58,468 nucleotides of DNA from a virus. Its lineage: Duplodnaviria; Caudoviricetes. Shown one piece after another: positions 1 through 58,468 of this stretch (position 1 is its first letter; each line of letters begins with the position of its first letter). The DNA lies in IMG/VR virus record IMGVR_UViG_3300032318_000380, positions 1 to 58,468 of that record. One strand, written 5' to 3'. The notes below the pieces were generated by a model. It worked only from the letters and a program-made list of their open reading frames with translations, ran no database searches and was not told the origin of the DNA. Both the position numbers and the translations under genes were made by a program.

Positions 1-667
1 CCGCCCGCACCATTTGCACCCGCAGCATTGGAGGAGCCAGCCGCTGAACTTGTCTGCGCGCCGACAGTCACGCTTGCTGATGCAGGTAAATCCTTTGCAA
101 GGAATAGCGCGCGATTGCGTTTGCCACCACCGCCACCGCCGCCACCACCGCGCGCGTTGGTGCTGGAGGAATTGCCTTGTCCCGCTCCACCACCACCGCC
201 TCCACCCACGCACTCAACCATAAAAAAACGGCAGTTCCCCGGCTTCACCCAAGTGCCGTTGGACGTAAACTCTTGAACCCAATCTTCGCGAAGTGTTTCG
301 GCACCGCCGCCTGTGCGAGACGATGCTGCCCAACCATTTGTGTCAGTGTAGGTCAATGTTTCACCAACAGGCAACACCATTGCATTGATGATTTGATAGT
401 CGGTGCCGTTGTCATCCAGCACAATAGTGACAGTTATTGCGGCAGTGTCGGCATTGTTGATGCTGATGCTATTGACCTTGCGCTGTGTAGATGCCGCAGG
501 CGCTGAAAGAATATCAACCTGAGTGCTGTTGTTCGTTGTGGATGCCTGCACGCCGGGTGTTGTGGCGGATGCGGTGAAGTCCACATAGTCCACAATTACC
601 GGACATTGGTTTGTTGCAACCGTGCCAGCAAGGCTGATCTGAAGTTTTTGTGTTGTGGTTGTAAGGA

Positions 668-671
<4 letters not shown>
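1..671 (-). CDS. Gly-rich fibre/adhesin-like virion protein, 5' part (runs off window start)
   Basis: Not in ORF track. Manual translation from ATG at 671 (ATGA overlap with collagen gene stop): [42 protein letters not shown]...[10 protein letters not shown]...[11 protein letters not shown]; clear paralog of 55575..56909 and 56911..58239. Confidence 0.85.
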
Positions 672-2565
<1,894 letters not shown>

Positions 2566-2566
<1 letters not shown>

Positions 2567-3276
2567 CAGAGCGTACCTGTCTTTGGAATTTCAATGAAAC
2601 CATAGGGCAATGCGGGGTTGTTGACAACATATCCGCCAGATGAATAGGCGTTTGTAAATGCGGAACTTTGGAGGTCAATTTCAGTCAAGCTGATGACTGT
2701 GATGGTCCAGTTGCCGTTCGCTTCAGTTGTTCCCACAACATTGCCAATGGTCACCTTCTGTCCCGTGATCATGCCGCTTGTCGTGTTAACGGTCAGGCGG
2801 ATAAGACCAGAGCCATTGTTAACAGCATTACTAATGACGCGGTAGGTGACCGCATTGGGGTCTGTGCCGGGAAGCGTGTTCTTGCCGCCGGGAGGTTCGC
2901 CTGTCTGCTGGGTGACGCGGAAATCGTCGTTCTCAGTGATCCGCAGCGTGTTGCCGGGTATCGGGATGCCTGTGGTCGGGTTGACCGTGTTCTGGCCGGA
3001 TGTGGCGCGGTAATCAGTGGACGCCGCCTGATAGTTCTGAACGCGCGGGTTCATGATCGGCATCGGATCGGCGGGCAGAACAATAGCGCGAAGCTGAGTT
3101 TGAGGAATGTCATTGCAGCGGCGGCAATTCAATTGCCTCAAGTTGACAAGCTTGTTGCCGCTCCACTGATACTGCCACCGTAATTCAGAGTGGTTGTACA
3201 AAAAGCCGCAACTATCACAGATAGCAAATGCCTCTGGATTTCTTGTGCTAACTTTGGCGCGTCCGTGCGGCCTCAT
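2566..3276 (-). CDS. Virion-associated protein, N-terminal CxxC...CxxC domain plus C-terminal E1-FCCH-like beta domain
   Basis: AICDSCG...NCRRCND; C-terminal '[28 protein letters not shown]' pattern; lies in structural operon. Confidence 0.6.
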
Positions 3277-3279
3277 GAG

Positions 3280-3978
3280 TTAGCTCCTGAAATAGCCGCC
3301 AATCATGGGGCTTATGTAGAATGATACGTTTTCAACGTCCTGAGACGATGCAATCGTGTAGGCCTCATCCGCCTCCGCCTTGAGTTGGGCGGTCAACTGC
3401 GGCTGCCAGATACGCGACAGGTAGTAGGCTAGACCATTGGCGAACGCATCAAGCCAGCGGTACGGAACGTCCAGTGTTTCGCCGCCGGGAAGGTTGGCGT
3501 CCTGAACCTGCGTCACGCGGTAGTATGTGATGGTTGCGGGACTGCCATTGCCATCCGGTACAGGCCAAATGGTCACGGTTGGATTAATCAGGCGGTCAAA
3601 CCAGAAGACCGTGGGGAAGCCCTGCTGGGTCTTATTGGGATAGCTCGCATACTCAGTGCGGCTGATGGGCATCATGATGCGGTCTGTGTTGGACGTTCCC
3701 GATGGCGTGCGGGCGTACATATCCAAGATCATCACAGTGTCGGCGGGAACAGGGTATGTGGACTGACCCGCCACCAGCGTGATGGTCTCAGTGTCTACCC
3801 GCCAGAGGTTCACGCCCATGTTGCTCCAGCGGGAAAGCATCATGTTCATTGCCTGACGCGCGGAGTTCAGGTGTTCAGCCGCCAGAGATGTTGACCTGAT
3901 CTGGCAGAGATTGAAGGCGTAGATGACCGTCTCACCGATTGACGGATTGTAGGTGTATGTGCCGCTGGATGTCATCAC
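3280..3978 (-). CDS. Head-tail adaptor-like protein
   Basis: 232 aa; pattern 'LNSARQAMNMMLSRWSN...TLVAGQSTY...IWPVPD...DVPYRWLDAFANGLA' typical of podovirus adaptor proteins; position downstream of capsid genes. Confidence 0.65.
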   Translation of the reverse strand: MMTSSGTYTYNPSIGETVIYAFNLCQIRSTSLAAEHLNSARQAMNMMLSRWSNMGVNLWRVDTETITLVAGQSTYPVPADTVMILDMYARTPSGTSNTDRIMMPISRTEYASYPNKTQQGFPTVFWFDRLINPTVTIWPVPDGNGSPATITYYRVTQVQDANLPGGETLDVPYRWLDAFANGLAYYLSRIWQPQLTAQLKAEADEAYTIASSQDVENVSFYISPMIGGYFRS

Positions 3979-4388
3979 ACATCTCCATCAGGAGGGTTGA
4001 TAATGGTCAAACCCAAGCGGCCCATTGCCACAAACGGTTCCTGTTGCGTGACATCAGCGGTTGCAAAAAGGGTGTCTACATCCTCTTGTGTGCAAACAAC
4101 GCCCTGCGCTGTAGCTGCCGTGTAGACCGCCACTGGATCGCTGGGTTCGCTGCCAACCAGCACCCAGTTGCCGTCTTCATCAAGCGCCCAGACCTGCAAC
4201 GGCACAAGATACCCGTACTCAGGCGGCACATAGCCTGATGAGATGTAGTGCGTGGCAGGGTCTAGGCCAGATGCGGAGAGCGGTGTGGTCCACATGCCTT
4301 CGCCGCCGGGGCCAAAGGATGTTGCAATGGCGCGGGCCAACTGAACGCTGGCGGCAGGAACGATAAGGGTGCGGAAGATGTAAGCCAT
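3975..4388 (-). CDS. Hypothetical virion-associated protein
   Basis: 137 aa ORF with overlapping start/stop to both neighbours. Confidence 0.6.
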   Translation of the reverse strand: MAYIFRTLIVPAASVQLARAIATSFGPGGEGMWTTPLSASGLDPATHYISSGYVPPEYGYLVPLQVWALDEDGNWVLVGSEPSDPVAVYTAATAQGVVCTQEDVDTLFATADVTQQEPFVAMGRLGLTIINPPDGDV

Positions 4389-5467
4389 TACAGTGCCACC
4401 GCTGTCTTTCCAGCAACATAAGTTTTTGTGTTCGTAAGTTCAGCAGCAGTTAACGCCCGCCCAATCATGACAACCGAATACAATTGCGTCGGCGTCCTCG
4501 ACCCGGCATCAAAGCTGGCTGCGATTGTGATGCCGCCCGGAACACCTGCGCCAGCATTACCAGTTGCCGCAGTATTATTATTTGATTGAATAGACGAGCT
4601 TGCCCCGTTGAAAAGTTCTGTGAAGACGTAGGTTGTATTGAGTGGCGTTATTGGTCCGTTCAGGATAGCGCCTGAAAAAAGCCCCATTTGCAGGGGCGTG
4701 CCACTGACGGCGAAAAGACAAACATTTGCTGTACCCCCACCAAATTGTTGCTGGTTAAATCCAAAACCGGGTAGAAGCCTAATTCCAGATATGCGCTGGA
4801 ACGGCTGCGCGATGGTGAAGGTTGAGCGAAGCCAGTCATCCGTGCCGTCAAAGCGAAGATAATACGGGAAGCCCGTGGTGTCGTAGTCTGTACTGGTGGT
4901 GACACGTTGGTAGGCGGGGATACCTACGCCATCGTTGGTGACGCGGAGGTCTGCAAAGGTTACTGACCCAACTACGGTTAGCGTCAAGGTGCCAGCAGTG
5001 CATACCAGCGAGTTTGATCCTGCGGTGTATACGCCGATGTTAGTCCCAGAGGCCGTGACTGTGCCAGTACCACTGAACGCAAGGGTGTAGATAGCGACAA
5101 GTGTAGTGACATTCTGTGTAGATAACGTATCCGTAGCCAGAAGCTGGTTCACCCTAGCACTCAGCACGGGGCGGGCGGCGGATGTGGCTTGCGTGGCGTG
5201 GTTGCCGCGACCGGACTTGTCAAGAATACGGCCTACAGGCTGCTCCACCGCCGTGACAGGCGTGGTGCCTGCGCTGTCTTGGAACATCGTGGAGAAATCA
5301 GACGGGTCGTACCAGACGCCCTGCTCGCCCGCAGCAAAGAGCGAGGCGGGAGAGAAGCCCGCCGCATCCGCCAGAAGGCCGGGGGGCGTTGACAGGGATG
5401 TGGAGCCGTACAAAAGGCCCGGAAAGCCGCCCCACAACCCCACAGCGCCTGTGTAAAGACCCGGCAT
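4388..5467 (-). CDS. Spike/fibre protein with lectin (LamG-like) domain
   Basis: Start moved to ATG 5467 (MPGLYTG), just after upstream stop at 5476; motif 'GVWYDPSDFSTMFQDSAGTTPV...DKSGRGNHATQ...P' and 'YLRFDGTDD'. Confidence 0.6.
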   Translation of the reverse strand: MPGLYTGAVGLWGGFPGLLYGSTSLSTPPGLLADAAGFSPASLFAAGEQGVWYDPSDFSTMFQDSAGTTPVTAVEQPVGRILDKSGRGNHATQATSAARPVLSARVNQLLATDTLSTQNVTTLVAIYTLAFSGTGTVTASGTNIGVYTAGSNSLVCTAGTLTLTVVGSVTFADLRVTNDGVGIPAYQRVTTSTDYDTTGFPYYLRFDGTDDWLRSTFTIAQPFQRISGIRLLPGFGFNQQQFGGGTANVCLFAVSGTPLQMGLFSGAILNGPITPLNTTYVFTELFNGASSSIQSNNNTAATGNAGAGVPGGITIAASFDAGSRTPTQLYSVVMIGRALTAAELTNTKTYVAGKTAVAL

Positions 5468-5475
5468 GTCAGCCC

Positions 5476-6129
5476 CTATGCCGACACAACATTGGCTTGA
5501 ATGACGCTCAACCTGACCGTTCCTGAGCCGCTGTTGATTACAAGGCGCATAAAGAGCGGAGCATAACCGTAGTTGCCCTGCTTCGTTGTGGTGGCGGCAA
5601 CAAGGTTCGTGTCGGGGTGATCCACCCACTGCATGCTGGCCCGCGCAATCGGGTTCACAAGGTCATTAGGGTTATCAAGCGTCTGCTGGACCGTGTAGTT
5701 CACCGTGCCGCTCACGCCGCACTGGATAGCTACCTGCGGGAACGCCCACGGGTCCAGAGCGATAGAGGGAGAAGCTCCAGACTGAGAGTTTCCGACCGTA
5801 ATAGCACCCGCCGCAGCCGCCGAAATTGATACGCTGGTGACTGTCTTGTAGGTCAAGACAGATGTGACAAGCGTGGTATTTGGCCCGGTGATAACTTCGG
5901 TGATTGAATTGCCCGCATGGTCTGTGCCGACAATGGTGAATGTCTTGGCACTTTCGTTGGCCGCCGCAGTGATCGTGATGCGGGCCGGGACCGTCAGTTT
6001 CGCAACGCCGCCAGACGCAAAAACACCGTTGATGGTCAAAGCTCCAGCGCCAGCAGGTGTCTGGGAAAGACAAATCCCATCAGCGTCTGCTGCCGCCAAG
6101 GGACCAATGGTTTTTACAATTGGCTGCAT
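5476..6129 (-). CDS. Virion structural protein
   Basis: 217 aa, Thr/Ala/Gly-rich beta-type sequence within structural operon. Confidence 0.6.
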   Translation of the reverse strand: MQPIVKTIGPLAAADADGICLSQTPAGAGALTINGVFASGGVAKLTVPARITITAAANESAKTFTIVGTDHAGNSITEVITGPNTTLVTSVLTYKTVTSVSISAAAAGAITVGNSQSGASPSIALDPWAFPQVAIQCGVSGTVNYTVQQTLDNPNDLVNPIARASMQWVDHPDTNLVAATTTKQGNYGYAPLFMRLVINSGSGTVRLSVIQANVVSA

Positions 6130-6132
6130 AAG

Positions 6133-6294
6133 TTAACCCTTCTTGCTTGCGCGGGACGCTGCAATATTGTCTACCGCATTTGGATACGGGCGTCCAGCAG
6201 CGCGTGCCATTGCCTTGGCCTGCTTGATCTGATGCGCCTTCATTGGCTTGGACTTGTGGTCCTTCGGGAGCTTCTTTTCCCATATAGGTTTCAC
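6133..6294 (-). CDS. Small basic protein (53 aa)
   Basis: Below ORF-track cutoff; GTG overlaps upstream TGA; MKPIWEKKLPKDHKSKPMKAHQIKQAKAMARAAGRPYPNAVDNIAASRASKKG fills the gap exactly. Confidence 0.65.
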   Translation of the reverse strand: MKPIWEKKLPKDHKSKPMKAHQIKQAKAMARAAGRPYPNAVDNIAASRASKKG

Positions 6295-6539
6295 GGGCAT
6301 TTCCACTTCCTTAGTGATTTGTTAATGCGGCTATCGGGGTCACGGGCGGTTTCGGCTGATGTCAGCTTGGCCTTCATGCCCTTCATCCGCTTACAGAAGC
6401 TATCCTTGCGCGATCCGCCTTCAGGCTGGGGACGCTTGATGTCTTTGCCCTGAGCGCGGAGAGATGCGCGGCCCTTCTCGTTCAGTCCGCCAGAAGGCGA
6501 CTTTCCGGCGGCCCTCTGCCAAGCAGGCGTCTTCGCCAT
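6291..6539 (-). CDS. Small basic phage protein (DUF6321-like)
   Basis: MAKTPAWQR..GK...GGLNEKGRAS...SFCKRMKGMK...SRINKSLRKWKC; AGGAG SD upstream. Confidence 0.75.
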   Translation of the reverse strand: MAKTPAWQRAAGKSPSGGLNEKGRASLRAQGKDIKRPQPEGGSRKDSFCKRMKGMKAKLTSAETARDPDSRINKSLRKWKCP

Positions 6540-6553
6540 GGGGTTCTCCTAAG

Positions 6554-6587
6554 AAAAAGGACGGGGTGCCATGACAACACCCCGCCC
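6554..6587 (-). terminator. Putative intrinsic terminator
   Basis: Minus strand GGGCGGGGTG-loop-CACCCCGTCC followed by TTTTT. Confidence 0.6.
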
Positions 6588-6653
6588 AGATTAGCCCCCA
6601 ACCACAGGAGCTTCCCATGCGGCTCAGGGGAGGGTCCAAACCGCACAGAACAC

Positions 6654-6905
6654 TTAGCCGCGCGGCTTCTGGCCTTCGCCCTGAGCAGCCGTCCAGTCAG
6701 ACGAACACACGCCGCCAGACTTGCGGGGCTTGCGATCAGCGCGCATGGCGGCCATCTTGCCAGCCATCTTGCCCATTTCCTTCTTGGCCTTCATAGCCTT
6801 GCCGCCAGACTTTCGCATCTTGCGAGCGGCCTCAACAACGTCCTTGTTGCCAGCAACAAGTTCCGGGCTGTTCTTCTGGGGCATCACGCCCTTCATCTTT
6901 TCCAT
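6654..6905 (-). CDS. Small Lys/Met-rich protein with two RKSGG motifs
   Basis: 83 aa; AAGGA SD; MRKSGGK and PRKSGGV. Confidence 0.7.
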   Translation of the reverse strand: MEKMKGVMPQKNSPELVAGNKDVVEAARKMRKSGGKAMKAKKEMGKMAGKMAAMRADRKPRKSGGVCSSDWTAAQGEGQKPRG

Positions 6906-6928
6906 TGTCTCAGTTCCTTTTGTGAGAA

Positions 6929-7393
6929 TTAGCTATCGTGAGCCTGAATGTAGCGCACTGTCAGGGTGCCAACGCCAGTGCCTGTGCCTGAGCTTCCGGA
7001 AAGAACATAAATGCGCTTATCCGTTGCTCCAGTGTCATCCCAGTTTCCAATGCGGGTTGCGTCCGTGCCGGGATTAAGACCAATCAAGCCGAGCGTGCCA
7101 CCAGCAGCGCCCGAGACAAGCTCAGTGGCTGTTGCGCTCGTTCCAATGCTAAATGTCGTGGTGGCAGTACTCCAAACAGTTGAAACAAGCATCTGGATGT
7201 TCATGATGTGGCTGTTGGCGGGCAGAACAATGGGCGTGGCAAAAGCCGTTGTGTGTGTGGCAGCCTGAGTGATCGGGAATGTCTGACACATGACCACAAA
7301 GCCAGTGTTCTTGACATCCCTCCCCAGCGTGGTGCCGCTGGTGTTGATGATCGGGCCAGCCTTAATTGGCCCGGTAAACGTAGTAGTTCCCAC
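6929..7393 (-). CDS. Capsid decoration/minor structural protein
   Basis: GTG at 7393 preceded by AAGGAGG; begins (M)GTTTFTGPIKAG; beta-rich; first structural gene after capsid locus. Confidence 0.6.
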   Translation of the reverse strand: MGTTTFTGPIKAGPIINTSGTTLGRDVKNTGFVVMCQTFPITQAATHTTAFATPIVLPANSHIMNIQMLVSTVWSTATTTFSIGTSATATELVSGAAGGTLGLIGLNPGTDATRIGNWDDTGATDKRIYVLSGSSGTGTGVGTLTVRYIQAHDS

Positions 7394-7398
7394 AGGAA

Positions 7399-7456
7399 CC
7401 TCCTTGCACATGCACTGTACCGTCTGTGCAAAGTCCGCTGGTACGGTCGGTACAGC
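7399..7456 (-). ncRNA. Candidate cis-regulatory pseudoknot abutting an SD
   Basis: 8-bp stem (7448-7455 with 7415-7422); loop segment UUGCACA (7425-7431) complementary to UGUGCAA (7404-7410) directly before GGAGG. Confidence 0.5.
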
Positions 7457-7494
7457 AAGTTAACACCAGAAAAGGAGACGGGATTAGCCGCCAA

Positions 7495-8169
7495 CTAATT
7501 CGTATCATTAATGTTATGCTTGCGCAAGTATTCAATGGCGTTGCTTAGTACGTTAACGCTGTCCTTTAATTTGCCAATCCCGGTGTTGCAGTCGCAGCAC
7601 AAAAGTCCACGAATTGCTCCGGTCTTATGGGAATGGTCAACAGCCATTGCCTTTAGCTTGCCGTTGCGTTTATGCGTCTCTGGATGCTTGCATATGGCGC
7701 AAACACCACCCTGCGCTTCAAGCATGCGGTTGTAATCATCCATTGATATTTCAAAACGCCTTAAAAGATACCTTTCTTTTTCAAGAATGGGATCAGCACG
7801 GCGGTATTCCCTGAGATATTTATTGCGGCCCTCAGCAGAGCTATGGTCCCATTCTCCAGCAATTTTCCTGAATGTCGTTAAGTTTTCAAAACGGCAATCT
7901 TGCTTGTCTCCGTTTTTGTATTTTACGCGCCCTTCAGGCCACTCTCCGGTCATATAAAACCAAGCAAGCCTTCCCTCCGTCACTTCATAGTTGTTAAGGC
8001 GGATATAGCGATACTCATTGCTCTTGCTATTGCCGCCAGCAATGGTCCCAGCCTTTACGTTTTTGGCGGGGCTTATTTTCCACTTAAACACGCCCGTTGC
8101 CGGGTTGTAATCCAGCGCATCCAGAATTTGCTGGTGTGAAAGAAGCGGTATTTTGGTCTTGCCCTTCAT
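7495..8169 (-). CDS. Homing-type endonuclease: degenerate HNH N-domain fused to endonuclease VII domain
   Basis: C-term 'QGGVCAIC...AVDHSHKTGAIRGLLCCDCNTGIGKLKD'; N-term 'LDYNPATGVFKW...RLAWFYMTGEWP'; AT-rich; ATG 8169 after GGAGG. Confidence 0.8.
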   Translation of the reverse strand: MKGKTKIPLLSHQQILDALDYNPATGVFKWKISPAKNVKAGTIAGGNSKSNEYRYIRLNNYEVTEGRLAWFYMTGEWPEGRVKYKNGDKQDCRFENLTTFRKIAGEWDHSSAEGRNKYLREYRRADPILEKERYLLRRFEISMDDYNRMLEAQGGVCAICKHPETHKRNGKLKAMAVDHSHKTGAIRGLLCCDCNTGIGKLKDSVNVLSNAIEYLRKHNINDTN

Positions 8170-8225
8170 AAAAAACCTCCGATGTTTGGCTCTGAAACCA
8201 TACACCGGAGGTTTGTACCTTTCAA
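8170..8225 (-). promoter_or_regulatory. Sigma70-like promoter overlapped by SD-sequestering hairpin/terminator
   Basis: TTGAAA(8225-8220)-N17-TATGGT(8202-8197); 13-bp inverted repeat 8173-8185/8202-8214 covering GGAGG, followed by a U-run. Confidence 0.6.
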
Positions 8226-8263
8226 CTGTCGTTGTGGACAGTCAAAAAACCCTAATTAAATCA

Positions 8264-9175
8264 TTAGGTTGGGAGGCTGCCCCAGATTGAACGCCAATTG
8301 TAGTACCCAAAACTATAACGCTCGTAGCCCTTGACCAGAAGGTTGTCGGTCACGAAGTCAACCTGCATATCCGTTTCAAACTTGACGCGCTCCATGTAAG
8401 AGAGGCCGTCAATGTTGGTGAGAAGGAACCAAGCGGTTGCCGATGTGAGGTAGTCGTTGGTCATGTAGCCTTCCGGCAGACCGCCAGAAGTGCTGATGAT
8501 CGCATTCACATCGTTGTCAGCCGTACCCGGACGGAGTTCCGACTTGGTGAGGCGGATCGCAACAGGCTCAAGCTGCGGGGGAACCAGCAGCTTACGGGCG
8601 CGCGCGAAGACCTTCAGACCAGCCTGATCCTTGAAGGCTGTACGGATGGCGATCATGCCAGCGAGCAGGGTGGCCTCATTGAGTTCCACATCTGTCGCAG
8701 GACGGTTCGCAACCGTGCCGCCATCAATCGGATGGTTGGTCGCAATCAGGGCAACGCCGTCACCGCCAACAGACGCATTGTAGGTCGTGGAGGTGTTGAT
8801 GACGTTCGCGCCGTAGATTTCCTTGGTCTGGTTGAAGCTTTCAACAAGGCCGAGGTTAGAGGGCTGGAACTGCGTCTTGTAAAGGTTGTCGTCAATCGCC
8901 TTGCGGGTGATCGCGTAACCCAGAGCAATTTCCGTATGCTCCTGATTGTAGACAAAGCGTTCGCCAGCGCCGTTATCAAAGGCGGTCTGGCCGCCTTCGG
9001 TCTTAAGCTGCGCGAGGCCGAGGTAACGCATTTCAGCGGTACGCTCAAGCGCCATGCGGCTCTCGTGCTTGGTGAAAATCTTGTCGTACTGAGACGGGAT
9101 TTGCTCGTACTTGCCTTCAATGCCGCGAAGTCCCGGCAAGAGAAGGTCTTTGATGGCACTAAGATTAACAGCCAT
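8264..9175 (-). CDS. Major capsid protein (Mu gpT-like family)
   Basis: 303 aa; 'LLLPGLRGI...KTEG...ALGYAITRKAIDDNLY...ARKLLVPPQL...ERYSFGYYNWRSIWGS'; strong SD and biased codon use. Confidence 0.9.
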   Translation of the reverse strand: MAVNLSAIKDLLLPGLRGIEGKYEQIPSQYDKIFTKHESRMALERTAEMRYLGLAQLKTEGGQTAFDNGAGERFVYNQEHTEIALGYAITRKAIDDNLYKTQFQPSNLGLVESFNQTKEIYGANVINTSTTYNASVGGDGVALIATNHPIDGGTVANRPATDVELNEATLLAGMIAIRTAFKDQAGLKVFARARKLLVPPQLEPVAIRLTKSELRPGTADNDVNAIISTSGGLPEGYMTNDYLTSATAWFLLTNIDGLSYMERVKFETDMQVDFVTDNLLVKGYERYSFGYYNWRSIWGSLPT

Positions 9176-9188
9176 TGGTCCTTACTCC

Positions 9189-9776
9189 TTAGATGCCTGT
9201 CGGACCAGCGCCGTTATTGCGGCTGGTGACATTGTTGAAGCCGACGATCACATAGTTGTAGGCAGATGCGATGTCAGTGCCATTGGAACCCGGAGGGTCC
9301 ACATCAAAACCGATGATGCGGAACGGAAGGGTCGCGGTGACAGCGGGGCTTTCCACAAAGGCACCAGAGATGCCCGTGTTTGCGTTGCCCGTGCCGAGGT
9401 TGAACTGAACGTACAGGCCCATAGCAGCCAGACCGATGGCGGTGCCGCCAGCCTGCACAAGGAACTGAGTATTTGGAGCGTCAATGATGTACGCCTCAAC
9501 GTCAGCGGCAGCGTCAGCACCGGGCCAATAATTGGACCAGACAACGCGCTTCTGCGAGGTGGAGAGATACTTGCAGCCAGCAAAGATGCCAGCGATCTGA
9601 GCCGTGCCAGCCGTGGCGCGGGTGATATAGCCCGTGTCCAAGTTAGATACGGGGTCGCCAAAGTAGATGGCGGTGGTGTTGTCCGACTTAACAAGGCGAA
9701 CGGACTGTTCGTAAGTGGGGGTTGCACCCATGCCGCGATAAACGCGGAAACCAAAGGGAGCGTTTGTATTGGGCAT
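9189..9776 (-). CDS. Capsid-associated (cement/decoration) protein
   Basis: 195 aa beginning MPNTNAPFGFR, 'AIYFGDPV', 'GIFAGCKY'; immediately upstream of MCP. Confidence 0.65.
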   Translation of the reverse strand: MPNTNAPFGFRVYRGMGATPTYEQSVRLVKSDNTTAIYFGDPVSNLDTGYITRATAGTAQIAGIFAGCKYLSTSQKRVVWSNYWPGADAAADVEAYIIDAPNTQFLVQAGGTAIGLAAMGLYVQFNLGTGNANTGISGAFVESPAVTATLPFRIIGFDVDPPGSNGTDIASAYNYVIVGFNNVTSRNNGAGPTGI

Positions 9777-9903
9777 CCCGGTTCTCCTGAGAGACGATCA
9801 TCACAAATCAGCACCGAGCCGCAGGACAATCAAACAAAGGTTTATCCTTCACCGGGAAGGAATGAGGTGTTTATAAACCTTAAAATGCAACTTGACAATA
9901 CGC

Positions 9904-9937
9904 AAAAACAAACGCCGCCCAAGTTAATGGACGGCGC
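9904..9937 (-). terminator. Putative intrinsic terminator
   Basis: CGCCGTCCA-loop-TGGGCGGCG followed by TTTGTTTTT on minus strand. Confidence 0.55.
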
Positions 9938-9961
9938 TCGCTCGTAGGCCCCAGTTGGGGG

Positions 9962-10546
9962 TTATTCGTCGCTGATCGGCATCGCCTCAAAGCTCTTCTT
10001 GATTGAAGGCTTCACGCGCGGATCATCGCGGTCAAAGGTGCCGTCAGGAGCCTGATTAAGCTGGGCCTCCTTGGCCTTGACCTGAAGGCGGGCCTTTCTG
10101 AGGTTTTCCCGGTGAACGTCATCCGTCAGAACCTTCGGACGCTCCATTAGGATCATGCCATCGCGTTCAATGGTCTGCCAGTTGCCCTTCGGCATCATCT
10201 GCGGGTGGCGCGAGGCAGGTACAGTCTCCCAGCCCTGCCGCGCAAGCTCAACCTCATGGGCCGGGTCTTCCTTGCCCCAGATAGTCTTGCGCTTCCACTC
10301 GTATGACCAGCCATCAGGGACGATAGCCGGGTCAACCCAGAAGCGGTCAGCACCATCGCTGGTATCGCCCTTCAGGTGCTTACGGATTTCAGCCGCACGG
10401 CGTTCAGCGCGGGCGCGGGGATCGTCTTCACGCTGATCTGCGCGCATGTCCTCACGGGTTTCCGCCACGGGATCGTCGCGCATGACCTTCGGCGGCCTTC
10501 CGGGCGACTTTTTAACGATTTCCGGCATGTTTTCGTCACTCATCAC
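9962..10546 (-). CDS. Conserved head-module protein
   Basis: 194 aa; 'PDGWSYEWKR...GWETVPASRHP...DGMILMERP' between scaffold and capsid genes. Confidence 0.7.
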   Translation of the reverse strand: MMSDENMPEIVKKSPGRPPKVMRDDPVAETREDMRADQREDDPRARAERRAAEIRKHLKGDTSDGADRFWVDPAIVPDGWSYEWKRKTIWGKEDPAHEVELARQGWETVPASRHPQMMPKGNWQTIERDGMILMERPKVLTDDVHRENLRKARLQVKAKEAQLNQAPDGTFDRDDPRVKPSIKKSFEAMPISDE

Positions 10547-11439
10547 TGCAATTTCCCTTCTTTCTTCAGCGCAACCTTGTTTTTGGCGTACTCTTCAGGG
10601 GTCATGCCCATGATGCCAGCCATTTCGCGCTCTTCACGGGTCAGGGTGACGGCATTCCTGCCGCCAGAACCGTTGGAAGCAGCCCTTGAGGACGGCGCGG
10701 CAGGCGGAGGAGCCTTCCGGGCCATGGGTTTTGCCGCCATGGATGTCGGTTCTTCCTCATAATCCTGCTGAACAGCCGTCTGAGGCTTGCGGTAGCCCAT
10801 CTGGCGCTCAATTTCCGCGAAATACTCATCGGTATCCGCCTGAAAACCGTCAGCAACCGCGATATTGTGCGCGCCGACCATCTTCATGTAGAGCCGCTTG
10901 TCACGGACACACTCAGGATGCGACCTTACCCATGCCGCAGAGCGCGGAGAAAGCTGCGAAGCAATAGCCTCAACCGGGTCAGCAGGCATTTCTGGCTGTT
11001 GTCGGGGCGGCGTCTTGAGCCTTTCGCTCAGAGCCGCCTTGCCGTTCTCTAACTGGAGCAGCTTTGCCCCATTGATTGACATCTGGGACTGGATTTCAGC
11101 CGCCTGATCAAACGCGCCAGCCTGCATAGCCGCCGCATAGTCACGCTTCAGCATGGTGTTGGTGCGGTTTACGCTGTCAATCGCACTGACGATAAGCTGG
11201 AGATTGCTGTCCTGCACCTCATAAGAGGCCTTGGAGGCGGAGTTCTCAGCCATGCGGGCGCGCTTTTCAGCCTCAGCACGGGCGTTGCGCTCCATGTCAA
11301 GCTGCTGTTTAAGCGCCTCAATGCCAATTTCAGGAGAAATTTCATCGCCCCGGTCTTTCTGGGGAACGGATGAAGACGTTTCCGCCTCATCCGCAACAAT
11401 GACTTCCTCTTCCTTGCTTTCAATCTTTTCGTCTGACAT
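10543..11439 (-). CDS. Capsid scaffolding protein (putative)
   Basis: Acidic, coiled-coil 298 aa ending 'VTLTREEREMAGIMGMTPEEYAKNK'; position upstream of MCP. Confidence 0.7.
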   Translation of the reverse strand: MSDEKIESKEEEVIVADEAETSSSVPQKDRGDEISPEIGIEALKQQLDMERNARAEAEKRARMAENSASKASYEVQDSNLQLIVSAIDSVNRTNTMLKRDYAAAMQAGAFDQAAEIQSQMSINGAKLLQLENGKAALSERLKTPPRQQPEMPADPVEAIASQLSPRSAAWVRSHPECVRDKRLYMKMVGAHNIAVADGFQADTDEYFAEIERQMGYRKPQTAVQQDYEEEPTSMAAKPMARKAPPPAAPSSRAASNGSGGRNAVTLTREEREMAGIMGMTPEEYAKNKVALKKEGKLQ

Positions 11440-11976
11440 TTAAACAGTCACCTGCATTAGTTTGTTTCCTTTTGCGCGGTTTTCTTTTCTCGTCAGGATT
11501 TGTAAGTTCCAAGGAACATGCAAACCAGCTACGTTTTTGTGGTTAATTGGAATAATATGATCAACTTCATGCGGGACGCCCGTCTGGGTTGAGCGCGCCA
11601 CGGCTAAATCATAAAATTCTTGAAGCTGAGCTTTGTGAATTGCGTCAAGCCAGTGCGGCGTAGCATTAAGTTCAGCCGCCCTTCTCTTGTTGTCGCTCAC
11701 TCTTTGCTTCGCGCGAAACTCTTCACCACGAACATCGCACTGAGTTTTGTACCACTCACGTCCATAATTTGGATTTTTTTCCAGCCTGCGCCTGTTGTAG
11801 GCCCGCGCAAGCTTTTTGCGATGCTCAGGGTTGCGTTCGCGCCATGCTTTAGTTATGGCAGAACCGCAATTTTTACAGTACGGCCTATAACCATCACGAC
11901 ATTCTGAGTGTTTGCCAAAATCAAAAATTGGCTTTTCCTGATTGCAGGAATTACACAACTTTAGCATGCTTACCAA
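11440..11976 (-). CDS. HNH homing endonuclease
   Basis: N-term CxxC...CxxC; 'RRAAELNATPHW...EVDHIIPI...GLHVPWNLQILTRKENRAKGN'; AT-rich. Confidence 0.85.
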   Translation of the reverse strand: MVSMLKLCNSCNQEKPIFDFGKHSECRDGYRPYCKNCGSAITKAWRERNPEHRKKLARAYNRRRLEKNPNYGREWYKTQCDVRGEEFRAKQRVSDNKRRAAELNATPHWLDAIHKAQLQEFYDLAVARSTQTGVPHEVDHIIPINHKNVAGLHVPWNLQILTRKENRAKGNKLMQVTV

Positions 11977-12362
11977 ACACTATCTGGGGCGGGAATGCGC
12001 CCACGAATATCGGTATCATCCAAAATACGGCAGAGTTGCCCATGAACGGTAATGGCCCACCCATCGCTGGGCCTGAAGTAAATCCAGTCACCAACGTCCA
12101 GATTGACACCCTTGAACCACTTGCCGCTGTCATCCACGAAGGCATCAGCGCCCTTCTTGATAATCAAGCCGACCTTGCCCTGATACTTGTCTTCCTCGCG
12201 GGTCTGCGCGGAAAGATACAGGCCGCTCTTGGTCTTCTCCGGGCGGATGTAAATGGCAACCAGCACTTGATTGTGAAAAATCTCAATGTCGCTGATGTTG
12301 CCCATTTCTTTGCGGATCATCTCCGCCGGGTCAGTGTCGTGTTCCATACGCATGTATGGCAT
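11970..12362 (-). CDS. groES: GroES-like co-chaperonin
   Basis: 'NQVLV...EKTKSGLYL...GLIIKKG..AF...VGDWIYF...CRILDDTDI'. Confidence 0.8.
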   Translation of the reverse strand: MPYMRMEHDTDPAEMIRKEMGNISDIEIFHNQVLVAIYIRPEKTKSGLYLSAQTREEDKYQGKVGLIIKKGADAFVDDSGKWFKGVNLDVGDWIYFRPSDGWAITVHGQLCRILDDTDIRGRIPAPDSVW

Positions 12363-12578
12363 TTACTTCTCTCCCTGTTCTGCCTTTGCTATCTCAGTGT
12401 TAACTTCGCCAATCAATTCATGAGCGATGTTAAGACCCCGTATGATGCCCGCCTGAAACTTGTAATCGGCAAAATCCTGAGCGTTGCCAGCAACAATGCG
12501 CTCGCTTTCACGCTCCGCAGCCTCGTTGAGGCGCTTGGCATACAGCTTCTGCCAGAAAGTATCGTAGGTTTGCACCAT
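12363..12578 (-). CDS. Hypothetical protein
   Basis: Short helical ORF ('GNAQDFADYKFQAGIIRGL') abutting groES; start uncertain. Confidence 0.6.
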   Translation of the reverse strand: MVQTYDTFWQKLYAKRLNEAAERESERIVAGNAQDFADYKFQAGIIRGLNIAHELIGEVNTEIAKAEQGEK

Positions 12579-12758
12579 GCCGCAGATGTAAAGATTGGCA
12601 GAAAGTAAATCCATTTACATAGGCAATTATGTAAACGTCTATGCACTAAAAGTTAAAGGGCCAGCGTTAGCCAGCCCTTTGTTAATTTGGTGCCACAAGG
12701 GGAAGCGAGACTTCTCACCTACTTCCATCCGGCAGGGATGGCCCCCTGTAGCGGCGTC

Positions 12759-14342
12759 TCAGTATGATTTCTTCCCGTAGGCGTCAATCTTCTGAAGACG
12801 GCCAACGCCAGAACCAGAGCCAGCGGTCATGCCAAGGCCACCGCCATCAGCACGGCCCGGACGCGCGCCATACCACTCACCCTTCTGGAGCCTGCCCTCA
12901 CCGGAGCCAGCGCCAGCAGTCATGTGCTTGGTGCGGCCACCGTCACGGCGGGGCATCGGTCCTTCAGGGCCATTGGCACCCATGGCACCAATCATCGCGC
13001 CCAGATCAGGGGGCGCACCCACCGGGCCAGCACCCGGAGGCATCGGAGGCGGCATCGGCGGGCCACCCATCGGCAACGGCATGCCCGGAGGCATCGGAGG
13101 CAGCATCGGAGCGCCGGGGATGGGCATCGCAGGGGCCTTCGGCTCAGAGTTGATGGTGATGTTGATCACCGGGACCCTGCTGCTGCCCTTAGACTGCTTG
13201 TCAGTCTTGGCCTTGGGGTTGTTCATCTCTTCCCCGAAACCGCCGCCAGCGGCCTTCCCAATGCGTCCACCAGCCTTGCGGGCCTTGCGCTCACCTTCGT
13301 CCTCTTCCGCCTCTTCCTGCTCATGGTTGAGGTAGGCCTTCATGGCAGCGCCAACAGCGTGACCAATGGCCTTGTGGGCGTCATGGTCCACCTTGCCGCC
13401 TTTGGCATAGTTTGGCTCCACCAGAGGGCGGTCCTCATAGGGATCGCTCCCAAGAAGGCGTATCATCTTAGCCCTATCAGCGGCGCTGATGCTGGGCGAA
13501 CTCGGGATGGGCTTTACCATGCGCTTGGCTTGGTCAGGAGAAATGACCGGGCTTTTGCGGGTGTTCATAGTCATCCCTTCAGCGTAGGGATCGCGGCCCG
13601 CCATAAGAGCAGCCGCTTCCTTGGCAGACAGGCCACCGCCAGTGTCTTTGCCCTTGCGCAGGCCCGCCAGTGTTTTGGCGAGATTGGCGCGCTTCGCCAG
13701 CTTGGGGTTGTCGGACTTCGCAGCCTTCTCAAGCTTCTTGGCGGGAATTTTCTCGCCCATGGGGACGCCCAGAGACTTATGGAGCGCACCCGGCTTCTTG
13801 ATGGCCCCGGCAATCCAATTCTTATCGTTCTTATCGGTCTTACCGCCGGACTTCAGGCCCTTGGCGGACTGCTGCTTGTCGTGCTTCTCATCCAGCTTGG
13901 ACTTCTCCCAAGCCGCCATGGACATGCCGTGCTTCTTGGCAAGCTTCTTGTCCTGCTTCAGGTCGGACTTGGAATGCTCCCAAGTCTCCTTGGAGACCTT
14001 GCCGCCCTTCTTCATGCCGCCAACGTGCTTGATGCCATCACGTTCCTGATTGGCTTCCTTCACGTTGCGGTTAACAAGGCTGTTGGCGGTGATCGCCTTG
14101 CCACCGCTCTGGCGCTTCTTGCGGTCAGCACGGCCACCGCACATCTTGCCTTCCGGCTTGGCGTCAACCTTGCCGCCCTTCTTGTAGGTACGGCGGCTGA
14201 TCGGCCTCATGCCAGTCTTGGCATCAGCGTTCAGCAGATCGTAGGCTTCCCACCCAGAAGCATCAACCGAACCCTTCAGGGGGGCAGTCATGCGGGTGAT
14301 CTTGTCGTTCATGGCCTTCTTGGCCTGCTTGCGATATTCCAT
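12759..14342 (-). CDS. Lys-rich modular internal virion protein with many xxGG motifs
   Basis: 527 aa; about 11 [KRYM]xxGG motifs separating basic modules; duplicated MTAG.GSG.GRLQK; AAGGAG SD. Confidence 0.75.
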
Positions 14343-14369
14343 GCCCGTCTCCTTGGGGTTTAAGCGAGA

Positions 14370-14762
14370 TTACAGTTTTTCCGTCATTCTGCCAATCATT
14401 CTCGCAAGCCTGATGGCGGCCTTGATGTCTTCCTCAAGATTAGCGTCAACGTCATCGTCTACTGAGCCGCCAGATGCGTATTTAGAGGAAAGAAATTGCA
14501 TCATGGCGTCAAATGGCATCGCAGGTCTTCCAGCACCCTGCGGTTGCGGGGAACGGAAGCCTGCAAAGCCTGCTTGATCATTACCCCCGCGATCCTTCAT
14601 GCGGGGGGTGGCAATCATATTGAGCAGATTGAATAACTGAGGACGGGATTGCATAAAGGAACTAAATCCCCCGCCGTCCTGTGATCCGGTGTTCTGTGGG
14701 CCAGCATTCTGAATACCAGCGTTCATAGAACCCGTGCTTCCGCCGCCTTTTGTGCCGCCCAT
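14370..14762 (-). CDS. Small low-complexity protein with YASGGSV and IKAAIRLAR motifs
   Basis: 130 aa ORF tightly packed between neighbours. Confidence 0.6.
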   Translation of the reverse strand: MGGTKGGGSTGSMNAGIQNAGPQNTGSQDGGGFSSFMQSRPQLFNLLNMIATPRMKDRGGNDQAGFAGFRSPQPQGAGRPAMPFDAMMQFLSSKYASGGSVDDDVDANLEEDIKAAIRLARMIGRMTEKL

Positions 14763-14763
14763 G

Positions 14764-17700
14764 TCAGTAATTCCTTGTCAGTTCTAATGCTTCGTTAACA
14801 AAAAGGTCAGCCTCTGTGCTATCCGGGGAGAGATACGATCCCGCGCCCATGACAGCGGCAGTTGCTTTTGGATTTCTGCGAGCAAAGCCAAGGGCAGAAC
14901 GGCCAGCGGTTTTGAGCGCAGCCGCAGTCTGAGGCGTCAAGACAGCATTAAGCGCCAACCCTATAGGATCATCATTAAGGCGGCTTTCAGCAACGTCTAT
15001 TCCCAGCGCAATCGGAGCGGCAGCGCCAGAGAAATAAAGCGGCATCGTTTTGAAGTCATATGCACTTTGGGCCATGTTCTGAAGCCCTTCGGCCACATTG
15101 TACGGCGCGCTTCCAAGCGGGTATTCGCCGCCAAACAACGGCATGTTAATTTTCATGTCCGTGCGCGGAACAGGCGCGTCATGCGTCATTGACTGGGTGC
15201 TATACGGCTGAGAAGCCTTGGCCCGTTGAGCATTTTCATAGTAATCAACCTCACTTGCCAGCCGCATTTCTTCCCCTAGTTCTGGGTATTGAGCAGCAAA
15301 CTCAGCCTTCGCCTCTGGCGGCATGGCATTCCAATACTCAAGATCAGTAGGCTCACGATCACGCTTTATGCCACCCATTGCCTCTGCAATGTAAGCTTTC
15401 TTGGCCGCCATTTGTTGGGCGGCTTTGTCGGGATAACGTGGCTCTACTGGTGCCACGCTTTGCGGAACATTTGCGCCCTCCAGAGCAGCGTATGTTGCCT
15501 GCATGTCATCTTGTGACGCAGCGCCGCCAACATCCTTGGCAATGCGGAGAGCGTCATCAACGACACCTCCGTCAGCCTTCTCGTATGTCCACGGCGGCAT
15601 GATGCCCGTCTTCTGGTCGGCGTAAATCGTCTCAGCCGCATTGGCTCCACGGTTGTAGCTGCCATACGGGCCAAAGTTCAGCCAGCTATTCTGACCGCGC
15701 GTTTCGCTTGCCATGGCGGGGCGGGCCTCCGGTGAGTACATGCGGCTGTGCAGCTTGAAGGCCCGCTCCTCACCCGGTGCGCGGAAAAACGGATTGCCGG
15801 GGCCGTAGTGGCCGTACAGGTCATGCACGATGCGGAAGGCATCATTGACCGTTGCGTTCTCAAGGTCACCCAGAGGGCCGATGCGCGTCAGCAGCGGGTT
15901 GTTAACGGGGTCAAAGGCTACATCAGAACCAAAGCCCTGCTCAGTCGGGAAGACATACAGGTGGCCGCGCTCCGCCAGATCAGCGTAGCCCATGCCGGGA
16001 GAGGACTTGTAGGGGTCTTCGCCACGGATAAAGCTGAAGTCTATACCCGCCTGCTTTGCAGCCTCAAGCTGATCCAGCGTCTCCTGAGCCAGCGCATCAT
16101 AGGCGCGCTTGACCTCCGGGTCCGTAGGCGCGTGCTTCATCTCACCGTATGCACCAGCAACACGGCGGGCAAAGTCCTCATCCAACGGCGGGAAAGCGTC
16201 AATGGTATGCTCACCGGGCCTGCCAAGGCGCTTCATATAGCCCTCAGCCGCGCTCTCAAGAGATGGCAGGGGCTTGGCCTCAACCTCACCGATGCCGGGA
16301 AGCTTGACCGTTGCAGGCTTGCCGGGAAGGCCTTTGTAGCCAGACCCTGCCTTGGTCAGGGCTTCCAGACCCTCCCTTTCAGACGGGCCAAAAAAAGACT
16401 TCACGATTTTGGTGAATGCGCCGCCACCGCCTTTGGCAATGCGAATGGCATTGTCAATGTCCTCTTCTCCATCCTCACCCATAGCACCGACAGCAAGCGC
16501 ACCAGCAGGTGCAGCAATGCCATAGATCGGCATATCACCGCGCACCAAACCGCGCCGCACGACCTCTTCAGGAGGTACGCCAGTAAGGCGGCTTGTGCGC
16601 TCAATCGCTTCATTGACATGCTGGATCATTGGCATGCCCTGATAGCCGCCCTTACCCTTGCTTTTTAGGCCAGCCCAAGTGACCTCTTGGAAGTATCGCG
16701 GGTCAACATCGTATTCACGGGCCAGCATGTTGATGGCCTCTTCATAAGGGCCGTACCACTCTGGCATCTGGAGCTTGGGGTCAAAACCCTTTGACATTTG
16801 TTCGTCAATGGTCGGCTCTTTGTAGCCCAAGAAATTGTTTTGGAAGTTAAGCCGCTTTGGATTGTCGGGAGTTATCTCCTTCTCCATGTTGCGGCCAAAC
16901 ATGCCCATGTTGGAAGATGCGAAACGCCCGCCAATCGGGAATGGCATGTCATAGGCCGCCTCTGGTATCGGCAGGCCTTTTTCGCGCAGGAAATTGCCAT
17001 AATAAGACATGAGAAGATTGGATGTCGGATCAGCGCCGCCAGTGGTCAGCGCCATTGGTTTTGCAAAACGCTCCTTGAACTGCTTGCGCCCTTCCTCAGG
17101 CCCAAGTTCTTCAACGAACTTGTCCTCAAGCTGCTTCATAAAGTACCAGTTTTCAGCAACGTCCTTTTGCTCAAGGCCAGCAGTGTAGCCTTCACGCAAG
17201 CGTGAAAGACCTTCCGGGTCAAACGCCATGGCCCGGTACTTGGCCTGTGTTTCAGGCCGCACAGGCTTAACATCAATGGTTTTGCCCGTGCTGGGATAGT
17301 TAGACGGGTCAACGTCTGCACGCGCTCTTACATCAAAAAACGGATCATAGGAGCCAGCGTCAATGTCCTTCTGGATGACATCACGGGCCTTCTGGACCGC
17401 CAGCGCCTCAGGGGACAAGTCCTTGGCTAGATATTCTTTGCCTGTCTTTTTATCAAATGCCGTAACAGGCGGAGCCACTTCAGGGTAACGCTCTGCAAGT
17501 TCAGGGAAGACGCGGTTTGGCGTGCGCCCGGTTACCGCGTCAACAATGCTTCCAACCACATTTTTAACAACGCGCCCTTTGCCAGCGTAACCTTCTCGCA
17601 CTTGCCCACCTTCCGCCTTGGTAATGTCGGGGTTTGTAAAGTCATACTCACCAGTGTTGCTGACAGCCGACTTCACGCGCTTGGGGTCAAACACAAGGAA

Positions 17701-18243
17701 CTCCTCATCACGCGCTTCCTGAAACCCAAGGCGCGCATCCATGGCCCTGTCGCCGTAGGGAATGGGGTTGTCACCGCCAAACACAACACCGTCATAGCCC
17801 TCTGCCTCCATGGCGGCGCGAGCTTCAGGCGTCATGATGCGGGGGAAGTTCCTGTCGCCACTCTGATACTTGGCGGCTGCTTCCTTGATCTTTCTCGGGT
17901 GATCCAGAACCAAGGGATTACGAACGTCAGCGTAAACAGGCATGACGTTAGCGCCTTCCTTGAACTGGCTGGTCAATTCGCCAGAGGGGCCGCGCTCTGC
18001 CGACTGATGATAGGCGGGCTGAAAGTCGGGATACGGGCTGAGGAAAACAGCAGGGCCACTGCGGTTCTCAGGTGACGCGCGGAACTCAAAGATGTCCTCA
18101 GGCGTCATGTGATAGAGGCGCATGGGATCACCCTGCGGCGTCTTCAAGCGAGTATTGGCAAAGGCTTTCTTGGCGGCATCATTACCGCCACCCATGATCA
18201 GCTTCAGCGCCTGCTCAACAATATCGCCCTTACCCGCCATCAC
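14764..18243 (-). CDS. Polyvalent protein: ADP-ribosyltransferase-like + helical (HhH-like) + zincin-like domains
   Basis: YHMT...AVFLS...VMPVY...GYDGV...EEFLVFDP..VKS (ART-PolyVal pattern); NPKRLNFQNNFLG...TID; NDAFRIVHDLYGH...GEE...ETRGQNSW. Confidence 0.7.
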   Translation of the reverse strand: MMAGKGDIVEQALKLIMGGGNDAAKKAFANTRLKTPQGDPMRLYHMTPEDIFEFRASPENRSGPAVFLSPYPDFQPAYHQSAERGPSGELTSQFKEGANVMPVYADVRNPLVLDHPRKIKEAAAKYQSGDRNFPRIMTPEARAAMEAEGYDGVVFGGDNPIPYGDRAMDARLGFQEARDEEFLVFDPKRVKSAVSNTGEYDFTNPDITKAEGGQVREGYAGKGRVVKNVVGSIVDAVTGRTPNRVFPELAERYPEVAPPVTAFDKKTGKEYLAKDLSPEALAVQKARDVIQKDIDAGSYDPFFDVRARADVDPSNYPSTGKTIDVKPVRPETQAKYRAMAFDPEGLSRLREGYTAGLEQKDVAENWYFMKQLEDKFVEELGPEEGRKQFKERFAKPMALTTGGADPTSNLLMSYYGNFLREKGLPIPEAAYDMPFPIGGRFASSNMGMFGRNMEKEITPDNPKRLNFQNNFLGYKEPTIDEQMSKGFDPKLQMPEWYGPYEEAINMLAREYDVDPRYFQEVTWAGLKSKGKGGYQGMPMIQHVNEAIERTSRLTGVPPEEVVRRGLVRGDMPIYGIAAPAGALAVGAMGEDGEEDIDNAIRIAKGGGGAFTKIVKSFFGPSEREGLEALTKAGSGYKGLPGKPATVKLPGIGEVEAKPLPSLESAAEGYMKRLGRPGEHTIDAFPPLDEDFARRVAGAYGEMKHAPTDPEVKRAYDALAQETLDQLEAAKQAGIDFSFIRGEDPYKSSPGMGYADLAERGHLYVFPTEQGFGSDVAFDPVNNPLLTRIGPLGDLENATVNDAFRIVHDLYGHYGPGNPFFRAPGEERAFKLHSRMYSPEARPAMASETRGQNSWLNFGPYGSYNRGANAAETIYADQKTGIMPPWTYEKADGGVVDDALRIAKDVGGAASQDDMQATYAALEGANVPQSVAPVEPRYPDKAAQQMAAKKAYIAEAMGGIKRDREPTDLEYWNAMPPEAKAEFAAQYPELGEEMRLASEVDYYENAQRAKASQPYSTQSMTHDAPVPRTDMKINMPLFGGEYPLGSAPYNVAEGLQNMAQSAYDFKTMPLYFSGAAAPIALGIDVAESRLNDDPIGLALNAVLTPQTAAALKTAGRSALGFARRNPKATAAVMGAGSYLSPDSTEADLFVNEALELTRNY

Positions 18244-19946
18244 ATGCCTCCTTGCAGCCCGCGCGCTACATTCAACGCGCCTGAAACTGAGTTGTTACCG
18301 CCCATAGACCTCTGCGGCCTGCTGGACTGGTAGTCTTGGTCCGCCATTGATGCAGCAAGAGCCTGCTTGGGATCAAGCTGTTCCATCAGATTGTAACCCA
18401 GCATGGCGGATGCGCCTGCGATGCCGTACTTGCGGATGATGGAGATGAGCTTGTCATCAAAGACAACGTAGTTGCGGGTGCCGTCACCTGCGCCGCGCGA
18501 TCCAGCGTCTAGGTACTTGATGCCGGGGATGCCTGCTTCTTTGAGAATTTCCGTCGCGGCCTCTTTAGATGGGAATGGATTTGTCCCAGCGGCGCGCTCT
18601 TTACCAAGGGCGCGATATACCTCATCCCCACCAGCATCAGGGCGCAGCATTGATTGCCTGCCGCTCAAATAGCCGTCATAAGGCCACGGTGACGGCTTAA
18701 ACCCTAGATTGTCTGTAAGTATTTTCTTTAGCGCGGGCTGCTCACTCAACGGCTTGTCCCAGTCTAGGAACTGGTTAGGGTCGGCGTTGATGTTGACTTC
18801 GTACATCTTGCCGGGGTTTTTTCTGAACTGCGCCGGGTCAAGGGCATTCAGTTCCGAAACAATATCCTGCATTCCTTTCATGCGTTCCGGCAAAAGCTTT
18901 TCAAGTTCTGGCTTTCCCTTTGAAAGGGAAGCCATCTTGTCTATGTAGCTTTGCCACACAATAACCTGATCCGCGATTGCCGCTTCTGGTGACATTCCAT
19001 CTGCCACCAATTTCGCAACCGAACTAACAGCCCCCGCTTTAGCGTTATCCATTGGATGAGAGTTTGCTACGGGCTGCCCATCGTATGACACTTGGCGCGA
19101 AAGCTTGTCCCGATACCCCTTTGCCACGCCCTCATTCTCGGCAAAATACAGCCCATTCCCGTAAGCCTGCGCGCCCTCGCCCGTGCCAATCTTGCTGATG
19201 TCAAACTTGTCAAAATCATGCGGCGTTCCATGATACGCCCTGATGCCTGTCTTTGTAGGCTCATCTGCGCCGCTAAAAATCTTGCCCGCCATCTTTACGA
19301 TGTCATCAATTGCACCGCCGGGGCCATAGCCCTCACGGCGCGGCAGATCAGACACGCCCGCAGCTTCGTTAATGGCCTTGACCTCATCGTCGGTAAGCAC
19401 GCGGTTGACCCGCATGTCGCCGCCAATCAGCCATTCGCCAGTCATGTTAGGGTTGGTCTTGTAGCGGTAATAGCCGCCATAAGGCACCTGATCCGTAATG
19501 TGGGCGGTCTTGGGGTCAGGCGTCCCCTTCTTGGTCATGCGGGCGCGTTCATTGGCGACCTTTTGCCAATCAACATCATTCGCCATCTCAACCTCCCCCC
19601 ATACCTGATTGGAGGGCCGCGTATCAGGCGGGAGGCTTGGATCACCGTGCGACTTTGCACCAATGTGCGTTGCAATTGGAAGATCACCAGCGTGCCAGCC
19701 GGGGCGATATGCAAGCTCGCCAATCCTTGACTTTACTTTTCCGCTTGCCGCTTGAGGGCCAGCCGTAGCCTTCACCCATTGGTTCATGGGAACTTCTTCG
19801 TTAGCGCCGACAAATAGCGGGTAAAGCTTGCCCCCTTCCTGCTTGAAAAGCTTGTAAGCCTTAACGGTATTTTGCGGCTCTGCGCCAGCAATCAACCTCA
19901 TGGCGGCGTCTACAACATCGCCAACAATTTTCTTCTTGCCCGCCAT
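18240..19946 (-). CDS. Polyvalent protein: uncharacterised N-domain + ADP-ribosyltransferase-like domain
   Basis: AYHGTPHDFDKFD..KIGTGEGAQAYG.GLYFAE...GIPGIKYLD...NYVVFDD; N-domain KAYKLF...LYPLFV...LAYRPGWH. Confidence 0.75.
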   Translation of the reverse strand: MAGKKKIVGDVVDAAMRLIAGAEPQNTVKAYKLFKQEGGKLYPLFVGANEEVPMNQWVKATAGPQAASGKVKSRIGELAYRPGWHAGDLPIATHIGAKSHGDPSLPPDTRPSNQVWGEVEMANDVDWQKVANERARMTKKGTPDPKTAHITDQVPYGGYYRYKTNPNMTGEWLIGGDMRVNRVLTDDEVKAINEAAGVSDLPRREGYGPGGAIDDIVKMAGKIFSGADEPTKTGIRAYHGTPHDFDKFDISKIGTGEGAQAYGNGLYFAENEGVAKGYRDKLSRQVSYDGQPVANSHPMDNAKAGAVSSVAKLVADGMSPEAAIADQVIVWQSYIDKMASLSKGKPELEKLLPERMKGMQDIVSELNALDPAQFRKNPGKMYEVNINADPNQFLDWDKPLSEQPALKKILTDNLGFKPSPWPYDGYLSGRQSMLRPDAGGDEVYRALGKERAAGTNPFPSKEAATEILKEAGIPGIKYLDAGSRGAGDGTRNYVVFDDKLISIIRKYGIAGASAMLGYNLMEQLDPKQALAASMADQDYQSSRPQRSMGGNNSVSGALNVARGLQGGM

Positions 19947-19951
19947 TTCAC

Positions 19952-22324
19952 TTACCCCACAAGACCCGGCTTCGGCTTCTTACCCGGCCCCTTTGGCGCA
20001 GGAGACGGTTCAGGCTTCAGCACTTGCTGCATTGCGATCTTCGCCATGTCACCTTCCAGCATGGCCTTCTCATGGTCCATCTGGAGGGCGTCACGCTGCA
20101 AGTTTACCATTGCAAGCTTCTCGCGGCTGTCGCGCTCCGCTGCACGGTTCTCACCGTCAATGGAGATGTCCTTATCGTCCACTTCAAGCTGCTTCTGCTT
20201 CATGGTCAGGTCCATGCGGTCATTCTCCGCACTCATCAGGTCCGCCTGAGCATTCAGCATGTCCGCCGGGTTCTGCGCCTGACCCTGCGGACCCATCTGG
20301 GTTTCCATGGCGGTCTTCTGGGCCTGAGCCATGGTCAGGGCGACATCCGCCTTGGTACGCATGGTTTCGTTAACGACTTCAGACTTGACCTTCTCAATGC
20401 CTGCCATGGCTTCCATAGCCTGCGGAGACGGGTTACCCTGATCCTTCTTGACGAACTCATCCGGGTTGTAGCCGATGGTGCGGATCGCCTGACGGTTGAC
20501 CGCCTGTAGGTCAAACATATCCGGGGCCTGCGATGCCAACTGGATCAGGGCCACCGTCTTCATCATGCGCTGGGTGTGGCTGGCGGTGTTAGGGTCCGCC
20601 TGCGGGATGAGGTAGAAGCTCTCCAGCGCCCTCAGGAACGTCTCCTGATCCCACGGATAGGCGGGGGCATTGTTGCGCTGCCAGAAGCTGTCCGGGTTCT
20701 CGCGGAAGCATTCCTTCAGAAGCTGGAACTCCTCAGCCTGAGCGGCGTGCAGGCGCTTGTGGACGCTGTTCAGTACCTTGGTGGCCTGATCAATCATTGC
20801 CAGTGTGGTGCCTACAGGAGCGTCCTGACGGCCTTCTCCAACCGCCAGTTCAGCGGTGCCGCCAACGCGCTGGCCGTACTGCGAGATGTTCTCTGACATC
20901 TGCATCAGGGCGGACGAAGGCTCCTTGTACGGGAGCGGCATGATGGCATCGCTGATCTTCATGCCGTTGGTCTTGACCGTGGCAGAGCCGCCGGGAGGCA
21001 CGCGGAAGATGTTGCTGTTCTGGCGCGCACCCTGCTCTGCAATGAGGAAGCCGGGGAAGGCGGCAAACATGCCAGCGTCCAGCAGTTCCCGCCATGTGGC
21101 CGTAAGCGCGTTAGTGGTGTTGCCCAGAATGTGCAGGAGGCCGATGTCATAGAAGCCCAGACCCGGCACGAACGGATACTTGACGAATACCTTCTTGGCG
21201 GTCGGGAGCCTGTCTTCCTGCTTGTAGTTCCGCACCACACTCAGGATTTGGCGGCTGGAGGCATCAATCGTGACGCGGTACGGGACTTCCAAACCAGACG
21301 GCTTGCCCTTCCATTTGTGTTCGTAGCCAGCAATGTCCAGTTCGCAGTAGCACTCGTAAATCTCGCGGTCACGGTCCTCATGGTTCATCACCGTGTTGGA
21401 GATGCCCTGCTGTGCGTTCTTCTCTTCCTTCGCAGCGTTAAGCTTAGGTTCCTGCGGCTCAGACAGAGCGATGTCGCGGTAAGCGCCAAGGATTTGCATG
21501 CGCTTTACAACAGACGGGCGCATCATGATGCGATGCGTGATCCGCTTGGCGCTCTCAAGGTCGGTTGCCGCGTTGTTAACGATCAGGTCTTCAGCATCAA
21601 TGCTCTCAGACACCGGGCGGTTGCGGAGCGGGCAGTAGTAAACCTTCTTGAAGCCATCGCCGCCAAAGCCGACCATGAACAGCATGCGGTCGGTATCCGG
21701 GTAGTATTCGGACGCCGTGACCGTCAGGTAATGGTTCATGTCCTTCTCAAGGGCCGCCGCAAGCTCATCTAGCTCAACGCCAGAGTTGTTGCTGTCATCC
21801 CTGATCTTGACGGGGCCATCTGTAGGCAGGAGTTCGGAGCGGGCATTTGCCTGAAAACGCAGAACGGCCTCAAGCAGAAGCGGGTGGCGGACCTTGCTCA
21901 TGCCTTCAACGGGTGCGCCATCGCTTGTACCCTGCACGCCCGGAAGCTCAATCTTCAGGCCCAGCAGCTTCAGCCCCTGAGCGCGATCCTCAAGCCAGTC
22001 TGAGCGGGTCTGGATGTCCGCCTCAATGCCGCGCAGAAGTTCTTCCGCGATCCGGCTTAGTTCAAGGTCGCTGATGTCATCGGCTAGGTTGTCGTACCAT
22101 CCGGTGGGTTCGTCGGGGGCGGAGGCGCGACTGATTGGTCCTCCGTCAATAGAGACGGTGACATCGCCGTTCGCGTGTTGGATACGCAGGACATTCCCTG
22201 CCTCGTCCAGTTCTGTGTCTGAGCCGCCTTCATCCGCGTCAATAACGACAATATCATCTAGGATGCTCTCCTCTTCCATGTCTGGGATAAGGCGGATGTT
22301 GGGGTTGAGGCCGGGAACAGCCAT
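19952..22324 (-). CDS. Portal protein
   Basis: 790 aa directly after terL; 'HPLLLEAVLRFQA.A..ELLP..GPVK', 'FVKYPFVPGLGFY..GL.H', 'PVGTTLAMI'. Confidence 0.9.
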   Translation of the reverse strand: MAVPGLNPNIRLIPDMEEESILDDIVVIDADEGGSDTELDEAGNVLRIQHANGDVTVSIDGGPISRASAPDEPTGWYDNLADDISDLELSRIAEELLRGIEADIQTRSDWLEDRAQGLKLLGLKIELPGVQGTSDGAPVEGMSKVRHPLLLEAVLRFQANARSELLPTDGPVKIRDDSNNSGVELDELAAALEKDMNHYLTVTASEYYPDTDRMLFMVGFGGDGFKKVYYCPLRNRPVSESIDAEDLIVNNAATDLESAKRITHRIMMRPSVVKRMQILGAYRDIALSEPQEPKLNAAKEEKNAQQGISNTVMNHEDRDREIYECYCELDIAGYEHKWKGKPSGLEVPYRVTIDASSRQILSVVRNYKQEDRLPTAKKVFVKYPFVPGLGFYDIGLLHILGNTTNALTATWRELLDAGMFAAFPGFLIAEQGARQNSNIFRVPPGGSATVKTNGMKISDAIMPLPYKEPSSALMQMSENISQYGQRVGGTAELAVGEGRQDAPVGTTLAMIDQATKVLNSVHKRLHAAQAEEFQLLKECFRENPDSFWQRNNAPAYPWDQETFLRALESFYLIPQADPNTASHTQRMMKTVALIQLASQAPDMFDLQAVNRQAIRTIGYNPDEFVKKDQGNPSPQAMEAMAGIEKVKSEVVNETMRTKADVALTMAQAQKTAMETQMGPQGQAQNPADMLNAQADLMSAENDRMDLTMKQKQLEVDDKDISIDGENRAAERDSREKLAMVNLQRDALQMDHEKAMLEGDMAKIAMQQVLKPEPSPAPKGPGKKPKPGLVG

Positions 22325-22515
22325 TAGATAGCCCTCGCTGATTGGGTTACGAGGCTGTCCATAGCCTCCACGCGGCGGATTGCTTCCATAGCCGCATCTT
22401 TATCAGAATTTGCGTCAATATTGAAGATGAATGGCGTATCAACGCCTTCAGCGTGAGCTTCCACCGTGTACTTGCAGCCACACTGGCTGGTGATGAAAGC
22501 CTGCACGCGGAGCAT
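22324..22515 (-). CDS. Hypothetical protein
   Basis: 63 aa ORF filling the terL-portal gap. Confidence 0.5.
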   Translation of the reverse strand: MLRVQAFITSQCGCKYTVEAHAEGVDTPFIFNIDANSDKDAAMEAIRRVEAMDSLVTQSARAI

Positions 22516-22526
22516 GTTAATGACCT

Positions 22527-24125
22527 TTATACTGGATATAGAGGTGTATCACCTGAATTGCCTTTGAATGCAAGACCGTCAGACAATTCCGCCGTGCGCT
22601 CAGAGCCGCGCATTAACATCCCGGTCGTGCGGAGGAAGCGCAGGGCCTGCGTAACCGTATCCACGAGGTCATCGTTCTTGGCTTTAGGGAAGCTGGCGCA
22701 CTCCGTCACAACCATGTCCGCCCATGAGAAGTTAAGGGGAGCGTAAATAAGATCATCGGCGAACAGGTGCTGCACGCTGTAGGCTCGCGCTACCTTGTCC
22801 TGCCCCTTGGGGTCCATCAACTGGAGGCCCCAGTCCTCGTAGCCGTACACGCGGCGGATTTCCTGCGCAACGCTGATGCCCGTGGCCTTGTTCTCCACTA
22901 ACATATTGTCAACTTTGAATTTGCGCGCGGTGGTGGCGATCTTCTCAACAAGCTCATGGAACTCAAGCTTGGCCCGCCATGCGTTCATTAACATAACGCG
23001 CGGGACTTCGTTCTCATCCTCAAATACACCCCAGACCGTCATGGCGGAATAGTCGTTCTCTTCCTTGGCGGTGTAGGCGGTATCAATGGACGCCAGCACA
23101 TAGCTGACTTCCGGGTAGTTCTCGCGGTCCCAGTCCTTCCACCAGTCGCGCTTCAGGATGCCGCCGCCCTTTGGCTCCGGGCGCTGCTGTAGCTGACCTG
23201 CCGCTTGGAATGGCCCTAGCTGACGTTCCAAGCGCGCTACAGAGGTTTCGTCGTACCGCTCAGGGGTAAGTAGCTCACCCTCATCCTCGCGCGGGTCTTC
23301 CCAGCCAATAGCGTTGGGATACAGCACGGCGGCGCGATCCCGCTCATAGCGCATGGGCAGCATGAGATGCACCCAGTCCTGACCCGCATCGCTGCTCAGG
23401 ATGTGGCCCGTCAGGTCTTCCTCGTGCAGTCTCTGCATGACTAGGATGATTGCGCCAGTGCGCGGGTTGTTAAGGCGGGTGCTGAGTGAGTTGTCAAACC
23501 ACTCCAGTGTGCTGGTGCGGACGGTCTCGCTCTCCGCCTCCACAGCGTTGTGCGGATCGTCAATGATGATGATGCCGCCGCCTTCACCTGTCAGCGTGCC
23601 GCCAACGGATGTTGCAAGCCTGTAGCCGCCCTGATTGTTGTCAAAGCGGGTCTTGGTGTTCTGGTCAGTCGTGATGCTGACGCGGTTGCCCCAGTACTTT
23701 TGATACCATGGGCTTTCAATGAGGCGGCGGGTCTTGACGCTATCACGGATGGACAGGTTCTGCGCATATGAGGCATGCAAAAACTGCACACCGGGGCCAG
23801 ATGTGTCGGTCTTCTCAGCCTGCGCCCAAACCCACGGGTCAAAGGCTACCAGCATGGATGACTTGGATGTGCGCGGTGGTTGGTTAATGATCAGGCGGGT
23901 GATCTGGCCGTCCCTGACCGCCTCCAAATGCTCTGCAATGGCCCCAAGGTGCCAACTGTCTACATAAGGGTTAGGGTCAATATACCGCCAGCCAGCCTTC
24001 AGGAACTCGTACAGGCTGCTTTCGTAGTAGGCGGCCTCAATGTCCCGCATTGTGCCGTCAACGTCTACGGGCCTGCTGGGGTCAACAGGGAAGAACTGGC
24101 TTAGGCTCTTGGGGTCAATCAGCAT
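22527..24125 (-). CDS. terL: Terminase large subunit
   Basis: RLIINQPPRTSKS (Walker A variant), TGEGGGIIIIDDPH (Walker B), VMQRLHEEDLTG, nuclease SIDTA...VENKATG...NDDLVD. Confidence 0.95.
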   Translation of the reverse strand: MLIDPKSLSQFFPVDPSRPVDVDGTMRDIEAAYYESSLYEFLKAGWRYIDPNPYVDSWHLGAIAEHLEAVRDGQITRLIINQPPRTSKSSMLVAFDPWVWAQAEKTDTSGPGVQFLHASYAQNLSIRDSVKTRRLIESPWYQKYWGNRVSITTDQNTKTRFDNNQGGYRLATSVGGTLTGEGGGIIIIDDPHNAVEAESETVRTSTLEWFDNSLSTRLNNPRTGAIILVMQRLHEEDLTGHILSSDAGQDWVHLMLPMRYERDRAAVLYPNAIGWEDPREDEGELLTPERYDETSVARLERQLGPFQAAGQLQQRPEPKGGGILKRDWWKDWDRENYPEVSYVLASIDTAYTAKEENDYSAMTVWGVFEDENEVPRVMLMNAWRAKLEFHELVEKIATTARKFKVDNMLVENKATGISVAQEIRRVYGYEDWGLQLMDPKGQDKVARAYSVQHLFADDLIYAPLNFSWADMVVTECASFPKAKNDDLVDTVTQALRFLRTTGMLMRGSERTAELSDGLAFKGNSGDTPLYPV

Positions 24126-24257
24126 GGCGGTTTCGGCTGTTGCTTCACCCCTACATAGCCGTCAAACGGTCCATTGTAAATGCAGCGTAGTGTACTCTCT
24201 TCCCGCCAACATTGCTTGCAGACCGGGCAGCGCATAGGGATCATGACAGGCGCGGCC

Positions 24258-24455
24258 TTATTCATCCCGCCTCCCAGCAGTCCAGTTCTTCTGCATCCTG
24301 ACATCGTGGTTGGGTATGCACCAAATCTCACGGCTTTTGTTAACGGCAACCACCCAGATCAGGTCTGCCTCAAAGCCATAGTCAATGACGGCAAATGCCC
24401 AGCCATCGCCCTTGGCGGTTGCCAGCGGGATTGGCGGCTCAAGTCTTGTGATCAT
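24258..24455 (-). CDS. Hypothetical phage protein
   Basis: 65 aa 'LEPPIPLATAKGDGWAFAVIDYG...IW' with ATGA coupling to upstream gene. Confidence 0.6.
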   Translation of the reverse strand: MITRLEPPIPLATAKGDGWAFAVIDYGFEADLIWVVAVNKSREIWCIPNHDVRMQKNWTAGRRDE

Positions 24456-25054
24456 GCCTGCCTCGCCATCCTGCGCCCGAATACCAGACCGGAGCGCGCC
24501 AAGTGATGTGCTGCCTCGCCTTCCGCCAGCTTGCGGACACGGATGGTATCATCATCCAACAGGGCAAAGCCGCGCTGGCCCATCTGCTCTATCCAGTAAC
24601 TGTCGGGCTGAAGGTTAACATGATGATGCCCAACCTGCCCCGGCTCACCGTGAGACATGATAATGACGTCACCGTTGCAGAGCGTCATCATCAGATTGTT
24701 GATGTGGGACGGGTCAATATGCTCAACGACTTCCTGACAGTGGACAAGGTCCACCGGGCAGGTAAACGGAGCGAGCGTGATGTCGTGCATGACGGTCGGA
24801 TAGAAGGCGCTGGCAACATTCTGCTCTTCAGCGTCTATGGCTACTGTGGCGCACCCATGCTTGTAGAACCATGCGGCGGCATGACCTCTCCCTGACCCAA
24901 CATCCAGAACAGACCTGACGGCGAAGCGGTCCATCATGTACCGCCAGACACGCGGAGCGAACGTCCAAGGATCGCCCTGCCAAAGATTGCCGCCTTTGTG
25001 CGGGTGATCTTCGTTAACAACAAAGTCATAGTTCATCGTCTTTCTGTCTCCCAC
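24452..25054 (-). CDS. Class I SAM-dependent methyltransferase (non-DNA type)
   Basis: SVLDVGSGRG motif I; DLVHCQEVVEHI; PGQVGHHHVN; no DPPY/NPPY or PC motif. Confidence 0.8.
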   Translation of the reverse strand: MGDRKTMNYDFVVNEDHPHKGGNLWQGDPWTFAPRVWRYMMDRFAVRSVLDVGSGRGHAAAWFYKHGCATVAIDAEEQNVASAFYPTVMHDITLAPFTCPVDLVHCQEVVEHIDPSHINNLMMTLCNGDVIIMSHGEPGQVGHHHVNLQPDSYWIEQMGQRGFALLDDDTIRVRKLAEGEAAHHLARSGLVFGRRMARQA

Positions 25055-25397
25055 TTCTGGTCACCGTAAGTCGCAGGCCCAGTACGTTAAGGCAAGCCTG
25101 CAAGTTATCAATGCTGGGGACGGCGCGGGCGCGTTCTCCGCCGTCTGCGTCGAGGGCATGACGGAATGGGTCGCCAAACCTACCCAACCTGCGGCACCCT
25201 TCAGCTTGTTCGGCGTACCACTTCAGCGCCGCCCGCAGCCGTTCCACATCACGCCTGTATTCCTCAAGGTCTATGGCGTTCTGTTCCACCTCTGCTGTGA
25301 GGCGGGTGATCTCCGCCAGAGCTTCCTCAGTTCCATCAAGGCCAAGACTAATGTCAAGCTCAATGACCTTGCGAAGTACGTCTGAAATATCACTCAT
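25026..25397 (-). CDS. Hypothetical protein (possibly chimeric)
   Basis: 123 aa; coiled-coil N-part, XRE-HTH-like tail. Confidence 0.5.
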   Translation of the reverse strand: MSDISDVLRKVIELDISLGLDGTEEALAEITRLTAEVEQNAIDLEEYRRDVERLRAALKWYAEQAEGCRRLGRFGDPFRHALDADGGERARAVPSIDNLQACLNVLGLRLTVTRSGRQKDDEL

Positions 25398-25669
25398 GCT
25401 TGCGCCCCCTGTTCACGAACTGAACCCACTTGATCATAATCCACAGGATCACCGCCTCCAGCCCGTATGCCAACCAAAGCCGCATTTACATACCCCCTTA
25501 TCATTGGTGAACCCCAACGCCCGATACGCTGAAGCGCAAGGCGAAGGCGGGAGGTTTCCGCCATAAGTTCTACGTTGCGTTTGTCTGCTGCCTTCAGTTC
25601 CGCCAGTAGCTTCTGGACTTGCCCGCTTAGGGCGCTGTTAACGGCCTCAAGGTTCAGGTCTTTCGTCAT
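25394..25669 (-). CDS. Hypothetical coiled-coil protein
   Basis: 91 aa, GGAG SD, coupled to neighbours. Confidence 0.5.
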   Translation of the reverse strand: MTKDLNLEAVNSALSGQVQKLLAELKAADKRNVELMAETSRLRLALQRIGRWGSPMIRGYVNAALVGIRAGGGDPVDYDQVGSVREQGAQA

Positions 25670-25853
25670 ACGTCAATTCTCCCTGATGCTTCGGAGTGTA
25701 ATGTACAAAATGACGTTCACCGTCAGGGTGAAAGTATATCACAACGCAAATGTTAACGTCTTCCAGAGACCGCTGGAGGGTGACGATTTCCACAGTCTTC
25801 TCACAGAGGGGGCATCTGAGGATTGGGGGCGGTCCCTGCATCACCAGTCCCAT
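25647..25853 (-). CDS. Hypothetical protein
   Basis: 68 aa with CPLC, overlapping neighbours. Confidence 0.4.
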   Translation of the reverse strand: MGLVMQGPPPILRCPLCEKTVEIVTLQRSLEDVNICVVIYFHPDGERHFVHYTPKHQGELTYDERPEP

Positions 25854-26053
25854 GAGGCATCCAGCGCGCTGTAGTAGTCCACATACGCCTGCAAGATGGG
25901 GTCAAGCTCTTCCTCCAGTGCCACCATGACACTATGGCGGTCCATGAGCGGTGGGTCTGCCGCTTCGCCTGACTGCATCACTGCATGGAAGGACTTCTGA
26001 GCCTGCCGCACCTTGTAGGCCAGCATGATGACCTCAATGGGCGTGAGGGTCAT
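25841..26053 (-). CDS. Hypothetical protein
   Basis: 70 aa, GAGG SD, follows terS. Confidence 0.55.
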   Translation of the reverse strand: MTLTPIEVIMLAYKVRQAQKSFHAVMQSGEAADPPLMDRHSVMVALEEELDPILQAYVDYYSALDASWDW

Positions 26054-26055
26054 GG

Positions 26056-26637
26056 CTATGTTTCCTCTGTGGCTGGGTTGATGTCTTCTGCTTCCTGCTG
26101 GGCCTTGATGACCTGTAGGGCCTGATAGAGAGCCGCCTGTGCCTCTGGGGGCAGGGAGCGGGTGTCTATGACCTGTGGCGGGATAAGGGGCTGGCCGTCA
26201 CCGCCAGTGACCTCAGTGACCTTTACATCGCCCCACTTCTTGCGGCGGAGCTTGCCCATGACCCACTTGCGGGCTTCCACGCTTTCCTTGCGCTGGCCCA
26301 GTTCCGCATTAACGAAGTCAGGGTGCCGCCCATCTATGATGTCCAACAGTTCCTCTGCCATCATGTCCTGCTGAAGTTCCTTCGCACGCGCGTAACGTGC
26401 TGAAAAATCAGGGTTTGACGCAGCGTAAACCATCAACGTATCCACGCTGGGGAACGGCTTGCCCTTGTAGTCCTCATCCCTTGCCATGGCGACAATCGCG
26501 CGCAAGCTATGGCCTGCTATGATCTTCTCTAGGATGTAGTCTTCAAGCTCCGGTGTCCACTGAAACGGAGGGCGTCCGCGCTTCTTGAGCGCAACCACAT
26601 TGTCCTTTGTAGGCTTGTCAGTCATGCGAAGCATCAT
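26056..26637 (-). CDS. terS: Terminase small subunit (Sf6/P22-like)
   Basis: 'RGRP...WTPEL...I..G.SLRAI...PS..T......NPDFSARYARAKE....AEELLDI.D...RKW...K..RKKWGD'. Confidence 0.8.
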   Translation of the reverse strand: MMLRMTDKPTKDNVVALKKRGRPPFQWTPELEDYILEKIIAGHSLRAIVAMARDEDYKGKPFPSVDTLMVYAASNPDFSARYARAKELQQDMMAEELLDIIDGRHPDFVNAELGQRKESVEARKWVMGKLRRKKWGDVKVTEVTGGDGQPLIPPQVIDTRSLPPEAQAALYQALQVIKAQQEAEDINPATEET

Positions 26638-26664
26638 ACCGCATTTTTCTGACTTTTGCGCTGG

Positions 26665-26754
26665 TTATCCCCAAGAAAGGTGTTGACGATCATCACCAAT
26701 TGGGCGTAGGACAGTGGTCATAGGCCGCTGGTGGCCCCCACACAGGAGACTACG
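26665..26754 (+). promoter_or_regulatory. Early promoter cassette 1
   Basis: TTATCCCCA; TTGACG(26683); CATCACCAATTGGG(26691); hairpin GGCC..GGCC; CCACACAGGAG SD. Confidence 0.75.
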
Positions 26755-27087
26755 ATGACGAAGACCCTGATCAACCGCGAAACCTTCACCGCCTCTGGCG
26801 AGGCTGTCACCCGGACCCTTGATAGCGGCTACAGCTTCACCTACACCCCCGGCACGGTTGAAGTCACCCTGCGCGGTCAGACGAAGCGGATTGAGGCCAA
26901 GCTGTTTGGCGAGAACGATATCTGCGCCTACGGTCTGGTCGGTCGGTATCAGAGCGCCAGCAAGCTCTGGCCTGCTCACATTTCCTCTCGGCTCCGGGGC
27001 GGCAAGCCGATTGAGGATGTCAGGTTTGGCCGCGATGACAATCACCCCAAATTCCGCAAAGAGAACAACGTCTGGTTTGAGGAGTAA
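26755..27087 (+). CDS. Early hypothetical protein
   Basis: ATG 26755 after AGGAG; followed by terminator. Confidence 0.75.
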   Translation: MTKTLINRETFTASGEAVTRTLDSGYSFTYTPGTVEVTLRGQTKRIEAKLFGENDICAYGLVGRYQSASKLWPAHISSRLRGGKPIEDVRFGRDDNHPKFRKENNVWFEE

Positions 27088-27090
27088 TCA

Positions 27091-27116
27091 GAGGGGCTTC
27101 GGCCCCTTTTTCTTTT
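27091..27116 (+). terminator. Intrinsic terminator
   Basis: AGGGGC-TTCG-GCCCCT TTTTCTTTT. Confidence 0.85.
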
Positions 27117-27125
27117 ACATGGCTG

Positions 27126-27194
27126 TTGACACCCGTCACCAATTGGGTGTATGGAACTAGGCATAGGCCGCTTACGGCCCCCACGGAGGATGTT
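27126..27194 (+). promoter_or_regulatory. Early promoter cassette 2
   Basis: TTGACA(27126); CGTCACCAATTGGG(27134); CATAGGCCG..CGGCC hairpin; CCACGGAGG SD. Confidence 0.75.
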
Positions 27195-27488
27195 ATGACG
27201 AAGCTGATCACGAAGTATGATGCGACCAACGAGTTGTGGTTCGCTTATGACAACCCGGTAGAAAACGAAAGCTCGCGCATCGGTCAGGGTTCCAGCCCGG
27301 AGGATGCCTGCTCTGACTTCTGGTATCAGGTCCACGGCGATGTCGCTGAACTGGGCTACGACGAAGACACTGAGCATTGGGGTCTCTGGCAGGGCTGCTA
27401 CCGCGCGGCCTTCCCGACGAAGGAAGAGGCCATCGCCTACGCTAACAGCCGTGAGTGGCAGATCAATCACTGGAGGAACCTCGCATGA
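27195..27488 (+). CDS. Early acidic hypothetical protein
   Basis: ATG 27195 after GGAGG. Confidence 0.7.
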   Translation: MTKLITKYDATNELWFAYDNPVENESSRIGQGSSPEDACSDFWYQVHGDVAELGYDEDTEHWGLWQGCYRAAFPTKEEAIAYANSREWQINHWRNLA

Positions 27489-27640
27489 ACAAGTTCACAC
27501 TGGGCATCTACAAAACCCATGCCGCCGCCGTTGAGGGCCTGACCCTCTGGCTGGATGTCTACGCCGAAGATGACCTGTCCATTGAGTTTGATGGGTCCAG
27601 CTACCTGCTCAAGGTCCGCCAGAGCGATGACCTTCTCTAG
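27485..27640 (+). CDS. Early small hypothetical protein
   Basis: ATGA-coupled start at 27485 with GGAGG SD. Confidence 0.55.
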   Translation: MNKFTLGIYKTHAAAVEGLTLWLDVYAEDDLSIEFDGSSYLLKVRQSDDLL

Positions 27641-27718
27641 GGAAACTCTCCCGCCACCAGTTGCGGCTGGTGGCGTGGGGGCAAGCCCGCCCAAGAATGT
27701 TAACTTATGAGGTATGTC

Positions 27719-28339
27719 ATGACCGCTGTTACTACGCTCCCCGTTGATCTTTTGAAAGCCGCCCTTGTGTGCTGCTCCACTGAGGAAACCCGCTACTACC
27801 TGAATGGCGTTTGCATTTCGCCGTCCGGGCATATTGTTTCTACGGATGGACACCGCCTGTTTGCTGGGCGGTACGCCGATGCTCCGGTTGAGGGCGACAT
27901 CATCATCCCATTGGATGCCGTCAAGAAGGCCCTGACCGGGTACAAGCTGACAGACATTGAACTGCGCGATGCCCGAAAGACTGGCGGCCCCTGTTCTTTG
28001 GGAACTGTCATCTTCACCCCGGTGGATGGCACGTTCCCCGACTGGAGGCGCATTTTGCCCACGGGCAACGGCAAGGAATACACGCCTGATCCCGACCGCC
28101 CTGAAGACGCTCCGGGAAAAATCCAATTCAATCCCACCTACTACGGTGATTTGGCGAAGATCAGCAAGGTGCTGACGGGTAAGGCCATAGGTATTCACGT
28201 TCATGTCTGGACCGCCTCCTCTCCCGCTGGCGTGTCGTTTACAGGCCGTGACGATGCCTTGTGCGTCCTGATGCCGCTCCGCTCCAATCACGGCGCATGG
28301 GCGGAAACCCTGAATGCCGTTGTTCCTAACCGCCCTTAA
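27719..28339 (+). CDS. DNA polymerase III beta-clamp-like protein (truncated DnaN-like)
   Basis: 'EETRYYLNGV...VSTDGHRL...DGTFPDWRRILP...FNPTY...VLMPLR' match DnaN middle/C-terminal motifs; about 206 aa. Confidence 0.75.
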   Translation: MTAVTTLPVDLLKAALVCCSTEETRYYLNGVCISPSGHIVSTDGHRLFAGRYADAPVEGDIIIPLDAVKKALTGYKLTDIELRDARKTGGPCSLGTVIFTPVDGTFPDWRRILPTGNGKEYTPDPDRPEDAPGKIQFNPTYYGDLAKISKVLTGKAIGIHVHVWTASSPAGVSFTGRDDALCVLMPLRSNHGAWAETLNAVVPNRP

Positions 28340-28341
28340 CC

Positions 28342-28372
28342 GAGGGGCCTCGCGCCCCTCACCCATTTTTTT
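28342..28372 (+). terminator. Putative intrinsic terminator
   Basis: GAGGGGC-ctcgc-GCCCCTC then T-run. Confidence 0.5.
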
Positions 28373-28384
28373 GGAGATACCGCC

Positions 28385-28648
28385 ATGCAGATCATTGAAA
28401 CGTTTGCCGCACCCAGCACCAAGGCTGGTCGGTTGTACTGGCTCCCCGAGTACATTCGCCTGAGCCGGGATGTTTACGATACCTATACCCGGACAGGGGA
28501 GACCTCTGAGCGGACCCGCCATATCAGCAACTGTGCAACGCGCTGGGGTATCACCCGGCGGTGCGCTGAAGCCATCATCACTAAAGAGGCCCGGTTTGAT
28601 GTGGGCGACCTTTTCATAACTGTAACCAGAGACATTACGGAAGAATGA
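28385..28648 (+). CDS. Hypothetical protein
   Basis: 87 aa, GGAG SD. Confidence 0.6.
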   Translation: MQIIETFAAPSTKAGRLYWLPEYIRLSRDVYDTYTRTGETSERTRHISNCATRWGITRRCAEAIITKEARFDVGDLFITVTRDITEE

Positions 28649-28651
28649 GCC

Positions 28652-28837
28652 ATGTACAATATCCTGATCAATATCAGCCAGTACCCATCCAATGTTCTGG
28701 CCCCCGAGGAGCGGGACTTCTACGGCGCGCTGGAACTGGACGATGTAGAGCCGCCCCTGAGCGAGGGCTATGCCTTTGACCTGATCAACGGACGGGTGTT
28801 CTCCGCCGTCTGGCCGGAAGATGAAATACCTTGGTAG
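28652..28837 (+). CDS. Hypothetical acidic protein
   Basis: 61 aa directly after previous ORF. Confidence 0.5.
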   Translation: MYNILINISQYPSNVLAPEERDFYGALELDDVEPPLSEGYAFDLINGRVFSAVWPEDEIPW

Positions 28838-28881
28838 CACAAGGACATAGTAGCAAATCACCGCGCTAAAGTCACGCAATC

Positions 28882-28922
28882 TAGTCCGCAAATCTGCATC
28901 AGGTTTGCGGACTAACTTTTTC
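28882..28922 (+). terminator. Long hairpin/terminator between convergent genes
   Basis: TAGTCCGCAAATCT...AGGTTTGCGGACTA followed by T-run. Confidence 0.65.
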
Positions 28923-28953
28923 TGATCACCCCTGTTGCATGTTCTCCGTGCAT

Positions 28954-29214
28954 CTAGTTCAGGGTGTTTTCGTTAGACGGTTCTATGCTCAAGTCCTGAA
29001 GCACCTCGCGGATCATCTCCGCATCATCCGGGTTGTCGTTGACGATTGCATCAATCGCCTCACTGCATAGGCACATGACCGCCCCAATCATTACCGCCCG
29101 CTGTACAGGCGGCAAGTCCATGAACTCCCTGAGCGCCGTCAGCTTGACGCCCGGAGCAATTTCATCAGGCAGTTGCATAATATCAATTCTGGCTAAAATT
29201 TCTGCGCGGCTCAT
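28954..29214 (-). CDS. Hypothetical protein
   Basis: 86 aa, AGGAGG SD, divergent from promoter cassette 3. Confidence 0.65.
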   Translation of the reverse strand: MSRAEILARIDIMQLPDEIAPGVKLTALREFMDLPPVQRAVMIGAVMCLCSEAIDAIVNDNPDDAEMIREVLQDLSIEPSNENTLN

Positions 29215-29265
29215 TCGGGCCTCCTGTTCTTATCATCATAGCATGATTTGCTGGCAGTTTTCACG

Positions 29266-29381
29266 TTTTCCACATTTTTACATTTTTTGCTGTGGAGGGG
29301 GTTGACCCTCATCACCAATTGTGAGATACAAACTTCACGAACTGAGGCGCGGTGCTTCAGTCCCAACCACAGGAGCTACCA
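29266..29381 (+). promoter_or_regulatory. Early promoter cassette 3
   Basis: TTTTCCACA(29266); TTGACC(29302); CATCACCAATTGTG(29310); ACTGAGGC..GCTTCAGT hairpin; CCACAGGAG SD. Confidence 0.7.
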
Positions 29382-30284
29382 ATGAACAACGTCACTTCCA
29401 TCGCCCGCAACGTCCGCCGCTTCGGTCGGGGCGGCATCACCATCAGCGCCCAGCGCGGTGAGGCCCTGTCCTATGAGCAGATCGCGCAGTTCGCGCCGAC
29501 CGTGTTCTCCAGCGACCGTCACTCCAGCCGCTCTGAGCGTTTTCAGGTGATCCCCACCCATGAACTGCTGGCTGGCCTCAACAAGGAAGGCTTCGTCCCG
29601 GTCAAGGTTCAGGTCGGCGGATCGCGCGATCAAGAAAAGCGCGCCTTCACCAAGCACCTGATCCGCTTCCGCCGCAGCGACAACCTCGCTGGCGTTCCCA
29701 AGGTGGGCGACAGCCACCCGGAAGTGGTCCTGCTCAACGCCCATGACGGCACCTCGTCCTACCAGCTTCACGCTGGTCTGTTCCGCCTCGTCTGCACCAA
29801 CGGCCTGACGGTTTCGGATCAGGACTTTGGCAGCGTCAAGGTCGGCCATTCTGGCAGGGGCGTGCTGGACAAGGTGATTGAAGGCACCTACCGCGTTCTG
29901 GATGACGCGGTGGCCGCTCTGGGTCACGCCCAGCAGCTTCAGGCGGTCGGCCTTGACCGTGATGAACAGCGCATCTTCGGTGAGGCGGCCCTCCGCCTGC
30001 GCTTTGACGATGAGACGCTGCCCAAGATCAACGGCTCTGAGGTGGTCCGCCCCCGCCGCGAAGCTGATCTGGCCCCCAGCCTCTGGCACACGTTCAACCG
30101 CGCGCAGGAGAACCTGATCCGGGGCGGCCTGAACTACCGCCACACGAATGAGGAAACCAATCGCACCTCATTCCGCGAGACGCGCCCGGTGAACGGCGCT
30201 GACGGTGATCTCAAGCTGAACCGCGCACTCTGGCACCTCACGCAGGAGTTCGCCAAGCTCAAGGGAACCTCTATCGCCGCTTGA
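29382..30284 (+). CDS. DUF932/DUF945-family protein
   Basis: 'H.SRSERF..IPT...L.KEGF.P......R...KRAFTKHLIRFR...EVVLLNAHDGTSSYQLHAGLFRLVCTNGL...LWHTFNRAQENLIRGG...LNRALW'. Confidence 0.85.
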   Translation: MNNVTSIARNVRRFGRGGITISAQRGEALSYEQIAQFAPTVFSSDRHSSRSERFQVIPTHELLAGLNKEGFVPVKVQVGGSRDQEKRAFTKHLIRFRRSDNLAGVPKVGDSHPEVVLLNAHDGTSSYQLHAGLFRLVCTNGLTVSDQDFGSVKVGHSGRGVLDKVIEGTYRVLDDAVAALGHAQQLQAVGLDRDEQRIFGEAALRLRFDDETLPKINGSEVVRPRREADLAPSLWHTFNRAQENLIRGGLNYRHTNEETNRTSFRETRPVNGADGDLKLNRALWHLTQEFAKLKGTSIAA

Positions 30285-30285
30285 G

Positions 30286-30351
30286 TTGAAAAAACCAAAA
30301 CAACCCGCTATAATACGAACGCCGCCAAGGTCATCAGCTTTGGCGGCGTTC
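30286..30351 (+). promoter_or_regulatory. Sigma70-like promoter and leader hairpin of HNH gene
   Basis: TTGAAA(30286)-N17-TATAAT(30309); GAACGCCGCCAA...TTGGCGGCGTTC hairpin. Confidence 0.7.
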
Positions 30352-30378
30352 TGACCTTTTGACCTGTTGAGGAGGCCA

Positions 30379-30873
30379 ATGGCTGTGAGCGACCTTACAC
30401 AAGCACGCTTAAAAGAGCTAGTTAGCTATGACCCGGATACTGGGGTTTTTATTTGGATCAAAAAGGCCAACCGAAACATTTTAATAGGATCGGTCGCTGG
30501 CTCCGTTAATTCCCAAGGATACTGGAGAATTCAGATTGACCAAAAAAGCTACCGCGCTCACAAATTGGCTTGGTTGTATATTTTTGGCGAATTCCCTAAC
30601 GGAATTCTTGACCACAAAAACCGAGATAAGCTGGATAATCGTATATCCAATCTTAGGAGTGTTAGTTCTTCAATAAATAACCAAAACTGCAAAATTAGAA
30701 AAAACAACACTAGCGGTAGCGCGGGCGTACACTTGGACAAGTCCCGCCAAAAATGGGTTTCTTACGTAAAAATTGACAGCAAACACAAACACATTGGCTA
30801 CTTCAATACAATTGAAGAGGCCATTGCTGCCAGAAAGGCCGCAGAAAAAAAGTTTTATTCGTTGCCAGACTGA
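30379..30873 (+). CDS. HNH-AP2 homing endonuclease
   Basis: 'YDPDTGVFIW...AHKLAWLY...LDHKNRDKLDNRISNLR...N...NNTSG..GV...KW...HIGYF...A..AR'; AT-rich. Confidence 0.9.
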   Translation: MAVSDLTQARLKELVSYDPDTGVFIWIKKANRNILIGSVAGSVNSQGYWRIQIDQKSYRAHKLAWLYIFGEFPNGILDHKNRDKLDNRISNLRSVSSSINNQNCKIRKNNTSGSAGVHLDKSRQKWVSYVKIDSKHKHIGYFNTIEEAIAARKAAEKKFYSLPD

Positions 30874-31076
30874 TCAAGGCTTGGCTGCTGCTCATCGGGC
30901 GTTTTCTTTTTGCCCTTCCAGCGGCGGTGCGGGTTGATGACGAAATAGACCGCCACCCCGCTCACGCCCAGCCTGTAGCCGATTTCTTCGTAGGAGAGGC
31001 CCAGAGTAGCCCGCATCTCGCGGGCCTGATCGTGCCATGTCCCACGCTTTGGTTTTGGGGGTGCTTCGTTGCTCAT
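30855..31076 (-). CDS. Small HTH DNA-binding protein
   Basis: 'GLSYEEIGYRLGVSGVAVYFVI'; GAGG SD; divergent from cassette 4. Confidence 0.65.
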   Translation of the reverse strand: MSNEAPPKPKRGTWHDQAREMRATLGLSYEEIGYRLGVSGVAVYFVINPHRRWKGKKKTPDEQQPSLDQSGNE

Positions 31077-31117
31077 GACCTCTGTTTTTACAACACCCTG
31101 TTTTTTTTACAATCAAG

Positions 31118-31217
31118 TTATCCACAGCGCAGAAAACTGTTGCAACCGTCACCAAATGGGTATACATGATTGCTCATAGGCGGTCGCGGTGACCACCCCA
31201 ACACAGGAGCTACGACG
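31118..31217 (+). promoter_or_regulatory. Early promoter cassette 4
   Basis: TTATCCACA(31118); TTGCAA(31140); CGTCACCAAATGGG(31147); CATAGG + GGTCGC..GTGACC hairpin; ACACAGGAG SD. Confidence 0.7.
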
Positions 31218-31502
31218 ATGACCAGCAACACCCTCGCAGACCAGATCGGCCAGCTTGACGCCCAGATCAAGGCCCTGACCGAGCAGCTTGATGCGCTCAA
31301 GGACAAGGCCAAGGCCTCCGGTCTTGACGAAATTGAAGGCGTGATCTTCAAGGTCAGCATCGGCAAGTCCATCCGCGCTTCGCTGGATACCGCCAGCGTC
31401 AAGAAGGAACTGGGCCAGCAGTGGTACGACGATCACTGCAAGCTCGCGGAGGTCACGACCGTCCGCATCAAGCCGCGCGCAGAGGCGCTGGCATCACTCT
31501 AA
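31218..31502 (+). CDS. Early hypothetical protein (coiled-coil N-terminus)
   Basis: ATG 31218 after AGGAG; terminator follows. Confidence 0.75.
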   Translation: MTSNTLADQIGQLDAQIKALTEQLDALKDKAKASGLDEIEGVIFKVSIGKSIRASLDTASVKKELGQQWYDDHCKLAEVTTVRIKPRAEALASL

Positions 31503-31506
31503 AGCG

Positions 31507-31526
31507 AAGGGGCTTCGGCCCCTTTT
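31507..31526 (+). terminator. Intrinsic terminator (same core as 27092)
   Basis: AAGGGGC-TTCG-GCCCCTT TT. Confidence 0.8.
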
Positions 31527-31547
31527 GTGTATCAAAAGGAGAGAAAA

Positions 31548-31739
31548 GTGAAACACAAAGACTTCAGGTCATACATTGACCTTTGCAGGGAACGCGGCCT
31601 TGCTGACCATCAGGTCGCGGTTATGCTGGGTTGCGGCGTGAACAGCGTAGTGCGGTGGAAGCGTTATGACCCGCCCCATTACATCGGACTGGCAATTGCA
31701 GCACTAGAGAAGGGATTGGAGCCATGGAAAAGAAAGTAG
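31548..31739 (+). CDS. Small HTH-like protein
   Basis: 'GLADHQVAVMLGCGVNSVVRW....P.YIGLA'; GTG after AGGAG. Confidence 0.6.
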   Translation: MKHKDFRSYIDLCRERGLADHQVAVMLGCGVNSVVRWKRYDPPHYIGLAIAALEKGLEPWKRK

Positions 31740-32074
31740 AACACACCCCTTTCCCGTGGGCGCAATACGACGATGGCGGCACGCTACCGGGCGTTTACAA
31801 GCGCAAGGGCGGGTTTCGCTACGGCGACGAAGGGTCGGACTGGGTATGGGGTCCAGACGGCCCCGGATACGGTGTTGTGGCCGATTGTTCGCCGCATGAC
31901 AAAGCCACCGATGAAAGCAGGGCCAACGCAAGGCTCATTGCTGCATTGCCGTTCTTTGTTCTGTTCACCGAAATCACTGTGGCTTTGATGAGCGATGATG
32001 ATCCGCGCAAGGCAGAGGCAATTCAGGTACTTAAAAAAGCTGGGAGGTTAAACGATGTCAGCAAACCCGAGTAA
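31724..32074 (+). CDS. Hypothetical phage protein
   Basis: 'HTPFPW...ANARLIAALP' pattern common in small phage early proteins. Confidence 0.65.
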   Translation: MEKKVEHTPFPWAQYDDGGTLPGVYKRKGGFRYGDEGSDWVWGPDGPGYGVVADCSPHDKATDESRANARLIAALPFFVLFTEITVALMSDDDPRKAEAIQVLKKAGRLNDVSKPE

Positions 32075-32276
32075 AATGTTCAAGGAGATAGCCAGCTACT
32101 TGGACAAGTATGGCATCACGATCACAGACCGAGAACTGGGTAGTCGGCATTGGAAGGTCAAGATAACAGACGGCGCGAAGCGGGCCATGATCGTTATCTC
32201 AGTTTCGCCGTCCGACCACAGGGCCTACATGAACATCGCTCAGTCGGCTCGCCAAGCCATCAGGGAGGCCCCTTAG
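32055..32276 (+). CDS. HicA-like small protein
   Basis: 73 aa; 'GSRHWKV...SVSPSDHRAYMN'; GGAGG SD. Confidence 0.5.
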   Translation: MSANPSKMFKEIASYLDKYGITITDRELGSRHWKVKITDGAKRAMIVISVSPSDHRAYMNIAQSARQAIREAP

Positions 32277-32293
32277 GGGGCCTTTTCTGTTTT
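32266..32293 (+). terminator. Terminator at convergence of early and replication units
   Basis: AGGCCCC-ttag-GGGGCCT TTTCTGTTTT. Confidence 0.65.
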
Positions 32294-32362
32294 AGGTCGC
32301 CACCTACCGGGGACACCCCAAAACGCCGCCAGCGCCACGACGGAGCAGCGTTTTGAGGCCTC

Positions 32363-33868
32363 CTAAGTCTCAGCGACCGTTTCCACAAATATCCGGCGCT
32401 CCCGGTCGTATTGCAGAAGACCCTCTCCCGGCCTGCCAGCCTCTGGCTGATACCTGATCTTCTTGATGTAGACGCCCGTGCTGGTGCTTTCCGGGTCATC
32501 CCCGATGCGGGCGATAGTAACCCCGATGTCCGCCTTGTTAGCCCAGTGGGCGCTGTCGCTGATGTCTGACAGGCCTATGGCGTCTGCGTCCCGGTTCCGG
32601 GCGGACTTGTCAGGGTGAGCAACGACGATGACCAGCACATCATACCGCTTGGCAAAGACCTTCAGCTTGCGGATGGACCGCCCGGTATATTCGGTCAGGC
32701 TCTCGTCACGGTCGCGCTTGTGGTCAATCTCGTTCCACGGGTCAATGATGCAGACCTTGATGCCGTGCCGGATTACTGCCGTTGCCATGCGGTCCAGAAG
32801 CCATCCCAGATCATGGTCAATGTCCTCCTCCGGGTCCGGGGCAATGAAGCAGAACCGCCTCTGCATGAAAGCTTCTGGTGCTAGGCGCGCGTCCGGGGTG
32901 GCGGCATCAAGGCGCTTCCTGATGAAGACATTGTTAATCTGGTTGGTCACATACGGCTTGATCCGCATCTCAAAGCTGGCAATGCCAATATTCCAGCCGT
33001 GATACAGGGCAAGCTGCGCCGCCAGTTGGATGGTCCACGTTGACTTGCCTTGGCCGGGAAACCCCGTCACCACCATGAAGGCGGGAGTGTAAGGCATCAG
33101 GTTTTCGTCCAACCCCTTCCAGCCAGTGGTCACTGTGGCAAGCGGGGCCTCATCCGGCAGGTCATTGTAGCTGTAGACACCAGACACCGGGAATGGCTTG
33201 GCCGAGGTAACGACATCCAGAAGGCCCTTGGCACCCTGCGCCATCAGAACCTCATTGAGGTCTTTACATCCGTCCGGGTAAGAGACGAATTTGCAGCGGA
33301 CGCGATCCAGACGCCTGACCAGTTCTTTTGCCAAGCGCGAACCCGGCTCATCGTTATCAACCGCGATCACGATGGACTTGATTTTGGACAGGGCTTCCCA
33401 GTCGTTCAGGATGAACTGGTACTTGTCATCATTGTCCGGGTCTATGTCGTAAGTGTTCTCAGGAACATCTATTAGCTTTCCCTGAGCATCGCGGGCAGGC
33501 GGTGCGCCGTCTGGAACTGATACAACAAACGGATAGCCAGCGGTGATGACCGCCAGCGCATCCATTTCACCCTCAGTGATCACCAGAGGATGCGAGCCGT
33601 CCTGAAGGCTGGGGTCCGCCAGTATATCCCGGTTGAAGAGCAGCTTCTTGCCGCCCTGCTTCTGCCAGAACCGCTTTCCGGGCGCGCGGTACTTGGCGTT
33701 CTGCTCCACACCGTTCTCAAGGTATGGGAAGACAAGGATGCGCCCTTCCGGGTCTAGCTCAACGCCAGTGCTGCCGCGCTTGCCTGAGTAAATCCCCGTA
33801 CTTGTCGCCACCTCCACGCTGATGTGGCGGCCTTCCAACCATTCCAGATGCGCTTGGCTTAAAGTCAT
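32363..33868 (-). CDS. Primase-helicase (TOPRIM + DnaB/Twinkle-like), lacking N-terminal Zn domain
   Basis: ITEGEMDAL, SVPDGA, AVDNDEPG, KDLNE; Walker A TGFPGQGKST; IIDPWN; VAHP; DISDSAHWANKAD; ATG 33868 after GGAG. Confidence 0.9.
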   Translation of the reverse strand: MTLSQAHLEWLEGRHISVEVATSTGIYSGKRGSTGVELDPEGRILVFPYLENGVEQNAKYRAPGKRFWQKQGGKKLLFNRDILADPSLQDGSHPLVITEGEMDALAVITAGYPFVVSVPDGAPPARDAQGKLIDVPENTYDIDPDNDDKYQFILNDWEALSKIKSIVIAVDNDEPGSRLAKELVRRLDRVRCKFVSYPDGCKDLNEVLMAQGAKGLLDVVTSAKPFPVSGVYSYNDLPDEAPLATVTTGWKGLDENLMPYTPAFMVVTGFPGQGKSTWTIQLAAQLALYHGWNIGIASFEMRIKPYVTNQINNVFIRKRLDAATPDARLAPEAFMQRRFCFIAPDPEEDIDHDLGWLLDRMATAVIRHGIKVCIIDPWNEIDHKRDRDESLTEYTGRSIRKLKVFAKRYDVLVIVVAHPDKSARNRDADAIGLSDISDSAHWANKADIGVTIARIGDDPESTSTGVYIKKIRYQPEAGRPGEGLLQYDRERRIFVETVAET

Positions 33869-34064
33869 AAAATCTCCCGTCTGTATAACTACAATTAAAG
33901 CAACGAACGCCGCAACCAGTATCATCAATTCTTACGGACAAACACGGATCATCTTTGTGCTTGCGGGTGTGTGAACACCGTGGGCATGTGGTCTTGAAGC
34001 TACGCTTAGGCACCCCCCTGAAGGGGATGCCAAGTTCGCGCAAAATCTCAATGGCAGACTTCAT
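33759..34064 (-). CDS. Primase zinc-binding domain as separate ORF
   Basis: 'KTTCPRCSHTRKHKDDPCLSV...RCFNC'; ATG 34064 coupled to upstream stop; different frame from primase. Confidence 0.75.
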   Translation of the reverse strand: MKSAIEILRELGIPFRGVPKRSFKTTCPRCSHTRKHKDDPCLSVRIDDTGCGVRCFNCSYTDGRFYDFKPSASGMVGRPPHQRGGGDKYGDLLRQARQHWR

Positions 34065-34333
34065 GGATTTAGTGCCTTTTCTGCCGCCTTCTTCTTTGCA
34101 ATCCGGCGCAATTCCCTGTGCCATTCCTTGTGCGTGATGTCGTATTCCTTCTGAAGCAAACCAATCCAGTCCTGCAACACATCAAGGCGGAACAACGGAT
34201 TGTTGTCGCACATGCCATTCAAGCGAAGCGTGACATCGCCCTCACCAGTATCGCAGTCTGCCCACAACGTGCCAAGGCGCGTACCTTTATGGCGGTCACC
34301 ATCGTAACCGCGTGTAAAACGATCTGTAGCCAT
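34061..34333 (-). CDS. Hypothetical protein
   Basis: 90 aa, AGGAG SD. Confidence 0.6.
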   Translation of the reverse strand: MATDRFTRGYDGDRHKGTRLGTLWADCDTGEGDVTLRLNGMCDNNPLFRLDVLQDWIGLLQKEYDITHKEWHRELRRIAKKKAAEKALNP

Positions 34334-34355
34334 TTGTCTTCTCCTGTTGTTAACT

Positions 34356-35417
34356 TTACACGTTTGCTTTTTTGGGCCTGACCGTTTTGATGCGATCTGG
34401 GCCTACTGTACAAAACTCATATCCGTCCATTTCCCGCCACTTGAACTTCAGCCAAGTCTCCAGCATGGCGGGAGCAATCTTGCGGTCCTCATAGGGAGGG
34501 CCTTTGCAGAACAGCTTGTACTTGCGCGCCGCATCCCACAAGTCCTTACCCTGCACGCCATTTGACAATTCCACAGCTATCAACTTTGCCGACACTGCGC
34601 GGTCACCAACATGGCCGGGATAAACCGCCACGATTTCATCCAGCCATTTTCCGCCAGCTTCCGTTCCCGCTGACGATTTAATGTTGTTGTAGGACTGGAT
34701 GACATCCGCCCTCTTTTCGTAGTCACAGTTCCAGCGTTCTTCATTCAGCCACGTTGCCGCCATCGCTACAAACTTGGGGTTCTCCCCCGCCATGTACGCT
34801 GCATACAAGCCGACAGCCGTTAACAATTGCTCCTGTGAAACATTTTTGCGGGCCTTGCGGTACGCCGCCATAGCTTTCTTGCGTGGATTACCGGGGCGTT
34901 TGGGATATGCCGCCCAGAAGGCGTCAAAGTCGGCATCATACGATATATCTTGTGTAGTCTCTGATGTAGTCTCTGCTGTAGTCTCTGTATTAGTTTGGCG
35001 CTTTCCGCCATCCTTGTTTGGCGCTTTCCGCCAATCCAGTTTGGCGCTTTCCGCCAATCTAGTTTGTACAGCCCCCTGTCTCCCAGTGTGTCCCTGCGTA
35101 TCATAGCGTTGCAGAACGTAGCGTTCCAATTCACTTTCGTTAACGCGATAGTGCAACTTGGCGGGAACACCCCGCTTTTCCTCCTGCAAAATGTTAATGG
35201 CGGTCAATCGCCTCCTGACAGTCTCCTGCTCGCGGCGGCTAAGGTATGTTTCCTCAAACCATTGGTCGGATGTTTTGTAAAACCAGCCGTCAGGCAGCGT
35301 TGCGCGTCTTGCCCAGTAAATCGCCTGAGACAGGAATACACCGCCACTGGCTGATCCGGCAATTTCGGCAAGCACTCTGTGGTAGGCTATCGGGCGGTCA
35401 AATAAATCATATATCAT
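34356..35417 (-). CDS. Replication initiator protein (lambdoid O-like)
   Basis: 'DRPIAYH...FLSQAIYW...WFYKT...W.EET.LSRREQ...R..L...GVPAKLHYRVN'; internal iterons; 'FDAFWAAYPKR...ATWLNEERW'. Confidence 0.85.
   Translation of the reverse strand: MIYDLFDRPIAYHRVLAEIAGSASGGVFLSQAIYWARRATLPDGWFYKTSDQWFEETYLSRREQETVRRRLTAINILQEEKRGVPAKLHYRVNESELERYVLQRYDTQGHTGRQGAVQTRLAESAKLDWRKAPNKDGGKRQTNTETTAETTSETTQDISYDADFDAFWAAYPKRPGNPRKKAMAAYRKARKNVSQEQLLTAVGLYAAYMAGENPKFVAMAATWLNEERWNCDYEKRADVIQSYNNIKSSAGTEAGGKWLDEIVAVYPGHVGDRAVSAKLIAVELSNGVQGKDLWDAARKYKLFCKGPPYEDRKIAPAMLETWLKFKWREMDGYEFCTVGPDRIKTVRPKKANV
34953..35066. repeat. Putative replication origin: three 23-bp-period iterons plus three 12-bp-period repeats
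   Basis: GTTTGGCGCTTTCCGCCA at 34993, 35016, 35039; TGTAGTCTCTG at 34953, 34965, 34977, inside the initiator gene. Confidence 0.85.
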
Positions 35418-35611
35418 CTGGATAGTTCCAAGATTTGGCTTGCCCAGATGTCCAATGCACAATATCTTGCTTGTGCATTAACAACTGAACGTGCTGGTTC
35501 AGTTCTGAAACGCTCTGGATTGCCGTCCGGGGCGTTTCGCTTTTAAGGAACCAGCCTGCCAGAGACTAGGGGCTGTTCTGGCAGACTGGTCAAGGCAGGT
35601 GTGTGTTCCAC

Positions 35612-36220
35612 CTACGGGTGGATGTTTCCCGCAGACAGACTACCATCATCACCACTTCCATGACGGCGGTCAAGTAGCATCTGCCTCACTTTGTTCACTC
35701 CATGCACAACAGTGGAATGATCTTTTTTCATGAGTTGAGAAATTTTTGGGTAACTGAAGTTAAGGTCAACACGCAGGCGGTAGAACACCTCAAACCGCGC
35801 TTTGATGATATGCCGCTTCCGGCTCTTACCCGTAATTTCTGATGGGAGAATTTTATGGTGCGCTGCAACAGCATGAAGGATACGCATCCAGCGGATGGCA
35901 CCGACTTCATTCAGCACAAGACCCGGCAGCGGAGGCAGGCGGGGAGCGGATACCATCTGTTCAGCAATCCTGATGGCCTGAGCATGATTGCCGCCAATCC
36001 AGTACGGGTTGGCCTCGCGCAGGGCTTCAGTGACCAGCCTTCCTTCCGCGTCTTCCGGCACCAGTCCTGCCTTTGGCAAGCTTGGCGGAATTAACGGCTC
36101 CACCTTCACCGACAAGTCGGGCGTAGGCTTGGGCAGGGCTTTCACTGGCGGCGGCACGTTGGCGTTCAACCTTGCCTTTACCGCCCTGTAATGTTCTTGC
36201 AGTTCCTTCAGGTAGCTCAT
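35612..36220 (-). CDS. Protein with DnaA C-terminal (domain IV) HTH
   Basis: 'VA..H.I...EI.GKSR.RHI..AR....Y.LR.....SYPKI......DHSTVVHGVNKV' matches DnaA domain IV signature. Confidence 0.85.
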   Translation of the reverse strand: MSYLKELQEHYRAVKARLNANVPPPVKALPKPTPDLSVKVEPLIPPSLPKAGLVPEDAEGRLVTEALREANPYWIGGNHAQAIRIAEQMVSAPRLPPLPGLVLNEVGAIRWMRILHAVAAHHKILPSEITGKSRKRHIIKARFEVFYRLRVDLNFSYPKISQLMKKDHSTVVHGVNKVRQMLLDRRHGSGDDGSLSAGNIHP

Positions 36221-36566
36221 TGGTCCCTCTCACTGGATATATGTTAATACGGACAGGTGGGCCTTCGTTGACCCATTTGCAGTACATAGCTTCACACAAG
36301 CAATCGTCTTCAATGATGCTTGCGTGCTGTAAAAAATCACTTGCCGCCTTGGCTAGATTGTCAATGTCGCGGCGTCTTTTGTCCGGGCGAGCAACCCGCA
36401 TCATCATTTTGTATCTGCCCGTTATCGCGGGTATGCCCGCCCTCCTCACAATAGCTAAACACTCATTCAGCCAGCCCACATACTCCGCTGACCGATACAT
36501 CCGGCCCCTCCCAATCCGCCACAATCGGTTAACTGATGGCGGCCTTGGTATTACGATTTCCACCAC
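36027..36566 (-). CDS. rusA: RusA-family Holliday junction resolvase
   Basis: 'PRPPSVNRLW...PDKRRRDIDNLAKA..D.L.....IEDD'; frame runs on into the next gene. Confidence 0.85.
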   Translation of the reverse strand: MVEIVIPRPPSVNRLWRIGRGRMYRSAEYVGWLNECLAIVRRAGIPAITGRYKMMMRVARPDKRRRDIDNLAKAASDFLQHASIIEDDCLCEAMYCKWVNEGPPVRINIYPVRGTNELPEGTARTLQGGKGKVERQRAAASESPAQAYARLVGEGGAVNSAKLAKGRTGAGRRGRKAGH

Positions 36567-36602
36567 TTTCTGGGGCCGCCCTCTGTCAATCGGAAGTTTG
36601 CG

Positions 36603-36631
36603 AGCATATACTGTCATCACCAATTTGGCAA
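36603..36631 (-). promoter_or_regulatory. Leftward promoter of replication operon containing a fifth CATCACCAATT box
   Basis: TTGCCA(36631-36626)-N17-TATGCT(36608-36603); box at 36615-36625. Confidence 0.6.
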
Positions 36632-36643
36632 CAGAGGTGTTTC

Positions 36644-37141
36644 TTGGCGAACCCAATCTTGGCATCTGAAGATGTAATGAGGGAAATCAATGCCTTGCTG
36701 GCGGATTACCCGCAACTGGCGGAAGATGAAGAGCTTTTCCGTGATATGCTGGAGGGCAATACGCGCTTCAATGAAATCATGGACCGCCTCTTGGGCGAGA
36801 TGCGGGACAATGAGATGCTGGCGGAAGCAGCCGCGCAACGCATCGGGAAGGTCAGGGAGCGCCAGACCCGCATGACGCATCGCGCCCAGTTCTATCGCGG
36901 CCTGATGCACCGCCTTCTGTCACTGACAGGTCTCAAGTCTGTTGCCCTTGGTGAGGCTAAAATTTCTGTGGTCAACTCACCGGAGAAGGTGATCATCACG
37001 GACGAAAATGCTATACCTGAAGCCTTGTGTAAAATCGTAAGGGAGCCGAACAAGACAGCTATCAAGAACGCTATTAAGAACGGACAGTATGTACCCGGTG
37101 CATCGCTATCAAACGGCGGCACCACAATCCAAGTGAGGTAA
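36644..37141 (+). CDS. Siphovirus Gp157-family protein
   Basis: 'DEEL..DMLEG.T...V.ITDE.AIP....K....PNKTAIK.A.K.G..VPGA.L'; TTG after GAGGTG (ATG 36677 alternative). Confidence 0.8.
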   Translation: MANPILASEDVMREINALLADYPQLAEDEELFRDMLEGNTRFNEIMDRLLGEMRDNEMLAEAAAQRIGKVRERQTRMTHRAQFYRGLMHRLLSLTGLKSVALGEAKISVVNSPEKVIITDENAIPEALCKIVREPNKTAIKNAIKNGQYVPGASLSNGGTTIQVR

Positions 37142-37143
37142 CT

Positions 37144-37824
37144 ATGGCAAAAGCACCAGTACAAGAAGAGAGCCTATCGCCCGAGGCAACCATCCTGCGC
37201 GCTATGAATGCAGTGATGGAAGAGGTGAATTACGTTCAGAAAAGGGGCGAAAACGACTTTCACGGATACAAGTATGCGACCGAGGCGGACGTCCTTGATC
37301 GCCTCCGTCCCGCAATGGTCAAGCACGGCCTGATCCTGATCCCCAGCGTTCAGCAGGTATCGTCCATTGATCAGCACGGCAACACCACAGTCAGCATCCA
37401 CTATACCCTTGCTCATATCAGCGGGGCCGTGTGGTCCACTCCCATCATCGCTGCCGGGTGTGGTAATGACCGCAGCAAGAGTGGTTTTGGCGACAAGGGT
37501 CTGTACAAGGCCTTGACGGGTGCCAACAAGTATTTGCTGTTTAAGCTGTTCCAGATTGAGACCGGGAATGACCCGGAGGAGAGCGCCGGGGACCGCAACC
37601 GTGAAGCCGCCAACAATGCAGCAAAGCAGTTCTACCTTGAGGGTGGCAAGATTGCCGTCAGCAAGGCTGAGACCGCCGCTGATTTGAGGGAATGGTGGAA
37701 GGGTGAGGAAGAGAACCGCCAGAATGCGGGGGTGATCAAGGGAACTGAAGAATATTCTGAACTGTACAATGCCTTCCTGTCGCGCGGGAATGAACTGGTA
37801 GCTAAGGAGAAGAAAAATGCCTGA
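37144..37824 (+). CDS. erf: ERF-family ssDNA-annealing protein
   Basis: 'K.G.N.FHGYKYA...DV....RPAMVKHGL...G.D....DKG.YKALTGA.KY.L.KLF.I..G.DPE'. Confidence 0.85.
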   Translation: MAKAPVQEESLSPEATILRAMNAVMEEVNYVQKRGENDFHGYKYATEADVLDRLRPAMVKHGLILIPSVQQVSSIDQHGNTTVSIHYTLAHISGAVWSTPIIAAGCGNDRSKSGFGDKGLYKALTGANKYLLFKLFQIETGNDPEESAGDRNREAANNAAKQFYLEGGKIAVSKAETAADLREWWKGEEENRQNAGVIKGTEEYSELYNAFLSRGNELVAKEKKNA

Positions 37825-38134
37825 GTATGATAACACCAACAGCGGCGCGCTTTTTACAAATGACCGCCGCACCAAGCCCACGCATCCCAACTTCAAGGGA
37901 AGCTGCACCATCAAGACCCCTGACGGAGAGCTTGTGGAGTATTGGGTGAGCGGCTGGGAGAAAAGCGGCAAGAAAGGTCCGTTTGTGTCTTTGGCTTTTG
38001 AGCAGAAAGAGAAGGGAGAGAAGCCCGTCTCCAGCGGCCAGTCTTCGTTCTTGAGTGGCGGCACAAAATCAGTGGAAACCGCCAAGCCCAGAAACCCAAT
38101 TCAAGAGAGCCTTGACGACGAAGTGCCGTTTTAA
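37817..38134 (+). CDS. Single-stranded DNA-binding protein (phage type)
   Basis: 'NSGALFTN...HPNFKG...YWVSGW...FVSL' with acidic DDEVPF tail. Confidence 0.75.
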   Translation: MPEYDNTNSGALFTNDRRTKPTHPNFKGSCTIKTPDGELVEYWVSGWEKSGKKGPFVSLAFEQKEKGEKPVSSGQSSFLSGGTKSVETAKPRNPIQESLDDEVPF

Positions 38135-38151
38135 TTTATAGAGGTTTATCA

Positions 38152-38400
38152 ATGACTTATCCAGACAATCCCGGTTCTGATAATGGTGATATTGCGTCCT
38201 TCTCCAATGATATTTGGGATGTCATGCACTACAAGACCGACAGGAAGGGGCGCACCAATTGGCTGAAGATTGGACGCGCTTGGGCGAAGCCTGAGGCAGA
38301 CAATATCACGATGAAGTTGTTTGCTCTTCCCATCCCGAACGCTGACGGCGAGGTCATCCTGAACCTTGTCTACAACGAAGGGCGGAAGCCTGTAACGTGA
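38152..38400 (+). CDS. Hypothetical protein (small beta-fold)
   Basis: 82 aa, GAGG SD; 'TNWLKIGRAW...KLFALP'. Confidence 0.6.
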   Translation: MTYPDNPGSDNGDIASFSNDIWDVMHYKTDRKGRTNWLKIGRAWAKPEADNITMKLFALPIPNADGEVILNLVYNEGRKPVT

Positions 38401-38735
38401 CCCGTCTGGTAACAGATGAAATGGTGGAGGAGGCGCTGAGGTATTTGGCGGCCTCCTCCGACCATATTGCATCCGCCAGAGCGATGAGGCTCAGGGCGGA
38501 GTTCAAGCGCAAGCGCGTCCGGGCCAAGCTGATCCTTGAAAGCAACCAGCCCTCAGCCGTAACCCGTGAGGCATGGGCGGAAGCACACTCGCTGTACCAT
38601 GAAGCCTGTGAGGAGGAGGTGCGCGCTGTTGAGGCGGACGAATACGCCCGCGCAGAGCGCAACAAGGCGGACACTATCATTGAGACCTACCGCACAGAGG
38701 AAGCCACCCGCCGTGCTGGGTCGCAGTTGCGCTGA
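38397..38735 (+). CDS. Helical conserved phage protein (possible recombination mediator)
   Basis: 112 aa coiled-coil 'REAWAEAH..Y...IETYRTEEA.RR' in recombination operon. Confidence 0.55.
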   Translation: MTRLVTDEMVEEALRYLAASSDHIASARAMRLRAEFKRKRVRAKLILESNQPSAVTREAWAEAHSLYHEACEEEVRAVEADEYARAERNKADTIIETYRTEEATRRAGSQLR

Positions 38736-39214
38736 TGTTTTCTGTTGATTTGACAGACCCGGAAATCATGTTTTGCAAAATGGCGGCGGGATTAAGAACT
38801 CTTACCGCACGGGCGGCCAAGGTAAGAGACGCCAAGATGGGCAATCTGTCGGGCTTGCAAATAGATGAAGATGGCCTTTTAGGTGAATATGCTTTTTGCA
38901 AGAAGATGAATATTTTCCCTGATCTTATTCCGGGGCCAAGAAGCGGGTCTTTTGACTGCATTTTCATGGGAAAGCGGATTGATGTCAAAACAACCCGTCA
39001 CCGAGATGGGCGGCTGCTTTCAACCCTCAAAAACAACGACGATGTTGATGTCTACGTTTTTGCAATTATAGACGGTAGCAAGATAATTTTCCCCGGCTAT
39101 GCACTAAAAAATGACTTGTGTTGTGACGAAAACAAAATTGAGTTGGGCCATGGCGTTGGCTACGGATTGACGCAAGACAGGCTCAGAAAATGGAAAAAAG
39201 AGTACTATGACTGA
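38735..39214 (+). CDS. PD-(D/E)XK-like nuclease
   Basis: 'GLLGEYAF...D....G..IDVKTT'; AT-rich. Confidence 0.55.
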   Translation: MFSVDLTDPEIMFCKMAAGLRTLTARAAKVRDAKMGNLSGLQIDEDGLLGEYAFCKKMNIFPDLIPGPRSGSFDCIFMGKRIDVKTTRHRDGRLLSTLKNNDDVDVYVFAIIDGSKIIFPGYALKNDLCCDENKIELGHGVGYGLTQDRLRKWKKEYYD

Positions 39215-39578
39215 AGACGTTGGCACCACCAAGCGCAAGGCTATGACGCCCCGGATGCGCCTCAAGGTCTGGGAGAGCCACAAGGGCATCTGCGCCCTGT
39301 GTGGCGGCAAGATTGATGGTGTGCGCGAGCGGTGGATCGTAGAACACCTGCGGGCCTTGGAACTTGGCGGAGAAGATACAGAGGCCAACATGGCACCTGC
39401 GCATGAGGCCTGCGCCATTGCCAAGACAATCGGGAAGCAGGGTGATCACTCTCGCGCCGCCAAGGCCAAGCGGGTGAAGAGCAAGCATCTGGGCATCAAG
39501 AAAAGCAAGAACCCCCTGCCGGGTGGCAAGGGGTCCAAGTGGAAAAAAAAGATCAGTGGCGGTGTAGAGCCGCGATAA
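39207..39578 (+). CDS. Small HNH endonuclease
   Basis: 'GICALCG...IVEHLRALELGGED...N...AHEAC...KT'. Confidence 0.8.
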   Translation: MTEDVGTTKRKAMTPRMRLKVWESHKGICALCGGKIDGVRERWIVEHLRALELGGEDTEANMAPAHEACAIAKTIGKQGDHSRAAKAKRVKSKHLGIKKSKNPLPGGKGSKWKKKISGGVEPR

Positions 39579-39582
39579 TTCT

Positions 39583-40704
39583 TTACAGATAGAGAATGTT
39601 TGCCGAACCAGCGGCAGTAAAGTTTCCAGAAACAGGCGAAAGCTGAACGCGATCCAAAACGCCAGACAGAGTTATTCTTCCGCCGCCAAACATTGAGTAA
39701 TTGGCGCTTTCAGCACCAAGGGTATGATCACATACCCATGTGTTCCCACTTATATTCGTGATCCTGATTGTTCCGGAAGCAATCAAGCTTCCTAGGTTCA
39801 CAAAAAACCCAACAGTTGAGTTTGCAGAGCCGCCATCTCCGCCGGAACCACTGTCTTGTTGAAAATTGCTTCCTGTACTCTGGTATCCAGTCGTTACAAC
39901 GCCTGAAGATGTCCCAAGGCGAACTAAGACGTCAGTGGAAGAGGCAGTACCCATTTGAGCAACAGAGATGGTGATCATCTTGGCTGTTGCAGGGATTGAG
40001 GTGAACGTAATGCTGGAGCCAGAAAAGGCCTGCGATGTCCCCTGAACCGGGACGCTTTGCCAAGATGGATTGGCGGCGGCCCCGTTTGTCCTCAGAAGCT
40101 GACCGTTTGTGCCAGCGGCCAACCTGACCCATGCAGACGCTCCGCGATACAGAAGGTCACCTTGCGCCTGACTGGGGATGGTGATCACAGAGCCATCTAC
40201 GTTGCTCCAGCTAGGTGTGGTGGTTGATCCGCCAGAGAGCAGAACCTGATTGGCGGAGCCGTAGTTCGCACCTGCAATGCCAATAGCGCCTGCTGAGTTA
40301 ATTTCAAAGCGGGAGGCCATGGTGTTTTCAGTAGTGCCGGGTGTGACGCTTGCGGGTGCAGTCTGAAAAATGATTTTGCCTGATCCGCCCGTCCCGGTTC
40401 CATTGATGGCGTCAATCGTCAGGTTGGGGCCAATGGCATTGGTGCCAGTGCGCTTTGCGCCGCGAATGGTAGGAGCCGTGACTGTGTTCGTGCCATCACC
40501 ACTGCCGAGGATCATCGTGCCGCCAGCGATGACGGTGCCGCCAGCGTTTAGGGTCTTGCCCGTGCCGACCTGAAGGCCAACAGATGTACCTGATCCATTG
40601 TCAGCAAATACGTTGTCAATGATGGTAAGGTCATTATTGAGCGTACTACCCCAGCCCGTGCTGACGTTAGGAGTGGGGAGGATCAATCCAGCAAGATTTG
40701 GCAT
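39583..40704 (-). CDS. Tail fibre-like protein
   Basis: 'WGSTLNNDLTIID' anchor-like N-terminus; fibre repeats 'GSANQVLLSGG...PSW', 'GTNGQLLRTNG...PSW'. Confidence 0.7.
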   Translation of the reverse strand: MPNLAGLILPTPNVSTGWGSTLNNDLTIIDNVFADNGSGTSVGLQVGTGKTLNAGGTVIAGGTMILGSGDGTNTVTAPTIRGAKRTGTNAIGPNLTIDAINGTGTGGSGKIIFQTAPASVTPGTTENTMASRFEINSAGAIGIAGANYGSANQVLLSGGSTTTPSWSNVDGSVITIPSQAQGDLLYRGASAWVRLAAGTNGQLLRTNGAAANPSWQSVPVQGTSQAFSGSSITFTSIPATAKMITISVAQMGTASSTDVLVRLGTSSGVVTTGYQSTGSNFQQDSGSGGDGGSANSTVGFFVNLGSLIASGTIRITNISGNTWVCDHTLGAESANYSMFGGGRITLSGVLDRVQLSPVSGNFTAAGSANILYL

Positions 40705-42410
40705 TATGTATTGCCCTTTGCAATGTTAAGAGCGGTTGCGATTGCGTCATCCGGCACAGATAGCATGGATGCGGTTTTTTCGGAAAGCAGGGTGCGGACC
40801 TTGCGGACTTCGGCGCTGATGGGGTTCTTGATCCTGCCGCCAGATTTGCGAGCTACACGACCGCCAGCATTCTCTGACACAGGCAAGCCGCCGCCCGGAA
40901 TGTCTATTTCGGTAGGGGTGGACTGCTGAACCGCTGCGCTTGACCCCAAAGCGGCGCGCGCTCTTGCTTCCGTCTTTGATATTGCGTCTCGCACTGCGGC
41001 TTTTTCTTGCGCGCTACGGCCAGCGAGAACGGTCTTGATGGCATTCTCAACGCCGCGCTGAGTGTAAACTTCCATGAATTTTCGCGCAAGATTTGAGCCA
41101 ATCAAAGGGACAATCGCACCAGTCACATCGCCCATTGCATAACCAAGGCTACCAAGAGCAATCTGCCCGAGACGGCTCCCTGCCCCATGAAGGGGGTTGA
41201 GAACGCCCTCGCGGGCCACGACCGATTGGAAAGCGGCCTTTTCCGCATCGCTCAATGTTTGGAAATTCTTCTTTCCGTAGCTCGCAAACTGGTTTCTTAG
41301 TCCGCTTTCTGGTCCTGATACATACCATTCGCCCCTGTCTTTCATCTTGCTTATGTCGCGCGCAATGATGCGGCGGCGGGCAAGCTCTTTTGCCTGCTTG
41401 ACAAGACTGTTTACTTCATTGGCGGGTAGTGTGCCATTGGTGATCAAAGCGCCGCGCTCGCGGACATCCTTGATTTTTTCAAGTATCTTGGAGGTGAACA
41501 ATTTTTCAGTCGCATCTAGAGTTGACCGCATGATGCCAGTGGCAATGCGCTCCATCTCATCAAGGTCCTGAAAGTCCATGCCTTGACCGGAAAACTTTGC
41601 AAACTCTTCACGCAGTCCAGCGGCCTTCGGGGCCAAATTTGGATTGATGCGAAACTGCGAGACATCGGTAATGGCGGCGTCCACCGCGTTGGCATCGTAT
41701 TTGATGCCAGCAGACCTCAGACGATTGTAGGTGTCGTTAACCCTGCGCTCTAGCTGGGCGTATGCCTTGTCACTCTTGCCGACATTCTTCAGCAACTCTT
41801 TAGTGCCAGCACCACCCCTGCCAGCCGCCAGCAGTGACGCGCCAATGCCCGCAGCCGCTTCAGCCACGGGGTTCCCACCAGACACATCCTTGGCGGCCTC
41901 CATGGATACACCCGGCAGCACAGCCATAGCACCCTTGCGGACAAGGCTTCCCGGCCCTGCTACTGCGGAAGGAACCATCTCAGCAGTCCGCCCAATATAC
42001 CGCCCAATGTCAGTCTGCGGCTTGTACTTCGGGCCAATAATGCTCTCTGCAAAAGCTCCGACATCTCCTGACGTTGGAAGCTGCGGCAGGCCGAGAGACT
42101 TAGCCCCCTCCTGAACCTCAGGCGAAAAACCAAGCTTTCCAGCGCCCCAAGACGCGCCCATGCCAGCAAGCTGCTGGACATCACCGGGAAGCCCGACAAT
42201 GCCCTGAATACCGCTCTGGATGCCCTGAGCCGTACTCATGCCGACATCGGCAAGCGTCTCACCCAAAGACCTTTCACGGCTAGTCTTTTCCGCCACATTG
42301 ACCGTCTGCGGGGCGGGAAATTTTGCCCGCATTGCAGCCTCTATGGCCTCCTTGGGTGTGCCAGCAGGGAATTTGGCAGTTCCGCCATCAGGTGTTTTGA
42401 CGGTGATCAT
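40704..42410 (-). CDS. Internal virion/DNA ejection protein
   Basis: 568 aa, Ala/Gly-rich helical, hydrophobic segments; follows large ejection gene; C-terminal RKSGGRI and IATALNIAK. Confidence 0.65.
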   Translation of the reverse strand: MITVKTPDGGTAKFPAGTPKEAIEAAMRAKFPAPQTVNVAEKTSRERSLGETLADVGMSTAQGIQSGIQGIVGLPGDVQQLAGMGASWGAGKLGFSPEVQEGAKSLGLPQLPTSGDVGAFAESIIGPKYKPQTDIGRYIGRTAEMVPSAVAGPGSLVRKGAMAVLPGVSMEAAKDVSGGNPVAEAAAGIGASLLAAGRGGAGTKELLKNVGKSDKAYAQLERRVNDTYNRLRSAGIKYDANAVDAAITDVSQFRINPNLAPKAAGLREEFAKFSGQGMDFQDLDEMERIATGIMRSTLDATEKLFTSKILEKIKDVRERGALITNGTLPANEVNSLVKQAKELARRRIIARDISKMKDRGEWYVSGPESGLRNQFASYGKKNFQTLSDAEKAAFQSVVAREGVLNPLHGAGSRLGQIALGSLGYAMGDVTGAIVPLIGSNLARKFMEVYTQRGVENAIKTVLAGRSAQEKAAVRDAISKTEARARAALGSSAAVQQSTPTEIDIPGGGLPVSENAGGRVARKSGGRIKNPISAEVRKVRTLLSEKTASMLSVPDDAIATALNIAKGNT

Positions 42411-45400
42411 TGTTCTTCCAACTTACCTGTTTCAGGATTGAAATTGTAAACGGGGCCAGAACCTTCGCCACTCTCAACTGGAGTTCCAGAAGCGAGCGCA
42501 ATGGCTTTATTCCTGCCGCGCTCAATAACATCGCGGTATTCTAAAATTGCATCCACAAAAGCTTCCCGCGATGTCGCAGTATCCATGCGCGTAATTGCTT
42601 GGGTTGCTGTCTGGCCTTCTGCGTTTGACAGAGCGCCCATGCCACGCAACTGCTGAATGGCAGTCAAGAACGCTCCACTTTTTGACTGGTTTACAAGGTT
42701 TTGGAAATCATACCCCGCCGTTCCGGGTACAACATTTGCGAGAGAAGAAAACCCTGTGCCGCGCTCTAGATACGGGCTTGAAATTATCTTGTCCAAAACA
42801 AGCAGAGCCTGATTTGCCGCCTCAACATCTGACGGAGCAGAAAGCTGTTGCTCTGTTTTGATTTTTCCTTCTGTGGTTCCAGAGCTAGTCTGCCTTGCCC
42901 GCTCAAACGGGCTAAGGAACTCAGCACCTTCTGGGGATTGAATATCTACAAACGTCCCATCATCGCGCGGGACGCCGTATCCAATCGTTCCATCAGGGCG
43001 TGTGTATGGAATTGGGGCAAAGCTTTTGGTGGCAGAACCACTGCCGACCTTTTTCCAGTCTTCAAGAGTTCCGGGGAAACCCTCTTCCTTGGCGGCTTTG
43101 TATTCCTCAATAAGCGCAGGAAGATCAGAAGTGCCAAAAATGTTCTTGGCCTTCTCTCCAAAGAACTGCTCAGGTGCCAACCGGGCTGCGGCTTGCTGAT
43201 CAGGCGGAAGTTGGGCGATTGCCTCATCCAACTGGCGCTGAAGCTCTTCCTGCTGTTGCTGTTCGCGGATTGCCTTGTCGCGCGCTGTCTCAGCAACCAT
43301 GCGAGTGGTCTGTCCAGTGTATTCCTGCTGGGCCAGTTCAGCGCGCTGCTTTTCTGCTTCCTGCTTCTGGGCAAGGGCGTTGTAATAGGTCTGCGTACCA
43401 ACCCGGCCAGCCTCACCAAGGTTGGACATAAAATTGGGCGAACGGCCCGCCATCAGGGCAAAGCTGGCGTTCAGCATTGCGGAACGGGCTTCTGGCGAAA
43501 GACGGCGGCCAATGATCTGCTCAACGATGCTGGGGTTGTTCTCGCTGGCAAATAGGTTCTTGAGGCTGAAGCCAGACTTAGGGGCCTCCGCCTCTACTTC
43601 GGCAGACATGGGCTGTGGTGCGCCGCCAAGGCCGCTGGCATCTGCAAACATGGGTTGGATGTTCTCTCCGCCGCCCATGGCGAAGTAATCGGACAGGCGG
43701 GTTCCATTGGCGTCCGCCGGATTGTAACGGCCACCGCTGGAGATGAACTTCTGAAGGCCACCCTTGCCGCCCAGATGAGCGACATTCACCATGCCCTCGC
43801 GGGTGACGGGGACGCCATTGATGGACTTGCCTTCCATTGACGCCAGACCAGTGCTGTCAATGAAGTTGTTAATGTCGCTGAAGTGCCAGTTTTCAGCCGC
43901 CTCCTGCATGTCAGGGTTCAGGCGGAAGTCTTCTGCTGTAGCCTCTGCCGGGATCACGCCCGCCCGCTTGGCGTCCGTAAGGCGGGCCTCACCAAACTGA
44001 GCGCGTCCCACGTAACCCTGCTTGTTGCGTGCGCCAAAGTTCCCGCCACTTTCACGCTGGAACAAGCGGTTGTAGCGCGGTTCATCAGGGGCAGGCGCTG
44101 CGGCCAGACCCTGCTCCTCAGCTTCGCGCATGGCGTCTTCCATGGTCGGCTCACCGCCAAACTGGTAGCCATTGCGTCCAGCAACGCCGCCAGCGGCAAA
44201 CTTGTAGCTGAAGTCCGTTGGCATGGCGGTCGTGTCAAGCTGGGGGTTTCCCATTTCATAGACAGATGGCAAGCCCATATACCCAGCAGCCGCCATATTG
44301 GCATCAGGGCCAAAGCCCAAGGCCTTCTTGGCCCGTCCAAATGCGCCTACCAGCCCCTCTGCCTGCTTAGAGGAAACAGGGACGATCTTCTCCCAGTCTT
44401 CGGACAGACCCTTGTCAATGTATTCGTCAGGCGGGCCGGGGATTTTGCTGCCGCCGCCACCAAGCTTGCCCTCTGGGATGTACCCGCGCGACCCGCTGTA
44501 GGGCATGGACGGCACACCACCATCTGTGGCATACCCATGGCGGCCAACTACACCGCCAGAATTGTAAAGGCTGGGCTTCTGGAACATGCCAGCTATGTTC
44601 GCCACGCCCTGCTTCTGCTGGTCGGTAAACGGCTGGGTCATTTCAGCCGCGCCAGCCAGACCAGCGTCAGCGGAAGGCGTTGCTGGACCCGGAATTTTGC
44701 TAGACGCCGCAGCCATCATCGGGTTCTGCGGGATAAAGCCAGAACCACCATAGGGCATGCCGCCATTCATGAAGCCCTGACGATCAGCATCTGGACCCAC
44801 AACACCGCCCATACTGGCTGCATCGTCCGTGGCATCCTTGTAATCAACGCGCTTGATGCCGCCGACCTCAGCCACTGATCCGGGCCTTACCTCTTCAACC
44901 TCTTGCGCCAAAAGGCCGATTTGCGTCTGAGGATTGCCCTTAAAGTTATAGCGATAGATGGTCTGACCATCGTTCAGCGCACCAACTGCCTCAATGTTTT
45001 CCTTGACCCTCGCATCTGACATCGGAAGCGCGCCAGCAATGTTAGCTGCGGCACCAATTCCGCCCAAAATCTGCGAGCCTACATTTGGACCCGGCGATCT
45101 TGTCGTGGATGTGCCGCCCGCTGTAGAGCCAAGGCCCTGTGCGATGTTGGCAAAGTACTGAGCGATCAGGAACGGATTGGACTTCTCTTGCAGGAACTGA
45201 TCATAGAGCGCCTGAAGCTGCGCCTGATTGGTGGCCTGCTCCTGCGCTCCTGCGGCCAATTGGGCCTGTGCGCCCTGTAGAGCGGATGTCTGCGCCGTAG
45301 TCCCCAGACCAGCAAGCTGGCCGCCCATGGCACCAAGGTTGGCAACCTGCTGGCCCGCAAGGCCCATGGCCTGCCCATAACCCTGATTGTAGATATTTGC

Positions 45401-45865
45401 CATGGACTGAGCGTGCGCCAGTTGCTGCTGACGAGCCATCTCCGCCTGAGCAATGCCGCCCCTGTCACCACCAAAAGCACCAGCCTGAATGGCCCCGCTC
45501 TTTAGGCCGGAACGCTGCTGGGCTGCGCTTTCTAGGAGGTTTGCCTGAGTGGCGTTTGCTACATCGCGCACATAGGGCGAGTAGAAGCGATCATATAGCT
45601 CAGGGGTGATGCCTCGCGCCGCCTCACGGGTATAGCCCGCACCCTCTTCAATGTAGGGCATAGCCATGCCCTGCGCTGACTGGATGTTAGCGATACCCTG
45701 TTGTTGTCCGGGTGTCAGGCCCGCAACAAGCTGACCCGTGTAGGGCGTGTATGGCTGCTGAATTGCCTCGCGCGCAAGGCCGAGGCTTTCATTGTACGCC
45801 TTGATGAACTCCGGGGGGAGCTTGAACGTGGATTTTGTCTTATTGCTGCCCTTGCCACCGCCCAC
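42407..45865 (-). CDS. Large DNA-ejection polyprotein with internal S74 autocleavage domain and lysozyme-like domain
   Basis: Q/A/G-rich N-part; SDARVKENI...IYRYNFKG...GLLAQEVE...VDY; RESGG...YVGRAQFG...AHLGG; C-term LRGMGALSNAEG. Confidence 0.75.
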   Translation of the reverse strand: MGGGKGSNKTKSTFKLPPEFIKAYNESLGLAREAIQQPYTPYTGQLVAGLTPGQQQGIANIQSAQGMAMPYIEEGAGYTREAARGITPELYDRFYSPYVRDVANATQANLLESAAQQRSGLKSGAIQAGAFGGDRGGIAQAEMARQQQLAHAQSMANIYNQGYGQAMGLAGQQVANLGAMGGQLAGLGTTAQTSALQGAQAQLAAGAQEQATNQAQLQALYDQFLQEKSNPFLIAQYFANIAQGLGSTAGGTSTTRSPGPNVGSQILGGIGAAANIAGALPMSDARVKENIEAVGALNDGQTIYRYNFKGNPQTQIGLLAQEVEEVRPGSVAEVGGIKRVDYKDATDDAASMGGVVGPDADRQGFMNGGMPYGGSGFIPQNPMMAAASSKIPGPATPSADAGLAGAAEMTQPFTDQQKQGVANIAGMFQKPSLYNSGGVVGRHGYATDGGVPSMPYSGSRGYIPEGKLGGGGSKIPGPPDEYIDKGLSEDWEKIVPVSSKQAEGLVGAFGRAKKALGFGPDANMAAAGYMGLPSVYEMGNPQLDTTAMPTDFSYKFAAGGVAGRNGYQFGGEPTMEDAMREAEEQGLAAAPAPDEPRYNRLFQRESGGNFGARNKQGYVGRAQFGEARLTDAKRAGVIPAEATAEDFRLNPDMQEAAENWHFSDINNFIDSTGLASMEGKSINGVPVTREGMVNVAHLGGKGGLQKFISSGGRYNPADANGTRLSDYFAMGGGENIQPMFADASGLGGAPQPMSAEVEAEAPKSGFSLKNLFASENNPSIVEQIIGRRLSPEARSAMLNASFALMAGRSPNFMSNLGEAGRVGTQTYYNALAQKQEAEKQRAELAQQEYTGQTTRMVAETARDKAIREQQQQEELQRQLDEAIAQLPPDQQAAARLAPEQFFGEKAKNIFGTSDLPALIEEYKAAKEEGFPGTLEDWKKVGSGSATKSFAPIPYTRPDGTIGYGVPRDDGTFVDIQSPEGAEFLSPFERARQTSSGTTEGKIKTEQQLSAPSDVEAANQALLVLDKIISSPYLERGTGFSSLANVVPGTAGYDFQNLVNQSKSGAFLTAIQQLRGMGALSNAEGQTATQAITRMDTATSREAFVDAILEYRDVIERGRNKAIALASGTPVESGEGSGPVYNFNPETGKLEEQ

Positions 45866-45876
45866 GGAAGCTCTCC

Positions 45877-46389
45877 TTAATTCACAATGTCCTGCTGGGG
45901 AACCTGTCCGGTTTTGACGCCATACAGGAAAAATGCCCCGGCAGGAGTGCCGAATTGACGTTCATAGAGCCGCGTCTTGGCGTCTGTCCGTGAATTGCTA
46001 AGAATGCCTATCATCAAGGGCAGCCCCAATTTTTCACTCGCCTGCTTCGCAAACTCTACCAACTTCCGCGCCCTCCCTCCCTTGGCTGCACGAAAATCAG
46101 GATGCACATAGACGAACATCTCCTCAAGAAAATGCGCGTCTGAATACCAATACTGCGAAACCCTCAATAATACCATACCCTCTATGCGGTTAACGGAGCC
46201 AATCACTCCAACAATGCCGCCATGTAAATACAAAGAGGAGCGAACGATGTCCCGCACCTTGTCTTCGCTCATTTTGAAGACGCCATTCTCATTGTTAAGA
46301 AGGCGGGCAAGTTCCATTATGCCATCTTCGTCAGCGGGCGTTGCAGTGCGAACGTGGATTTCTTCGGTCTCTGTCATGTTTCCCTCCAT
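45877..46389 (-). CDS. GNAT-family acetyltransferase
   Basis: 'VRTATPAD...FVYVHPDFRAAKGGRARKLV...RLYER'. Confidence 0.8.
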   Translation of the reverse strand: MEGNMTETEEIHVRTATPADEDGIMELARLLNNENGVFKMSEDKVRDIVRSSLYLHGGIVGVIGSVNRIEGMVLLRVSQYWYSDAHFLEEMFVYVHPDFRAAKGGRARKLVEFAKQASEKLGLPLMIGILSNSRTDAKTRLYERQFGTPAGAFFLYGVKTGQVPQQDIVN

Positions 46390-46391
46390 TG

Positions 46392-46862
46392 TTAATCTTT
46401 ACGCGGCGGAGGAAGCTTCTGGAGGGTTGCAATGGTGGTTGCCCTCTCAGATTTCACCCAATCGTCCAGCGCCTTGTGACCAGTGTCCAAGTCACCGCCA
46501 CCAAAACCCCTCACGGCATCAGGCGGAATAACGTACTCACCGCCAGCCGCCACAATGGCGACCGGATTGGCTTGATCCATTTCGTTAACATCACCGCCAG
46601 AAGCCATGCGCTGCTTGATCATGTAATCAATGATGTCAAAGCCATGCTCCGTGTTGCCCTCACCAATGGCGGAAATAATGTCCGCCGGGATGACATAGGA
46701 GCCAGATGGAACGTGCATTGGGAGATGGTCTGTCCGACCTGCAACAGGTGACTTGATTGCGCCTGTGTGAAGTTTTGTGGCCCCGCCAATCGGTGTGGCA
46801 GGCTGTGGCGTCTTCTTGGCTAGAGCCAGTGCCTTGGAGATGGTTTTGGAGCCTTTTTGCAT
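46392..46862 (-). CDS. Stand-alone internally duplicated G(E/S)YVIP-domain protein
   Basis: Two repeats: 'GSYVIPADIISAIGEGN...G' and 'GEYVIPPDAVRGFGGGD...G', separated by MASGGDV. Confidence 0.7.
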   Translation of the reverse strand: MQKGSKTISKALALAKKTPQPATPIGGATKLHTGAIKSPVAGRTDHLPMHVPSGSYVIPADIISAIGEGNTEHGFDIIDYMIKQRMASGGDVNEMDQANPVAIVAAGGEYVIPPDAVRGFGGGDLDTGHKALDDWVKSERATTIATLQKLPPPRKD

Positions 46863-46863
46863 G

Positions 46864-47235
46864 TTAGCTCTCCGAGTATGTCAGCGACACAGTAACGCCT
46901 GCGCTGGGTTTTACAACAAGGCCACTGAAAAACGGCACGTTAACTTGATAGAGGCCGGGATTGCTTGTTGGTATATCGTAGATCACATTTGATGTGGTGG
47001 CCGTAGCAACCGTAGCCGCGTCATGAATTGTTCCGCCAGCAGTCCCGCTGAAAATGACGTTTACCAGCCTGCCAGCGCCAGTGTAAACCAAGTTGCTGTC
47101 AGTGGCCCCAAGGTAAGTGTTATTGCCGATAGACTGAGTGTAAATCTCGCGGAAAGAATTAAGCGCCGCCGTGAGGTCATTCATGGCAACAACGCCATTC
47201 TTCAGAACGGTTACTATGTCATCTAGGTTAGCGAT
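46864..47235 (-). CDS. Small tail-associated protein (possible ATC start)
   Basis: In-frame ATC at 47235 sits 5 nt after AGGAGG; first ATG (47184) lacks an SD. Confidence 0.6.
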   Translation of the reverse strand: MANLDDIVTVLKNGVVAMNDLTAALNSFREIYTQSIGNNTYLGATDSNLVYTGAGRLVNVIFSGTAGGTIHDAATVATATTSNVIYDIPTSNPGLYQVNVPFFSGLVVKPSAGVTVSLTYSES

Positions 47236-47281
47236 GGCACCCTCCTATTGATATGGATGGAATTTGTGGTAAGTATTGGCA

Positions 47282-47770
47282 ATGATGACGCCTGAAGAAC
47301 TCCGCAAAATGTTTGAATACAACCCAGAGAATGGCTTGCTGTTTTGGAAAGTCAGAAACAGCAAAAGAGTTCATGTGGGCGATGTTGCGGGGTGCAGGGC
47401 GTCTGATGGAAGGATTTTGATTGGCATCCATGGGAAGATTTATAAGGCCCATAGGATTGCATGGGCCATAACAACTGGAGAATGGCCTAAAAAAATAATT
47501 GACCACATTAACAATGACCCGTCCGACAATAGGCTTTGCAACCTTAGGGAGGCAACAAAATCCCAAAACATGATGAATGTTGGGAAAATAAAATCCAACA
47601 CTTCTGGAATTAAGGGGGTTGGCTGGAGCAAGGTTTCCCAGAAATGGAGGGCATACATTAAAGTTGGCAACAAGAATATTCATCTTGGCCTTTTCCATGA
47701 CATTGAGGACGCTAAAAAAGCAAGAACTGAAGCAGCCATTAAGTACCATGGTGAATTTTCCCATGATTAG
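47282..47770 (+). CDS. HNH-AP2 homing endonuclease (antisense to tail operon)
   Basis: 'YNPENG...AHRIAW...IDHINNDPSDNRLCNLR...N...NTSGIKGV.W...KW...HLGLF...A'. Confidence 0.9.
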   Translation: MMTPEELRKMFEYNPENGLLFWKVRNSKRVHVGDVAGCRASDGRILIGIHGKIYKAHRIAWAITTGEWPKKIIDHINNDPSDNRLCNLREATKSQNMMNVGKIKSNTSGIKGVGWSKVSQKWRAYIKVGNKNIHLGLFHDIEDAKKARTEAAIKYHGEFSHD

Positions 47771-50592
47771 TAGCGTCCGTCTGGTTGGTAGCGATACCGG
47801 ATAGCTCCAAGCCTCCAGAAGCTATTCAGGTCTGTGCTGGAGACACCGATTGCCACCAACCTCCCGCGCATGCGAACGCTCAGGTACTGCGTGTTCTGCG
47901 TGACCGTATATGGCCCGTATTCAATCGGCGGATCACCGGGGTAGTTGGTCACGAAGAACGTAATCTTGACCTGAGCGGTCTTCTCTTCGTCTACAAAACC
48001 CCACTTCATGTCAGGCCACACCTGATCAATGAAGATCATGTTGTCGCCGTCCGCCAAGTTGGCATAGCCAGTGGTGAAGCCTGCCTCCATGGCGGCACCA
48101 TCAGCATTGTTGCTGGTTTCGTGCTGGTAGACAAAGAAACCGCTTGTCTCGCCCACAACGCTTGTCGCAGCGGCGGCACCAATAGGCCCGCCAAAAATGG
48201 ACTGGTCAATCCACGCCGTTCTGCCCACAAGAACCGCCGGGTTGTCAGGGTGCTGGTATCCGTAATCCCACTGGTTCAGCGCAATGTTGTACTTCACATA
48301 AGCATTAACTTCGCCCGTGCCGATTTGCATTTGGCTCAGGTTCAATCCCGTGGCGGGGTCAATGTCATATGTGTAGTGCGCCGGGAAGTGCCATGTGATC
48401 TCGTTAAACTGGCTATTGGGAGCGCAGCGAATGCGATCCGTGTATGGATTTCCATTTTCATCGTTTCCGGGGAACAGGTTCTGGAACACTTGGTCCCACA
48501 CTGGACACGGTATAGGCTCAACGCCTTGCCCAGCAAAACGAAAGAACTGCCGCTGGCTCATCCAATACACGGCACCGCTCATCTGGCCCGCCGCCTTCTG
48601 GGAAATCAAGCCAGCATTTGCGCCAATTTTGTTGAAGCCGTATATGTAAGGCTGGCCGATATAGGTCATGGACCACAGGTCAAGGTCAGTCCACAGGAGC
48701 GCCTGCTGAGGAGCCTGAAGACCGCCGACAATTTTGGAGCCTGTCGGGATGCGGTAGCTGCCAGCCTGATTGAAGGCGGTTCCCTGCCAGACCGTGAAGT
48801 CTTCAAGATCACACCAGCGCACAAGAAGAGGGTCTTGGATTGATCCAAAGGAAGACCCGTATGCAATGACCTGCCTTTGAGGCATGGCAACAAACGCGCC
48901 CGCGTTGTAGACGGGCGAATTTGGCATATAGCTTAAGTTTTGAACAGCACTGCCAACTGGCTGCCAGTAATACGTTGTGCCGTTCTTGGGACACGCGACA
49001 AGGATGGAACCCCAATTGTCAAATGTCCAATCTACGGCAGTAATTGGCGTACCGTCAGTAGAGGCCTCCACAAAGCCGCTACCATAAAGACCTTCGTTGT
49101 ATATGCCGCCGCCGTATACGAAGTTGTCACCTTGGTCTGCCGAGACAACGCTGACAAAAACTTCTGAGCGGATTTGTCCGTTATTTTCGTATGCGTTTGC
49201 GCTGCTGGTCGCCGGAAGGTCGGAGGTTATTTCAAACTGGTCTACAGTATTGACTTTTGTTACTGTGTAAAGGCCAGATATTGCCACCCCGCCAACGGTT
49301 GTTGAGATTGGCACATTGAATGTGTCACCAACCGCATAATTATGATTGATCAAATCAACGGTTACTGTTGCTCCGCCAGCAACAACCGTGAACTTTGGCG
49401 GCAAACCGCCGAATGTAACGCGCGGAGTTACAGAGCCGCCGTAAGATGTTGCGGCGGTTGCTACACCAGTCTGTGTGTATGTAATTGTCGCATCGGTCAC
49501 GGATGTGATGGTGAAGCTTCCATTAAATGTGGCAGTATCAACGCCGCCAACATAAATTGTCTGCCCAGCATAGAATGAATGCGAGTTGGCGAAGCGGACA
49601 GTGACCGTTCTGTCAGCGCCAGCAGTGACGGCGGTGATCTTTGAGATAAATGTCTGGACTTCAGGCACATTGATCGTCAACAATCCTGAGCCGATAGTGA
49701 CAATATCGTATGGCCCAAGAAGGTTGATGTTCCCAACATTTACAATGGTTGGGAAAAATATGTATGACGCGGAGCTTGGAATAAGAGGCGTGTAGAATGT
49801 AAGCGCAGATGCGTTGCTTGCAGTTGTAAAACCAGCGCCAATGGCAAACGTGATGGCGGTGGTGCCAACGGTAACTGCGGAGCTATTGGTGCAGTAGTAA
49901 TACCTGTTGGAGTTTGTTGTCCCGGCAGAAACGAAAAACAAAGAACCTAGAACAATGTCTGCTGAGACATCAAAGTCAGTGGCGCGCGTCAAGACCCAAG
50001 CAACAGCGCCGCTACCAACAGTCGTAACTGTGTAGACACCGTTTTGAAAGCCAGTCGTTTGGTTCTTTACCAACACGCGATCAGAGACGGACAGAGCAAC
50101 GCCGTCTATCTGAAGCGCCGCCAAAGTTCCTGAATTGGTCAGGGTAGCGTTTAGACCAGCAGTGCCGTTCGCATACGTTGCCGTAAGATTTGCGGTCGTG
50201 GCAACGCGAACGTCCGTCTTGGGTATTGTGGTGTTTAGGCTGCTTCCGGTCGTATAGACACTGGATGCACCATCCTGCTGTAGAATGCGGGGCGTGACAT
50301 CAAGCAGTGAGTTATCGGCTTGGCGGAACACCTCAACGCCAACATCACTCTCGCCGCCAATTGCGAGGTACTTGGTGTATTCCAGATCGCTCCAAGCTTT
50401 CAGCGCGCGGATAGGGGCAGAGAACGAACTGGAAATAAACCGCGTCCATCCGCCAAGCTTCTGCACAAGGCCAAGGCCATCCCGGTCGGGCATGAAGCGC
50501 ACAAGGTCAGTGTAGGACACCGCCACTTCGTTGAGTGTGGGCGTCTTGTTGGTGTCAACACCCGGAACAATCTTGAGGGTCTGGTGCGGCAT
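47767..50592 (-). CDS. Tail nozzle/tubular protein B-like (P22 gp10-like) with inserted beta domains
   Basis: 941 aa; 'PGV...VRF...KLGGW', 'WTFDNWG', 'DPLLVRWCD.ED...W...NQAG', 'WRLGAIR...PDGR'. Confidence 0.75.
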   Translation of the reverse strand: MPHQTLKIVPGVDTNKTPTLNEVAVSYTDLVRFMPDRDGLGLVQKLGGWTRFISSSFSAPIRALKAWSDLEYTKYLAIGGESDVGVEVFRQADNSLLDVTPRILQQDGASSVYTTGSSLNTTIPKTDVRVATTANLTATYANGTAGLNATLTNSGTLAALQIDGVALSVSDRVLVKNQTTGFQNGVYTVTTVGSGAVAWVLTRATDFDVSADIVLGSLFFVSAGTTNSNRYYYCTNSSAVTVGTTAITFAIGAGFTTASNASALTFYTPLIPSSASYIFFPTIVNVGNINLLGPYDIVTIGSGLLTINVPEVQTFISKITAVTAGADRTVTVRFANSHSFYAGQTIYVGGVDTATFNGSFTITSVTDATITYTQTGVATAATSYGGSVTPRVTFGGLPPKFTVVAGGATVTVDLINHNYAVGDTFNVPISTTVGGVAISGLYTVTKVNTVDQFEITSDLPATSSANAYENNGQIRSEVFVSVVSADQGDNFVYGGGIYNEGLYGSGFVEASTDGTPITAVDWTFDNWGSILVACPKNGTTYYWQPVGSAVQNLSYMPNSPVYNAGAFVAMPQRQVIAYGSSFGSIQDPLLVRWCDLEDFTVWQGTAFNQAGSYRIPTGSKIVGGLQAPQQALLWTDLDLWSMTYIGQPYIYGFNKIGANAGLISQKAAGQMSGAVYWMSQRQFFRFAGQGVEPIPCPVWDQVFQNLFPGNDENGNPYTDRIRCAPNSQFNEITWHFPAHYTYDIDPATGLNLSQMQIGTGEVNAYVKYNIALNQWDYGYQHPDNPAVLVGRTAWIDQSIFGGPIGAAAATSVVGETSGFFVYQHETSNNADGAAMEAGFTTGYANLADGDNMIFIDQVWPDMKWGFVDEEKTAQVKITFFVTNYPGDPPIEYGPYTVTQNTQYLSVRMRGRLVAIGVSSTDLNSFWRLGAIRYRYQPDGRY

Positions 50593-50595
50593 GGG

Positions 50596-51309
50596 TTAGC
50601 CCCTGCCCGGAGTGGCAACCGGAGATGGAGATGTAGAGGTCCAACCAGAGGCCGAAAATTTCTTCCGATATTCCTCAACAGTTGCACCCTTCAGCAGAGC
50701 TTGGTACTGGCTCTCATAAGACTGCGCCATCTGCGGGTCATCGCTCTGGCGGCCAAAGTTCCTCTGGTAGCCACTGATGAAGATCATGGAGGCCATCAGG
50801 AAGATGTCAGGCAGATACTGCGAGATGAATGTCGTGGGATTGCTCACGGACAGTGTGTCAGGGCGTACTGTCCCGATAATCTCCAGCGTGTATGCCGCGT
50901 TAGGCCAAGGCCCAAGCGAGAATGTCCGCTCATCAATCATGGCGAAGTAATACGGAACCGCCGCATTTGTAGAGCTAGGCCATGCGTATTGGATGTATTC
51001 TTTGGACACAGGCAGCAAGGGAACCCGCGTACCCAGATCAGGGTTAGATGTTCCCGCTGGGGTGATCACGTTAACATTCTGGAGGGTGACAAACGTACCC
51101 TGCGTTAACGCAACCTTGGAGGCATTGGCGGTCGTGGAGAAGCTAGTATTCGCCTGCACTGTGGAAAGAAGATCAAGATCGCGGTAAATGCGAAGCTCTG
51201 CGTATTCAATCGCATCAGGCAGAATAGAGAGCCAGTTGGCGTCAGTTTCGGGGACAACGGACAGGGTTGCCAAGGCAGTTTTGTATGTGGCGTATGTAAG
51301 TCCCGTCAT
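50596..51309 (-). CDS. Head-tail adaptor/tail tubular protein A-like
   Basis: 'TYATYK...I..AELRIYRDLD...PYYFA...LGPWPN..Y...PDIFLMAS'; directly upstream of nozzle gene. Confidence 0.7.
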   Translation of the reverse strand: MTGLTYATYKTALATLSVVPETDANWLSILPDAIEYAELRIYRDLDLLSTVQANTSFSTTANASKVALTQGTFVTLQNVNVITPAGTSNPDLGTRVPLLPVSKEYIQYAWPSSTNAAVPYYFAMIDERTFSLGPWPNAAYTLEIIGTVRPDTLSVSNPTTFISQYLPDIFLMASMIFISGYQRNFGRQSDDPQMAQSYESQYQALLKGATVEEYRKKFSASGWTSTSPSPVATPGRG

Positions 51310-51421
51310 TTCACGCCCCTATTAACATAATTTCTACGGTTTTACCATAAGTCCCCGTAGTTCGTGAAGTGATTGTTGTTGTCTGATGCCTGCCAGACAA
51401 AATAGAATTTTGTTAATGACA

Positions 51422-52378
51422 TTAAATCACGGGATGCCCCCTGAACCAAGCCTCACCGTTGATGACACGGCAAAACTCTGGCTCCAGCAACATGCCGCTA
51501 CATGCAAAATGCAATACAGCAAAACCCTGCGACCAGCTAACCGGGTTGTCTTCCGCGTAAGCAAACTTGTCATTCTCAGGCCCAAAATCAGATAAAGTTC
51601 CGCATTCTACTCCCCAGCGAAGCCCGTTGTAATCAGCAAACATGACTGCTTGGAGCCGATGCGTATGGCCTGTTACGATGGACTTGCCGCTCTTTAGGGT
51701 GTTGTTATAAGCGCCATGAACGCCTTGGTGAATGCGGTGCTTCACGACCGTGTGATCATTTAACCATAGGCTTGTGCAAAGCTGCCAAGCTGGAAAATGA
51801 TCAGAAAGGCTGAAACCATTAACATTTATATAATCCGGCGCTGCTTGCGCTAGTCGTGCCATGAAGCGGCTGTCATGGTTCCCATCAGTCCACATAAGAC
51901 AACAATTGGGAGGGGCAAAAGCCTCAATCTCCGCATGGCGCTCTTTTACCGCCTCCAGTTCATCCGCCACGGTTGGCGTCTGCACCCACGAACTAGGGGC
52001 ATGGCGGCTAATCCGCGCGCCGTCAAAGCTATCCCCGTTCATGATAATCATTGACGGTTGCAATTCTTTAATTAACAAAATCATGGCTGCGAACGCTTTG
52101 CTGCGCTCTCCCGGCCAGAAGTGTCCATCACTGCCGATGATGACGGGGCCAACAACATTTTCTTTTAAGGCGCGGAAACCTTGTGTTGGTATTTCAATCT
52201 TTACCCGCTTGGCGGGTTGCGAAATAGTGTTTAGTGTGATGCCATGCTTGCGTTCAATGTTATCCCGCCGCGCGTTAACGCCCCGCAGGTTGAGACCCAA
52301 TTCTTTGGCTATAGCAGACGGTGAACCTAAACGCTTCCATGCGTCAATGAACTCCTGATCGGAGTATTTCTGGGTCAT
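51422..52378 (-). CDS. Calcineurin-like metallophosphoesterase with N-terminal HTH-like segment
   Basis: SDGH, NGDSFD, GNHD, H, GHTH motifs in order. Confidence 0.85.
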   Translation of the reverse strand: MTQKYSDQEFIDAWKRLGSPSAIAKELGLNLRGVNARRDNIERKHGITLNTISQPAKRVKIEIPTQGFRALKENVVGPVIIGSDGHFWPGERSKAFAAMILLIKELQPSMIIMNGDSFDGARISRHAPSSWVQTPTVADELEAVKERHAEIEAFAPPNCCLMWTDGNHDSRFMARLAQAAPDYINVNGFSLSDHFPAWQLCTSLWLNDHTVVKHRIHQGVHGAYNNTLKSGKSIVTGHTHRLQAVMFADYNGLRWGVECGTLSDFGPENDKFAYAEDNPVSWSQGFAVLHFACSGMLLEPEFCRVINGEAWFRGHPVI

Positions 52379-52381
52379 TTG

Positions 52382-52630
52382 CTATTCCTGCGCGCGGCGG
52401 AAGTTCAGCCGCCAGATCACATCTGCGACTTGCTTGCCGAGATTGTCTATTTGCTTCTCTTCTGCTTCTGGAAAAACAAGATGAGCTACTTCGTGGGCGG
52501 CGATTTCCAAGAGCAGCTTAGGTTTTTGAAGAAGGCGCGGGTCTAACTGGATGTGGTCTTCGCCAATATAAGCCCATCCCCAAGCGCGTTCGCAAGTTTT
52601 CCATTCAATGGTGATCTTGCGGCGTGCCAT
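52382..52630 (-). CDS. Small HExxH (zincin-like) protein
   Basis: 'WG.A......IQLDPRL......EIAAHEVAHL.....EE'. Confidence 0.7.
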   Translation of the reverse strand: MARRKITIEWKTCERAWGWAYIGEDHIQLDPRLLQKPKLLLEIAAHEVAHLVFPEAEEKQIDNLGKQVADVIWRLNFRRAQE

Positions 52631-52633
52631 AAA

Positions 52634-52864
52634 TCAATCCTTGCATCGCTTTCGGCGGTGATCCCATTCGCCGCCACGGCGGATGCAGTCACGCCATTCT
52701 TTTTCTTTCTCAGGCGGCATTCGTTTCATCAAGAACGGCAACGATGCCCTAAACATGGCAACGCCAAGGCCAAGCCAAAATGATGGCCTTTGAGCAATGA
52801 GAAAGCCGCCAGCGCCGATGCCGACTAACAGCACGACGATGGCGGCAGTCTCAATCCAGTTCAC
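52634..52864 (-). CDS. Small membrane protein of lysis cassette
   Basis: N-terminal hydrophobic helix, basic C-terminus; coupled to holin. Confidence 0.55.
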   Translation of the reverse strand: MNWIETAAIVVLLVGIGAGGFLIAQRPSFWLGLGVAMFRASLPFLMKRMPPEKEKEWRDCIRRGGEWDHRRKRCKD

Positions 52865-53022
52865 TTCTTGGCCCAGATAGACCAGCCAGCGGCGAAGATA
52901 ACACCAAGCGCGCCGATGATGTCGTTCATAACGGTGGCGTCAATAGCCCCAGTGCCGACAACGTAGCCGCCACCAGCCGCAAGAATGGCGCGCACAACGC
53001 CCCAAACCATTTCTTTCGTCAT
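52861..53022 (-). CDS. Putative holin (53 aa, two TM segments)
   Basis: Below ORF-track cutoff: MTKEMVWGVVRAILAAGGGYVVGTGAIDATVMNDIIGALGVIFAAGWSIWAKK; AAGGAAG SD. Confidence 0.75.
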   Translation of the reverse strand: MTKEMVWGVVRAILAAGGGYVVGTGAIDATVMNDIIGALGVIFAAGWSIWAKK

Positions 53023-53075
53023 CACTTGCTTCCTTTTGTTGTGCAGTTGACAAATGGGGACCGCGCCCCCACATT

Positions 53076-53645
53076 ATGGGCATGAGGAAATATAACCGCG
53101 CCCAACCCGGATACCGTATTTGTCATCGTTGCGAAAAAGAATTTCCCGCAACGGCGGAATATTTTTTGCGCGATGCCTCGCGTGCGCTCGGTCTTGCATA
53201 TGAGTGCAGGGTTTGCCATTCTGCACGAAAGAAAGGGTGTGATAGGCGCTCGGAGCGATGGTCTTGTCTGACGCCAGAACAAAAAATACGCCGCAAAGAA
53301 ATTGCGCGAATATACGGGAAGACAGTTAAGGGCCGCGCTATTTTTCTCAGAAAGGCATACCAACGAGTTGATGAGTGCGATTTGACTGTTGATGAAATGA
53401 TTGGTTTTATTAGCCAGCCATGCGTTCATTGCGGCACCATAGAAGAACCGCGCGGCCTTGACCGCATTGACAATGCGCTGCCGCACATCAAAACGAACGT
53501 GGCCCCGTCCTGCGCCCCCTGCAATTTTGCTAGAGGAAATCGTTTTACCTTCAAGGAGATGCAGCGTATCGGAGAAGTCATCAGGGCCGTTTTCCGGGAT
53601 AGGAAGACCACGGCAACTGAAAATGAGGCCCATCACGAAATTTGA
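53076..53645 (+). CDS. HNH-like endonuclease (antisense, between lysin and holin)
   Basis: CHRC...CRVC; 'PCVHCG...GLDRIDN...H...NV..SC..CNFARG'. Confidence 0.8.
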   Translation: MGMRKYNRAQPGYRICHRCEKEFPATAEYFLRDASRALGLAYECRVCHSARKKGCDRRSERWSCLTPEQKIRRKEIARIYGKTVKGRAIFLRKAYQRVDECDLTVDEMIGFISQPCVHCGTIEEPRGLDRIDNALPHIKTNVAPSCAPCNFARGNRFTFKEMQRIGEVIRAVFRDRKTTATENEAHHEI

Positions 53646-53994
53646 CCCAATCAGCACCTGCTTCAAGCGGAACTTTCTCCTTATCGGCGGCTGCCTTCAT
53701 GCGCTTGGCCAGCTTGTCATACAACGGCCAGTCCCAACGCACTTGACCTTGGATTGTGCAGGCCAGATCAACCGCGTGTGAAAAACCATTTGCCGCAGGG
53801 ATATGTCGGGAGCGCAATGTTTTGGACGCCCCCTTGGCCTTGAGGATTTTCTGCTCTGCCAGAGTGCGAATGCCGCAGGTAACAACGAACCCAGTGTCCG
53901 CGTCCTTCCAATCAGCCGCACACCGCATAACAATACGAACTAAATCCGGGTGAACTCCGCGCAGCTTTGCAATAGAAGCATCATTAAGCTTCAT
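53581..53994 (-). CDS. Endolysin, M15 family (L-Ala-D-Glu peptidase-like)
   Basis: 'L.GVHPDL...G.RT..EQ......GAS.T..SRH......AVD...W...DGPHFQL'. Confidence 0.9.
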   Translation of the reverse strand: MKLNDASIAKLRGVHPDLVRIVMRCAADWKDADTGFVVTCGIRTLAEQKILKAKGASKTLRSRHIPAANGFSHAVDLACTIQGQVRWDWPLYDKLAKRMKAAADKEKVPLEAGADWVKFRDGPHFQLPWSSYPGKRP

Positions 53995-54233
53995 ACCTTG
54001 TCCGCCTTGCCATCTAGCTTGTCGTGTATCTTCTCAAACATAGCCCTGATTTCACGCATAATTTCCGTGAATTCTTCGCGGCGGACATAATGGACCGGGA
54101 GCGCCTTCTCTATGGAGTGGAGGTCTTTTCTGAGTTCTTTGGTGGCATCCCAGAGTTGACGGAAAAACCATCCGCCTATTGCGAAAATGGCTCCCACTCC
54201 AATATTGAAGAGGATTTGCAAGTTAATCTCCAT
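53991..54233 (-). CDS. Membrane-anchored coiled-coil protein (holin/anti-holin-like)
   Basis: N-terminal TM, 'LPVHYVRREEF...KLDGKADK'; ATGA-coupled to lysin. Confidence 0.65.
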   Translation of the reverse strand: MEINLQILFNIGVGAIFAIGGWFFRQLWDATKELRKDLHSIEKALPVHYVRREEFTEIMREIRAMFEKIHDKLDGKADKV

Positions 54234-54298
54234 GGCAACCCCGAAGCAAAAACTCTCCCCAACACTGTGTAACCTATCTTTCTGTCACAAGAAAGAGG

Positions 54299-55378
54299 TT
54301 ACTCTTTGCCAAAACTCCGTCCTTCGTACCAACCATCATACCATAAATGTAACAAGCGAATGAAGTAATCCTCATACCTCTTGCCTATGGCCTCAAGGCT
54401 GTATTTTGACACAGCCCTGTCCCGTATTGAGTACGGGTCAAGATTTTCCACTTCAAGAGCCGCCCGCTTGAACTCTCCAAATGTGCGGCACCTGAAGCCA
54501 GTCATGCCGTCAACGACAGTCTCCGTGAATGCGCCCCAGTCAGTCGTGATCACGGGCGTTCCGCAAACCTGAGCTTCAATGTTAACATTGCCAAACGGTT
54601 CAATGTAAATGGTGGGAACAAATACCGCCTTGGCGCGGGACATCAGTTTTCCGCGCGCAACCGGGTCCACAACACCAACGTATTCCGTTCCGATGGGAGG
54701 CGTTCCCTGACCTGCGACGATCAGTTTTTTTCCAAGGTCAAAACAGACATCCGCCGCGATCCTGTAGCCCTTGCGGTCCACAAGGCGGCCAATGAACAGA
54801 TAATAATCGTCTTTCTCTGCGCTGAACGGGAACATAGCGGGGTCTAGGTAGCCGGGAATGACTGCATCCCACCAGTTGCCGTCAGCCTCTCCAGCAGCAT
54901 TGGGATGCGCCGCCCCGTAGATCATGTGCATCCACGCATAGCTCTCAAACACGCGATACTTGGAGAACGTGCCGGGATAGCCGACACCAAACTCCACCGT
55001 GATCATGTCAGGAAAGGCGTCAGCGATCTGCTTGTGAGCGTAGCCGCCAATGACGCAAATGAAGTCTTTGTTGCTCAGGCGGTTCTTCTTGATGCCAGCA
55101 ATTACGTTGTCGTTAAAATCGCGCCAAAACGGCAGATTGTAATCAAAGCTGGCGGCAGTGAAGTGATTGTCGCCAACGTGTTTAGCCCGACGATCTTCTG
55201 TCGTGCATGGTATGTGTTCAGTACACGGGGCTTCGTTGCGCTCACCTGAATAGAGAAAGACCTCATGGCCTCGCTCCATCATCATGCGGCAGAAGCCAAG
55301 AACTTTTGCCGTGTATGCACAAGGGGAATACTCCCAGATCGTGTGGGTATGTGGAAGGGCGGCAACGTGCAGCCTCAT
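54299..55378 (-). CDS. Glycosyltransferase, GT-B fold (GT4-like)
   Basis: 'GHEV', 'LFIGRLVDRKG', 'EPFGNVNIEAQVCGTPVITTDWGAFTETVVDGMTGF'. Confidence 0.9.
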   Translation of the reverse strand: MRLHVAALPHTHTIWEYSPCAYTAKVLGFCRMMMERGHEVFLYSGERNEAPCTEHIPCTTEDRRAKHVGDNHFTAASFDYNLPFWRDFNDNVIAGIKKNRLSNKDFICVIGGYAHKQIADAFPDMITVEFGVGYPGTFSKYRVFESYAWMHMIYGAAHPNAAGEADGNWWDAVIPGYLDPAMFPFSAEKDDYYLFIGRLVDRKGYRIAADVCFDLGKKLIVAGQGTPPIGTEYVGVVDPVARGKLMSRAKAVFVPTIYIEPFGNVNIEAQVCGTPVITTDWGAFTETVVDGMTGFRCRTFGEFKRAALEVENLDPYSIRDRAVSKYSLEAIGKRYEDYFIRLLHLWYDGWYEGRSFGKE

Positions 55379-55569
55379 TCCGGTTCACCGTCTTCAACAA
55401 CAGGCTCCGTCCACACGTTGTCAGCGTAGCCCCAACTTACACCAACGTAATCTGGCGCGGGGATCACAAGCATGTCTTCGGGAGGTTGCCAACGTGTCGT
55501 GTCGCCATCCCAAAGGGAAATATTCTGGACGATGCCGTCTTTGATCATTGCGTATCTGATTGCTGTCAT
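55375..55569 (-). CDS. Small fibre-associated protein
   Basis: 'RYAMIKDGIVQNI..WDG...W.PP...GW.Y'-type; follows Gly-rich fibre genes. Confidence 0.6.
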   Translation of the reverse strand: MTAIRYAMIKDGIVQNISLWDGDTTRWQPPEDMLVIPAPDYVGVSWGYADNVWTEPVVEDGEPE

Positions 55570-55574
55570 TTCTT

Positions 55575-56909
55575 TCACCATGAATAAACCACACAGCGGC
55601 CATTACCGCCCGCACCAGAAGCGCCGCCAGTCGTGCCGCCACCGCCGCCACCGCCGCCGCCGCCACCGGGAACACCACCATTGCCACCAGCACCGCCCGT
55701 GACGGTTCCGCTTGCCCCACCCCCGCCTCCTTGTCCCATCTTTGTTCCCATGCCTGTTGATGTGAAATCGCCGTCTGCCCCAGCCGTGCCAGCCCCGCCA
55801 TCACCTGTGCCACCAGCACCGCCACCGCCTGCGGCTGTCACGCTCATGCCAGCGTTGCCGCCTGCGCCGCCATTGTAGGCAGTAGAAGTGATTAAAGAGC
55901 CACCACTCCCACCTCCTGCGGCAGAGAAGCAAGAAGAGCCTCCAGATTGACCGATGCCGCTTACAGCGGCTGTTGAAGCCGAGCCTGCGCCACCACCACC
56001 GCCAAGATAGGAATTTGACGCCGCAACAGCAGAAGTTGAGCCGTTACTTCCGCCCGCTCCTCTATCGTCTGCAAATGAAGTTGCTGCGGCGGATGCTGCA
56101 AATGCAGAGCCACCAGCCGCTCCCCCACTATTTGTTGAGGTAGCGCCCACCGTTGTGCCACCACCGCCGCCACCGCCTCCACTACCAATTGTGGCATTTT
56201 GAAAACCACCGCCTCCACCACCATAGGCCGTGAGGAATGTTCCAAACAATGACGTTCCGCCGCCGTTTCCGTCTGTGGCCGCAGCAACAGATACACCACC
56301 CGAGGCGATGGTCACACCGACTGATGACGGAAGATCATTCGCAAGAAACAGCATCTGCATTCTCTTAGCACCACCGCCTCCAGCACCGCCTGATGCGTTC
56401 GTCGCCGCAGATGCTCCACCGCACCCTCCACCGCCCCCGCCACAAAGATTAACCAGCGAATAGGTGGCATTGTTTGGCCGCGTCCAAGTTCCGTTGGTGC
56501 TAAAAACTTGGATATTACTTACGGCATTCGTCGCCACAACGATGTTTCCGGCAGCATCTACTACCGTCCACCCGTTTATATCGGTGTATTGAAGCGTAGA
56601 ATTGGGAGCGAGAAGGAAACCCGCAAGATAGTCATAGGTCGTGGCGTTGTCATTTAGCCGGATCGTGACGGCGACAAAATCAGTGTCTTTGTTGCAGACG
56701 CTAAGATAATTTACTTTACGCTGCGTAGAAGCCGCAGGAGCGGCAACGATGTCTACCGCGCTGGCGTCATTGCTGGACGAAACCGTCAGCCCCGGCGTTG
56801 TTGTGGTGGATGTGAAATCAACCCAATCAGCCGTAATGGCACACTGATTGGCAGCGACAGTGGCTCCGAGTAGCAACTGGATTTTCTTTGTTGTTGCGTC
56901 AAGTATCAT
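55575..56909 (-). CDS. Gly-rich fibre/adhesin-like virion protein (paralog 3)
   Basis: 444 aa; shared N-domain, FSTNGTWTRP, polyglycine tracts. Confidence 0.8.
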   Translation of the reverse strand: MILDATTKKIQLLLGATVAANQCAITADWVDFTSTTTTPGLTVSSSNDASAVDIVAAPAASTQRKVNYLSVCNKDTDFVAVTIRLNDNATTYDYLAGFLLAPNSTLQYTDINGWTVVDAAGNIVVATNAVSNIQVFSTNGTWTRPNNATYSLVNLCGGGGGGCGGASAATNASGGAGGGGAKRMQMLFLANDLPSSVGVTIASGGVSVAAATDGNGGGTSLFGTFLTAYGGGGGGFQNATIGSGGGGGGGGTTVGATSTNSGGAAGGSAFAASAAATSFADDRGAGGSNGSTSAVAASNSYLGGGGGAGSASTAAVSGIGQSGGSSCFSAAGGGSGGSLITSTAYNGGAGGNAGMSVTAAGGGGAGGTGDGGAGTAGADGDFTSTGMGTKMGQGGGGGASGTVTGGAGGNGGVPGGGGGGGGGGGTTGGASGAGGNGRCVVYSW

Positions 56910-56910
56910 A

Positions 56911-58239
56911 TCACCACCCGTAAACCACTACGCGGCCAGCCGCGCCGTTTCCGCCCGCACCACCCGTGGATGTGCCACCGCCTCCACCGCCTCCACCGCC
57001 TCCGGGGAAGCCACCGTTACCGCCTGCATAACCTGCACCGCTACCATTAGCAGCCCCGCCTCCCCCACCTGCACCGCATTTTGTGCTGCCTCCAGCCGCG
57101 CCGTTGCCGCCTGCTGCGCCAGCGCTTGCCGAACCGCCGCCGCCTGCTGCGGTTGCTCCCCACCCTGCATTGCCCCCCGCAAATGGTAAAGAAGATGATA
57201 TATTTGAACTGCTTATCCCTTGGCCTGATCCGCCCCCGCCAGCGGAAAATACGGATGACCCGCCAAGGTTATTCCCACCTGCACTGTTAGTAGCCCCGCC
57301 TCCTCCACCCCCGCCTAAATACGAATTACCACCCGAAATATCTGCGCCAGCATCTCCTCCACCCCCGCCTATATCTGTGGCGTAAGATGTTGAAGCAACA
57401 GAAATTGCAAATGCAGCGCCTCCAATGCCCCCTGTTTGAGATGTAGAACTTGTTCCTGCTGATGTCCCTCCTCCACCGCCGCCTCCACCGCCAAAAGCGG
57501 ATGTCGTTGCTCCTGCACCGCCGCCCCCACCATAAGAGATTAAATACGTTCCAAAAGATGAACTATCACCTGCGGAACCGTTATTAGTCGCTATAGCGCC
57601 CGTTTTTGTTTGCGCTACTGTAATGCTGACGTTGGAAGGCGAAGAAGGTAAATCCCCCGCATTAAAATACGCAACGGTGCGTTTGCCTCCGCCCCCTCCT
57701 CCACCGCTGCGTCTAGGAGTAAGCGTAGCCCCTCCCCAGCCTCCGCCACCTGCTCCACCGCCGCCAACACACTCAACATAAACCATGCTGACACCGGCAG
57801 GCTTCGTCCAAGTGCCGGATGCAGATGTAAACACCTGAACATCAGAATATGTCGGTGCGTTGGTAACGAGTATCTGGCCTGCCGAGTTGATGACATACCA
57901 TCCGCGCGCATCAGTGAACTGAAGAGTGCTATTTGCAGCAAGCGTCAAGTTCTGCACGACAGAATAGTCTGTGCCGTTGTCATTTATGACGATGGTGATG
58001 AAGATATTAACTGTATCGTAATTACAGACCGAGATTGCATTTACCTTGCGCTGCGTACTGGATGCTGGAGCCGCCAGAATATCAACCGCAGTTGTGCTGT
58101 TTGTGTTGCTGACTTGCACTCCCGGTGTAGTCGCAGAAGAGGTCATCTCAACATAATCAACAACGACACGCGCCTGATTGGTCGTGATTGCAGAACCAAG
58201 AACGATCTGAAGTTTTTGAGTTGTAGTTGTCAGAAACAT
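56911..58239 (-). CDS. Gly-rich fibre/adhesin-like virion protein (paralog 2)
   Basis: 442 aa; shared N-domain, [15 protein letters not shown], polyglycine tracts. Confidence 0.8.
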   Translation of the reverse strand: MFLTTTTQKLQIVLGSAITTNQARVVVDYVEMTSSATTPGVQVSNTNSTTAVDILAAPASSTQRKVNAISVCNYDTVNIFITIVINDNGTDYSVVQNLTLAANSTLQFTDARGWYVINSAGQILVTNAPTYSDVQVFTSASGTWTKPAGVSMVYVECVGGGGAGGGGWGGATLTPRRSGGGGGGGKRTVAYFNAGDLPSSPSNVSITVAQTKTGAIATNNGSAGDSSSFGTYLISYGGGGGAGATTSAFGGGGGGGGGTSAGTSSTSQTGGIGGAAFAISVASTSYATDIGGGGGDAGADISGGNSYLGGGGGGGATNSAGGNNLGGSSVFSAGGGGSGQGISSSNISSSLPFAGGNAGWGATAAGGGGSASAGAAGGNGAAGGSTKCGAGGGGGAANGSGAGYAGGNGGFPGGGGGGGGGGTSTGGAGGNGAAGRVVVYGW

Positions 58240-58240
58240 C

Positions 58241-58468
58241 TTACCATCCCCACACCCTGACTACGCCAGCACCACCAATCCCACCAGCACCGCCCGTTGA
58301 TGTTCCGGCACCGCCTCCGCCGCCACCTCCGCCGGGGAAACCACCATCGCCGCCGCGACCGCCAGTGGTAGTGCCGTTAGAGCCGCCGCCGCCTCCACCT
58401 TGACCACAGTACCCGGGGAGGTTTAGTCCAGAACTGCCGGGGTTATTAACTGGTCCGGCTGTTCCACC
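58241..58468 (-). CDS. Gly-rich fibre protein, 3' part (enters from window end)
   Basis: Manual translation GGTAGPVNNPG...GQGGGGGG...[37 protein letters not shown], matching C-termini of the two paralogs. Confidence 0.8.
   Translation of the reverse strand, partial: GGTAGPVNNPGSSGLNLPGYCGQGGGGGGSNGTTTGGRGGDGGFPGGGGGGGGAGTSTGGAGGIGGAGVVRVWGW

Follow-up and report, generated by a model that had tools for sequence, protein, structure and literature searches.

A duplicated hairpin-helix module in a putative ejection protein of a short-tailed phage, with likeness to a unit of tape-measure proteins

What does a small protein built around a duplicated motif ending in G(S/E)YVIP do in a short-tailed phage? 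The question is raised by one gene in a virus record of 58,468 bases (hereafter the window, the whole stretch of DNA that was analysed), which is 98% complete and carries the gene as one copy. The initial annotation regarded the gene product as a candidate stand-alone reader or protease that recognises xxGG tags on other proteins in trans, and linked it to the C-terminal region of siphovirus tape-measure proteins. Podovirus ejection proteins and tape-measure proteins do the same job, in that both are out first and build the DNA conduit, and to our knowledge no sequence element shared between the two groups has been recognised so far. As set out below, we favour a virion-internal ejection protein with a module that seats the protein at the exit channel and leads it out, a reading for which we consider the balance to be about even.

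The interval singled out by the initial annotation is exactly one ORF (Table 1), with a Shine-Dalgarno-like GGAGAG 8 nt ahead of its ATG. The ORF is packed tightly, beginning 1 nt past the stop of a 106-aa ORF and ending 2 nt ahead of the start of a GNAT acetyltransferase gene. It is encoded among the late/virion genes of a portal-terminase phage: nearly all genes of the window lie on the minus strand, and they include terminase, an SU10-type portal, a major head protein, collagen-like and other fibre proteins and, for replication, a primase/helicase and a replication initiator.

Table 1. Positions of the module gene, its parts and the other proteins discussed, in window coordinates.
Feature	Position	Strand	Basis
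Module ORF, 156 aa: N-terminal helix motif plus duplicated hairpin-helix module	46392..46862 (stop included)	-	
Short helix KTISKALALAKK, residues 5-17	46812..46850	-	AF2 helix 5-16, motif count, relatives
Unit 1, residues 28-85: GRTDH, hairpin ...PSGSYVIP, short helix, GEGNT, long helix	46608..46781	-	
MASGG, residues 86-90: in-cis xAxGG tag separating the units	46593..46607	-	
Unit 2, residues 96-156	46395..46577	-	
Virion structural protein, 941 aa (phrog_3287), "nozzle-like" from its position	47767..50592	-	
106-aa ORF upstream of the module gene	46864..47184	-	
GNAT acetyltransferase, 170 aa	45877..46389	-	
Ejection protein, 1152 aa	42407..45865	-	phrog "DNA ejection protein", Peptidase_S74 stretch, lysozyme-like region, several xxGG tags
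C-terminal ~48 residues of 568-aa protein (gene 40704-42410): AGGRV tag plus helix DDAIATALNIAK	40707..40850	-	
Three presumed head-internal proteins encoded after the portal and a 568-aa ART-PolyVal protein: 1159 aa (ART-PolyVal), 130 aa and 527 aa (basic), with the other tags and helix motifs	12759..18243	-	

The two G(E/S)YVIP repeats reflect a true internal duplication, as judged both by self-alignment and by comparison of family profiles. Local alignment of the two halves pairs GSYVIPADIISAIGEGNTEHGFDIIDYMIKQRMAS with GEYVIPPDAVRGFGGGDLDTGHKALDDWVKSERAT and scores 63, compared to 24.4 +/- 4.5 for shuffled sequences (0 of 500 shuffles as high), and profiles of repeat 1 and repeat 2 made from the family match each other in hhalign with a probability of 97.2% (E = 2.8e-11). 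The D/N-x-P element originally ascribed to the repeat was imprecise, since unit 1 reads D45-H-L-P48 and unit 2 N99-P100. Both tags are present, with GG stretches ahead of each unit (PIGGA at residues 24-28 and MASGG at 86-90). An AF2 model based on a 53-sequence alignment (mean pLDDT 84, pTM 0.73) predicts two hairpin-plus-helices repeats, the first with strands at residues 46-52 and 56-58 and helices at 60-66 and 71-87, and the second with strands at 100-106 and 110-112 and helices at 114-120 and 125-149. In unit 2, these correspond to the hairpin PVAIVAAGGEYVIP, a short helix, the GGGD loop and a long GH..LD helix, followed by the C-terminal ...LQKLPPPRKD. An N-terminal helix (residues 5-16) is predicted with lower confidence; its sequence, KTISKALALAKK, is a reduced copy of an I..A[IL].[IL]A[KR] helix motif that is phrog_2423-like in relatives.

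Pfam and NCBIfam contain no family for the module protein at E values up to 10, and neither PF09718 (Tape_meas_lam_C) nor the polyvalent-protein-associated domains in Pfam match the module. In PHROGs, the sole match is phrog_11341, a family with no known function. A PDB sequence-profile search gave chance-level matches only (E of 0.32 and above), Foldseek against the PDB matched no solved fold (best E = 0.43), and a wide VIA-align search reached a best Z of 3.8, its rows being dominated by the long C-terminal helix. Matches in BFVD were restricted to uncharacterised proteins of uncultured phages, and the nearest named cluster in the ESM Atlas, a crAss cargo domain (0.83), is below threshold. 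The protein has no hydrophobic segment (the maximum 19-residue Kyte-Doolittle mean is 0.92, and no segment reaches 1.6) and is near neutral, with a pI of 6.97. The strings GRTDH, GEYVIP, GSYVIP, GEFVFT and AAGGEY were not found in the searched literature, and FATGG and YATGG occurred, among the matches listed, only in DNA primers. The duplicated module is previously undescribed and represents a large family without a name.

The size of this family is evident from a phmmer search of 1.84 billion representatives, which returned 2,283 clusters (50% identity) at E <= 1e-3, and from a word-indexed search that gave 2,751 relatives of similar length, many on contigs of ~60 kb. Members belong to uncultured phages and some alphaproteobacterial prophages; in a collection of cultured phages, relatives were found in 5 of 50,697 records, none of them a characterised phage. 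A cultured-phage handle on the unit is provided by Synechococcus phage MinM2 (locus L096, 6302-7186), where a 294-aa "calcium-binding protein", flanked by a tail protein and a giant protein annotated as RelA/SpoT, has one unit, with 48.6% identity over query residues 48-84.

The module is the constant end of these proteins. It finishes at most 8 residues from the C-terminus in 372 of the 373 members examined, which range from 108 to 1220 aa in length and have their own in-cis tags. Its description as free-standing therefore holds for this phage but not for the family. Long relatives have a helix motif of ~45 residues at the start, a variable middle and the module at the end, and the middle can contain an ADP-ribosyltransferase, GNAT, SLT or many unnamed segments. 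When ten long members were scanned, the phrog_2423 helix motif was present at the N-terminus of three, ART-PolyVal in two and SLT in one. A precomputed Pfam domain is on record for 11 of the longer relatives inspected (the best 120 of 738): PF18760 in seven, PF18760 together with GNAT families in one, and PF13489, PF18823 or PF00293 in the others, presumably a methyltransferase, a pyrophosphatase and a NUDIX domain, respectively. The family marks the place where these phages attach variable cargo enzymes, which should help in the annotation of metagenomic phages and in the search for injected anti-host effectors.

The context of the gene is similarly constant. We surveyed 80 IMG/VR loci, in 66 of which a simple ORF caller recovered the module, the other 14 being left out of the counts. 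The order is fixed, with a nozzle-like tail protein, a small protein, the module gene, a GNAT acetyltransferase and a giant ejection protein following each other. A homologue of the 941-aa protein lies within 4 genes upstream of the module in all 60 loci with a 3 kb flank, and one of the 106-aa ORF within 2 genes upstream in 31 of 65 related loci. Downstream, a GNAT homologue is found within 2 genes in 48 of 54 loci and the giant ejection protein within 4 genes in 34 of 35. Prophage-like regions in assemblies of the cultured Alphaproteobacteria Rhizobium lusitanum, Ancylobacter, Boseaceae and Acidisoma carry the block as well. In a second, P22-like arrangement, a module-bearing protein of 639 aa is the first among the ejection-like genes.

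Several other features of the window were noted. The sole plus-strand gene in the tail/ejection block, located between the nozzle-like and 106-aa genes (47276-47770), encodes an HNH/AP2 homing endonuclease (Pfam HNH_3, E = 1.9e-17; phrog_99, E = 1e-74); a 178-aa antisense ORF overlapping it is probably spurious. Similar DNA is found in the same place in three of the surveyed loci (L017, L037 and L039) and just upstream in a fourth (L073). In the 1152-aa ejection protein, the Peptidase_S74 (endosialidase chaperone) stretch comprises residues 283-329 in the first third of the chain, whereas this domain is normally found C-terminally in fibres; the stretch may mark a point of self-cleavage that splits the protein. 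The same protein has a tandem repeat (~350-395 and ~434-485) of the form ..GGVVG..G(F/Y)...GG(M/V)P..Y(G/S)GS.G(F/Y)IP....SKIPGP, which, judged from its sequence, resembles a decayed form of the tag-plus-hairpin element that has no helices. Finally, two adjacent paralogues of about 443 aa with 62 and 66 GG dipeptides, both matching phrog_863 ("tail fiber assembly"), are encoded at 55575-58239 on the minus strand.

We next turn to the tape-measure proteins. The string that the initial annotation gave for lambda gpH, FATGG...GEFV...YATGG, is correct (...FHFATGGFTGTGGKYEPAGIVHRGEFVFTKEATSRIGVGNLYRLMRGYATGGYVG...), and the proposed link is supported by hhalign with shuffle controls and by an HMM made from tape-measure sequences only. 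A first search for relatives of the gpH C-terminus gave 120 near-identical E. coli proteins that were unfit for a profile, and these were replaced by 14 diverse phage loci, giving a profile of 15 sequences with lambda. Repeat 2 matches this profile with a probability of 84% (E = 7e-6) and a score of 30.0, a value reached by none of 200 column shuffles (9.8 +/- 2.2, maximum 18.8) and compared to 6.8 for the reversed profile; for repeat 1, the probability is 12%, making unit 2 the portion of the module closest to the tape-measure unit. When the tape-measure-only HMM was run against 1,087 ORF products from the window and the 80 loci, the top 40 matches were all module proteins (best E = 5.7e-6), some alignments spanning both tag and hairpin, and the 41st fell in an ejection protein, in its tag region. 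The module protein of the window itself scores weakly in this search (E = 0.22, 7.7 bits), hhalign against lambda gpH alone gives a probability of 10.9%, and the genomes of 5 tape-measure phages gave no match to a HMMER profile of the entire module. With only about 25-40 residues in common, convergence of a short structural motif is possible.

The tape-measure unit itself is widespread, occurring in 1,093 phage records from many hosts, including a P2-like myovirus. In gpH, it lies at ~735-790, outside and downstream of the region covered by PF09718 (627-701). This places it within gpHC, the ~14 kDa fragment that is cut from gpH; according to structural work, the last residues of gpHC (818-849) bind the tip protein gpI, and its N-terminal part (about 690-817, including the unit) is unresolved in the structure (PMC12617516). 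The module protein is not itself a tape-measure protein, a candidate ruled out by its length of 156 aa and its location in a podovirus-like block between nozzle-like and ejection proteins. In Arthrobacter phage ArV2, the tape-measure unit and a trailing GYAKGG tag are directly followed by a candidate peptidase stretch, which we take to be of the M23 type; if so, the unit can sit just ahead of a cell-wall hydrolase.

The constant gene position, the C-terminal placement of the module with cargo ahead of it, the head-associated helix and the likeness to tape-measure proteins point to an ejection module. On this reading, the short-tailed phage would carry the small gene product inside its virion as an ejection protein with two parts, a short N-terminal helix motif common to other head-internal proteins and a compact C-terminal module. 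Each unit of the module would run from an xAxGG turn through a beta-hairpin that closes with G(S/E)YVIP and a short helix to a G-x-G(D/N) loop and, last, a long helix. The module is the constant end, and relatives place variable cargo between it and the N-terminal helix. It may seat the protein at the exit channel (the portal or nozzle lumen) and then lead or accompany its exit into the cell envelope, carrying fused or associated cargo along. We infer this seating and exit role because the single-copy unit lies, with FAxGG/YAxGG on its flanks, in the C-terminal fragment of lambda-type tape-measure proteins, which remains at the tail tip and is first out. If the unit is indeed shared at the exit end of both groups, it would provide an evolutionary and mechanistic link between ejection proteins and tape-measure proteins, and would single out gpH ~735-790 within gpHC as a specific, mutable stretch.

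One property of the module counts against seating. An alignment of 374 members, made without dereplication and counting 120 close relatives among them, has 42 positions conserved in 93% or more of the sequences, and 14 of these are polar: R43, T44, D45, H46, D61, S64, E68, N70, T71, E109, H129, D133, R140 and T146. Such strongly conserved polar residues are more in keeping with a catalytic or metal site than with a passive anchor, and the site could serve in catalysis or binding.

The proposal of the initial annotation that the protein acts in trans was based on the unit being free-standing and on xxGG motifs being dispersed over many proteins. The loose pattern is not enriched (30 observed versus 30.5 +/- 5.6 expected in 77 ORF products), and we rejected it. 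The stricter [FYKRM]A.GG is modestly enriched (9 versus 4.4 +/- 2.2 expected; 13 of 300 shuffles as high) and is confined to five proteins, namely the 527-aa, 130-aa and 1159-aa post-portal proteins, the 1152-aa ejection protein and the module ORF. The I..A[IL].[IL]A[KR] helix motif has a comparable distribution, with 5 occurrences versus 0.15 expected (0 of 500 shuffles as high, for a pattern written after examples had been seen): one in the 130-aa protein, two in the 1159-aa protein, one at the C-terminus of the 568-aa protein and one at the N-terminus of the module ORF. Across 25 homologues of the 568-aa protein (15-24% identity), good conservation is limited to the C-terminal tag and helix. 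Columns that do not vary are G524 and G525, the GG of RA.GGRV, and T546, L550, D554, A560, L561 and A564 in the terminal helix, and the motif is present in all 27 loci carrying the gene.

These observations would suit a docking hub, a broader version of the initial proposal in which the module binds the xAxGG tag and/or the I..AL.IA[KR] helix in trans and gathers the internal proteins into one complex prior to ejection, given that only presumed internal proteins have the tags and helix motifs. We nevertheless consider a hub unlikely. The N-terminal helix motif is found in 219 records of cultured phages that lack the module, compared to 5 with the module in the same collection, showing that the motif is independent of the module. 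Moreover, in tape-measure proteins a single chain contains both tag and unit, arranged as in the module family, and there is no separate module, while the module itself bears the same helix and tags, which makes it look like a client rather than a receptor. Of 353 family members, 294 have an AxGG 5-14 residues (5th-95th percentile) ahead of the AAGGE hairpin in unit 2, and 188 have one no more than 45 residues ahead of the GRTDH in unit 1 (20 of the 373 members that did not have one of the two anchor patterns were left out). The xAxGG tag is therefore an in-cis part of the repeat.

The helix motif and the tagged proteins merit some additional remarks. In Acinetobacter phage AB1 (locus L137, 3501-3599), the N-terminal motif forms the first 33 residues of an annotated head maturation protease beside the head genes, and in phage K1-5 (locus L138, 3001-3150) the helix motif is a stand-alone 49-aa ORF (gene 48). 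Both large proteins encoded after the SU10-type portal of the window (14764-18243 and 18240-19946, minus strand) have ART-PolyVal (ADP-ribosyltransferase) stretches. The 527-aa protein (12759-14342, minus strand), for which no family was matched, is very basic and of low complexity, with a Pro/Gly/Met-rich stretch and five [KR].GG[KR][VIAT] repeats; proteome-wide, the pattern of these repeats occurs 7 times versus 0.6 expected (0 of 300 shuffles as high).

Tags are also found at domain borders in cargo-bearing relatives, and in the 1159-aa protein ART-PolyVal (37-199) is directly followed by the tag KAEGGQV at 209; relative P0140 has a like arrangement. Such bracketing of domains would be consistent with a processing peptidase, i.e., a new small metal- or Ser/His-dependent type, located at the C-terminus, that cuts at xAxGG and frees the cargo. 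H46, S64, E109, H129 and D133 are near-invariant, and in the predicted model H129-x3-D133 lies on one helix face; the module is practically always C-terminal, and no prohead protease was recognised in the 40 window ORFs scanned, with libraries that may miss one. In addition, Iyer et al. (2017; PMC5512222) have proposed that autoprocessing is a recurrent feature of polyvalent proteins. Still, a peptidase seems quite improbable. No peptidase family or fold was listed by Pfam, NCBIfam (both to E = 10), the PDB sequence-profile search, Foldseek (best E = 0.43) or VIA-align (best Z = 3.8), the single tape-measure unit does not have the His and Asp of the long helix, and Gly-Gly stretches are also ordinary flexible linkers.

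An effector acting on the envelope would make another use of the polar site, which would bind or modify the peptidoglycan stem, lipopolysaccharide or a periplasmic protein as a first penetration step. Relative P0236 joins the module to SLT, the module gene neighbours that of the lysozyme-like ejection protein, the tape-measure unit of ArV2 precedes the stretch presumed to be an M23-type peptidase, and the polar residues are strongly conserved. Family and fold searches revealed nothing resembling the known domains of cell-wall binders or hydrolases, and we regard such an effector as distinctly doubtful. A broader form of the peptidase reading considers tag plus hairpin as a self-contained processing element, the duplicated form of which, with its invariant His/Asp/Glu site, would be a new small peptidase cutting internal and cargo proteins at xAxGG during packaging or ejection, with the tape-measure copy marking or helping to catalyse the cut from gpH to gpH*. 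A 2025 study calls both the site and the catalyst of that cut unknown (PMC12617516). We think that this version is very unlikely to be correct.

The hairpin - I/V-P - helix - G.G(D/N) unit also recalls what we take to be the arrangement in swapped-hairpin DNA binders of the AbrB/MazE type, raising the idea that, within the channel, the leading end of the DNA is held by the module. This is extremely improbable: ejection proteins of cyanophage A4 do contact DNA (PMC12002296), but AbrB/MazE/SpoVT has no Pfam match at E = 10 and is absent from the listed fold matches, and the protein is near neutral.

How does the putative ejection module compare with known systems? Ejection operons of podoviruses usually comprise a small gene followed by two large genes (PMC8954989). 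As with T7 gp14 and P22 gp7, the module gene is the first small gene of the ejection block, past the tail genes and before those for the large proteins, and its product is in a similar size class (156 aa, compared to 181-240 aa for proteins of the T7 gp14/P22 gp7 type; PMC8954989). There is no match in sequence or fold, a GNAT gene is interposed here, and the module protein has none of the 2-5 transmembrane helices predicted for those proteins.

MuF/SPP1 gp7 and the polyvalent proteins similarly combine a constant virion-associated domain with variable enzyme cargo such as ART-PolyVal, and are encoded by late genes. They are an unrelated family, and it is in the module family that the constant part is C-terminal. 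Polyvalent proteins have two or more domains including effector enzymes, whereas the window protein is without cargo and its relatives carry ART-PolyVal, GNAT or SLT. DdrB of phage P1 likewise has a C-terminal module on a packaged multidomain protein, in that case a proposed metallopeptidase, for which autoprocessing has been suggested (PMC5512222). The peptidase reading discussed above arose from this analogy; unlike DdrB, the module has no HEXXH motif and no match to a zincin fold.

The closest likeness in sequence is to the lambda-type tape-measure proteins. The host proteins differ, since a tape-measure protein is a long helical ruler of long-tailed phages and the module protein has 156 aa and belongs to a short-tailed phage. 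The unit is present as a single copy in the former and is duplicated in the module, which also has the GRTDH segment and the GH..LD helix that lambda-type units do not have. Common to both are xAxGG, a spacing of ~10 residues and the pattern P.G(I/V)V..GE(F/Y)V(F/I)..(E/D)A...(I/F)G.G(N/D)L, and in both the unit lies near the C-terminal end of a protein that leaves, or in the case of the module protein would leave, the virion before the DNA.
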